Assembly (NCBI GenBank): GCA_964016885.1
Contig: CAXHJY010001233.1
Location: forward strand, 1 to 64,000
DNA length: 64,000 nucleotides
Reading direction: 5' to 3'
DNA from: Eledone cirrhosa
Taxonomy: Eukaryota
Below the pieces are notes generated by a model, which was given only the letters and a program-made list of their open reading frames with translations, was not told the DNA's origin and made no database searches. Both the position numbers and the translations under genes were made by a program. Positions 1-64,000 of the stretch are shown here, piece by piece. Each line of letters begins with the position of its first letter. The stretch's first letter is position 1.

Positions 1-11
1 ATATATATATT

Positions 12-57
<46 letters not shown>

Positions 58-81
58 TATATATATATATATATTTATATA

Positions 82-161
<80 letters not shown>

Positions 162-186
162 ATTATATATATATATATATAATATA

Positions 187-235
<49 letters not shown>

Positions 236-239
236 ATAT

Positions 240-296
<57 letters not shown>

Positions 297-304
297 ATTA
301 TATC

Positions 305-367
<63 letters not shown>

Positions 368-394
368 TATATATAATATATATATAATATATAT

Positions 395-439
<45 letters not shown>

Positions 440-497
440 TATATATAATATATATAATATATATATTATATATATTATATTATATATATATTATATA

Positions 498-575
<78 letters not shown>

Positions 576-585
576 TATATATATA
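1..585. repeat. Degenerate (TA)n microsatellite
   Basis: Continuous TA dinucleotides with single-base interruptions. Confidence 0.97.
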
Positions 586-742
586 TACACATACAAAAAA
601 TCAATCTTCTTAATGTAAACATTAATCGACTAATCCAGTTAATCCAATCATACTTATATACACACACATACGTTATACATAATACATAGACATACATACA
701 CACACACATACGTTATACATAATACATAGACATACATAGACA

Positions 743-786
<44 letters not shown>

Positions 787-821
787 ATACGTTATACATA
801 ATACAATAACATACATACACA

Positions 822-863
<42 letters not shown>

Positions 864-1651
864 ATACGTTATACATAATACAATAACGTACATACACACC
901 TATATATATATAAAACACACACATACACCTATATATATATATATAACCATATTTATATATATGTATATTATGGACAGCACTTTTTGATAAATGCCTCGTA
1001 AGATGTGGAATGTATTGTGTGTGTGTGGGGGGGGGGGGGGTAAGTGTGTGAGTGTGTGTAAGTGTGTGTAAGTGTGTGAGTGTGTGTGTGTCATCGTGAT
1101 AGATTAGTCTACCCAAGTCAGCTTGATCAGTTGAAGGGTCATCTTAAGACATTTACAGACAAGGAACTGTGTGAAACTAATAAAACTTCCATCTCTATTT
1201 TGTTTATTCTTGAAATCTATAGAGAGAGAGGGGGGAAGGGGGTAGGGGGGTGATAGAGAGAGAGGGAGGGGGGAATGGGGTGATAGAGAGAGGGGAAGGG
1301 GCGTGAAATCAGTTTTCTCAGTTACGTTTGGTGACATCTAAAGCTTCCCTCCTTCTCGAATGTAGGGGAAGAGTAAGACACTGATTGTGTTTCGAGGTTC
1401 ACACACTCACACACACACAACCATACAAAAGAAGAAACGCTATGTCGTTTTCTGTGAAACTGGGGGTGGTTTAATAAACGTGGGATGGACATGGTGGTTT
1501 TTAAGTCTCTCTCTCTCTCTCAAGTACAAATCTAAAAAGGAAAGACCGCCCCACCGCTAGTGCAAACTATGAAATTTGTCACAATGCGATCAAGTGAATT
1601 TCATGCATCGCTAATCTGAATCTAATATATACACATGTACGTGTGTGTGTA

Positions 1652-1711
<60 letters not shown>

Positions 1712-1822
1712 CACACATGTATATAGCTGTCACAATTCGTACAAAATAGTCGGATAAATTACCCATGGAAACGGACTAAATGTTAATACGGACGCCTGCG
1801 GGAATCGACCTACGCAATTCAA

Positions 1823-1859
1823 ATTTTCAAACCTGACACACTTTCCCTTAACCACATCC

Positions 1860-1924
<65 letters not shown>

Positions 1925-1967
1925 ATACATGGATGTGGTTAAGGGAAAATGGGGCAGGTTTGAAAAT
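1823..1967. repeat. Inverted duplication (~40 bp arms) flanking a (TA)n tract
   Basis: attttcaaacctgacacactttcccttaaccacatccgtg ...(TA)n... catggatgtggttaagggaaaatggggcaggtttgaaaat. Confidence 0.85.
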
Positions 1968-2039
1968 GTATATATATAGAGAGAGAGAGAGTGTGTACAC
2001 GAAAAGTCAACAAGGAAAAAAGCCACGTGGTGGCTAAGA

Positions 2040-2125
2040 ACAATGCAGTACCGTTGATGATTAATACTTGATATATTGTGGAATAAGTCTTAGCGTTTAG
2101 GACGTTAGTCCTTCATCGGAAGATA
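2040..2125 (-). mobile_element. Degenerate PLE-like HHR element, family A
   Basis: Minus strand reads cttCCGATGAaggactaacgtccTAAACGCTaag plus a tail homologous to 51915-52038; catalytic core mutated. Confidence 0.6.
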
Positions 2126-3582
2126 GAAGAGAAAGGTGAAATTGATAAAACTGATATAGGTTTAGTAAATTTACAAAGAAACGAACTTATATAATATCTA
2201 TATATATATAGTAAATCCGTAGAAAACTAGTAAGTGTAGCAAAGTCAGCACTCAGTGCTAGATCAGAGTGTATATAATAAGAACAAAGTGGAGGTATAAC
2301 CATGACTGATCAATAAATTCTTGATGTAACACCTCCACTTATATATATATATTTCTATATTATATATGAATTGATAGAACACAATGTGGGTGTCACTGAA
2401 CTAATCTCAAAGTCATAGAGTGAAAAATAAAAATATAATTTCATACCAAAGAAGAATTGAATTTCAATAAAGCAGTAAAAAGTAATGTTTATATTTGAGT
2501 GAAATCTGATGAAACCATATATACACATATATACACTCGTAGAAATATTGTTTCATCTGGATCGTTGTCTTTAATTAGGTCACAGTTTTATTTTTTTAAT
2601 TTCCACCCCGGTTTAAAATGTCACGTTGAATCTCCTTATGTCACGTTGAATCTCCACGTGTCTGTGGAGTAATTCTCAGCCATTTACACGTTTATTTCAC
2701 GAGCAGGACTCGACGGAGGGAGGCAGCTGCCAACTATATCAAGATTATACAGTTTTGTTTATTAACATACTTGTTAGTGCACACATACAGAGAAACTCTC
2801 TCTAACACATACATACACTCTCACTAACACACACACATACATGTATACACATTCTCTCTAACACACACTCTATCACTAACACATACACATCATGTATACA
2901 CATTCTCTCTAACACTCTCTCACTAACACATACACATTCACTCTAATACACACACACTCTCTCTCTAACATACACATGCATGTATAGACATTCTCTCTAA
3001 CACACACACACACACTATCTCATACACATACAACCCCAACTCAGAGAAATAAATTCTCAGTCCCAGGCGAATTAGTGTATTTGTTCAATTGTATTAGAAA
3101 TTCCATCCATGAAGATAGATATGAATTCTCGGGTGATTAGATTAATAAATATTGTAATTAATCAATAGATATATTTTTTAAAAAATCGAACGTTTAAAAC
3201 CAAGCAGAGATTGTTGTATATAAGAAGTTGAAAGGAGGTCAGGAAAACAGGTCAGTTTTATTGAGTTCATTCATAAAAAATATAGTGTGTCTTATTGGTA
3301 ATAAATGTCAATTAAATGTTATTGTTTGCTGTTTAGGTCTGTGTTAAACTTAATCGAATAAGATCTATGATAGGATGTGCCCCAGCTGTAACCACCCTGT
3401 TAAAGCCCTAGGCACTGAAAACATTGTGAAGGGTCGATTGGTCCATTGTAAAATCCGGCACTGGAATAACAAAAAATAAAAACAAAAAACTCCATGTGGT
3501 CCCTCTTTACTTGAGGCCCTATGTACGAACTTATTTTTGTTACTGGTTAATCCTGGCCTGTGTACATATGGCTATGATAGAA

Positions 3583-3735
3583 TTGTTTCTACTTTTGGCA
3601 CAAGGCCAGCAATTATCCCAGTACATTACTGGTACTTTATTTTATCGACCTTCGTAAGGATGAAAGGCAAAGTTAACCTCGGCGGGACTTGAACTCAGAC
3701 CGTAAAGGGGCGTAACTCTATGCTGGAAAGCATAA
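3583..3735 (-). mobile_element. tRNA-derived SINE, family S1 (Nin/Deu-like central domain)
   Basis: Reverse complement has B box gagttcaagtccc, gcctttcatccttacgaaggtcgataaaataaagtaccag and a 3' gctggccttgtgccaaaagtagaaac end shared with >20 copies in the window. Confidence 0.85.
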
Positions 3736-3860
3736 ATGTACAACGTGACCTATACCAATATCTTGGTAGTCCATGTCTAGTGTTTAGAGTCACTATTTTT
3801 TTTTTTTACATAAGACTATCGAAAATCTAAATCCAACAAATGTGAACTAGTTTCTAAATT

Positions 3861-3919
<59 letters not shown>

Positions 3920-4202
3920 CTAGAGCTGAACGATCACGAAACGTGCGCCACACGTAAATATTCTGAAGTTAACTTTGCCTTTCATTCATACAGGATCGAT
4001 AAAACAAAGTACCAGTAATGTACTGGCGTAATTGCTGGTCTTGTGCCAAAAGTAGAAACTGTTATATATACCATTACGCTCTGCTTATGAAGCACAATGA
4101 CCAAAGTGTAACACCAATCGTGTAATATAGGAAACCGGACCTAGTTATGTGTCGAGTGCTGGAACTGGTGTACCAGTTGTAACAAAGTTATACTATATAT
4201 AT

Positions 4203-4335
4203 AACAAAGGAATTGTGGTAAGGAACCAGGTGGACCATAACGCACCAGAGTACTCAATACTTAGGGTAGTAGAGTGGGAAATAGGGAAAAAGTATGACCC
4301 CGACGGCAGAGCTCAAACCGTTTCGACTTTTTTCC
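4203..4335 (-). mobile_element. Family B TA-embedded hairpin element, hairpin partly deleted
   Basis: Tail nearly identical to 7214 and 15734 copies; only one hairpin arm remains (ends ...gtttcgac tttttttcc). Confidence 0.85.
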
Positions 4336-4611
4336 TATATATATATCATCATCCCCGACGTAAAATGGTGATGATGATGATGATACATATAAATCTTCCT
4401 TTATATAGCGGAAGTAGAAGAGAGAGAGTGTGTGTTGTGTGTGTGTGTTTATTAGAAATGTCTATTGTAATATATTTACGCCCTTATTTATGAATTAGGA
4501 AGTCAAGATTAAAGTTTGTTTTGTTTTTATGTTTGTTTTTCCTCTCCAGTTTACTTTTAAGTGGTAAACAATGTTTTAAAAGATTATTTAACCTAGGATG
4601 GTAGCTATTAA

Positions 4612-5190
4612 GTAGTAGTAGTAGTGGTTGTGGTGGTGGTAGTAGTAGTGGTTATGGTGGTAATGGTAGTAGTAGTAGTGGTTGTGGTGGCAGTGATAGT
4701 AGTGGTAGTAGTAGTAGTGGTGGTGGTGGTAGTAGTAGTGGTTATGGTGGTAATGGTAGTAGTAGTAGTGGTTGTGGTGGCAGTGATAGTAGTGGTAGTA
4801 GTAGTAGTGGTGGTGGTGGTAGTAGTTGTAGTAGTGGTTGTGGCGGTGGTGGTAGTAGTGGTAGTAGTAGTAGTAGTAGTGGTTGTGGGGGCAGTGATAG
4901 TAGTGGTAGTAGTAGTGGTGGTGGTGGTGGTTGCGGTAGTAGTGGCTGGGGTAGTAGTAGTGGTGGTAGTAGTTGTGGTGGTGTTGGTGGTAGTAGTAGT
5001 GATGGTGGTAGTAGTAGTGATAGTGTTGGTGGCAGTGGTGGTAGTAGTAGTGATGGTGGTAGTAGTAGTGATAGTGTTGGTGGCAGTGGTGGTAGTAGTA
5101 GTGATAGTGTTGGTGGCAGTGGTGGTAGTAGTAGTAGCAGTAGTAGTAGCAGCAGTAGTAGCAGCAGTAGTAGCAGCAGCAATAGTAGCA
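4612..5190. repeat. GTA/GTG/GCA trinucleotide mosaic
   Basis: Low-complexity triplets; source of the poly-V and poly-L/P pseudo-ORFs. Confidence 0.95.
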
Positions 5191-5626
5191 TTATGTTACT
5201 GCTTCAGAAGAGAATATATTAGTGACAAGGTCGATATATGGTTTAGTATGACGATGATGATGATAATAACATATGTACATATAATATTATATGGAGGAAA
5301 ATGAGATAGGTAGGTATGGACATATAGTCAGTGTGTGTGTGTATATATATGTGTGTGTGTGTGTGTGTGTATGTAAGAGAGAGAAAAGAGAAAAGGGGAG
5401 AGAGAGAAAAGAGGAAGAGAAGGGAGAGAGGTGTGTGTGAACGAGTGTGAGACAGTAAATGTGCAAAATATAAACAAACAGTAATCCATATACTTTCACA
5501 GAGAGGACGTATCACACACACACACACACACACGTGTGTATATGTATGTATATATATATGTGTGTATGTATATATACAAACATACATATATACACATACA
5601 CACGTGTGTCTGTGTGTATATATATG

Positions 5627-5685
<59 letters not shown>

Positions 5686-5701
5686 ATATGTATATATATA
5701 T

Positions 5702-5732
<31 letters not shown>

Positions 5733-6555
5733 CACATACATATATACACACACTCATATATATACACACATGCATATATACACACACATATATATACATA
5801 TATATGTGTGTGTGTGTATGAATGTATATATATATATAAACAATTTTACTTAACTCTATACTATCTGTGGTTTCAAGACGAATAGAAAATGTCGAAAATG
5901 GTGTAGAAGAAGAAGTGTGTAAATAAAGAATAAAGAAATAATTTTACCGTCCAATTTCTCCCGAGTAAACAGAACCGACATCACCAACGATATACATGGT
6001 TGTGTTGGGAGGGTTTTCGGTATTTATGTTGGAGTGAGAAATATTTACATCGCTTCAATACAAGTGGTCGAGAAGAGAGAAAGGGAGTGATAAATAGATA
6101 GAGAGGGATATAGACAGATAAAGAGAGGGCGTGATAGAGAGAAAGGGAGAGATAAATAGATAGAGAGGGATATATAGAGACAGATAAAGAGAGGGAGTGT
6201 GTGAGAGAGAGATACAATTAACATTTTTTTCTCTTTCTTTCTCTCTCATCCTAAAACGGATTAAAGACAGCATGCCGACTGTCCAAAGTAAAACTGTCAT
6301 GTATAACTAATTGACGCTTGACCTCACAGTGACCGCTTGCTTATATTTTCGGGACCTTGATAAGTTAGGTTGGGTTGCACCTCTTCAAATGCCATGTGTG
6401 AATAATTTCAACAAAAATAGTTTGTTTTGTTTTGTTTCGTTTTGTGTTGTTTTGTGTTGTGTTGTTTTGTTTGTTGAAACTTTTCGACGAAACTCAATCA
6501 AAATATTTGTCTAACGTCTAGCACTGTGGAAGTGGTGGGGATGGCCTGTGTACTG

Positions 6556-6637
<82 letters not shown>

Positions 6638-6639
<2 letters not shown>

Positions 6640-6777
6640 CGAAGGAAGTGTGGTAAGGAACCAGGTGGACCATAACGCACCAGAGTACTCGATATTTTGG
6701 GTAGTAGAGTGGGTAATAGTCCAGAAATAGCCGTCGAAAAGGCTTGAGCTCTGCCGTCCGGGTCCTGAACATTTTCA
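6638..6777 (-). mobile_element. Family B element, one hairpin arm missing
   Basis: aacgaaggaagtgtggtaagg...gtgggtaatag joined directly to tccagaaatagccgtcgaaaaggcttgagctctgccgtccgggtcctgaac; TA-flanked. Confidence 0.85.
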
Positions 6778-6813
6778 TATATATATATATATATATTTCC
6801 ATTACCACTGTAA

Positions 6814-6900
6814 GGGGTCTGACGAGCCGCGGATTACAGAGTCGGGATAGATCGATACGGATCGAACCTTGAACTGATCAGTGGCGAAACGCGCGTCACC
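6814..6900 (+). ncRNA. Type I hammerhead ribozyme, PLE pseudo-LTR type (GUC site)
   Basis: ggt-CTGACGA-gccgc...gtggc-GAAAC-gcgc-GTC-acc; AATAAA at 6905, tail ends in TA repeat at ~6953. Confidence 0.85.
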
Positions 6901-6967
6901 AACCAATAAACGTGATAAAGGAGTAACCAATCGTCCTTGTTATTTTATTTCACTATATATATACGTA

Positions 6968-7126
6968 TGAAAAGATCGAGGACCCCCGACGGCTGAGCAC
7001 CGGATGTAGCTGTCGAAACGGCAGAAGATCAGCCGTCGGGGTCCTGAATCATTTCATATTACCCACTCTACTGTGCCAAGTATCGAGTACTCTGGTCTAG
7101 CTGGGTTTTTTTACCGCACCCTATCT

Positions 7127-7130
<4 letters not shown>
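6968..7130 (+). mobile_element. Family B subfamily element
   Basis: ggacccccgacggctgagc...tagctgtcGAAACGGCagaagatcaGCCGTCggggtcctgaa plus tail tattacccactctac...tatcgagtactctgg. Confidence 0.8.
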
Positions 7131-7198
<68 letters not shown>

Positions 7199-7213
7199 TA
7201 TATATATATATAT

Positions 7214-7400
7214 AACAAAGGAATTGTGGTAAGGAAGCAGATGGACCATAACGCACCAGAGTACTCAATACTTAGGGTAGTAGAGTGGGAAATAGGAAAA
7301 AGTATGACCCCGACGGCAGAGCTCAAGCCGTTTCGACGGTTATTTCCAGAAATAGCCGTCGAAACGGCTTGAGCTCTGCCGTCGGGTTCATACTTTTTCC
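7214..7400 (-). mobile_element. Family B element with complete ~55-bp-arm hairpin
   Basis: Hairpin 7292-7403 (2 mismatches, 2-nt loop); 80-bp tail; (TA)n on both sides. Confidence 0.9.
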
Positions 7401-7740
7401 TATATATATATATATACACACACACACACGCGCGCAATCATTCTTTCTAACATTGAACCAGTATTTGACTGGTTCTTTATTTTATTGACCCCCGAAAGGA
7501 TGAAAGGCAAAGCTGACCTCAGCAGGATTTCAATGTTAAGAGCAGGAAGAAATGCGGTATTGCGTTCGCCACGGGACACAGCTGATATAGTCGTATAGTG
7601 CCCTAGACAAAGGGGTAGAATCTACCCCTCCCCCCCCTTCTCTTACATTCTCTATTTAATATATGTTTTTTTATTGCAAACAAATATATATTATATTCCT
7701 TTTATCAACTCTGGTACGATTTATATTGAGACCATAAAGG

Positions 7741-8330
7741 GATGATGATGGTGGTGGAGATGGTGGTGGTGATGATGATGGTGATGGTGATGGTGGTGGT
7801 GGTGGAGATGATGGTGATGGTGGTGATGATGATGATGGTGGTGGTGGAGATGGTGGTGGTGGAGATGGTGGTGATGATGATGATGATGGTGGTGATGATG
7901 GTGATGATGATGACGATGGTGGTGATGGTGGTGATGGTGGTGGTGGTGGTGATGATGGTGATGGTGATGGTGATGATGGTGGTGGTGGAGATGATGGTGA
8001 TGGTGGTGATGATGATGATGGTGGTGGTGGAGATGGTGGTGGTGGAGATGGTGATGATGATGGTGGTGATGATGGTGATGGTGGTGATGATGATGACGAT
8101 GATGATGATGGTGGTGATGGTGGTGATGGTGGTGGTGGTGGTGAAGATGGTGATGATGATGATGGTGGTGGTGATGGTGGTGATGATGATGATGGTGGTG
8201 ATGGTGGAGATGATGATGATCATGATGGTGGTGGAGATGATGATGATGGTGGTGATGGTGGAGATGGTGGTGATGATGATGATGATGATGGTGGTGGTGG
8301 AGATGGTGGTGATGATGATTGGTGATGGTG
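7741..8330. repeat. GAT/GGT trinucleotide mosaic
   Basis: Low-complexity triplets; poly-M/V pseudo-ORF. Confidence 0.95.
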
Positions 8331-9036
8331 GAATTCTATAACCTCCTCTCTTACTCGGCCTTTCAACAAATATACAAAATGTTATTCGGTATCAGAGATA
8401 AATTTGTTGGGGGGGGGGGGGATATAAATCTATGTTAATGATTTTTCACAGCATAAATGTCATACAAACCTCTATTTTCTTTCCCTATAAATCTAAGGTT
8501 TTGAGCTTGTCAAAAGAAATCGATAGATTTAAGCTGGTCCACAAAGCAATAAAAAATTAGGTTGTTTTATAAATTTTTTTTTTTTTCAATTTTCTTTTTT
8601 TTTTTCACAGCGAAGAGCGAAGTGAAATCGATGAGAAGCTAATAATTAAAAATATATATATACAATAATAAAACGACTATTACAGCAATGTATTGATTAT
8701 AGTAATCGAAAGAAATGGCACTGACATAATTTTCACCAAAATGTACTTTAATACGACATATCAATATTTAGCCATTGTTTTGAAAACAAACGATTTATCA
8801 ATAAATGATATATTACGGTTGGCACAAGGCCATGAGAACGTTATCGCGAGAGAGTAGAGTTGATTAATAGATACCTATTTTATCGAACTTGCAAGAATGA
8901 GAACCAAAGTCGACTCCTATGAGATATGAACATAAAAGAGCGAAAGTTAAATAAAGCGAGAGATATTAAACCGGTACATCTCTTGTTTGTTATGAACTTC
9001 GTTGAATTAACAATACAGTAAAACGTCCATTAGAGA

Positions 9037-9595
9037 TGGCGATTGGTAGAGTCGTTAGAAGGTCAGATAGAATGTTTGGCGGCATTTGTTTCGGCTTTCT
9101 ACTCTCTGAGTTCAAATCCTGCCAACTTTGGCTTTCATCCATTCAAGGTCGATAAAAAAAGTACCAGTCTAATACTGGGGTTGATTCTTCCTGTATGTCT
9201 CTTTCTCACTTCCATGTACTATACGTGGAACTATACCAATATCGTGGTAGTCCATGGCTATGTACATATAGCTACATGATGTAATGCAGTGATGTACCAG
9301 TCTAATACTGGGGTTGATTCTTCCTGTATGTCTCTTTCTCACTTCCGTGTACTATACGTGGAACTATACCAATATCTTAGTAGTCCATGGCTGTGTACAT
9401 ATAGCTACATGATGTAATGCAGTGATGTACCAGTCTAATACTGGGGCTGATTCTTCCTCTATATCTCTTTCTCTTGAAGAATTCTGCTGTATTGAGGCCA
9501 AGTGATAGGATGGGGCTCCGCCAGGTTTAAACATTGCCTTCGAGATGCCGTATGCCGATGCGACATCCTCACGACACCCTCAAAAGTTACAGGTT
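9037..9595 (+). mobile_element. S1b SINE (long 3' variant) with internal 133-bp tandem duplication
   Basis: A/B-box head; gtaccagtctaatactgggg recurs at 9161, 9294 and 9427; 3' part shared with ~15400-15670, 22930-23280(-) and 34097-34400. Confidence 0.8.
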
Positions 9596-11097
9596 AAAAG
9601 CGTCAATTATCAATTATCCGATATAAATGTCAAAGCTACCGTGAATATCTAATACTAATCAGCCATACCGTGTGTAATCCTAACCCGAGAATACCACTGG
9701 TATTATATTTCAGTTGGTTAATTGTGGATTGGAATTATTGAAGAACGTGAAATGGTTACATAAGATTGGTGTGGCTAACACATGTGCGACAAACACGATT
9801 TTATGTTTACAATTACCAAAAATACACACACACACATATGTGTGTGTGTGTGCGCGTGTGTGTACGTAACGTACGTATGTACTATTGAGTTCGTTTGTAG
9901 CTGTTGCGATGTCAGTGAAAAAAAAAATTATCGACAATCAGAGAGAAAGGCGAGAATGTAGAGCCGTTGATGGTGAAAATACACCAAAGTTTACACAAGA
10001 CTACATTGGAGGACTCATAAAAACTATGTAAATATGCTTTTTTTTAAAACGTAATTACGATTAATATGGCTTCTCTTGTTTACAATCAAATCAGTTATCC
10101 AAACAAAATACCCCCACCCGCCCACATTTCAATAATCGATATCTAATTGTGATTGGTATGAAAATTAGAGATAGCGGCCTATTTATTCAATATTTGTACG
10201 AGCTTGGGCGGCGGATTGGGAGACTCGTAGAGCGTCAGACAAAAGGCTTTGCAGTACTGGAACTTGATTTAATCAACTTCACTCCCCCCCCCCTCAATAA
10301 TTGCTGGCCTTGTGCTTAAATTAGAAATCCAATATTTGTACGAGCTGAAGCAGGCGAGGAAAAAAAACACCGTAAGTATGTGTACAAGTTTGTCTTTGCA
10401 CCTGACAATAGAGGTCCACTTTTAGAATCACTGCTCCACTATACAGTGGTAGACATAACTGGGACTTCGAAACCTAAGGTTGCACATATATGTTAAGTAT
10501 ACAAACAGTAATATAAACTATACATACAGAGAGAGAGAGAGAGAGAGGTGATAGAAAGGGGGAGAGAGAGAGTCCCGGGTTTTATCGGAGGTAAGAAAAG
10601 CGAAAACCATAAAAATAATAAAAGAAACAAAAGAGAAAAACAACAGATAAACCAAACATCTCTTAGATCAACAATAACAACAACTATAACAACATTGGTA
10701 ACAACAACTGGAAATACGACAACAACAACAACAACAACGTCTAACTTAATGAAGTTAAAATGTTTGTAGAAGTTATTTCCGTTTTTATACAATTTACTTA
10801 AAAATATATATAATAAAAAACTGCAGAAAATTAATTAAAAAAAACGTTTTATGCAAAATAGTTTTTTGTGTGAAACTACAGAGAGGGGAACAATATGGAG
10901 ATTGTGAGGTGTGGTGGCGGAGGGGGAGCGATGCCCAGGGTGGAGGATTCATAAAGTAAGGTGGTGGTGATGGTGGTGTGGTAGAGGTTCACTATCAACA
11001 GGTAACATGAATCAGCAGTGTATATACATCAAGGTAAACACACGCAGATGAGTCAGTAAGTGGATTAATTGTATATATGTATGTGTGTGTATATATG

Positions 11098-11177
<80 letters not shown>

Positions 11178-11806
11178 ATCTCACACACACACATACACAT
11201 ATATATTATTTATCCTTATTTAAAATTTGTTTTACCCGAATTTTTTTAGGAAGAGGTTTCAAATTTCATATAGCTTAGGGTCTGAGCAGGTGAAAATCCC
11301 GCCGTGGGTACTACACCCATATTGGAGACGAGTACAAGAGCAAGGATTTACTATGAAATCCCTTCTTCCTTTAAGACAGCAGTGGTGTATGATATGAAAG
11401 AATTTAAGAATTTAGCTCTTATATCTAACATATTAAGTAGCAGCATAGAGGAACCCCGTAGTCTGGCTCGTGATTAGTCAACATGGAGTGTTTTCAGCAT
11501 TAATAAGATTGAAAATGAAAGGGTAAAAGTGGTTTGTTGTTGTTTTCTGAGAGAAGAAAGAGTGCTGTTTGTTGTTGTTCAGTTGAGTGATTGTTTAACA
11601 CCGTGAAATGGCTGAAAGCAGTCGTAATTGTAAACAAACAGCCGTGAGCACGCGATGAGCCCAAGATCGATAGTATTTCAATGATGTAGCTAGAAATGCG
11701 GTCAAACAGCTGTCAGACACCGACTAAGTGCTGGTAGATTGTTTAATATGACCAAACCAAGGCGGCGGCAATTGGAAGATCTTGTTGAAACCTCCCTTAC
11801 CTCCAT

Positions 11807-11857
<51 letters not shown>

Positions 11858-11861
<4 letters not shown>

Positions 11862-12009
11862 AAAAGAGTCCGACCGTTTCGACAGCTAGATCGGATCGAG
11901 TTGTCGAAACGGCCGAAGCTCAGCCGTCGGGGTCTTTTCCTATTACCCACTCTACTACTCTAAGTATCGAGTACTCTATGGTCCACATGGTATCTTACCA
12001 TACTTTCTT

Positions 12010-12012
<3 letters not shown>
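11858..12012 (+). mobile_element. Family B subfamily element
   Basis: ccgtttcgacagctagatc g gatcgagttgtcGAAACGGCcgaagctcaGCCGTCggggtc plus tail; TA-flanked. Confidence 0.82.
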
Positions 12013-12042
<30 letters not shown>

Positions 12043-12140
12043 GGTGTGGGATGCTTAAAGCGTCCGTAACCGGTAGGCCGTTTGAGCACTCGATGCTCTT
12101 ACAGAGCAAAGTATGGAAACTCTGCTTCGTAGAATCGAGA

Positions 12141-12231
12141 CGTATCTGAGGACCTTGCGATTTCAGAGTCAGGTTCGATCATTACATCGATCGTGCCTCG
12201 AGCTGGTCGCCAGAGAAACGATTGTAATATG
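12141..12231 (+). ncRNA. Type I hammerhead ribozyme with long stem II (GUA site)
   Basis: cgtat-CTGAGGA-[gcgat..agg..cgatc/gatcg..cct..gtcgc]-GAAAC-gatt-GTA-atatg, then AATAAA at 12235 and tail into (TA)n. Confidence 0.7.
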
Positions 12232-12588
12232 CCTAATAAATTTTATTCGTCGCAACACTGATTCTCCGTTTCTTATGTGATATATATATGCATATATATA
12301 TATATATATATACGTATATATATGCGAAACCCCCAGTGCCGGATTTAGGACGAATGAGGCCCTGTGCTAATTAAGTTACGAGGCCCCGTAAATCCAGCAC
12401 CTAAAACTTCAGAGTAACAAGACTAAACTATTTAGCGCAATAAAATGAATATTTAAATTCTACTTCGGAATTGAGTACTCTTCCGTCTGAGCTGTCAACC
12501 AAATACGGATATATATTGACATTTACATATACATATATTGTCATATACATACATATATATGTATACATATATATACACACACACATAT

Positions 12589-12627
<39 letters not shown>

Positions 12628-12644
12628 TATATATATACACACAC

Positions 12645-12677
<33 letters not shown>

Positions 12678-13350
12678 TATATACACACATATATATGCAC
12701 ACATATATATATTTACACACACACACACATATATATATATATACACACACACACACATATATATATACACACACACACACATATATATATATTAACATCC
12801 TGTACCGTAAGAAACCACAAAAGCAGGGCATTCTTTATAAAAGAACAAAACAAAACACTATAACCTGCACCATATTAAAAACATTAGAAACATCAATTAA
12901 TAAATCCATTTATTAAAGGATGTTAAGAGTTAAACAACCTAAATTAAAGCATTGAGAAGGAGAGAAAGAATTACTTTCCAAACACCAAATAAATTTGTTT
13001 ACAGATTTCTTCAGAAAAAGAAAATATTGCTGTTGCTGTATTTATTTATTTGTGTGTGGTGTGGTGTGGTGGGAGGTTCGAAGTCAACACTTTAAAGCAT
13101 AAGTGTATAAATATGTGTTTGAAAATGATATTTTATTAATGTACTTTCTATATAATCAGCTTTATTATTTATTTACACCTCCGGTGATCTGCTAAATTGA
13201 ATCGAAAAGAGTGTATATTTTTTTTCTGTTAATGAGGCGAACGCCCGCAAGTTTAATCTGCGGTCTAGCCTTTTGATTCCCGGTAGAAGTCACTTTGTCT
13301 CATGTTACACCATCACAACCCGCCCCCCTCTACACACACACACACACACG

Positions 13351-13382
<32 letters not shown>

Positions 13383-13863
13383 GAGAAAGAGAGATAGACA
13401 TACATACACATCTATACGTCGTTATAAGTATGATGTTGTGCTCACGGTGCCTTGAGAAAGCAAATATGGAAGTTTGACACATGAAAAGAAGTACTTCAAA
13501 TAGGAGGACCTCAGGGGATGGCTGTGTGTGTGAGAACATGATGATAGCATTTATACAGAACTTGCAGTGGTTGTGGAGGGCTGGGGTGTCGTAAGTTTGT
13601 AGCTATATCAACACTGTTCTTACAGGGTTGGCATCACATTTGGGGAGAAATAGCTGAGCTGAGTCGAGCAGGGTTTCGTGACTTGAAAAGGGAGCAGGTA
13701 ATGTCCCATTATAGATATAGCAAAAGGTATGGAGGTGTAGTGAAAATAACTAAGCCGAGAGTACAAATATAGCCTCGGCGGCAATCCATGGTTTCGTAAA
13801 GTGGTTGGAGAGGATTAAAGAACTGATACGAAATTGAACAATTCCTTGTGTCAGCAATATTGC

Positions 13864-14062
13864 TCTCTCTCTCTCTCTCTCTCTCTCGCTGTCTGTCTGT
13901 CTGTCTGTCTGTGTGTGTCTGTCTGTCTGCCTGCCTGGCTGTCTCTCTGTCTGTCTGTCTGTGTGACTGTCTGTCTGCCTGGCTGTCTCTCTGTCTGTCT
14001 GTGTGTGTGTGTCTGTCTGTCTGCCTGGCTGTCTCTCTGTCTGCCTGTGTCTGTCTGTGTGT

Positions 14063-14137
<75 letters not shown>

Positions 14138-14197
14138 TGTGTGTGTGTGTCTGTCTCTCTATGTGTGTGTGTGTCTGTCTGTCTCTCTATGTGTGTG
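13864..14197. repeat. CT/GTCT/GT compound microsatellite
   Basis: Direct inspection. Confidence 0.9.
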
Positions 14198-14504
14198 TTT
14201 AATGTGAGTTTTCTTGGGAAAGTTTATCGCTGCTCTACAACGAGGGGCCATATTAAAATGAATAAATGCAAATACGCAATGAAAAATATAATATATCTAA
14301 AAAAAAACAAAAAAAAAAACAGACCTGCTTTGTCTACCCCAGGTATTGGGGTAGACGTCCAAATATTGTAAAGTCCCCTTTTTGTAATATAATCCAAAAA
14401 GGAAAGAGATTCGCTCAGTAAAAGCTTGGTAATAATCCAATTTCATCGGAGCTGTCACATGGGACGTCCGTACGCTTGGAAACACAAACAAATATAACAA
14501 CAAT

Positions 14505-15184
14505 AATGGTTTCTACATTTGGCACAAGAGGGAGGGAGTGAAAGTCGATTATGTCAACCCGAGTGTGTTACTGGTACTCTATTTTATCGACCCCCGTAAG
14601 TATGAAAGTCAAAGCTAACCTAGAAATCCTGTAATACATTTCATCCGACGAACTTATGATTCCGCCAATAATACTACAACTAACATTTTTTTCTGATTTA
14701 GGCGCAAGGTTAGCAATTTAAAGGGAAGGAGGAAGTTGATGAAATCGACCTCAGTACATTACTGGTACTTTATTTATCGACCCCGCAAGGAGGAACGGCA
14801 AAGCTAACCTCGGCGGGATTTGAATTCTCAGAACGTAAAAGAGTCGTAACTATATGCTGCGAAGCATATAGTTACGAAGCTCTACCGATCACTGCCAACA
14901 ATAATAACTGTTTCTACTTTAGGCACAAGGCCAGCAATTACCCCAGTACATTACTGGTACTTTTATTTTATCGACCCCGTAAGGATGAAAGGCAAAGTTA
15001 ACCTCGGCGGGATTTGAACTCAGACCGTAAAGGGACGTAACTGCTGGAAAGCATGGCGTCCGACTCTCTACCGATACTGCCAATCCACCGCCCCAGCATG
15101 GCGTCCGACTCTCTACCGATACTGCCAATCCACCGCCCCAGCATGGCGTCCGACTCTCTACCGATACTGCCAATCCACTGCCAA
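14505..15184 (-). mobile_element. Three tandem S1 SINE copies; the last has a triplicated 45-bp head segment
   Basis: ggcacaag...tatcgacccc...aaagYtaacct at ~14520, 14700 and 14920; agcatggcgtccgactctctaccgatactgccaatccac at 15050, 15095 and 15140. Confidence 0.88.
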
Positions 15185-15338
15185 CAATAATAATAACAAT
15201 AATCTTTCATTTATTTGCCACCAGTCACGATTCATACATGCAAAAAACATTTCACATAAAATGTTCAATGTAGGTTTCTAATGAATAGAGTCTTTAAAAT
15301 GTCGACTAGAAATGTCTTGCGGTATTCACCCCCCGGCT

Positions 15339-15397
<59 letters not shown>

Positions 15398-15733
15398 GAA
15401 AATCCCGTCGAGTCAACTTTGCCATTCATTCTTTCGTTCGTTGTTAGTAAAATAAAATACCAGTTCCCTACTGGCGTTGGTTCTTCCTCTATATCTGTTT
15501 CTCACACCTCACCCCCTATCTATTATTTCTCTTTCTTTCTCTGGAATAAATCTGCCGTGTTCAGGCCTGGAGAGAAGAGAAGGGATGGGCTCCCCCAGAT
15601 TTTTTAAAATGCCAAACACGGTGTATGTCGTTAGTAGGCCATTACAACTTCATTAGGGGTTACGGGCCCATGTACACATGAATATATGCATATATATAGA
15701 CCTTATACTATATATATATATATATATATATAT

Positions 15734-15930
15734 AACAAAGGAATTGTGGTAAGGAACCAGATGGACCATAACGCACCAGAGTACTCAATACTTAGGGTAG
15801 TAGAGTGGGAAATAGGAAAAAGTATGACTCCGACGGCAGAGCTCAAGCCGTTTCGACGGCTATTTCTGGAGTAGAAATAGCCGTCGAAACGGCTTGAGCT
15901 CTGCCGTCGGGGGTCATACTTTTCCCTATA
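15734..15930 (-). mobile_element. Family B element with complete hairpin
   Basis: Hairpin 15812-15930 (...gtttcgacggctatttct ggagt agaaatagccgtcgaaac...); TA-flanked. Confidence 0.9.
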
Positions 15931-16060
15931 TATATATATATATATAGCAACCGCAGAGACCTTTATATATATATAGGGCGATTCAAGAACACGCGCCTTG
16001 TCCGTTCCCTTGTCGTTTCTGTTTGGATTACCTTGGGAACGTAACCTTATTATATAAGAA

Positions 16061-16135
16061 GCTGTCTGATGATGTCACGGCGCTGGGTACACGGAATCGT
16101 GTGGCCACTGTCGTCATTGAAATATGTATCACAGC
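16061..16135 (+). ncRNA. Type I hammerhead ribozyme (AUC site)
   Basis: gctgt-CTGATGA-[..acacg gaat cgtgt..]-GAAAT-atgt-ATC-acagc; perfect 5-bp stem I; ATTAAA at 16142; tail into (TA)n. Confidence 0.85.
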
Positions 16136-16186
16136 ATTACCATTAAAGGACTTTAACATCTGAAACTACTTCGCATTTTCTCATTC

Positions 16187-16526
16187 TATATATATAATAT
16201 ATATATATATTATATATATATATATATATATAATATATATAAATATATATATTATATATATATATTATATATATATATATATATTATATATATATATTAT
16301 ATATATATATATATATATAATATATATAAATATATATATATATAATATATATAAATATATATATTATATATATATATTATATATATATATATAATATATA
16401 TAAATATATATATTATATATATATATTATATATATATATATATATTATATATATATATATAATATATATAAATATATATATTATATATATATATTATATA
16501 TATATATATATATTATATATATATAT

Positions 16527-16557
<31 letters not shown>

Positions 16558-16750
16558 AATATATATATTATATATATATATTATATATATATATATATAT
16601 TATATATATATATTATATATATATATTATATATATATATTATATATATATATATATATTATATATATATATATAATATATATAAATATATATATATATAA
16701 TATATATATATAATATATATATTTATATATATTATATATATATATATTTA

Positions 16751-16795
<45 letters not shown>
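16187..16795. repeat. Degenerate (TA)n microsatellite
   Basis: Direct inspection. Confidence 0.97.
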
Positions 16796-16797
<2 letters not shown>

Positions 16798-17125
16798 ATA
16801 AGGCCTCAGCGGTTGCTAGCATTGTTAGTATAGCAGACAGGGAATATATGGGCGGTCCAGTAATTTGATCGGTGTGGGTTTTGTGGTCTTTTCGAAGGCC
16901 CTATATGAAGGGAACAGGGACGATGTCATTGCTAATTGTTCAGAAGTTGTTTGCAGTCTGTTCCCCTGACTGCAGGATATTACACCCCATAAGAACAGAA
17001 CTGATTCCTTTTCTTATTCTCCTTCTCTTCCTAATCGAACGGAGTCACCTCACTCACATTTCTAATGAAATATTCGCTTGCATGCTCCTGACACAGTTTA
17101 CCAGTTTACATGGCCGTCTAGAGAC

Positions 17126-17622
17126 ACCCTACCACCCTACCATCACACCACCCTACCACCCTACCATCACACCACCCTACCACCTTACCATCACACCACC
17201 CTACCACCCTACCGTCCTACCATCACACCACCCTACCGTCCTACCACCCTACCGTCCTACCATCACACCATCCTACCACCCTACCATCACACCATCACAC
17301 CATCCTACCACCCTACCGTCCTACCATCACACCATCACACCACCCTACCATCACACCACCCTACCGTCCTACCACCCTACCGTCCTACCATCACACCATC
17401 CTACCACCCTACCATCACACCATCACACCACCCTACCACCCTATCGTCCTACCATCACACCATCACACCACCCTACCATCACACCACCCTACCGTCCTAC
17501 CATCACACCACCCTACCACCCTACCGTCCTACCATCACACCATCCTACCACCCTACCGTCCTACCATCACACCATCCTACCACCCTACCATCACACCACC
17601 CTACCACCCTACCATCCTACCC
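17126..17622. repeat. 8-mer mosaic minisatellite (ACCACCCT/ACCATCAC/ACCGTCCT/ACCATCCT)
   Basis: In-register variant 8-mers. Confidence 0.92.
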
Positions 17623-17693
17623 AAATTTAACTTGACACCAAACGATAACAGTTCTTGTATGTTTTTACAATGGCTAAACTGACACAAACACAC

Positions 17694-17980
17694 ACTCAGA
17701 ACGTAAAGGGCCGTAATTCTATGCTGCAAAGCATGGTGTCTGACGATAACGGTTTCTAATTTAGACACAGGGCCAACAATTTTTGGGAGAGGAGAAATTC
17801 GATTAAATGGACCCCAGTGCATAACTGGTACTTTATGTTACCGGCCTTGTAAGGATGAAAGGCAAAGTTAACCTCGGTGGGATTAGAACTCAGAAGGTAA
17901 AAGGCCATAACTCTATGCCGCAAAGCATGTTGTCCGACGCTCTACTGATTACTGACAATCCACCACCGTCGCCGCCCTTA
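17694..17980 (-). mobile_element. S1 SINE (full copy plus adjacent head fragment)
   Basis: Homology to S1 copies including A/B-box head. Confidence 0.85.
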
Positions 17981-18072
17981 ATAGCAACCGTTAATAATAA
18001 TATTAGGGCAGTGGACATGTCAGTCAGTAGGCACAGGTGTTTTCATTAACAAGGACCTACATTCTTTTAGCG

Positions 18073-18492
18073 CTACCTACCTACCTACCTACCTACCTAC
18101 CTACCTACCTACCTACCTACCTACCTACCCACCATCCTACCTACCTACCTACCTACCTACCCACCTACCCACCATCCTACCTACCTACCTACCTACCTAC
18201 CTACCTACCTACCCACCATCCTACCTACCTACCTACCTACCTACCTATCTACCTACCCACCTACCCACCATCTTACCTACCTACCTACCCATCATCCTAC
18301 CCACCATCCTCCTACCTACCTACCTACCCATCATCCTACCCACCATCCTACCTACCTACCCATCATCCTACCCACCATCCTCCTACCTACTACCTACCCA
18401 TCATCCTACCCACCATCCTCCTACCTACCTACCTACCCACCATCCTACCCACCATCCTCCTACCTACCTACCTACCCACCATCCTACCCACC
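18073..18492. repeat. (CTAC)n-derived tetranucleotide mosaic
   Basis: Direct inspection. Confidence 0.92.
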
Positions 18493-18599
18493 AGTCAGAC
18501 AGTAATGCGATGCAGCGTCCTGAAAAACAGCAAAAACAACACACATACAAAAGACGTTCTTCCCTTTCCAGCATCTACAACATACCCATCACATTTCCT

Positions 18600-20850
18600 C
18601 CCCTTGCTCTACATCTAAACCTGCCTCTACCTCTCTATAGCACCACTCTTGCTCTACATCTAAACCTGCCTCTACCTCTCTATAGTACCACCCTTGCTCT
18701 ACATCTAAACCTGCCTCTACCTCTCTATAGTTACCACCCTTGCTCTACATCTAAACCTGCCTCTACCTCTCTATAGTACCACCCTTGCTCTACATCTAAA
18801 CCTGCCTCTACCTCTCTATAGTTACCACCCTTGCTCTACATCTAAACCTGCCTCTACCTCTCTATAGTTACCACCCTTGCTCTACATCTAAACCTGCCTC
18901 TACCTCTCTATAGTACCACCCTTGCTCTACATCTAAACCTGCCTCTACCTCTCTATAGTTACCACCCTTGCTCTACATCTAAACCTGCCTCTACCTCTCT
19001 ATAGTTACCACCCTTGCTCTACATCTAAACCTGCCTCTACCTCTCTATAGTTACCACTCTTGCTCTACATCTAAACCTGCCTCTACCTCTCTATAGTTAC
19101 CACTCTTGCTCTACATCTAAACCTGCCTCTACCTCTCTATAGTTACCACCCTTGCTCTACATCTAAACCTGCCTCTACCTCTCTATAGTTACCACCCTTG
19201 CTCTACATCTAAACCTGCCTCTACCTCTCTATAGTTACCACCCTTGCTCTACATCTAAACCTGCCTCTACCTCTCTATAGTTACCACCCTTGCTCTACAT
19301 CTAAACCTGCCTCTACCTCTCTATAGTTACCACCCTTGCTCTACATCTAAACCTGCCTCTACCTCTCTATAGTTACCACCCTTGCTCTACATCTAAACCT
19401 GCCTCTATCTCTCTATAGTTACAACTCTTGCTCTACATCTAAACCTGCCTCTACCTCTCTATAGTTACCACTCTTGCTCTACATCTAAACCTGCCTCTAC
19501 CTCTCTATAGTTACCACTCTTGCTCTACATCTAAACCTGCCTCTACCTCTCTATAGTTACCACCCTTGCTCTACATCTAAACCTGCCTCTACCTCTCTAT
19601 AGTTACCACCCTTGCTCTACATCTAAACCTGCCTCTACCTCTCTATAGTTACCACCCTTGCTCTACATCTAAACCTGCCTCTACCTCTCTATAGTTACCA
19701 CCCTTGCTCTACATCTAAACCTGCCTCTACCTCTCTATAGTTACCACCCTTGCTCTACATCTAAACCTGCCTCTACCTCTCTATAGTTACCACCCTTGCT
19801 CTACATCTAAACCTGCCTCTACCTCTCTATAGTTGCCACCCTTGCTCTACATCTAAACCTGCCTCTACCTCTCTATAGTTACCACCCTTGCTCTACATCT
19901 AAACCTGCCTCTACCTCTCTATAGTACCACCCTTGCTCTACATCTAAACCTGCCTCTACCTCTCTATAGTTACCACCCTTGCTCTACATCTAAACCTGCC
20001 TCTACCTCTCTATAGTACCACCCTTGCTCTACATCTAAACCTGCCTCTACCTCTCTATAGTTACCACCCTTGCTCTACATCTAAACCTGCCTCTACCTCT
20101 CTATAGTTACCACCCTTGCTCTACATCTAAACCTGCCTCTACCTCTCTATAGTTACCACTCTTGCTCTACATCTAAACCTGCCTCTACCTCTCTATAGTT
20201 ACCACTCTTGCTCTACATCTAAACCTGCCTCTACCTCTCTATAGTTACCACCCTTGCTCTACATCTAAACCTGCCTCTACCTCTCTATAGTTACCACCCT
20301 TGCTCTACATCTAAACCTGCCTCTACCTCTCTATAGTTACCACCCTTGCTCTACATCTAAACCTGCCTCTACCTCTCTATAGTTACCACCCTTGCTCTAC
20401 ATCTAAACCTGCCTCTACCTCTCTATAGTTACCACTCTTGCTCTACATCTAAACCTGCCTCTACCTCTCTATAGTTACCACCCTTGCTCTACATCTAAAC
20501 CTGCCTCTACCTCTCTATAGTTACCACCCTTGCTCTACATCTAAACCTGCCTCTACCTCTCTATAGTACCACCCTTGCTCTACATCTAAACCTGCCTCTA
20601 CCTCTCTATAGTTACCACCCTTGCTCTACATCTAATCCTGCCTCTACCTCTCTATAGTTACCACCCTTGCTCTACATCTAAACCTGCCTCTACCTCTCTA
20701 TAGTTACCACCCTTGCTCTACATCTAAACCTGCCTCTACCTCTCTATAGTTACCACCCTTGCTCTACATCTAAACCTGCCTCTACCTCTCTATAGTTACC
20801 ACCCTTGCTCTACATCTAAACCTGCCTCTACCTCTCTATAGTTACCACTC
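18600..20850. repeat. 46-bp minisatellite, ~49 near-identical copies
   Basis: Unit ttaccacccttgctctacatctaaacctgcctctacctctctatag; variants cacTctt and 1-nt-shorter tagtacc; no spacers. Confidence 0.97.
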
Positions 20851-21544
20851 AACCAGATATAATTTGTCGGTTTTATTGAGGTTGAAAGCTGACGGCAAAT
20901 CTTTTAAGAGAATGAACAAAGGGGGCTTTTTTTTACAGAGAGAGAAAGAGGTGAGTGGAGATAGTGAGAGAGGTGATAGCAAGAGAGTGAGAGAGGAGAG
21001 AGAGGTGATAGCGAGAGAGTGAGAGAGAAGTGAGAGAGGTGAGAGTGAGAGAGAGGCGAGAGAGGTGAGAGTGAGAGAGGTGAGAGTGAGAGAGAGGTGA
21101 TAGCGAGAGAGTGAGAGAGAAGTGATAGCGAGAGAGTGAGAGAGATGAGAGAGTGCGAGAGAGTGAGAGAGATGGGAGAGTGAGAGAGAGGTGATAGTGA
21201 GAGAGTGAGAGATGATGAGGTAGTGTGTGTGTGTATGTGTGTATGTGTGTATGTGTGTACATGGGTGTATGAGAGCGAGTTCGACTGCTGTTCGCTTTGT
21301 CAGAAGAATGGCTCGCCGCTCGAGCAGGCTCCTAGTTTTACAGTCAGCCTTTTATGTAAACCTAAGTAAACAAACAAATAAGATTTAAATGCGAAATTTG
21401 AAAGTAAATTCATTCAGCACACACAGACACATATACAGACACAAACACAGACACATACATTCACAGACACAGAGACACACACACACACAGACACATATAC
21501 ACGCACAGAGACACATTGATATTTTTTTGATATTTTTTGTTATC

Positions 21545-21897
21545 AACTCTTTCCAAATTTGGCTCAAGGCCAGCAAATTTAGAGGTGGGAAGAGGAAAGC
21601 CGATTATATTGAGCCCAATACTTTTAACTGGTAATTTATTTTAACGACCCGGAATGATGAAAGACCTTGCTGACCTCGGAGGGATTTGGGGAACTCAGAA
21701 CTTTAGAAAGTCGTAACTAAATACTAAATCCGATTTTCTACCAATACAACCAATCCACCCCTTCTATCAATACTACCAATCCACCGCCTCTACCAATACT
21801 ACCAGGCCACCACCTCTACCAATACTACCAACACACCACCTCTATAGATACTACCAACACACCGCCTCTACCAATACTACCAGGCCACCGCCGCCCT
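21545..21897 (-). mobile_element. S1 SINE whose head has expanded into a 26-bp x6 tandem array
   Basis: S1 body 21545-21735, then ctctaccaatactaccaatccaccgc-like units from 21736. Confidence 0.8.
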
Positions 21898-22299
21898 TTC
21901 AGCAAACAAAATAACGAAGGTTGTCAATAGTTATTGAAATTCTTTTCTATCTCAACTGAGGTCTTCGCCGTATTTCCGTCCCGATCTGAACCTGACGACA
22001 AAGAAGAGCTGGAGATTATATGATAGAGCTGAGAATAATACTGTAATGTAAAGGAGGGCGAGAAGAAGGTCTTAACAGGGATTTACTGACGATTTGTAAT
22101 TGGGCTGTCTCATTGGTTGAACATAATACTATATAGATGTAGGTAAATGTAATAACTGTAGCGTAGGTAAGTAGGTAAATACAATATTTATACTATAAAG
22201 GTGGAGTTGAAATATGTCTATCATGGTTATTGTATCGTTGGTAAACGAAAATGTTGCAGTCCTGAACAAACAATATTTACTCGGTGGCTAAATATAATA

Positions 22300-22718
22300 A
22301 AGGTTTCTGGTTTAGGCACAAGGCCAGTAATTTTGGGAGAGGGGAAAGTCGATTAAATTAATCTCAGTGCATTACTGGTACTTTATTTTATCGATCTTGT
22401 GAGGATGAAAGGTAGCTGCTAACCTAGGCTGATTTGAACTCAGAACGTAAAGGACCGTAACTATGCCGTGAAGCATGGTGTCAGGCGCTCTACAGATTCT
22501 ACCAATCCACCGCCCTATAATAATAATAATTGTTTCTACTTTTGGCACAAGGCCAGCAATTACCCAGTGTATTGCTGGTACTTTATTTTATCGACCCCCG
22601 TAAGAATGAAAGGCAAAGTTAACCTCGGCGGGATTTGAACTCAGAATGGAAAGAGCCGTAACTCTTTGAGTCAAAGCATCGCGTCCGACGCTCTACCGAT
22701 TCTGCCAATCCACCGCCC

Positions 22719-22793
<75 letters not shown>

Positions 22794-23280
22794 GGTATGT
22801 GATTTAGGCACAAGGTCAGCAATTTTGTAGTGAAGGGGGAAAGTCGATTAAATCGCGTCCAGTAGAAGACGAAATATTTAACGGTAAAGGGCCACTCTTT
22901 TGAAATATTCACGTCAAACTAACATGGTATGGTATGACTCCGTAACTTGAGAGGGAGTCGTAGGGACGCCATACTGACATACGGCGTGTCTTAGGACATT
23001 TCTAACCCTGATGGAGCCCATTCTCTCTCCAAGCCTGAATAAAGCAGAATTCTTCCAGAGAAGGCTAGAAAGTGAGAGAATGGAAGTGAGAAAGAGAGAG
23101 AGAGGAAGATTCAACCCTAGTACTAGACAGGTACTTATCTTTATTATTGACCTCTAATGGACGAAAAGCAAAGTTGACCTCGGCGGGATTTGAACTCAGA
23201 GAGCAGAGAGGTGAAACAAATACCGGAAAACATTCGCTTCACCGTTCTAACGACTGTCAATTTACCGTCTCATAGAAGAC
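22300..23280 (-). mobile_element. Cluster of S1/S1b SINEs separated by (AAT)n
   Basis: Copies at ~22300-22516, 22530-22718, 22795-22862 and 22930-23280. Confidence 0.85.
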
Positions 23281-24061
23281 GAACTATGTAACGCTAGGGG
23301 CCACAGATCTGCTCTCTTCACGTCAAACTAACTACTTGTTTGTTTGTCTTCATATTACTAGGAGTTCATCTCTTTACAGTCATATGTCCCAGTTTTCAGT
23401 GATAACCGTTGATTTCTGGGCGATCTTGTATTACACATCATCAAAACTAATTTATCATTTTGCCGGCAGTATCTCACTAATTGTCATCGCAAATAGCAGT
23501 TGATTAGCGCTACATAACAACCCATAACAATACAGACAAGACCCCACACCACCACCCCACCATCACGGATTACAAACTGACAGCGACATCACTGCTATTA
23601 CTACAATTACTACAAAGCTCGATCTAATGACACGGTCACGGGGAGAGGGTGGTGATGAGGATGAGGAAGAGGGAGTGTAAGGGGAGAAGTGAAATGGAGA
23701 AACCAGAGGTAGTGGTGGTGATGATGTTAGCGGCATGTGCGTAGAAAAATGGAAAATAATTAGAACACACCAACTAAAAATTATTAACACCTCATAAACA
23801 CAATCTCTCCTTCTCTCTCTTACAATAAATACTTCCTCCCTTCTGTCGGCTTTACAATTGTGATTATCATTATCAGTGATAGCTTTAAACCGGACAAACA
23901 ACTCGTAGAAAGAGCGAACAGTTATTTAAAACTTGTTAACCATATGGGACACCAATGAAGTATTGTTACATTGCCGTGTTAGCTGGGGACGTCGGCAGTA
24001 GGGCTCGGGTACGCGTGCGTGTCAGTGTGTGTGCGTCTCTCTCTCTATGAGTGTGCCTGTG

Positions 24062-24123
<62 letters not shown>

Positions 24124-24374
24124 TGATGTTCAGGTAGGGTATAGGTGTGCATTTGCGTGTTGATTTTGGGAGGGGGGCGGGTTGTTTTTTTAAAAATGTT
24201 TTTATGTACGTGTTCTTTGTGTTGGGTTTTGTGTGTATTAATAAATGAATACCCGTACGTGTGTTTCTGCGGAACTGTGTTTGCAATGGCTGATGGGAAG
24301 AGGTTACTTCTCCTATCTCACTTGCATGTGAGACACGTATACAATAATATACACACAGGTGCGAGTGTGTATGC

Positions 24375-24399
24375 ATATATATATATATATTATATATAT

Positions 24400-24444
<45 letters not shown>

Positions 24445-24787
24445 TATAATATATATATATATATATTATATATATAATATATATAATATATATATATATA
24501 ATATATATATAAAATATATATATATATATATAATATATATATAAAATATATATATATATATATAATATATATATAAAATATATATATATATATATAATAT
24601 ATATATAATATATATATAATATATATAATATATATATATAATATATATAATATATATATAATATATATATATAATATATATATATAATATATATAATATA
24701 TATAATAATATAATATATATATAATATATATAAATATAATATATATAAATAATATATATAAATAATATATATATAATATATATATAT

Positions 24788-24855
<68 letters not shown>

Positions 24856-24921
24856 TATATAATATATATATATAATATATATATAATATATATATAATAT
24901 ATATATATAATATATATATAT

Positions 24922-24965
<44 letters not shown>

Positions 24966-25092
24966 TATATAATATATAATATAATATATATATAATATAT
25001 ATATATAATATATATATAATATATATATAATATATATATATAATATATATATAATATATATATAATATATATATATAATATATAATATATAA

Positions 25093-25133
<41 letters not shown>

Positions 25134-25314
25134 TAAATAATATATATATAATATATATATATAATATATAATATATATAAATAATATATATATAATATAT
25201 ATATATAATATAATATATATAAATAATATATATATATAATATATATATATAATATATAATATATATAAATAATATATATATAATATATATATATAATATA
25301 TAATATATATAAAT

Positions 25315-25345
<31 letters not shown>

Positions 25346-25492
25346 ATATATATAAATAATATATATATATAATATATATATAATATATATATAATATATA
25401 TATATAATATATATATATATAATATATATAATATATATATATAATATAATATAATATATATATATAATATATATATAATATATATATAATAT

Positions 25493-25525
<33 letters not shown>

Positions 25526-25558
25526 ATATATATATTATATATATATATATATAAATAT

Positions 25559-25629
<71 letters not shown>

Positions 25630-25710
25630 ATTATATATATATATTATATATATATATATTATATATATTATATATATATATATATATTATATATATATAT
25701 ATTATATATA

Positions 25711-25757
<47 letters not shown>

Positions 25758-25977
25758 ATATATATATATATATTATATATATATATATATTATATATATA
25801 TATATTATATATATATATATTATATATATATATATTATATATATATTATATTATATATATATATATTATATATATATATATTATATATATATATATATTA
25901 TATATATATATATATTATATATATATAATATTATATATATATATATATTATATATATATATATATTATATATATATA

Positions 25978-26038
<61 letters not shown>

Positions 26039-26221
26039 ATATATATTATATATATATATTATATATTATATATTATATATATATAATATATATATATATA
26101 TTATATATATACTATTATATATATATATATATATTATATATATTATATATATATATATATTATATGTATATATATATTATATATTATTATATATATATAT
26201 ATATATATATAAATAATATAT

Positions 26222-26273
<52 letters not shown>

Positions 26274-26290
26274 TATATTATATATATATA

Positions 26291-26374
<84 letters not shown>

Positions 26375-26490
26375 ATATATATATATATATATTATATATT
26401 ATATATATAATATATTATATATATAATATATTATATATATAATATATTATATATATAATATATTATATATATATATAATATATATATATA
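24375..26490. repeat. ~2.1-kb degenerate (TA)n tract
   Basis: Direct inspection. Confidence 0.97.
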
Positions 26491-26749
26491 CATACAGAAG
26501 ATGGAGGAGAGCAATCGAAATGAATCGAGTGTAATCAATAGATATGACAGGACAGATCTCAAACAAAAGGAGTGATTTATAGTGGAGAGGGAGATGGGGA
26601 GGATGAGGGGGAGAGAATGGGGAGGGGGAGAAGAAAGGGTTGACGTGTCTGTCAGAAGTTCCGATGAGATTCTTATAAATACAAGTGGAAACTTCTAGTA
26701 TTGCCGTCTCCACGTGTGACAAAAGACATAACAACAACAACAACAACAA

Positions 26750-27132
26750 TGGTTTCTTATTTACTCACGAGGCCTACAATTTTTTTTTGGGGGGGGGGGG
26801 GGGGGGTTTGATTAAACAGCCCAGTGCATTACTGGTATTTTATTTTATCGACCCTGTAAGGATGAAAGGCAAAGTTAACCTCGGCGGGATTTGAACTCAG
26901 AATGGCAAAGGCCGTAACTCTATGAGTCCAAACATGGTGTCCGACCCTCTCCCGATACTGCCAATCCAGCCCTTATTATTATTAGGATTTGAACTAATAA
27001 TAATCACAATGGTTTCTACTTTAAGCACAAGACCAACATTTTGGGGGAGGGGAAAATTGATTAAATCGACCCCAGTGTATTACTGGTACTTTATTTTATT
27101 GACCCGGTAAGAATGAAAGTCAAAAGTTAACC
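26750..27132 (-). mobile_element. Two tandem S1 SINEs
   Basis: Homology to S1 consensus. Confidence 0.85.
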
Positions 27133-27409
27133 AGAATATATAAAGTTGTCAGATAATTTCCCTTTGTAATTGAAAGCTCATCTCATACGATTTAAAAGTT
27201 ACATTTCTACTGGCGTTCGTCAGTGTTTTGCAATTGTGGAGTTGTGACTGGAAGATAATATCAGCAATGGAAAGACTAATGGAAACATTGTCTCCTTGGT
27301 CCTATTTGATGAGTTCCACCCTCACTTGGTAAGCAAATGAGGTCTAGGAGCTTGTCGATCGGTTCCACCCCCATATGGGTGTATATATGTACGTACGTAT
27401 GTATGTAGT

Positions 27410-27660
27410 GGAGGCATATGGCCTAGTGGTAAGGGTGTTGGACTTGCGATCATAATGTCGTGGGTTCGATTCCTGGGTTGTGTGTTGTGTTCTCGAGCAA
27501 AACACTTCATTTCACGTTGTTCCAGTATACTCAGCTGAAAATGAGTACCAACAATAGCTGGGGGTTTAACCCTGGGATGGACTGGGGAAGTCTTCCAGGG
27601 GGACGTCTTGTACTGTCAGTCGCTTCACGCCACGAAACCTGGATAAGCACTGGACAAATG
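27410..27660 (+). mobile_element. tRNA-derived SINE, family S2 (CORE-like)
   Basis: A box tggcctagtgg, B box ggttcgattcc, then gtgttctcgagcaaaacacttcatttcacgttgttccag...aaaatgagtacc. Confidence 0.85.
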
Positions 27661-28111
27661 TATGTATGCACATGTCTATGTATGTATGTATGCGTATGTA
27701 TTTATGTATTATATATTCTGCTAGGAGTTGCGACCGGTAGATAGTAATGGAAAGACCAATGGAAACAATATTTCCCGTGGTCTGATTTGATGAGATCCAC
27801 TCAACTCAGTAAGTGAATGAGTTCTTGCAACTTATAAATTGATTCTATCAATGTAATTGAAACAGTGTCTCATATTTCCATTTCGTGACACTCGTCAGTG
27901 TAGTGTTATGATATTTCCACACGAAGTCTCAAGATATAACGGACACTCAACTCGTTATTACGCAATGACACAATTAATTATTCAACAGCAACAAAATTGG
28001 CCGCCAAATGAATGCTTCCGTTGTGACCTCTACCTACAGGAGAATTTGACCTCATCATTCAACGGAACTTCAAAAATACAAACTAACGAGATTACACTAT
28101 CTTAGCTGCTC

Positions 28112-28250
28112 AGGCGCTGAGCTGGCCAGCCGTAGGTGTGAGCCTCGCGAGATGGAATGGATCTTCCAGCGCATCTCTCTTACCATCCTCCGAGGAAACG
28201 CCTTCTCCATTCTGTCCGCCGGAGCTGTGGGGAGGCCAGCACGTGGGACC
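28112..28250 (+). mobile_element. 5'-truncated CRE-clade non-LTR retrotransposon 3' end
   Basis: Frame from 28113 reads GAELASRRCEPREMEWIFQRISLTILRGNAFSILSA; homologous to 34431 and 63762 copies. Confidence 0.75.
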
Positions 28251-28903
28251 CCATTTTCTCACCATACGGAGAGATGGGGAGGGCGAGAGAGATGGAGGCG
28301 ATGACAGTAGGAGTTCTGCTCTTCCACGTTAGGACCATATCCTTGTGGGTGTGTTCATTAACCAGGTTAATGAACATAAAGTGTATTAGTTTCGCGGTTA
28401 AGAGGAAGAAGAATACGTTACAGTCAGCAAAAAAAAAAAAAAAAAAAAAAATGTTATGTTATATATTTGTCTATCTTTCGTAATACGTACCACACTATTG
28501 TCTCTTTAGGGTCAGTGAGTGTTGTTTGTCTTTCATCAAACACGGAATGAAACTAATGAGAAACAGACGATCGACCTTTGGCAAACGTCTGCTTTTTATC
28601 AACTCATCCAATAGTGATTTCAAACTGAAATTACGAATATAAAATGAACAAAAAAATTACTCAAAAATGCCTCAACTTATTTATCACTGTTTCTTGCGGA
28701 ACCCCTAGCGACCTCTAGCGGGGACCCAAAGGTTCCGGAGAATACCAGTTGAGAAACTCTGGTGTAAAATATGACACAATATACATGTGTGTATATAGGA
28801 ATATAGAGCCACATGTATGGATATAATTTGTCTTCTAAATAAATGCGAGTATTTAATAATATAGTCATAGGTCTGAATATAAAACGGCAAGTTGACATAG
28901 GCA

Positions 28904-29160
<257 letters not shown>

Positions 29161-29506
29161 ATTACACTATATTCATGTTTGTGTTGGAGAGGGCATGTGG
29201 GTGGAGAGAGAGAGAAAGTGACATTTTGTAGTTATCTGTGTGAATATAATAAATAGTATGAGTCGCGTGTGAATATAATTACAAATGAATCCGGATGTGA
29301 ATATAGAAATGCTTCCCCCCATCTACACACGTGTGTATATTACATTGCGTATAGATATATATATAGTGTGTGTGTGTGTGGACATACGAAGACAAGTATA
29401 TACATAAATAATCAACATAAACTATAGAGCTTCTTTTATGCAAACCAATAATTTATCAGAACGTAATTTTCAGTTTGTACAATTGTTCATATATCCAGTA
29501 ATCCTG

Positions 29507-29922
<416 letters not shown>

Positions 29923-30467
29923 CATACCAACCTTGGATTCCAGAAATTAAATACGTTCAACACTATTGCTGTCATTGTTGACAACACAGGTCCTGAAGTA
30001 CATGAAGAGAATCCGAGTGAGTGTATAAATACTGCAGCCAATGTACATGAGTGTATTCGAGCACGTATGTATATTGTATGTATACAACAAGACAACAAAA
30101 CATATGCATAAATAAAAGAGAAATAATAATGCATTTGTGTGTTTTTTTCTATTGCAGACGGTGTATGTAAACTGCACTGGTTAAGAGGTTCACTATCGAT
30201 TATACATTGCTATTGATGATGGAGTTGCGAGAATGGCAACAACGACGGTTAGAAGCAATGTTATATAAATGTCAATGTCCACAAATGGCAGACATGCAGC
30301 CAGCTTTACTAGCTAAAGACAGTCGCTGTGTTACAGTGGTGATATCATAATCTTCCAAACCAAACAGCACACACCCCGACATACAAGCCAACAAGCGAAA
30401 GAAATCAATTTACTGCTATATATAGATTATATTTTATACGTAAGAATATATGCACAAACACACACAC

Positions 30468-30561
<94 letters not shown>

Positions 30562-30563
<2 letters not shown>

Positions 30564-30615
30564 CTTCTACAGCACTAGAACTGTTTCATTCGTGAGAAAT
30601 CATCATCAGGAAGCT
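30562..30615 (-). ncRNA. Hammerhead ribozyme, family C (GUA site)
   Basis: Minus strand: agcttc-CTGATGA-tgatttctcacgaat-GAAAC-agttctagtgct-GTA-gaagct; 6-bp stem I, weak stem II. Confidence 0.7.
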
Positions 30616-30656
30616 GACTCTCTATATATAGAGTATAGAGCTCTCTCTCTCTCTCT

Positions 30657-30695
<39 letters not shown>

Positions 30696-30808
30696 GTGTG
30701 TGTGTGTGTGTGTTAAGTATTTCCAAAGAAAAAGCAAAGGAAAAAAGAGTGCTCTATGTATAGAACAGAGCTATTTAATTAGAAAGTTAACAACACAAAA
30801 TATAACTA

Positions 30809-30876
30809 CTCCATTACCAAAGGTTTCAAGACCCTAGACAATATTAACATATGTCTAGATCGTTCATCAGACAGAG
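30809..30876 (-). ncRNA. Hammerhead ribozyme, family D (GUA site), within element ~30715-30917
   Basis: Minus strand: ctctgt-CTGATGA-acgatctagacatat gtta atattgtctagggtctt-GAAACC-ttt-GGTA-atggag. Confidence 0.75.
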
Positions 30877-31524
30877 GGTTTATGGAGTAGTTATATATTG
30901 TGCTGTTTACTTTCTAAGAGGACGGGCGGGTTGGAATTGGAAAAAATTTCTTTAGATAAAAACAAAACAGGTCCATATGTGTGTGTGTGTGTGTGTGTCC
31001 AGTACCGAAAGTTTCATCCGACCCCACCAACATACCCCCAAACAGTCCTATTTTCTGGACACTGTAATTCGTTATATTTCTTTAAAAACACCCGAAGCCG
31101 TATCTCATCCTCGACCAAAATGTTTTTCCTTTCTGTGTTTGTTTTGTATTACGTGGCATGGTTCATTGTTCTGTCTACAATGTCTGGCTTGATTATTATA
31201 GTTTATCGTCCTTTATAACACACATTGTTTATCTCACTGGAATTGATAAACACGCCGAAATAAGGTCAACGTAACGACGTGAAATCAAATGATTTGATTC
31301 ATCCTAATCGTAGCCGATAGCAATTCTATTGTAGCTCTAGATTAACATTTCACGTATCATCATTGAACTTAACATTTGAGAGCAGTAAATGTTAACCAAA
31401 GATATAGCGAGGGAACCGTTATGCTGTTGCTAGATTTTACTAGAAATAACAACCAAAAGCCCCCTCTTTGAGTCACACTACACTGTCTTTAGAATAAAAG
31501 ACACAGTTGATGTTATGTTGAAAA

Positions 31525-31836
31525 TCCGTCACTTCCGACAAACAATGTTTCACTTGATCCGAACAGCCTGAAATCACAGTCCAAGTGGCTGATCATTCCA
31601 TAGAAATATATATATATATACTCTATGAAGGTCTCAGGGAGATTCAGTGGAACACTGTGTGTGACAAGGCTGTCCCTTTGAATTACAGGTACAACTCGCA
31701 TTAATGCCAGCCGAGTGGACTGGACCAATGTGAAATAAAGTGTCTTGCTCAAGGACACAACATGCCGCTAGGAGTCGAACTCACATCTTTACGATCGGGA
31801 ACCGAATATCTTAATCAGTAAACCACGTGCCTTCAC
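31525..31836 (-). mobile_element. S2 CORE-like SINE
   Basis: Reverse complement gtgaaggcacgtgg...gagttcgactcc...gtgtccttgagcaagacactttatttcac; 3' part also at ~2640-2710 and 41980-42185. Confidence 0.85.
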
Positions 31837-32503
31837 ACTGATAAGGTTGTCCTAAATATCACCCACCTTCCCCAAACATGGAATAACAGGTCGGCTCTAC
31901 GAAAAAAACAACAGCAATAACAGCAATAACAGCAACAACAACAACAACAGCAACTACAACAAAAACACCAACAACAACATCAACAATAAAGAGTAGAAAT
32001 AAGGATTTGTTGTTTGTATGGTAGAAGGAATTAGTTCGGAATTTTTTGTTTTAAAAAAAAAAAAGAAATGGTTAACAATTTCTCACCGTTTTTCATTCCT
32101 ATTTCGTTTCCGCCAAGCCTCGCTATCACTCACGGCAATGCTGTAGGTGATAGCGAGGCTTGTCTCAAATATTATAAAAAGGAGGCTCCAGTACCCCTTA
32201 TTGTGGTGTGTGGTGTGTCATTCAGTGTGCGGAATCTTCACTTTCACACACACCCGTTTGTTTGTTGTTGTTGTTGTTTTTCCCTTCTTTTGTTTCCGAT
32301 GCGTGTAAATATTCGTGAACAAGTAAAATGTGAAGAAGAAGAAGGGGCAAAGCATGACTTTAAAATGAATCAGCGTCTCCTTACTATTTACAAAGAGGAA
32401 GCGGATAGAATAGCGATCTTTTTCTTATTATTATTCTTCTTATTATTCTTTTTTTATTATCAACTTGATCAACTAGTTGAAAATAACCCAAAAAAAACAA
32501 CAA

Positions 32504-32538
<35 letters not shown>

Positions 32539-32987
32539 TGTATGTATGTATGTATGTATGTATGTATATGGAGGCGCTAACCTCGTAAAATTGCATAGCT
32601 TCTAGCAGAGAAAATATTACCGCAGGAGACAGAAAAATACAAGAAAAGAAAAAGAAAAGAACAGTTTCCGGTTGCGATAAAATGGCTGTCTCTGTGTCTC
32701 TCTCTATCAAACGACTGTACTAATTTCAAGGCATAGAAAGTAACCATGCCGTCAGTTTGAATAATTAGAAATATGATAGCGTTCACTTAAAGAGTTGAAT
32801 GAATTTTCATTTGTGTAAACTGACGTTAGAAACACCAGATAACCAATTAACTACTAAATGACTTTCAAGAGACATATTTCTATTTTTAAGAAGTTTTTTT
32901 TTTATTTACTGAAAGTGAACAAGTGTCGTCAATATTGACGGCAATAGCGTGGAAAGTAATTAATTTTTGTAGTTCAGGATTGGTATG

Positions 32988-33024
<37 letters not shown>

Positions 33025-33049
33025 TGTGTGGTGTATGTGTGTGTGTATG

Positions 33050-33201
33050 CCGGGTTCAATTGGGGTTAACCACAGTAAGTAAGGTACTCAATACATAGCA
33101 GAGTATAACTATTTAATATAGAAATGGCTTCTACAGGACTAGAACTGTTTCATTTCCTGATGATTTTCTTCGAATGAAACAGTTCTAGTCTTGTAGAAGC
33201 C

Positions 33202-33203
<2 letters not shown>
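33050..33203 (-). mobile_element. Family C PLE-like element with inverted HHR copy (HHR on + strand, 33154-33199)
   Basis: Inverted arms 33124-33154 and 33173-33203; ttc-CTGATGA-ttttcttcgaat-GAAAC-agttctagtctt-GTA-gaag. Confidence 0.8.
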
Positions 33204-33234
<31 letters not shown>

Positions 33235-33256
33235 TGTATGTATGTATGTATGTATG

Positions 33257-33288
<32 letters not shown>

Positions 33289-33427
33289 AGGTAAACAGAA
33301 ATAACACAATCGGTACAGTATATGGAAGGGATATATCATAATACAATAAAGTAAGGAGTGTGGGACTGCGTCCTGAATATATTTTTTTACCCCGTTAGTA
33401 AAATAAGTCGGATTACTTTGAATAAAT

Positions 33428-33580
33428 GATTGTTTCTACTTTTGGCACAAGGCCAGCAATTATCACAGTGTATTACTGGTACTTTATTTTATCGACCCCG
33501 TAGGGATGAAAGGCAAAGTTAACCTCGGCGGGATTTGAACTCAGACCATAAAGGGCCGTAACTCTTTGCTGCAAAGAATG
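33428..33580 (-). mobile_element. S1 SINE
   Basis: Homology to S1 consensus. Confidence 0.85.
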
Positions 33581-33964
33581 AATATTACATGATTTATCTA
33601 CTAAATTTCGTAGCTGTTGATTAAACATAAATATTCTGATATATAATTGTTGCTTATTTTAAGATTCACTTCTTTAAAACATGTCAATACTTCCGGTTCT
33701 GATATAACGGACGCTATATTATGTCACTTATAAACGCTATATATTTGCATCGTTATATCATAACGTTTATATTGCAATATCAATATACACACTACACACT
33801 ACACACCACACACCACACACTACACACCACACACCACACACTACACACCACACACCACACACCACACACCACACACTACACACTACACACCACACACCAC
33901 ACACTACACACCACACACCACACATGCTAACAGAAAACCACCGAAACGGTGGTTTTTCTGCTAG

Positions 33965-34030
33965 TTAGGTTAATGCTTGATATAGCAGGAAGAGGGTTTT
34001 AGCGTTTCGGACGCTAGTCCTTCATCAAAA
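33965..34030 (-). mobile_element. Family A HHR element fragment (degenerate core)
   Basis: Minus strand TTGATGAaggactagcgtccGAAACGCT. Confidence 0.65.
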
Positions 34031-34034
34031 GAAA

Positions 34035-34091
<57 letters not shown>

Positions 34092-34430
34092 ATTAGACGA
34101 GGAATTGGCAGAGGTCGTTAGAACGTCGGATAGAATACTTTACGGTTATCGTTTCGGCTCTTAGCTCTCTGAGTTCAAATCCCACCGAGGTCGATAAGTA
34201 AAAGGTACCAGTCTAGAACTGGGGTCTATTCTTCCTCTTATATCTCTTTCATATTTCCAATGACTCTCTCTCTCCCTCTCTCTCTCTCTCTCGAAGAAAT
34301 TTCCTGTATTTAGATTTGGGCTCCGCCAGGTTTACAAATGCCCTCGAGATGCTGTATATCAATACGGTACTCCTACAACTCATTCAGGAGTTACAGGACC
34401 GTGAATTCATGCAAATGTATACAAATCTAG

Positions 34431-34716
34431 CCGCAACCTGGTGCAGTCTGCGACTAACCCAGGCTCTGCTGCACGTCGGGCTGAGGAGGCCAAACTCTTC
34501 AAAAACCGGTCGCTCTCCGACAGGTTTGCCGTTGTACCCTTGGCAGTGGAGACTTCTGGTGTCCTCAGCCCTAGGGCTACCTCCCTACTCACCACCATAG
34601 GCGTGAGCCTCGCGAGCTGGAATGGCTTTACCAGCGCGCCTCCCCTGCCGTCCTCCGGGGAAACGCCTTCTCCATTCTGTCCGCCGTGGCTGTGGGGAGG
34701 CCACCAATATGATTGA
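34431..34716 (+). mobile_element. 5'-truncated CRE-clade non-LTR retrotransposon (RLE endonuclease C-terminus), frameshifted
   Basis: SAARRAEEAKLFKNRSLSDRFAVVPLAVETSGVL... then after a 22-bp deletion QRASPAVLRGNAFSIL; matches the F.P..VE..G and QR.S....RGNA motifs of CRE elements. Confidence 0.78.
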
Positions 34717-35210
34717 CTGACTTGTCATTTTATCAGTCAGATGTTCTAATGATTCTATATATATATATTACCAGTTATATGAGCAGTCATACAAACTAGG
34801 AAAAAATTCGCATTTTGATAAATGATCGGTTTCGATAAGAGAAACCCTATAGTCTATGTTAATAACTGACGCGTGGAAGTAATTAAATAAATGTTTAACA
34901 TATATGTAGAAACGTACGAATGACATACAGAATTAAATATATGAGTAATTTTGATCAAATAACTATTTACAGAGACAAATGTAATTTGAGAAAACAGGAC
35001 TTTGTGATTGGAAAACGAACTTGATAGCAACATGATAGAAATAGGAACTGTATTGTGTGTATGTTTGTAGATTGTTAAGAGGTAGAAACGGATGTTGCAG
35101 CTGGTAGATAATATCAGCAATAGATAGACCAATAGAAACATTGATTCCTTGAACTGATTTCATGAGTTCCATCCTACTCGGTAAGTGAATGAGCTCGGAT
35201 CTTGTCGATC

Positions 35211-35285
<75 letters not shown>

Positions 35286-35291
<6 letters not shown>

Positions 35292-35405
35292 AACAGAAAT
35301 AACAACACAATCGGTACAGAATATGGAAGGTATATATTAGGTTAACGCTTGATATAGCAGGAAGAGGGGCTTAACGTTTCGGACGCTAGTCCTTCGTCGG
35401 AAGAA
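35286..35405 (-). mobile_element. Family A HHR element
   Basis: Minus strand cttCCGACGAaggactagcgtccGAAACGTTaag plus 85-nt tail ending in (TA)n. Confidence 0.75.
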
Positions 35406-35907
35406 AGAATGGGAAATAAGACAGAGAGAGAGAGAGAGAGAGAAGGGGGGGGGGTATAATAGGTGGTTATTATAATTACATTCGAACGCATTAGACGTAT
35501 TCATCTCCTATCCATACTTATTGCAGTTATTATTGAAATCTTCTTAATGTTGATTTTTCTAAAAATTAATTTCAAAGATGGCGTCAAAAATGTCGTCCGT
35601 TGTTTCTGCAAGTTGACTTAGCAAATCAGGTTAGGGTTAATGGGATGAGTTAAAAAGGGGAAACTGTCCTTCCCACTCCAGGTTTTCTATCCTTAAGCAC
35701 TAAATTCCCAAGTATTCACCATCTTCACCTCCACCATCCCTGCAGTGGACAGTAGCAATAACAGCACCACCAACAATATCAGCAGACTATATATAATATA
35801 TGAAGGAATGCATATTGTATGAATGAAAAGAATGCATGCATGGATGCAATATATGTATGCATGTAGGTATGTTCTTCTGGTTTTATTATTTGTTTAAATT
35901 TATTACC

Positions 35908-35993
<86 letters not shown>

Positions 35994-36096
35994 CATTGGA
36001 ATTCAGATAGCATCAACTATATAATTACGTATGCATGTATGTATGGCTATTATTGCATGTGTGAAGCTGGACGTTTTAAGGCACATATATATGTAC

Positions 36097-36130
<34 letters not shown>

Positions 36131-36269
36131 GTACATATATATATATGTACATATATATATATATATATATATATTTTTCATTTTATTAAGGATAATAAAT
36201 ATTTAAACTCTAGTTTGGTATTGAGAACTCTTTTCTCTCGGTTGTCTACTACTATTAGTACACACACAC

Positions 36270-36332
<63 letters not shown>

Positions 36333-36630
36333 ATGCTTGTATGTATAGGCTTAGGCTAAAAGCAAACGCTTAGGAAAGTAGAATTTCGGAATGCTGTAGG
36401 AAAAGAGAAAAAGAATCAGGTTGCTGAGTATGTTTTTGTAGTGCTAGTTGCTGCTGGCATAATGGCGGCGGTGTGGCAATATGATGAGACTGGCGGCGGT
36501 GTGGCAATATGATGAGACTGGCACTGCAATATCTATCCCTTATGTTGCAGAGAGTCGGATGAAAGATCGATTGAAAGAATAGATGAGAAACATGTTTCTA
36601 AAACTGAAGTTCAAAGAGGAGAGAAGAAGA

Positions 36631-36800
36631 GGTGGTGGTGGTGGTGGTGGTGGTGGTGGTGGTGGTGGTGGTGGTGATGGTGATAGTGGTGGTGGTGGTG
36701 GTGATGGTGGTGGTGATGATGGTGGTGATGGTGGTGGTGGTGATGGTGGTGGTGGTGGTGGTGGTGGTGATGGTGGTGGTGATGGTGGTGGTGGTGGCGG
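36631..36800. repeat. (GGT)n/GAT repeat
   Basis: Direct inspection; (AGT)n follows at ~36991-37062. Confidence 0.95.
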
Positions 36801-36990
36801 AGAAGAAGAAGATGAAAGAGGATATTGTGTGACTTGTGTTGAGTGACTCGACATAAGAGTTAGAGAATAAAAATGGAGAGAGAGAAAGAGAGAGAAAGAT
36901 ATATATATATGAGAGAGAGAGAGAGAGATGTATAGATAGAGAGAGAGCGGCCAGCGTGAGACAGAGAGGAAGAGAGAGTATTATTATTAT

Positions 36991-37062
<72 letters not shown>

Positions 37063-37420
37063 CGGTGGTAGTGGTGGTGGTGGTTGTAGTAGTTTAATGT
37101 AATATAGATGGAATGTTAAGTTATGACGTACAGATATATCGGTTATTATTCAACAAAACTGACTGACCTAGAATATTCTGAGACTGCGCGACAGAAGGTG
37201 CGAGCAGCCGGGTGTGTGTGTGTGTGCGTGTGCGTGTGCGTGTGCGTGTGCGTGTGTGTGCGTGTGTGCGTGTGTGTGTGTGTGCGTGTGTGTGTGTGTG
37301 CGTGTGTGTGTGCGTGTGAGAGATGGTGGGGAGAGGGAATGGGAAAAATACACACACACGCATTCATATATATACTGTATATATATATACGTATCTTTAG
37401 CTGTCTCTCTGTGTGTGTGG

Positions 37421-37455
<35 letters not shown>

Positions 37456-37732
37456 TTCATATATATATATCATTCAAGAATAGACAAGTCAAAAACCGAG
37501 ATGCAAAAACACAAAGCCTTATGAGAGAGCGGGGAGGGGGAGAGAGAGAGGAGAGAGAGAGGCAGAGAGAGAGAGAGGCTGACAGTATGAAAGAGAGTGT
37601 GTTTATGAAAGAAAAAGATGCAGACAAACGAGAGGTTAGATGAGTGGGATGCCTTAAATATAATATAAAGAATGGTTTTAAATTGAGGCTGGAAGGCAGT
37701 ATTTTCAGGTGAGGATAACGGTCAATTGTATC

Positions 37733-38635
37733 AACACCACATCACCACTACACCACTACACCACTACACCACTACACCACATCACCACTACACCACATCA
37801 CCACTACACCACTACACCACATCACCACTACACCACTACATCACTACACCACATCACCACTACACCACATCACCACTACACCACTACACCACTACACCAC
37901 ATCACCACTACATCACTACACCACTACACCACTACACCACTACACCACTACACCACATCACCACTACACCACTACACCACTACACCACTACATCACTACA
38001 CCACTACACCACTACACCACATCACCACTACACCACTACACCACATCACCACTACATCACTACACCACTACACCACTACACCACTACACCACATCACCAC
38101 TACACCACATCACCACTACACCACTACACCACTACACCACTACACCACATCACCATACACCACTACACCACTACACCACTACACCATTACACCACTACAC
38201 CACTACACCACTACACCACTACACCACTACACCACTACACCACATCACCACTACACCACTACACCACTACACCACTACACCACTACACCACATCACCATA
38301 CACCACTACACCACTACACCACTACACCATTACACCACTACACCACATCACCACTACACCACTACACCACTACACCACTACACCACTACACCACATCACC
38401 ACTACACCACATCACCACTACACCACTACACCACTACACCACTACATCACTACACCACTACACCACATCACCACTACACCACTACACCACTACACCATTA
38501 CACCACTACACCACATCACCACTACACCACATCACCACTACACCACATCACCACATCACCACTACACCACTACATCACTACACCACATCACCACTACACC
38601 ACTACACCACTACACCACTACACCACTACACCAAA
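37733..38635. repeat. TACACCAC-based mosaic minisatellite
   Basis: 8-mer tacaccac interspersed with atcaccac and tacatcac variants; source of the H/Y/T/P pseudo-ORFs. Confidence 0.95.
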
Positions 38636-38674
38636 TCCCACCGAGTTACTAAAGAAGTGGTGTAATGGTGTAGT

Positions 38675-39165
38675 GAACTCAGAACGTAAAGAACGACGAC
38701 AACAACAACCGCAAGGTATTTCGTCTGTTCCCCGACCACTCTATATACATAGAATAAAGCTAACTTCAGCGGCATTTCAAATTAGAATGTAAAGGGATGT
38801 AACTCTATACCACGAAGTATGTCGTCGGGCGCTCTACCGATTATTGCGATCTACCTACCTTCATAACTGTTTCTACTTTTGGCACAAGGCCAGCAATTAC
38901 CCCAGTACATTACTGGTACTTTATTTTATCGACCCCGTAAGGATGAAAGGCAAAGTTGACCTCGACGGGATTTTAACTCGGTCGGTAAAGGGACGTAACT
39001 CTATGCTGGAAAGTATGGTGTCCGACTCTACCGATACTGCCAATCCACCCTCATAATAACAATAATGGTTTCTTCTGATTTAAGTACAGGGCCAACAATT
39101 TTTTTTTTGGGGGGGGGGGGGCAAGTTGATTAAATCAACCCCAGTGTGTTACTGGTACTTATCTT
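38675..39165 (-). mobile_element. Cluster of S1 SINE copies and fragments
   Basis: Best copy at 38865-39050. Confidence 0.82.
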
Positions 39166-39214
39166 TGACAACTAATAACAATAACAAGATCAAATAAACT
39201 ATATATTTCTAAGC

Positions 39215-39420
39215 GCGATATCTGGGCTGGGTTGTTTGTTGGTTTCTTGAGCGAAACACTTCATTCCAAGTTGCTCCAGTGTACTCAGCTGAAAAGAAGT
39301 ACCAGCAATAGTTGTAGATTTAACCTTGCGATGTTCAGGGGGAGTGGGATCTTGTACTCTTAGTCGTTTAAAGCCACAGAAACCTGAATAAACACGGCCT
39401 GGCGACCTTCGGGGTTCCAG
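39215..39420 (+). mobile_element. S2 SINE, headless fragment
   Basis: ttcttgagcgaaacacttcattcc...ttgctccagtgtactcagctgaaaagaagtacc, homologous to 27410 copy. Confidence 0.7.
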
Positions 39421-39579
39421 ACAGGAGACTTTAGACAGCAGCAAACAGATAAACAATATTAAACATTTTTTTTTTTTTAATGGGGAAAATACGAAGTGTA
39501 GAGAAGTGATATGAAAGGACGCACTGTCAGGTATAGAGGGTGGACTATTTTATAGGAAATTCTACATATTCTATCAGAG

Positions 39580-39617
<38 letters not shown>

Positions 39618-39754
39618 TTGTATCTACTCGCATCACAGTTAACTAATTATGGTTGTAACCGAATTTCCTTCCCGGTTTCGGGTCGATTGCTTTTCTATTT
39701 TTACGTCAATCGTTTCATTAGAGGCCTACCACTCTTAAGCCTAAATATTTTACG

Positions 39755-39852
<98 letters not shown>

Positions 39853-40150
39853 CTCTCTCTCTCTGTAACAACAAAGTTACAAGACAGAAGGGAATGACAT
39901 AAACAACATCGGTTTCTACACCTGTATAAACACACACACACACACACAGGTATAGGTGTGTATATATATATATATATATATATCATGGACTTCCGCAGTT
40001 TCCAACTGCCAAAGAATTGGTTAATCCGAAGAGATAGTATGGAATCATGCAGTGAAATCTAAACCGGAAACACATGGTTTACGGCGGGATCTTTTTTAAC
40101 CACACAGCGGCGCCTGCGAAGTGAACACAAACATCTCTCTCTCTCTATAA

Positions 40151-40181
<31 letters not shown>

Positions 40182-40242
40182 TTGCCACTACAGGAATTGA
40201 ATAATCAAAACTGTAGCGGTATGTCGTATAACCAATCTCTTA

Positions 40243-40310
40243 TATATTTTATCTGATGAAAACGTACTTAAACACCATTGTACCTTTGAAATATGTATAA
40301 TAAAATATAT
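40243..40310 (+). ncRNA. Hammerhead ribozyme, family E (AUA site)
   Basis: tatattttat-CTGATGA-aaacgtac..gtaccttt-GAAAT-atgt-ATA-ataaaatata. Confidence 0.8.
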
Positions 40311-40359
40311 ATTTTGCTTATGATAATATTTCTCATTTATTAATATTTTGAAAGCAAAA

Positions 40360-40460
40360 GATACAGTACAATGAAGAAATATATTAGTTTAACGCTTGAT
40401 ATAGTAGGAAAAGAGTCGGTAAGCTTCGACGTTTCGGACACTAGTCCTTCATCAGAAGAT
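40360..40460 (-). mobile_element. Family A HHR element with GUC site
   Basis: Minus strand ctt-CTGATGA-aggac tagt gtcc-GAAAC-GTC-gaag. Confidence 0.75.
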
Positions 40461-41558
40461 AAAATGAAAAATAAAAGATGAAATAAAACCGTAGTGGCTG
40501 AGAAGAGAAAGGAAAAAGCTCGCGTGTATTCAATCATTTTGGATGAGAGAGAGGGATAGTAAGAGAGAGAGAGAGGAGGAGGATGGTAATGGTGGTGACG
40601 TCAACGGCGACGAAGATGGCTGCGATACTAACACTTAATTTAAATTCTCCGATTCCTTCAAGACAGCTTTTACTTCACTTGAACGACTAAGGTGTGACGT
40701 AAAGTTAACAACTCCGCCGTCTCTAGACAACACTAATACAAGATGGCGCCGTCAGCCATGATCTCTCTCTCTCTCTCTCTCTCTCCAATCCGACTCAGAA
40801 ATCCATTATACGACGTTGATGGTTATCTTCATTGAAACAGAATTAAATTAAATATGGAAATATGTCTGTTTATCTGTCCATATGTAAGTATATGTTTGTG
40901 TGTGTGTGTGTATATATGTACATGTGATTGTATCTGTGTATAAATATATACATATATATGTATGTATGTGTGTATGTATGTATGTGTCTATGTATGTACA
41001 TGTGACTATATCTGTGTATAAATATATACATATATATGTATGTGTCTATGTATGTATGTGTGTATGTATGCATGTGTGTGTATGTATGTACATGTGACTA
41101 TATCTGTGTATAAATATATACATATATGTATGTATGTACGTGTGACTACATCTGTGTATAATTGTATGGATGTATGCGTGTATGCGTGATTATGTAAATA
41201 TGCGTGAGCATGTATGTGTGGATACATGTATGGTGTATGTATGTATGTATGTATGGTGTATGTAAGTATACGTGCGTGCCTGGAACTGTGAAATCATTAA
41301 TTGAAAGAAAGTGACAGAGAGACAGACTGACAGACAGAGAGGGGGTGGGAAGAGAGATGAAGAAGAGAGAAAGGAAGAGAGAGAGAAAGGAAGAGAGAAA
41401 AGAAGAAGAAGAGAGAGAGAGAGAGGGGGGGGAGAGAACCGGTGAATGACCGATAGTATATTGTAATTACGTACAAGGACGTTAAACACCGTTTAAGAAT
41501 TTTCACCTTCACCTTGCTTCCAATAGTTATTTACGCATAACCTTAACACGTATGTATG

Positions 41559-41655
<97 letters not shown>

Positions 41656-42235
41656 GGGGGGGAGAGAGAGAGAGAGAGAGAATGTTTGCACGTAATCTGT
41701 AAAGGGATATATGCATACATAAACACACATGTAATTATGTGTATATACATATATATATATATACACATGTCTGTGTATAAGACTATTTGGTGCTGCAGCA
41801 TGACCAAATATTTAAGTTTAAGTCCGAAGTGCAATCATTAATGTCGCGGGTTCGTCCCGTCTTCGTGACATCTTTAGTAAATGTCATTTATATACACACA
41901 AATATATATCTTTGGGTAAGTCCAGGCTTTGTGTATGAAATCGAGTAAACGGAAACAGCTTGGGAGCTCGTCCGATGGGCTGTACCTGTGTAATTCAAAG
42001 GGTCAACCTCAACACATGCACATACCCACACACACACAAACGCCCGAATCTCCCTGAGGATTACTTTAAGGGTATCTGTAAAATGCTCAGCCATTCACGC
42101 GTTAGTTTCACAAGCAGCCTGCTCCGTTTGTTTGATAGAACAACAAATGGAGCGCTCATCGTCGAAACCGAAGTAGAACCGTTCCATAATGTATATGTAT
42201 AAGTGTACACACACACAATGTATATGTATAAGTGT

Positions 42236-42311
<76 letters not shown>

Positions 42312-42394
42312 ATGTGTATGTATATATATTATATACACACAAATATATATACATATATATATATGTATATATGTATATATATATGTATAAGTGT

Positions 42395-42454
<60 letters not shown>

Positions 42455-42738
42455 TATGTATGACGTATTAGCTCAAAGGTGATTGACATATGTTTTTTGA
42501 TGCGGTATGCTGGGTCTCTGATGTCGCTGTTGAGTTACTAGAGACATCATATATATTATATTTAGCTATTGAAGCTGTGAGATTAAATATAGTCAGCCAT
42601 ATTGGTGGCTTTGAGGTTGTCCGCTTTATTAACCTTCGCAGGATATAGCGAGCCAATGACCTGAGAACTGCTTAGCAAGGCCTTTCTCCGGAACCCGCAG
42701 ATCATTGTTGGATATAGAGAAACCTGCTGCAAGACACG

Positions 42739-42786
<48 letters not shown>

Positions 42787-42914
42787 TATGTTCGTACACA
42801 GAACAGGAAAGCGCTTGCCTTGGATTTCAGCCATCTCTCGCAATTTTGCACGGACGTGCAGTATGCTTAGAGGGACGATCAAAGCCGTGACCTAGTTTTA
42901 GTTTTATTTATATG

Positions 42915-42948
<34 letters not shown>

Positions 42949-43018
42949 TGTATGTATACATGTTATACAAATAACTAGTAATAAGAGCATGTTCCTTATT
43001 GTTTTACTGACCTAGTTT

Positions 43019-43090
<72 letters not shown>

Positions 43091-43285
43091 TAAGTTGTAC
43101 AAATAACCAGTAATTAGAGTAGGTTCGTTATTTTGTTCGAGTGAAGGGCTGGGTGTAGTTTTGAAGTACGTGTCTGTATCCAGGGCTGGTGTAGTATGTG
43201 TCTGGTAGGTGGGCTTGGTAAGATTCTGTGAATAGCATCGAATTACTTGAAATTTGTTTACTTTCTAGTTCAGGCGAATGGCGTT

Positions 43286-43374
<89 letters not shown>

Positions 43375-43629
43375 GATAATAAGTTATCGTTTTAGGTAAT
43401 CGAGTTAGAGGTTGGGAGTGCTCTGTACTATGGATAGTTTTAACCTACGAGTTTGAGAGAAATCCTCGGAATACTGGAGGGTGTAACACATGGCACTGGT
43501 ATTCCGATGATTTGATCAGAGACACACACTGTATTTACGGTAGAGGGATCAGCAGCCTTTAAACTCACAATTGTTAATACTGTAAATAAAACCCTTTTTG
43601 TACAGCCGACCATGTTAGTCTTCACTCTT

Positions 43630-43688
<59 letters not shown>

Positions 43689-43927
43689 TCGACAAGCTTC
43701 GTCTCCTAATTATATCTATGTATATATAATTTAAAATAGAGGGTGCACAGGACAAAGACAATGGAAAAACGGACCGGCCCATCTCTTCAGTCAACCTCTG
43801 GAAACCACTATGGTTTCCGTAAATTAAGGTTGATACCCTTCATTCCAGTGTATAGTGGGACATAACAAAACAACTAGAGACGTGTTATGCCTTTGGGCGA
43901 AATATATGTATACACACACACACACAC

Positions 43928-44142
43928 GAATTGGATTTGCAGTCGTGGGGTTGCGAGTTCGATTCCTAGATCGTGCGATGCGTTATGTCCTTGAGCAAGA
44001 CACTTTATTTCACGTTACGACCAGTAGATAGTATCAGCAATGGAAAGACCAATAGAAACATTGTTTCCTTGGTCCGATTTGATGACGAGTTTCATCCCAC
44101 ACGATTGAGGTCTGGGATGTTGTCGATAGATTCGATCGATAT
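43928..44142 (+). mobile_element. Composite S2 SINE head plus structured 3' module
   Basis: B box gagttcgattcc, gtccttgagcaagacact, then gaccaatagaaacattgtttccttggtccgatttgatga; same composite at 48725 and 61959. Confidence 0.78.
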
Positions 44143-44152
44143 TTAATGAAAA

Positions 44153-44218
<66 letters not shown>

Positions 44219-44487
44219 ATATATATATAGGTGACGTGGTTGCCTAAACACTGTACGGTGTAATTCGAGCTGTTTGTTTGTTTACAAACAAACAAACCGA
44301 GCATTATAATAAATGTTCGGTAAACCGATACGTGCATGTATATATTTGTGCATGTATGTATATATATACATACTACTGTACGTCTGTATACATATATGTA
44401 TGTACGTATACATACATACATACATACTTACATTTAAGTAAGTGCCGTACTAAGAGTGAGAAATGAAATTTCGTTTCATTCTATTCC

Positions 44488-44489
<2 letters not shown>

Positions 44490-44550
<61 letters not shown>

Positions 44551-44635
44551 CATATACATATATACATGTATATATATATATATATATATACACCTATACA
44601 CATATATATATATACACATATACACACATACATAT

Positions 44636-44693
<58 letters not shown>

Positions 44694-45030
44694 CATATAC
44701 ATATATATATGTATATATATATATATACATATATATACATATATATATACATATATATACATATACATATATATATACATATATATACACATATATATAC
44801 ATATACATATATATAGACATATATATACATATACATATACATATATATACATATACATATATATATACATATATATACACATATATATACATATACATAT
44901 ATATAGACATATATATACATATACATATATATAGATAGATAGATAGATAGATATAGAGAGAGAGAGAGAAAGAGAGAGTGAGAGAGAGAGAGAAAGAGAG
45001 AGAGAGAGGGAGAGAGAAAGAGAGAGAGGG
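44490..45030. repeat. TA/CATATA then GA microsatellite
   Basis: Direct inspection. Confidence 0.95.
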
Positions 45031-45289
45031 ACTTATTTTGCATACAAATACGCTTAATAGGCGCACGTCTTTGCAATGTTAGTGTAATGTTTTTTGTCTT
45101 TTTTTAAGTGTTCTGTATCAACAGCTGTTTACTTACAGTGTGTTCAACTAGTCGTTAGCGGCCATCTTAGGATATCAAACAAATATTCACCAAGTAGCAG
45201 TCAATAATGCTTCATAGCTTTTATTCTCTTTCTTCTGGCGAAGTAAATTCTGAAATTAGCAAAAGAAAATATATATATATATATATGCA

Positions 45290-45510
45290 TGTTAGGTAAT
45301 TCCGAAGGAAAAGCAAAGGAAAAAAAGTGCTCTATGTATAGAACAGAGCTATTTAATTAGAAAGTGAATAACACAAAATATAACTACTCCATTACCAAAG
45401 GTTTCAGGACCCCAGACAATCAGACAGAGATTTTATCAGACAACATCACTGTCTGATGAACGATCCAGCCGTATATTAATATTGTCTAGGATCCAGAAAA
45501 CTTTGGTAAA
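45290..45510 (-). mobile_element. Family D PLE-like element with inverted degenerate HHR (+ strand, ~45448-45510)
   Basis: Tail near-identical to 30715-30843; gtCTGATGAacgatccagcc...ctaggatccaGAAAActttGGTA. Confidence 0.72.
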
Positions 45511-45789
45511 AAATTATTGGCCTTGTGTCTCAATACGCATCTCCGAGATGTTTTTTTTTTATGGAGTTCTCGGGTGCGGGGTGGTCCAAAGAAAATGTAC
45601 TTTACGACGGTTTTGAAAGCTATATTTCATTTAAAACACATAAATATAGGAGGGAAATCATAAAATTGTTCAGAATTATAACTAAATCTGTCAACTAACT
45701 ACCCTTAAAATTAAGAGAAAAAATGTTTATTATTTCACCCGTCAGCAAAACGGGTGAAATAATGATAATTTACGCGAAAAATATTATAT

Positions 45790-45837
<48 letters not shown>

Positions 45838-45886
45838 TTGGGATTTTAGTCTTTACAGTTATTATTATTACTACTATAACTACACG

Positions 45887-45960
<74 letters not shown>

Positions 45961-46370
45961 GCAGCATGTGTGTACAGATATTCATGATAGTTTAAGCACC
46001 TGAGATATTTTCGAATCTCACCTTATTTCAACAACCTTTTACTACAAGTACATTAACACTCAGAAAGGAGTGTATATATGTGTCAGTGTCGGTGAGTGTG
46101 TGTGTGTGTGGGAAGTGTATTTAGCTTTCTTCTGTGGGGAGATTTCCTGTCTACACCTCACATATTTCACATAGCTACTGATGAAACAGAAGTGAATAAG
46201 AAATGTTGGAACTGCTACGGAATAGCTGAGGATATGTGAAAACATCACCACACACTTACGTGTCTATTTAGTATCTTTAAACGAGGAAATAGTCACAGAA
46301 ATTATAGAATTAGTGTCGTCTCGTATTACATACAATATACATACATGTACGTATAAATATAAAGCTATGA

Positions 46371-46790
46371 AGGCGCGCAGTTTAGTGGTTAGAGCGTCGG
46401 GCTTTCAAGCTCGGTTGAAGGTTGTGAGTTCGAATCCCGGATTGCGTGCTGGGTTGTCCTTGAGCAAGTCACTTTATTTCACGTGTGGAAGGAAAACGCA
46501 GTAGAGGAAGACCACGAAAAACATGGGCGGAGGTGGTGAGAGCAGACCTCAGATTGCTGAAGCTCACGGAGGAGATGACGAAGGACCGTGACAAGTGGAG
46601 AGATGCTGTGCTGAATAGGACCCATCCCACCCTTGCAAGCAGAGAAAAGAGGACGTAAAATGACGATGATGATGATGTTCCAGTTCACTCAACTGTAGAA
46701 ATGTGACGTCACTGGTGTCAAGCTGTATCGGCCATTGCATTTCCCTTGGACAACATCGGTGGTGTAGAGAGAGGAGACTCTAGTACACAC
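46371..46790 (+). mobile_element. S2 SINE interrupted by an RTE fragment
   Basis: Head aggcgcgcagtttagtggttagagcg..gagttcgaatccc..tttatttcacg, resuming at ~46678 with ttccagttcactcaactgtagaaatg. Confidence 0.82.
46485..46677 (+). mobile_element. 5'-truncated RTE-clade LINE 3' end
   Basis: VEGKRSRGRPRKTWAEVVRADLRLLKLTEEMTKDRDKWRDAVLNRTHPTLASREKRT* (stop 46656-46658), short UTR, (GAT)n tail. Confidence 0.85.
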
Positions 46791-46937
46791 ACATAATACA
46801 TACATATACACTGACATACACACGCATACACATATACACTTACATACACACACGCACGCACGCATACACACACACACACACACATATATATATATGTAAA
46901 GGGTAAACAGAAATAACACAATTGGTACAGTATATGG

Positions 46938-47013
<76 letters not shown>

Positions 47014-47014
47014 A

Positions 47015-47216
47015 GTCCTGGGTTCAATCGGGGTATCCACAGTAAGTAAGGTACTCAATACATTAGTAGAGTGTATATAACAATATTTAATATAGGAATG
47101 GCTTCTACAGGACTAGAACTGTTTCAATCGAAGTAAATCATCAGGAAGGGCTTTTGCTGATGATTTCCTTCGAATGAAACAATGCTAGTCCTGTAGAAGC
47201 CATTCCTATATTAAAT
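47015..47216 (-). mobile_element. Family C element with two divergent HHRs (47102-47148 minus; 47151-47199 plus)
   Basis: Palindrome 47085-47216; each arm has CTGATGA..GAAAC..ctagtcctGTAgaag. Confidence 0.85.
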
Positions 47217-47303
47217 TTCGATATATATATATATATATATATATATAATGGTAGCTCCTATTTATGGTACGTCAAAATTATTTATAAAACTGTTTATATA
47301 TTG

Positions 47304-47369
47304 TATTTTATCTGACGAAGGCATGCCATATTTTTAATATGGTATGCCCGAAATATGTATAATGAAATA
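47304..47369 (+). ncRNA. Hammerhead ribozyme, family E
   Basis: tattttat-CTGACGA-aggcatgccatat tttta atatggtatgccc-GAAAT-atgt-ATA-atgaaata; 12-bp stem II. Confidence 0.85.
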
Positions 47370-47497
47370 AATATGGTTTTATAAATATAGTTTCCATTTG
47401 TTTAATATCGTATATCTACTCCAAAAACTTGTCGAGTGCTTTATATCAGTTATAAAATATTTACTTGTTGTAACCCAACAATTTTAAATAAAACTTT

Positions 47498-47533
<36 letters not shown>

Positions 47534-48724
47534 ATAACAAGTTATCGTTATAGGTAATCCAGTTAGAGGTTGTGAGTACTCTGCGTCGTGGATAGTTTTA
47601 ACGTACGGCTTTGTTTGACTCAACAAGATGTTTCCATCGTTAAGCAGCGAGTTCGCAGTAATTCCTATGTAGGTTATACTTGGAGTAATAATAGTGAAAG
47701 AATGAAGAGTAACATGGTTGGCTGTACAACAAGGGGCTTTATTTCAAGTATTAACAATTATATCATTGATCAAGGGAGTTATATATATCGCGATATTCGC
47801 TTGCTGCTGCTGTTAACAGTCAAGTCATATTTAAAGTGAACTGGTTTGAAGGTTTGAACAGTTCAGCAGAGATTTTAAATCTAATCTTTGCCGAGAGAAG
47901 AGAACCACACGTTTGCTATATATGTTATTCAATCACTACTGCAATAAACGAAGTCCGGATTAGAAGCCATCAAATGTTCAATACTACTACTACTACTGCT
48001 ACTATAATATACAGTAGCGAGAATATCTGCTGACAAATGGTGAATTTCAACATGAAAGAACAGGAAATCAACTACGATACTTAACTATCCTAATTACATA
48101 TTACATGTCTTCCATTCTTACAAATATATGGTAATTGTGAAGCTGTTTCCGAAGCGAATACTTTCTAACGAATAATGGTATCTTACCAATTTAGTATCGC
48201 CACAGCACGACCTTAACTTTATTGGCAGTGCCATTGTTCAGATGAATGAAATCTGCCTTACGTTCCGTCACAAGTAAATAGTTGGAAATATTTTTCTCAA
48301 TTATGTTTAATTTATGGTCAATATAAAAGCCGTTTATTAACAAGATGAACTTAGAATTATCATGTTGAACTTTGTACTTACTATCCAGACTGTTAAAACT
48401 GGTGGAATGGTTGAAATGATAAAGAACTATTATATCATCTTGACGCACATTAATGGACGCTGCTCTCGACATTGTCGTCTCATCCGTCTGTAGTCATTAA
48501 CATAATTAACCGACATGTATATCTCTCTCTCTTACTCTCCTCCATATATATATATATATATATGACCTTGGGCTATTGTGAGAAATGATTTTCCTGTTAA
48601 AACAACCCTGACGCTATCTAGTAATACTCAAAATGGACCCAGTGTTAATGTTTCTTTTGAAAACTAGAAACATGTCATGGTAGTACTCAATACATAGTTT
48701 GGTATATATATATATATATATATA

Positions 48725-48942
48725 AAGGCGTGTAGCTGACTGGCTAGAGAATTGGATTCCCAATCTTGAGGTTGTGAGTTCGATTCCTGGACCAGGCAAT
48801 GTGTTATGTCCTTGAGCAAGACATTTTATTTCACATTGCTCCTTCTACCTATAGTTGCGACCGATAGATAGTATTAGCAACTAGAAAGACCAACGGAAAC
48901 ATTGTTTCCTCGGTCCGATTTGACGAAAGTCGATCGATCCTT
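48725..48942 (+). mobile_element. Composite S2 SINE
   Basis: Closely similar to 61959-62180. Confidence 0.82.
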
Positions 48943-49082
48943 TATATATATATATATATGCATAGGTTATATTTAATTTGTTGGGATTCAACAAGCTTAA
49001 AAACTATCCAGGAAGCTCCAACCGTTAAGGTTGTCTTTTTTCAGGGTATGTCAATATTTATTTATAAAACTAATCTGTATTG

Positions 49083-49148
49083 TATTTTATCTGATGAAAG
49101 CGCACCATAATTTGCCTTGGTGGCCCTTGAAATATGTATAATAAAATA
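49083..49148 (+). ncRNA. Hammerhead ribozyme, family E, within element 48960-49192
   Basis: tattttat-CTGATGA-aagcgcacca..tggtggccctt-GAAAT-atgt-ATA-ataaaata; element begins with an inverted piece of the family's distal tail. Confidence 0.83.
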
Positions 49149-49209
49149 AATATGGTTTTATAAATATAGTTTCCATTTGTTAATATATCGTATATATATA
49201 TATATGGAC

Positions 49210-49460
49210 CCGGGATCCCTTGTGATGTCGTAGAGGCTCTGACATGAACACTGCCGATTTCTTCAAGAGAGGGAGAATGAGGGAGTGGAAGAAAGGGGGA
49301 AAAGAAACAAAATGGAAGAAGAATCGACCCGAGTATTTAACTGGTACCATTTTTATCGACCTCGAAAGGATGAAAGGCAAAGTTGACCTGGACGGGTTTT
49401 GAATTCAGAGAGTTCAGAGAGAGCCGGAAATAATACCATAAAGCAATTCTATCCGTCATT
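49210..49460 (-). mobile_element. S1b SINE (diverged)
   Basis: tatcgacctcgaaaggatgaaaggcaaagttgacct...ttgaattcagag. Confidence 0.75.
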
Positions 49461-49683
49461 CTATTTTGCGGTCTGCGTGGGAGTTTTTTTTTATGTTTTG
49501 CGGTTTGATAACTCCCACCCTTCAGAAATAGTGCTTGAAACGGGGAATAAAGAGGTTTTACTTTGTTCGTTAAAAATCTAAACGATGCCAGATATTATGT
49601 AGCTTTCCGACAAAACCTTTTATATCCCCAATTTATAGCACAACGACACACACACACAATATATATATATATATATATATATA

Positions 49684-49772
<89 letters not shown>

Positions 49773-49880
49773 CAAATGAAATTTAAAATCGAAAAATAAA
49801 AAAACTAATCTTCGTAATATCATAAGCAAAAAATATACATATTGTTCACGCCAAGTGTATGTGTGAGTGAGTGTGTGTAT

Positions 49881-49925
<45 letters not shown>

Positions 49926-50833
49926 CTCTCCCAACTACATTAATTTCAAATTATAATCCTAACGTACCTAATATAAAATTTAATCTCGACTGCAATCCTA
50001 ATCCAACCATACTTTATTTTCAATTGAGTTGGCTTCTCGTGTTTGTGTATGTATGTGTGTGTGTGTGTGTATGCGTGTGCATACGTGTATGTGTATGCAT
50101 GTTTGTGTGTGTGTGTGTTTACGTGTACGTGTTCATGTTTGTGTGTGTGTTTACGTGTACGTGTTCATGTGTGTGTTTGTGTTTACATTGACTAACGGAT
50201 GTTGTCGAGGTATCATTAAATATATCCGGTTTTAAAACCTTACACATTTTCTAATAAATTATTTTGTTTTCCGTTATGTCGATCATAATTTTGCATTTTA
50301 GAGTTAACCAGACTTTGATATTTTTACAACAGCAAGTTCAATATATCATTGTCTTCGGCTGTATTTCCACAGGGAATGATTTGTTTTATCTTTTATCCAA
50401 TTTCATTTCAATGAAACAAATATAAGTAAGACACTAGAATCAATTTTATTGATCATACATCGCTCTTCTAGTCAATAATATAAAGAAAATTGGTAGTTGT
50501 CTAGTCAACTAAATCAATAGTAAGTCACTAAATTATTTAGGTTTGAATTAACGCACCAAAACAGACCAATCTATCTGTCATTGATCTTGTTCAGTCGATT
50601 CTGTAAATCTTTAAATCTACACAGGAAAGGCTTACATTACACTATACACCACTACCCAGCCACACGACCCTACCAACTAATGTACATGCTTAAATACCTC
50701 TTACAAAGTCGCTTATATTTAAAACATCAAAGTTAGTGAGTATAACAGCTTAATTATATTTACATTATTCTCACGAACTGCTAACAAATTTTCTAGACTT
50801 GATATATACTCCTACAAAACTTAAGTCTATATA

Positions 50834-51150
50834 TAGCGGAACCTTGCTTCACCCTCCTGAAGCCCGTTCGTTTCCCGAAATGTTCGTAAATCAAAACTGT
50901 TTTTCAGATACGAAATGTTGAGAGAAAAATACAGTGGGAGAGAGAGAGAGAGAAAGAGAAAGACTGTGTGTGAAAGACACACATATATCAACATAGTAAC
51001 TAACTACACAGCGATTGACTTATTCCCGTCGATACTCCATGCTTTTTGTCAACCGGTATTGCCGGCTTGCGTGTTCGTTACTCGGGACACCCACCGTTCG
51101 TGAACCGATATGTTCGTGATGAGAGGCGACCGTGAACCGAGGTTCCACTG
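50834..51150. mobile_element. Tigger/pogo-like MITE (Tc1/mariner superfamily)
   Basis: Right TIR gtgaaccgaggttccactg-TA; degenerate left TIR TA-tagcggaaccttgcttcac; subterminal ccgttcgt..tgttcgt repeats. Confidence 0.65.
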
Positions 51151-51807
51151 TATATAACATTCCCTACAGTTTCCTCTAACCTATTTTGATAAACAGCAAC
51201 TACAAAAGAAACAATCTGTGGTTGTTGAAAGTAAACGGCGGAAAAAATCTCACGTTTCTCGTAAACTTTATACATCAGCTTCTCCCAAAATACCTCACAC
51301 AAAGAACACAAACACATACACATACATAGATATAACACATACATATAACATACATATAACACATAACACATACATATAACATACATATAACACATAACAC
51401 ATACATATAACACACACACATACATATAACACATACATATATATACATATTCCTAGTTACCATGTTTTCATTCAAAGATTTTTTTTCAATTTTGTTGTTC
51501 TTATTGTTGGTGGTGGTGGTGGTGGTGGTGGTGGCGGTGGTGGTATTGGTGGTGTTGGTGGTGGTGGTAGTACTGGTGGTGGTGGTGGTGGTGATGTTGC
51601 TGTTGTTGGTGGTGGTGGTGGTGATGGTGTTGTTGTTGGTGGTGTTGTTGTTTTTCTAAAATGGTATGTTGCAAGCTGCTAAACAACACGATCCACTGGT
51701 GTTTAATGATTGTCAGTTGGATACCAAAATTCCACTAAATAACTGTTGATGTGGCGACATGCGGGCCAAGAATATCGCAAAGTTGGCTTCGTACATGTGT
51801 GTATGTA

Positions 51808-51902
<95 letters not shown>

Positions 51903-51914
51903 TTATATATGTAT

Positions 51915-52038
51915 GTAAAAGGTATACAGAAATAACAACACAATCGGTACAGTATATGGAAGGGATATATTAGCTTAACGCTTGATATAGCAGGAAGAAG
52001 GTTTTAACGTTTCGGACGCTAGTCCTTCATCAGAAGAA
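51915..52038 (-). mobile_element. Family A element with intact minimal HHR core (52002-52038)
   Basis: Minus strand tt-CTGATGA-aggac tagc gtcc-GAAAC-GTT-aa; palindromic AACGTT in place of stem III. Confidence 0.8.
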
Positions 52039-52304
52039 TATATATATATATGTATGTATACACAAAGTATATACGAGTATGTTGGATAAGTTACACACAC
52101 ACACACACACATATGTATATATGTATGTGTGAGTGTAGAGAGAGAGAGGTATGAGTGTAGAGAGAGAGAGGTGTAGAGAGAGAGAGAGGTGTGAGTGTAG
52201 AGAGAGAGGTGGGGAGACTGGAGCAAACGCAGACGTGCTAACGACTCTGCCAATCCGCCGCCTTTTGTAATCAATACCGTATGTAAAGAAAGAAATAGTA
52301 ACAG

Positions 52305-52590
52305 GGGTGTGTTGGTGGTGATGGTAGGGGTGTGATAGTGGCGGTGGTGTTGTGATGGTGGTGGTGGTGTTGTGATGGTGGTGTGGTGGTGGTAGGGGTG
52401 TGATGGTGGTGGTGGTGGTGTTGTGATGGTGGTGTGGTGGTGGTGTTGTGATGGTGGTGTGGTGGTGGTGTTGTGATGGTGGTGGTAGGGGTGTGATGGT
52501 GGTGTTGTGATGGTGGTGGTATGGTGGTAGGGGTGTGATGGTGGTGTTGTTGTGATGGTGGTCGCCGTGTTATGGTGGTGGTGTTGTTGG
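52305..52590. repeat. GGT/GTGAT mosaic repeat
   Basis: Direct inspection; related (reverse complement) to the 17.1-kb mosaic. Confidence 0.9.
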
Positions 52591-53599
52591 GACCCATCCC
52601 AGACCTTTTAAAGTATTATCCTATCCAGTGTCAGGTGACATACGTACCTAACATCCTCACTTCCTCATCCCTCTTCACTATAAACAACACAAAGTCGTCA
52701 GAAATAAGGTCAAAAACCAGAACTAATCGGAAGAACTTCTCACTTCTCCAACTTTGCCTTTCATCCTTTCGTCGGTCAATAAAAACACCCCAATTTAGAA
52801 CTGATCTCTCTCACACACTTCCCCTCTCTCTCTCTCACACACACACACTTCCTCTCTCTCTCTCACATACTTCCTCTCTCTCTCTCTCTCACACACACTT
52901 CCTCTCTCTCTCACACACTTCCTCTCTCTCTCACACACTTCCTCTCTCTCACACACACTTCCTCTCTCTCTCTCACACACACTTCCTCTCTCTCTCACAC
53001 ACATCCTCTCTCTCTCTCTCTCTCACACACTTTCTCTCTCTCTCTCTCTCACTCTGTCACACACTTCCTCTCTCTCTCACTTCCTCTCTCTCTCTTTGTT
53101 CTGACTTGGAGAAGAACGGACTCTCCCAGGTTTTAGATAAATGTCGCCCAAGATACGCCGTATATCATTACGGCGCTCCCACTGCTCCATCATGTGTGGC
53201 AAGTACATACATACATACATACATACATACATACATACATACATGGTGGCTGCCAACTCGTTTTCGAGTACGGCCACTACTTTACATCCATGTAGGATAA
53301 CCCCTACCGAAGCGCTGAACGAGTGTGACTTTTTAGTCCAGCCAGCGACTTGAAACCTCTGGTACAAACACTACACCTGTGACAATTATTGACACATAGT
53401 GCTAGGCCCTTGGTAGGACAATTATTGACACATAGTGCTGGGCCCATGTGAGGACAAGTGCAGAGAGATCTCCAGATATAAAGCAATGCCTGTGCCGTGA
53501 AGCTTTTATAGTGAGCAAAGGCACTGCACAAAGCCAGTCCCACTCTCTTAACCAAGATGCTATTTACCAAAAAGAAGAACAAGTCAACATCATTGGATA

Positions 53600-53880
53600 C
53601 CATCAGGGTTGCAGGTGTTATATCAGAGTTTTCCTTCTCCTAGAATTCTGCCTTGACTAAGGCTAAAGGGGTCATCTCTCCCGGTGATTTTGGATGGCCA
53701 TTGACTCTTAAGAGCTCCTTTGCCCTTTGACAGGTTTTGTTTTTAGTCCTGCAGGATGTCCAAAGTCACCCTCCTCACCAAGAAACCTTGGTGGGGTTGC
53801 CAGTTTAGTCGCCAACGACCCGACCATGAGACAGGTTGTACTGGGATACATGTTACCAGTAGCACCAACTGGTGACCTGA
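53600..53880 (-). mobile_element. Probable LINE (RTE-like) 5' UTR fragment
   Basis: Non-low-complexity segment abutting (TACA)n; minus strand contains gtcaaggcag..ctaggagaaggaaaactctgatataacacc, reminiscent of RTE 5' UTRs; single copy, recognised from memory only. Confidence 0.35.
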
Positions 53881-54089
53881 CATACATACATACATACATA
53901 CATACAGGCAGGCAGGCAGGCAGGCAAGCAGGCAAAAATGGTAGAGCGACGATGAAAAAGCCTTGCGGTATTTAGTGACAACTTTTTACCTTCTGAATTA
54001 AAAACTCATCCAAGTCAACTTGGTTATAATTAATACCACAACAACGATAGATACAAACAAATCGAATACTAACATGACTATCAGACAGA

Positions 54090-54180
<91 letters not shown>

Positions 54181-54300
54181 TTGAAATAAAATGAAAACGA
54201 AATTTCATTTCTCACTCATTACACACATACTTACATATATATATATATATATATATTTAAGAGTTAAACCATCTACCATGTCAGGGTATGTCATGTATCA

Positions 54301-54362
54301 TTTTATTTTATCTGATGAGGACGTACTGTTGAACTTAATTCAGTACCTCTGAAATATGTATA
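54301..54362 (+). ncRNA. Family E hammerhead disrupted by a SINE insertion
   Basis: ttttat-CTGATGA-ggacgtactg..cagtacctct-GAAAT-atgt-ATA; S1 SINE starts within a few nt. Confidence 0.72.
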
Positions 54363-54541
54363 ATTGTTTCTACTTTTGGCACAAGGCCAGCAATTACCCA
54401 GTGCATTACTGGTACTTTATTTTATCGACCCCGTAAGGATGAAAGGCAAAGTTAACCTCGGCAGGATTTGAAATCAGAATGGCAAGGGCCGTAACTCTAT
54501 GCGTCAAAGCATGGCGTCCGACCCTCTACCGATACTGCCAA
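54363..54541 (-). mobile_element. S1 SINE
   Basis: High similarity to 56458-56640. Confidence 0.88.
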
Positions 54542-54597
54542 TAATTATAATGAAGAAACGATTTATACAATATCAGCATATTTTTTATAGTTATTCT

Positions 54598-54709
<112 letters not shown>

Positions 54710-54715
54710 ATATAT

Positions 54716-54817
54716 AACAAAGGAATTGTGGTAAGGAACCAGATGGACCATAACGCACCAGAGTACTCAATACTTAGGGTAGTAGAGTGGGAAATAGGAA
54801 AAAGTATGACTTTTTCC
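54716..54817 (-). mobile_element. Family B element with hairpin excised
   Basis: Tail identical to the 15734 copy, ending ggaaaaagtatgac-tttttcc. Confidence 0.88.
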
Positions 54818-54856
54818 TATATATATATATTCAGCCTGTCTGATGGTTGCGATAAC

Positions 54857-54967
54857 TACCTAATATAATAAATATTTAGTTAGGTAGGTATATATATATT
54901 TATATATATATATAATATATATATATATATATACATACCTAATATAATAAATATTTAGTTAGGTAGG

Positions 54968-55014
<47 letters not shown>

Positions 55015-55045
55015 CATACCTAATATAATAAATATTTAGTTAGGT

Positions 55046-55075
<30 letters not shown>
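54857..55075. repeat. 3x tacctaatataataaatatttagttaggtagg separated by (TA)n
   Basis: Units at ~54857, 54937 and 55017. Confidence 0.9.
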
Positions 55076-55080
<5 letters not shown>

Positions 55081-55492
55081 ATATTAACAAATGGAAACTA
55101 TATTTATAAAACCATATTTATTTTATTATACATATTTCAAGGGCCACCAAGGCAAATTATGGTGCGCTTTCATCAGATAAAATACAATACAGATTAGTTT
55201 TATAAATAAATATTGACATACCCTGAAAAGACAACCTTACAGGTTGGAGCTTTCAGGGTATGTCAATATTTATTTATAAAACTAATCTGTATTGTATTTT
55301 ATCTGATGAAAGCGCACCATAATTTGCCTTGGTGGCTCTTGAAATATGTATAATAAAATAAATATGGTTTTTTAAATATTGTTTCCATTTGTTAATATAT
55401 TGTATATTTACTCCCCTTATATGTTGAGTGCTTTATATCAGTTATACAAATTTTTAAGCTTGTTGAATCCCAACAAATTAAATATAACCTCT

Positions 55493-55495
<3 letters not shown>
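55073..55495 (+). mobile_element. Family E element with ~155-bp inverted duplication; HHRs on both strands (55119-55184 minus; 55295-55360 plus)
   Basis: Arms 55073-55228 and 55251-55406 with ~3 mismatches and a 22-nt spacer; TA/CA-flanked. Confidence 0.9.
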
Positions 55496-55526
<31 letters not shown>

Positions 55527-55686
55527 TGTCTGCTAGCTGCGTTAGCTACTTATTATAAAAGACAATGGCTTCAAAAGCCAAAAAAATTGTAGGGAGTCGA
55601 CCCAAATACATAATAGGTGTGTATTCTAATGACCCTGCAGAAAGGGAAGGCGGCAAAAATGGGATCAAGGTGAAATTTGAACTATA

Positions 55687-55731
<45 letters not shown>

Positions 55732-56032
55732 TGCCATGTAATGCTGTATGTAGTATTTCTGTCATAATAGAGCTCCCGGCTACTAAAGTTAAGTTTAAAA
55801 TGACTTGTTACCTCTGGCACAAAAGTGACAAATTTATTGCTAGCTGATGTAGGGTGGTGGTGGTGGTGTCTGTGTGTGGTGGTGGTGGTGGTGTCTGTGT
55901 GTGGTGGTGGTGGTGTCTGTGTGGTGGTGGTGGTGGTGGTGGTGTCTGTGGGTGGTGGTGGTGGTGTCTGTGGGTGGTGGTGGTCTGTGTGGTGTATAGA
56001 TGATTGAATTATTATTATTATTATTATTATTA

Positions 56033-56445
56033 TCAACAAACTGGCTGGAAGGCAGCACTTCGCCCTCAGGGTGGAGAGGGAAGTGCTGCCTTCCAGCCAG
56101 TTTGTTGAAAGGTGGGTAACAGAGGCAAGCACGGCCTGTGTGGAGGGGCCTACCCCGAGCGTATGCCTGGAGCATCGTGGGAGGAAAACAGGAAAAGGGC
56201 AAGCTTTCCTCCTACGATGCTACAGGGTAACCGTGGCTTTTTGGTGGGCTTTCTCCACGAGCGACCCTCGGAAGTCCCCTCCCCCGACCCTCGGAAGTCC
56301 CCTCCCCCCTATTGGGGAATTTTTCATTGTTTCTTTTTTTGTTACATCCTCTGTTTTTCTTTTTTTTATACGCAGAAATTTGTACCGTCCTGTACTGTCC
56401 TTAATGTCTACTTTGTGTAAACCCTTGTGGTTAATAAAGAAAGCA
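56033..56445 (+). mobile_element. 5'-truncated L1/Tx1-like 3' end with 5' fold-back, in (ATT)n
   Basis: RVEREVLPSSQFVERWV resembles Tx1 ORF2 C-termini; T-rich UTR and AATAAA at ~56433; 29-bp perfect inverted repeat 56033-56061/56080-56108. Confidence 0.55.
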
Positions 56446-56457
56446 TTATTATTATTA

Positions 56458-56640
56458 TTGGCAGTATCGGTAGAGGGTCGGACGCCATGCTTTGACGCAT
56501 AGAGTTACGGCCCTTGCCATTCTGAGTTCAAATCCCGCCGAGGTTAACTTTGCCTTTCATCCTTACGGGGTCGATAAAATAAAGTACCAGTAATGTACTG
56601 GGTGTTTGCTGGCCTTGTGCCTAAAGTAGAAACAATTATT
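56458..56640 (+). mobile_element. S1 SINE, good reference copy
   Basis: A box tggcagtatcgg, B box gagttcaaatccc, central gcctttcatccttacggggtcgataaaataaagtaccag, (ATT)n tail. Confidence 0.9.
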
Positions 56641-56762
56641 ATTATTGCTGTTTAATTCTCAGAATGTAGACGAATGTAACTTTAGATCTGGAGGACGTCT
56701 GGTAGTCAACCGATGTACATATATCACGTCTGTTGCGAATGATGTTGCTTCAACAAAAACAC

Positions 56763-56970
56763 CTACCACCACCACCGCCACCACCACCACCACTGCTGTC
56801 ACTTCCACCACCAATACTACTACAACTACCACCACCACTACCACCACCACTGCTGTCACTTCCACCACCACTACTACTACAACTACCACCACCACCACTA
56901 CCACTACCACCACCACTACTACCACCACCACCACCACCACCACCACCTACTACTACTACTACTACTACTA
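56763..56970. repeat. ACC/ACT trinucleotide mosaic
   Basis: Direct inspection. Confidence 0.93.
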
Positions 56971-57507
56971 CTTACGTTCTAAGTTCAAATAGTATCTTTA
57001 TCTTTCTGAAGTCAATAAAATATAGTACCAGACATGTACTGAGGTCGATTTGATAGATCCACTCCCAGGTATTTATGTGAATGTGTGCCAGTATTTCGTG
57101 TATATATGTGTGTGTGTGTGTGTGTGTGACAATGTGTTAGTATCTCATATATATATATATATGTGTGTGTGTGTGTATGTGACAATGTGTCAGTATTTTG
57201 TATGTATATATGTGTGAATATGTGTATGGATATGTATTAGTATCTTGTGTGTGTGTGTGTGTGTGTGTGAATGAATGTTAATATCTCGTGTATATATATG
57301 TGTGAGTTTGTGTGTTGTGTGTGTATTTGACAATGTGTTAGTATCTCGTATATGTGTGTTGTGTGTGTATGTGTGTAAGTGACAATGTGTTAGTATCTCG
57401 TATATATGTGTGTGTGTGTGAGTTTGTGTGTTGTGTGTTGTGTGTGCGTGTCTGTAAGTGTCCCCGCATGCGTGAGATAAGGAAGTAAAGATTGGTTTCA
57501 AATAATA

Positions 57508-57616
57508 ATTATTTCTACTTTTAGCACAAGGCCAGCAATTACCCCAGTGTATTACTGGTACTTTATTTTATCGACCCCGTAAGGATGAAAGGCAAAGTTA
57601 ACCTCGGCGGGATTTG
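57508..57616 (-). mobile_element. S1 SINE, 5'-truncated
   Basis: Homology to S1. Confidence 0.85.
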
Positions 57617-57725
57617 TACATAAAGTGATTTTCCCTTATTACGGCTGAGTTAGTTTCCATGACTGAGTTAATCGAAGCCAGATGACGTCAGACGGCTTTT
57701 CTCCTTTCGTCAGCAGTCAAATCTA

Positions 57726-57785
57726 TTGACTGTTATTGCAATTACTTGTGTGTGTATGTGTGTGTGTATATATATTTATATATAT

Positions 57786-57837
<52 letters not shown>

Positions 57838-58103
57838 TGACTACAATTACTTGTGTGTGTATGTGTGTGTGTGTATATATATATATATTGACTACAATTA
57901 CTTGTGTGTGTGTGTATATATATATATATTGACTACAATTACTTGTGTGTGTGTGTATATATATATATATTGACTACAATTACTTGTGTGTGTATGTGTG
58001 TGTGTGTATATATATATATATTGACTACAATTACGTGTGTGTGTGTATATATATATATATATTGACTACAATTACTTGTGTGTGTGTGTATATATATATA
58101 TAT
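57726..58103. repeat. Compound minisatellite ttgactacaattact-(GT)n-(TA)n, ~7 units
   Basis: Fixed 15-mer separated by variable-length microsatellites. Confidence 0.9.
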
Positions 58104-58167
58104 AGACTGACAGATATGTCGGTCGGGTGGAAGGGGATAGGAGGGAATGAGGGAAGATGCTCTGACA

Positions 58168-58421
58168 GTGGTAGTGATGGTAGCAGTAGTAGTAGTAGCA
58201 GTAGCAGTAGTAAAAGTAGTAGCAGTAGTAGTCGCAGCAGCAGTAGTAGCAGTAGTAGTAGTCGCAGCAGCAGTAGTAGCAGTAGTAGTAGTCGCAGCAG
58301 CAGCAGTAGCAGTAGTAGTAGTAGTAGCAGTAGTAGCAGTAGTAGTAGTAGTAGTAGCAGTAACAGTAGTAGTCGCAGCAGCAGTAGTAGCAGTAGCAGT
58401 AGCAGTAGTAGTCGCAGCAGC

Positions 58422-58492
<71 letters not shown>

Positions 58493-58592
58493 CAGTAGCA
58501 GTAGTAGTAGCAGCAGTAGCAGTAGTAGTAGTAGTAGCAGTAGTAGTAGCAGTAGTAGTAGCAGTAGTAGTAGCAGTAGTAGTAGCAGTAGT
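58168..58592. repeat. AGT/AGC trinucleotide mosaic
   Basis: Poly-S pseudo-ORF. Confidence 0.95.
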
Positions 58593-58717
58593 TTAACCCC
58601 AAGCGGTTCTCTTCAGTTTCTCAATGTCCGATTTTGATTTTCGATCCGTAACTTTTTCTCCGTTGATCTAGTTTCACTAACTACAGAAACCACAGCCATT
58701 TCCTTTCTTTGTGTGTG

Positions 58718-58772
<55 letters not shown>

Positions 58773-60035
58773 TTGTGTGTGTGTGTGTGTGAGGGAAAGA
58801 AAGAAAGAGAAAGAATGAAGGAAAGAAAGAAAGAAAGAGAAAGAATGAAAGAAAGAAAGAAAGAGAAAGAATGAAGGAAAGAAAGAAAGAAAGAAAGAAA
58901 GAGAAAGAATGAAAGAAAGAAAGAAAGAAAGAGAGAGGAGTGAATAAATAAATAAACGTTATAGCTTTTTAAAAATTGAATATTTTTAGTAATTTGTGAC
59001 AATCTAATGTACACCCCCACCCCTCCTGTTTACCTAGCGATACAACAACAACAACAACAACAACAAGTGATGAGAATAAAAACAACAATTATGGACGAAA
59101 CCTAACATAAAAAAAACAAAAAAGGACAAAAAAGTCAGAAGTATATTTTGGTGGATCCTCTCTTGGTTTCAACAAAAATCAATAGATTTACATAGATACT
59201 GATATATATATATGTATTAATATATATATAGAGAGAGAGAGAGAGAGGGAGAGAGAGAGGTAAAGAGAGAGAGAGAGAGGTAAAGAGAGGGAGAGGTAAA
59301 GAGATAGATTCTTTTCAATTATATATATATATATATATACATACAAATACACGCATACATACTCATACATATGTACGTATGTACACTCATTTACACACAC
59401 AAACACATGCCTTTATCTACGACGACACAGGCCGCGGTAAGTGCAAGTTCTAAGCACCGACGAAAGGTGCAGTTCATGAAACGCCGAACAATAAATATAT
59501 AAACGACAACATAAACAATAAAATAAACAATAAAATGAAATTTAGAAAATAAAGGAAACAATAACAACTACTACAACAACAAAAATGGAAAACTTAAATC
59601 AAGTGTACTTTGTAACGATTATTTATCGACGTCCGGTATTTTGTAAATGACGAGAGTCTGCCAGTTTGATAGCTTCTGACAAAAATTGAAATAATTGAAA
59701 CTCGTTGAATTACCTTTCTTTGTTACATAGAATTGAAACATTTTAGTTTATATGTTAGTTAGGAAAGGAAGTCACAGTAGATGGCGTGGTGGTAGCGGTG
59801 GTGCTGTGATGGGGTAGATGGCGGTGACGGTGGGGATGGGGGGAGGGAGGCGGCTGTACCGAGGTATCAAAGTGTAAAACCATTTGCAGACAGGAAAACG
59901 ATTTGAATTTCATATAGTAATTGACAAAAGAATTCCCGGAATGTTTATAGAACAAGAAATGGAAGAGAGGGGGAAATGTTTTGAAATATGTTTAAGAAAT
60001 AACTAGAGATGACGGAATTATTATTATTATTATTT

Positions 60036-60580
60036 ATACCATGCTTTGGAGCAGAGTTACGGTCTTTTATGATCTGAGTTCAAATCCCGCCGAGGTTAAC
60101 GTTACCTTTCATCCTTACGGGGGTCGATAAAATAAAGTACCAGTCACGCACTCGGGTCGATTTAATCGACTTCCCCCTCCCCCAAAATTGCTGGCCTTGT
60201 GCCTATATAAGAAATCATTGTGGATTGGCAGTATCGGTAGAGGGTCGGACACCATGCTTTGCAGCAAAGAGTTACACCCCTGCCATTCTGAGTTCAAATC
60301 CAGCCGAGGTTAACTTTGCCTTTCATCCTTACAGGGTCGATAAAATAAAGTACCAGTAATACACTGGGATAATTGCTGGCCTTGTGCCAAAAGGAGAAAC
60401 AATTATTATTTATACTTAATAACATATTTTAAGAAGCAGTGAATTGACAGAGTCGTTAGAAAGTTAGAAATATATTGCGGTATTCGTTCACATCACACCG
60501 AGGTCAACTTTGCCTTTTATTCTTTCGAGTTCGATCAAATAAATACCAGACTAGTACTGGAACTGGTTCTCCTTCTATAT
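60036..60580 (+). mobile_element. Three tandem S1/S1b SINEs
   Basis: Copies at ~60036-60217, 60218-60410 and 60435-60580. Confidence 0.85.
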
Positions 60581-60589
60581 AAGAACGAC

Positions 60590-60677
60590 ACAGTACAATG
60601 AAGAAATATATTAGTTTTACGCTTGATATAGTAAGAAAAGAATCTTAATGTTTCGGTCTCTAGTCCTTCATCAGAAA
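60590..60677 (-). mobile_element. Family A HHR element
   Basis: Minus strand ttt-CTGATGA-aggactagagacc-GAAACATTaag; tail matches 40360-40420. Confidence 0.68.
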
Positions 60678-61668
60678 ATAGGTGAAATTAAAGAAGAAAA
60701 ATAAAGAAGAGTAAGCAGTGGCAGAAAGGTGAAATGGGGACGGTGAGAAGGGAGTAGTTAGAAGAGAATGGTGGAGGTATTTAAACACACAGCGTATTAT
60801 TATAGTTGACGAAGTTTGTGTCAAAGTTTTCATCCTCGATATTAACCTTTGTTTGTTGTTGTTGTTGTTTCAAACTAGAAAGGCATACCTGCCTCATATT
60901 CACATTTCTCCTTTGACGAGACATTGTTGAAACAACTAAACGAAAAATCAACATTTCCAGTGACTGACGAGCGAACACAAAGAGTTAGATAGCTAGAGAG
61001 AGAGGTGGAGGGAGAGAGTCAGTCAGAAAGAGAGAGGGGTGACAGACAGACAGACAGACAAACAGACCGAGAGAAGGAGAACGAGAGAGCGACAGAGAGA
61101 GCGAGAGAGAGAAAGAGCGAGCGAGAGAACGCGAGAGAGAGAGAGAGAGAGAGAGAGAGCGTGAGACCGAGAGAGAGCGCGCGAGACAGAGACAAAGAAA
61201 GGGCAAAAACAAACCAGAGACCTCTCGGTATGCCAACAATCCTGAGTATAGAATCAAGACACCCCATTTTTATCATCCCCTTTCCTCCAAACTGTAGGGT
61301 CTTTGTGACAACATGAAATAAACCTATAATATGTACTTAGAGAATTTCCACCCAGAATGTAAAAAAAAAAAAAAAAGGGGTGGAAAAATGCAACAAAAAA
61401 CAACGACTCAACAACATCAACAACATGAGAAAGAAATAATTATATTTCATTTTCTATTCGACCTGCTTGTGAACGCCATAGGTGGTATAGTTTAAGTAAT
61501 GGGAGTAATAAATATGTAATTAAAAGACTAGAAATTACTCAACAAATACGGTGATACAGTAAACCGATGATATTAGTATCTTAGTATCACGAGTTTCACT
61601 TGGATAAGAAAATCTGATATGTGTTATAATTGGTGCATGTGTGTATGTATATATATATATATATATAT

Positions 61669-61865
61669 AGGAAAATGTTCAGGACCCCGACGGCAGAACT
61701 CAAGCCGTTTCGACGACTATTTCTGGATTCCAGAAATAGCCGTCGAAACGGCTTGAGTTCTGCCATCGGGGTCCTGAACATTTCCCTATTACCCACTCTA
61801 CTACCCAAAGTATCGAGTACTCTGGTGCGTTATGGTCCACCTGATTCCTTACCACACTTCTTTCG

Positions 61866-61868
<3 letters not shown>
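61669..61868 (+). mobile_element. Family B element with complete ~60-bp-arm hairpin
   Basis: gaaaatgttcaggaccccgacggcagaactcaagccgtttcgacgactatttctgga t tccagaaatagccgtcgaaacggcttgagttctgccatcggggtcctgaacatttcc plus tail; TA-flanked. Confidence 0.9.
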
Positions 61869-61958
<90 letters not shown>

Positions 61959-61962
<4 letters not shown>

Positions 61963-62180
61963 AGGCGCGTGGCTGGTTAGAGAACTAGATTCACAATCTT
62001 GAGGTTGTCAGTTCGATTCCTGGACCGGGCGATGCGTTATGTCCTTGAGCAAGACACTTTATTTCACGTTGCTCCTTCTACCTGGAGTTGCGACCGACAG
62101 CAATTGCACTAGCAATTGGAAAGACCAACGGAAACATTGTTTCCTCGGTCCGATTTGACGAAAGTCGATCGACTGTCGAT
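61959..62180 (+). mobile_element. Composite S2 SINE
   Basis: gtgaaggcgcgtggc...gttcgattcc...gtccttgagcaagacact plus structured 3' module. Confidence 0.85.
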
Positions 62181-62490
62181 ATATAGCAAATATCTACGTG
62201 AGTACACACATACACAATATATATATATATATATATATATATGCAATACAATACTATACTATACAATACAATAGAATACAATGCTCTACTAGTTGACTTC
62301 CCCGTAGTTCTTTACCGGGTCACGTAAATATATAAGTAGGCAAATTACTAGATCGATACTGAAATCGATCGAAACCAATAAAAGACTAAAAGAATAAAAA
62401 TTTATAGATTTCTCTCTCTCTTTTTCTCTCCCGCACTCTCTATCTCTCTCATTATCTCTATTTCTCTCCCTCTCTCTCTTCATTTAACAG

Positions 62491-62537
<47 letters not shown>

Positions 62538-63111
62538 ACAATTTATAGATCGATTTCTCTCCCGCTCTCTCTCTATTTCTCGCCCCCTCTCTTCATTTAA
62601 CAGGGTATGTATGCATACCCAACCTCCAGCAGTCCATATCATTGAAATCTGATAGCACTCTTACTTATATATCAGAAAGAGATTGGTGTAAGGAATATAT
62701 AAGAGGTTGAGCTGGTAAACTAATATCATGGTAACTACCGACGTTTGTTCTCAAGATAATCACCACTTCATTATAACTTTCATTAAACCTGGACAATACC
62801 TTTTCCTTATAAACCTTTTATATATATATATGAACGTGTATATGTAGTTTTCTGTTCAAAGAAATACAATCAGTTTGACATGACAGTGGTAGTGTTTATT
62901 GAGTGAATAAACTTTTTTTATGTCAGTGGGTTTGTTTGTTTGTGGTATGGGCGTGCGTATAACTATAGATAACTATCTTGGCGCGCGCGCGCGTTCGTGC
63001 GTGCGTGCGTGCATACGTGCGCGCGCGCCACTATTTGCGTATTAATTAACTAAAAGCGTAATCGTGCATATTCACCCTACTAATAATTTATTTATCTGGG
63101 CTTGTGTGTGT

Positions 63112-63176
<65 letters not shown>

Positions 63177-63189
63177 GTGTGTGGTGTGT

Positions 63190-63221
<32 letters not shown>

Positions 63222-63319
63222 ACTATTTGCGTATTAATTAACTAAAAGCGTAATTGTGCATATTCAGATTTGCACTTCGTTTTCATCACGTGTGTGCGTA
63301 AGTATATATATATATCATT

Positions 63320-63436
63320 CTTTCTTCTGATGAAGGACTAGCGTCATAAACGTTAAGACCCTCTTCCTGCTATTTCGAGCGTTAACCTAATATATACCTT
63401 CCATATACTGTGTTGTTATTTCTGTTTACCTTTTAC
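63320..63436 (+). mobile_element. Family A HHR element (GAAA mutated)
   Basis: tctt-CTGATGA-aggactagcgtca-TAAAC-GTT-aaga plus tail to (CATA)n. Confidence 0.75.
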
Positions 63437-63761
63437 ATACATACATACGTACATACACACACATTATATATATATATTTATATATATATATATATATATG
63501 AAATGGGCGTTAAGACAGATGTCACATAATCATATTTATGCTGGATAGATAGAACAGACGTGGAGTTCTTTCTCTGCTTGCACCTGTTTATCAACGAGAC
63601 GTTACAACAACTCTTACGTATAAGCAGCACAGTAATTAGCTATACACACACACACAAATATATACATTACATACGTACATACACACACACAAATATATAC
63701 ATTACATACGTACATACACACACACATCTTGAGAGCAGGATAAACAGTGTAGAAATATGAA

Positions 63762-64000
63762 TCTGAGGGGGCCAAACTCCTCAAATACTGGTCGCTCTCC
63801 GACAGGTTTGCGGTCGTTCCCCTGGCAGTGGAGACTTCTGGTGTCCTCGGCTCCAGGGCTACCTCCTAACTCACCACCATAGGCGCTGAGCTGGCCAGCC
63901 GCAGGTGTGAGCCCCGCGAGTTGGAGTGGCTTTTCCAGCGCGTCTCCCTTGCCGTCCTCCGGGGAAACACCTTCTCCATTCTGTCCGCTGTGGGTGGGCC
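63762..64000 (+). mobile_element. 5'-truncated CRE-clade retrotransposon 3' end with in-frame stop
   Basis: AKLLKYWSLSDRFAVVPLAVETSGVLGSRATS*LTTIGAELASRRCEPRELEWLFQRVSLAVLRGNTFSILSAV; stop at 63867-63869. Confidence 0.8.

What the first reader, a model, noticed from the sequence alone, without database searches (positions are those of the whole stretch)
7214..7403. Family B: palindromic half-hammerhead with the CUGAnGA half replaced by the antisense of the GAAA/GUC half
Seen: 9 copies (4203, 6638, 6968, 7214, 11858, 15734, 29641, 54716, 61669). One arm reads gccgtc-GAAA-CGGC-ttgagctct-GCCG-TC-ggggtc, which fits HHR stem II 3' arm, GAAA, stem III, GUC and stem I 3' arm. The CGGC/GCCG pairing persists in two subfamily copies with different loops (agaagatca, cgaagctca). 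Where gacccc-CUGAnGA-gacggc is expected, the sequence is instead the reverse complement of that arm, so the hairpin apex equals the stem II loop. Inference: cDNA folds back at stem II and self-primes second-strand synthesis. Alternatively the family propagates as a cis-inactive substrate cleaved in trans by an RNA supplying CUGAnGA. Arm-matched variants (gagctc/gagctc at 7.3 kb, gaactc/gagttc at 61.7 kb) suggest the arms were copied from each other at some stage.
Basis: partly seen in the sequence, partly recalled or inferred. Interest (0 to 1): 0.75.

Follow-up and report, generated by a model that had tools for sequence, protein, structure and literature searches.

The report
Mirror-image stubs of a Penelope retrotransposon
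This hairpin repeat, present in roughly 150,000 pieces in the genome, is two short copies of the end of a recently copied Penelope-type jumping gene set back to back in TA repeats, and its fixed shape suggests that both copies are likely made at once from one RNA whose start lies in the middle of the element's hammerhead self-cutting RNA motif.

Summary
The missing half exists: 2,411 exact matches carry ACCCC-YUGAnnA, a long stem II, GAAAC, stem III and GUC-GGGG, mostly with the known U3-A8 core. They are the 3' pseudo-LTR of a 3.53-kb Hydra-clade Penelope-like element (716-aa RT plus GIY-YIG). Family B is its shortest head-to-head insertion: two arms, exactly one with a 78-nt tail (144 of 147 copies). 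Arms stop 11-22 nt upstream of the stem II base, next to the stem II loop, with a new junction in nearly every copy (62 of 63). Fold-back at stem II is not the main route: arms rarely cross the loop, long cDNAs read through the site 27 of 27 times, and mirror junctions are equally common (46:43). The best model is twin priming on an uncleaved RNA with a discrete 5' end there, perhaps a capped initiator start. No RNA data were available. Trans-cleavage is unsupported. This scan noted the same kind of inverted Penelope ends before in other genomes.

The parts
7214..7291 (-). 78-nt Penelope tail: the stretch between the two reverse-transcription start sites; in the parent it runs on into the start of the open frame
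   Evidence: 90% identical to positions 3-83 of the L236 unit; the parent continues GTTATCTAG where B ends GTT|ATATA
7292..7346 (-). tailed arm: 3' end of the pseudo-LTR (stem II 3' strand, GAAAC, stem III, GUC, stem I 3' strand, to CCTAT)
   Evidence: matches unit 3477-3531; C11.1 at 7335 on the minus strand
7343..7350 (.). apex: junction of the two arms, each trimmed 4-6 nt short of the TTAGTC site beside the stem II loop
   Evidence: CCAG form of the mirror pair CTGG 46 / CCAG 43 / CTAG 11 among the first 100 of 234 listed (counted by eye)
7345..7403 (+). tail-less arm: same pseudo-LTR end, ending CCTAT in (TA)n; GAAAC at 7361-7365, stem III 7364-7368 with 7378-7382, C17 at 7383, stem I strand 7384-7388
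   Evidence: matches unit 3473-3531; sequence
7130..7213 (.). (TA)n target run on the tail side
   Evidence: ends of two-armed copies nearly all meet ATATA
4203..4337 (-). family B copy, tail plus tailed arm to GTCGAAAC, other arm mostly deleted
6638..6776 (.). family B copy, tail plus tail-less arm, tailed arm deleted
6968..7130 (+). family B copy of the older subfamily, tail on the right
11858..12012 (+). family B copy of the older subfamily with internal deletions
15734..15929 (-). complete family B copy, different apex
29641..29742 (.). two-armed older copy without a tail
54716..54822 (-). tail plus arm remnants, hairpin almost wholly deleted
61669..61867 (+). complete family B copy, tail on the right, arm-matched gaactc/gagttc variant

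Best explanation
Family B is the shortest form of the head-to-head insertion made by a Hydra-clade Penelope-like retrotransposon, likely formed when two cDNAs are primed on the two strands of a cut (TA)n site and run off an RNA end beside the hammerhead stem II loop. Shown: the parent element and its hammerhead-shaped pseudo-LTR; the one-tail rule; both ends finish in TAT next to (TA)n; arms span the GUC site; arm 5' ends stop within 22 nt of the stem II base; each junction is new. Inferred: the GIY-YIG/RT protein cuts both target strands and primes once at the tail end and once 78 nt upstream, probably on one uncleaved RNA; both cDNAs end at a discrete RNA 5' end (about 0.7) and are joined by microhomology-type end joining with trimming, A-tailing and templated fill-ins. 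Least certain (about 0.5): that end is a capped Pol II start at an initiator-like TTAGTY/TCAGTY/TCATTT word, which would leave the RNA with only half a ribozyme, so it could not cut itself.
For: Parent: unselected loci L107 and L121 hold one arm preceded by the core half; L165 and L236 add RT (YRDD) and GIY-YIG; 2,411 and 1,717 full motifs, controls 0. N7 varies (G/T/A/C) while U4 G5 A6 are kept. The youngest motif folds as a hammerhead at minimum energy; stem II has 3 two-sided changes. Tail rule: 144 of 147 by script, 93 of 97 among copies not chosen for a tail, none with two true tails; long insertions show the same pairing where both ends are in view. Two cDNAs: long pairs join at unrelated positions, mostly over 0-8 nt of microhomology; L165 and L158 have a tail-less long arm with a tailed short arm; 3 of 95 copies join two subfamilies; mirror junctions 46:43. 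Discrete end: 141 of 149 short arms end within 22 nt; summed contig depth in run X1 rises about 15-fold across L236:2212-2230; 27 of 27 arms that reach an internal pseudo-LTR read through (15); arms with no palindromic partner also end at 16-22 (L166, L148, L336). Start-site hints: TTAGTY is kept in all three subfamily groups even where unpaired; 13 of 61 loci have a lone C/G between two fully kept arms and none a lone A/T (by eye), while the parent has T there in 99 of 100 (by eye). Papers: two RT start sites, both strands cut and extended, uncleaved RNA used (PMC11167929); Penelope has an internal Inr/DPE promoter (PMC2377424); untemplated G as a cap mark (PMC4859970).
Against: None of the 27 long arms ends at the proposed start, though full-length copies of an RNA begun there should; long copies come from RNAs that start further upstream. 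The lone C/G could come from end-joining fill-ins, and the G test over all arms was ambiguous because the partner arm often supplies a G. No clear DPE match at +28 to +32 (consensus recalled). Some junctions lie in template hairpins: L239, L299, L309, and older copies L215, L258, L359. The hammerhead fold is not more stable than shuffles (z -0.6), one abundant subfamily has a C3-A8 mismatch (49 of 141 long arms, in a biased sample), and activity is untested. 7 of 61 tailed arms end 22-27 nt downstream of the stem II base, near the cut site, so some templates may be cleaved. Pfam found no family for the whole 716-aa protein; clade rests on motifs, not on a tree.
Confidence: 0.72

Rival explanations
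1. One reading: one cDNA copies into stem II, folds back on itself and self-primes the second arm.
For: The apex lies next to the stem II loop. Some copies keep the parent loop, such as AAATTCTAATTT, and L239 joins at a 7-bp template hairpin. Arms share a subfamily in 92 of 95 copies. Self-priming at inverted Penelope junctions is proposed in PMC3846280 (Discussion read).
Against: Fold-back at stem II needs one arm to cross the loop; only 8 of 149 short arms pass 22 nt. In the older subfamily the loop is about 30 nt up, yet most two-armed copies end at 18 or less. 27 of 27 internal sites are read through. Tail-less long arms with tailed short arms cannot come from copy-back. Snap-back of the run-off end remains possible as a repair step.
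Confidence: 0.15
2. B copies are themselves sources: each tailed arm keeps the initiator word and both priming sites, is transcribed from its apex outwards, and rebuilds a fresh palindrome at every insertion, as a non-autonomous SINE-like partner.
For: Short arms outnumber long ones about 7 to 1 (88 of 100) to 15 to 1. It would explain why no long copy ends at the apex site. It is compatible with the best explanation and differs only in the source locus.
Against: B haplotypes track the autonomous subfamilies: 11 of 14 common outer-segment types occur among long arms, including the haplotype class of the 7214 copy and the youngest open-frame subfamily. Many B arms are trimmed past the initiator word. 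No RNA data.
Confidence: 0.3
3. B is a ribozyme-dead substrate that propagates by being cleaved in trans by an RNA supplying the core strand.
For: The arm holds the substrate half and the genome has thousands of core strands. A few arms end near the GUC site.
Against: A whole-copy transcript would lock the substrate in a perfect hairpin. Arms are copied across the GUC site, with no depth step there. Cleavage was dispensable for a Penelope element in vitro (PMC11167929).
Confidence: 0.03
4. B is an ordinary palindromic MITE moved as a DNA unit, with apex variation from later cruciform breakage.
For: TA flanks, high copy number and mirror-symmetric deletions fit centre-break repair, which may add to the variation.
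Against: Every part maps onto the end of an RT-encoding element; the tail sits on one side only; 62 of 63 apices differ; arms without a partner end at the same site.
Confidence: 0.02

Closest known systems
Hydra-clade Penelope-like elements (Craig et al. 2021, PMC8557442; passages, section 11 and supplement part 2 read)
   Same: C-terminal GIY-YIG, DKT, CxCx5C linker, CxxC and CxH motifs, (TA)n target, hammerhead near the 3' end, inverted 5'-truncated copy with a tail at one end. The list includes one octopus family, Hydra-1_Obim.
   Different: Unit is 3.53 kb (listed families mostly under 3 kb); RWR for RWK; U3-A8 core with a stem II of about 55 nt and a 5-bp stem III with a 9-nt loop, where the listed Hydra motifs have CUGAnGA and short stems; tail is 78 nt, not 30-40; the minimal palindrome is not described in the parts read.
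Poseidon element of Anolis, in vitro (Frangieh et al. 2024, PMC11167929; parts 1-2 of 4 read)
   Same: Two internal RT start sites that define the tail; both target strands cut and extended; uncleaved RNA is the template; ribozyme cleavage dispensable.
   Different: There priming needs no match to the target; here both start sites end in TAT beside (TA)n. The strict one-tail pairing and a fixed 5' end are not reported there.
Penelope inverted pseudo-LTRs with palindromic junctions in Adineta vaga (Arkhipova et al. 2013, PMC3846280; passages and Discussion read)
   Same: Head-to-head inverted pseudo-LTRs, optional tail on one, Inr-like words in the pseudo-LTR.
   Different: Explained there by self-priming on an antisense template; low copy number. 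The data here favour two sense-templated cDNAs.
PLE hammerheads (Cervera and de la Pena 2014, PMC4209133; parts 1-2 of 4 read)
   Same: Type I motif in pseudo-LTRs; U3-A8 covariant seen in Schistosoma Cercyon; pairs of motifs on opposite strands 100-700 bp apart.
   Different: B itself lacks the core half; the parent motif has a full stem III and could fold as a monomer.
Non-LTR retrozymes (bioRxiv 10.64898/2026.07.22.740005; part 1 of 5 read)
   Same: Short non-coding derivatives of PLE pseudo-LTRs.
   Different: Retrozymes are tandem repeats with a complete hammerhead per unit; B is an inverted pair with no complete ribozyme.
LINE-1 twin priming and retroviral strong-stop DNA (recalled; twin priming seen only as a reference title in PMC4859970)
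   Same: Two primers on one RNA; short run-off cDNA to the RNA 5' end.
   Different: Twin priming in L1 inverts non-overlapping parts; here the two cDNAs overlap fully and are integrated as a palindrome.

Membership tests
Penelope-like element, endonuclease-bearing (parent) | single frame with RT and C-terminal GIY-YIG | tested here: met
   716-aa frame with YRDD at 348 and VIY...YIG at 591-608; PF01541 at E 0.0047, below the curated cut-off, on the L165 piece; Atlas neighbours carry HTH_animal, GIY-YIG and RVT_1; no Pfam hit for the whole protein
Penelope-like element, endonuclease-bearing (parent) | tandem units, pseudo-LTRs, inverted 5'-truncated copy, tail at one end | tested here: met
   3,531-bp tandem arrays and inverted pairs
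Hydra clade | DKT, RWK, CxCx5C, CxxC and CxH motifs; no GxKF/Y | tested here: met
   DKT 117, RWR 37 (not RWK), CNCPDRSIC 572, CNLC 670, CKH 698, no GxKF/Y
Hydra clade | insertion into (TA)n | tested here: met
Hydra clade | placement in the clade on an RT tree; absence of the CCHH motif by alignment | not tested
   no reference proteins were fetched
Type I hammerhead (parent) | core C3UGAnG8A9 / GAAA / UH, or a Watson-Crick 3-8 covariant | tested here: met
   U3-A8 in 82 of 141 long arms (TTGAGAA, TTGATAA, TTGAAAA, TTGACAA); C3-A8 mismatch in 49; canonical C3-G8 in 0 (sample biased by the searches)
Type I hammerhead (parent) | three helices with G10.1-C11.1 | tested here: met
   92.7% of cells paired, G-C in 45 of 47; two-sided changes in stem II only
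Type I hammerhead (parent) | self-cleavage at GUC | not testable with these tools
   weak hint only: 7 of 61 tailed arms end near the site
Type I hammerhead (family B itself) | core strand upstream of stem II | tested here: not met
   replaced by the inverted arm; the 15 CTGAnGA hits beside B arms have no stem II
Non-LTR retrozyme | tandem units each with a complete hammerhead | tested here: not met
MITE | terminal inverted repeats at both ends, moved as a unit | tested here: not met
   tail lies outside the palindrome on one side; 62 of 63 apices differ
Initiator-type Pol II start | initiator word at the RNA end | tested here: inconclusive
   TTAGTY/TCAGTY/TCATTT kept at 17-22 in all groups; consensus recalled; no RNA evidence
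Initiator-type Pol II start | capped RNA 5' end | not testable with these tools
   no RNA holder listed; indirect lone-G sign

The most novel reading that the evidence does not exclude
The element starts a capped transcript inside its own hammerhead, beside the stem II loop. That splits the ribozyme, so the 5' copy cannot cut, and leaves both priming sites near the RNA 5' end. A protein dimer primes both sites on one RNA and integrates a strong-stop-like palindrome. These stubs, possibly able to transcribe and re-copy themselves, are about nine in ten of all insertions and give a genome-wide record of how Penelope elements make inverted ends.
Probability: 0.35. Interest if true: 0.72.

Novelty: new variant of a known kind. 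Interest (0 to 1): 0.5.

Why it matters
How Penelope-like elements form inverted ends and one-sided tails is called open in the papers read (PMC8557442, PMC11167929). This family offers tens of thousands of natural products with a strict one-tail rule and a fixed stop site, plus near-identical open-frame parents for an in vitro assay, so coupled twin priming versus self-priming becomes directly testable. It also warns that about 0.7% of this genome (4,056 of 590,000 sampled bases) looks like a MITE but is retroelement-derived, and that hammerhead searches limited to CUGAnGA and short stem II miss the parent.

Tried and rejected
Rfam scan of the window: no hammerhead among the 150 of 256 matches shown, which were microsatellite-driven. 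Patterns for a canonical core within 34-36 nt gave 15 chance hits and 0 hits; the gap was too short (true gap about 54 nt), so these were not fair tests. No RNA holder listed; runs X1, X4, X5, X6 are contigs of unknown kind and cannot show RNA ends; the few contigs from organisms B and C are no evidence of range. No solved-structure match. Neptune clade considered first, dropped after the Hydra motifs matched. Helentron, Dada, Crypton and MITE readings dropped once the parent was found; none was searched for. L391 was first read as a full-length copy starting at the apex (note); one search showed a (TA)n run between a B copy and a truncated element, so it was left out of the read-through count. 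A G test over all short arms was ambiguous. Matched rare variants between arms were only slightly above shuffled pairs (6 against 1.2 in the largest group). L001 and L011 share a short left flank and private variants but differ at the apex, which hints at apex change after copying; not resolved. Paper searches for a description of such stubs (and a word search in PMC13282606) found none; a search for C3U/G8A activity found nothing. Subscription journals and Repbase/Dfam were not searched; supplements of the bioRxiv retrozyme preprint were not seen.

Full report
Observation. The window lies in a 3.0-Gb animal genome; its repeat landscape recalls an octopus, which is recalled and untested. The copy at 7214-7403 is a 78-nt unique part plus a 112-nt palindrome between (TA)n runs. 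All nine named places hold members, several deleted. Unselected stretches gave 31 pieces in 590 kb, about 150,000 genome-wide; the exact arm motif occurs 49,606 times, reversed control 0.

Finding the parent. Two early patterns for a canonical core failed because their gap was too short. Two unselected loci then showed a single arm preceded by non-palindromic sequence with the missing half. A DNA search gave 30 such ends, and patterns gave 2,411, 125 and 1,717 full motifs for overlapping subfamily sets. Upstream lie an RT and a GIY-YIG frame. A protein search found many open frames near 784 codons, in 3,531-bp tandem arrays of near-identical units. The 716-aa protein has RWR, DKT, CxCx5C, CxxC and CxH and lacks GxKF/Y, matching the Hydra clade description. 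No tree was built.

The ribozyme. Among 141 long arms (a sample biased by my searches) the core is U3-A8 in 82 and C3-A8 in 49, with N7 free; none is canonical. U3-A8 is reported in Schistosoma PLEs. On 47 of 113 distinct motifs, 92.7% of cells pair; stem II has three two-sided changes, stems I and III none, partly because patterns fixed those letters. The youngest motif's minimum-energy fold is the hammerhead, though no more stable than shuffles. Activity is unknown.

Architecture. The unique part is the Penelope tail. Ends fall at two sites 78 nt apart, both ending in TAT beside (TA)n; 13 of 30 long ends carry the tail (by eye). Two-armed short copies have exactly one tail in 144 of 147 by script; on inspection one exception is a false second tail, one a partly deleted tail and one a lost tail. 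Among 97 not chosen for a tail, 93 have one and none has two; independent choice would give about a quarter with two. So the two priming events are coupled (inference). Long inverted pairs join at unrelated positions, mostly over 0-8 nt of microhomology, and L165 and L158 pair a tail-less long arm with a tailed short arm, which copy-back cannot make. Three of 95 copies join arms of two subfamilies. This fits the in vitro Poseidon result of two start sites and extension of both strands on uncleaved RNA.

The apex. Of 63 apex-unselected copies 62 differ. Mirror deletions relative to the tail are 46 to 43 among the first 100 of 234 (by eye). In 149 apex-unselected short arms the ends pile at 11-21 nt upstream of C11.1 and 141 end within 22, just short of the stem II loop. 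In a walk over the first 100 exact motifs of contig C1, 12 are long. Contig depth in run X1, possibly the assembly's own sample, steps about 15-fold at this place and not at GUC. The site is not a strong stop on continuous RNA: 27 of 27 arms that reach an internal pseudo-LTR read through (15; copies chosen for open frames; L391 excluded; arms ending in the tail or frame not counted). Arms without a palindromic partner end there too, so later palindrome repair is not the cause. I infer a discrete RNA 5' end.

Is it a start site? For: TTAGTY or TCAGTY sits at 17-19 in all three groups, also where it is unpaired; it lies 231 nt before the frame's methionine; Drosophila Penelope has an internal Inr/DPE promoter; 13 of 61 loci with both arms kept to 17 have a lone C/G and none a lone A/T (by eye), while the parent has T in 99 of the first 100 listed, as expected of a copied cap; A-run/T-run apices suggest tailed cDNA ends. 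Against: no long copy ends there; no clear DPE; end-joining fill-ins can mimic the G; no RNA data. I put this at about even odds.

Minor routes. Some junctions lie in template hairpins (L239, L299, L309, L215, L258, L359), and 7 of 61 tailed arms end near GUC. B haplotypes mostly match long copies (11 of 14 common types), so no separate lineage is needed, but self-propagation is not excluded.

Comparison and verdict. Inverted Penelope ends, tails, opposite-strand hammerhead pairs and a self-priming proposal are in print, and this scan noted similar cases in other genomes. The fixed, very abundant minimal palindrome and the evidence for an RNA end inside the ribozyme were not found in my searches. 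New variant of a known kind; interest 0.5.

Noticed in passing
window 55069-55410: A second family of head-to-head palindromes: 160-nt arms, 98% complementary, each arm with a CUGAUGA...GAAAU hammerhead-like motif facing outwards; related single motifs at 47312, 49091 and 54312.
   Followed up: no
window 6810-6960 and 12146-12226: Other hammerhead-like motifs with canonical cores and long stem II, the first with a palindromic GCGC stem III and AATAAA, ending in (TA)n; probably ends of other Penelope families.
   Followed up: no
L240, L135-L164: An abundant subfamily has a C3-A8 mismatch in the core yet spread widely and keeps an open frame, suggesting cleavage is dispensable.
   Followed up: partly
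L234-L237 (G000:C1 near 91.47 Mb and 437.20 Mb): Tandem arrays of four near-identical 3.53-kb units with open frames; L235 has a 55-bp piece of the element repeated more than 30 times at its 5' end.
   Followed up: partly
L236:2242-2270: The arm can form a competing hairpin AGCCGU-CGAA-ACGGCU that hides GAAA; it is in the minimum-energy fold of L240, so the ribozyme may be switchable.
   Followed up: no
window 1832-1958: Short inverted repeat arms flanking a (TA)n run, a different arrangement from family B.
   Followed up: no
L018 left flank: Hairpin followed by CTAG at a TA run, resembling a Helitron 3' end (resemblance recalled).
   Followed up: no
L001:1417-1703 and L011:1417-1707: Two B copies share about 80 nt of simple-repeat left flank and private variants but differ at the apex.
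   Followed up: partly
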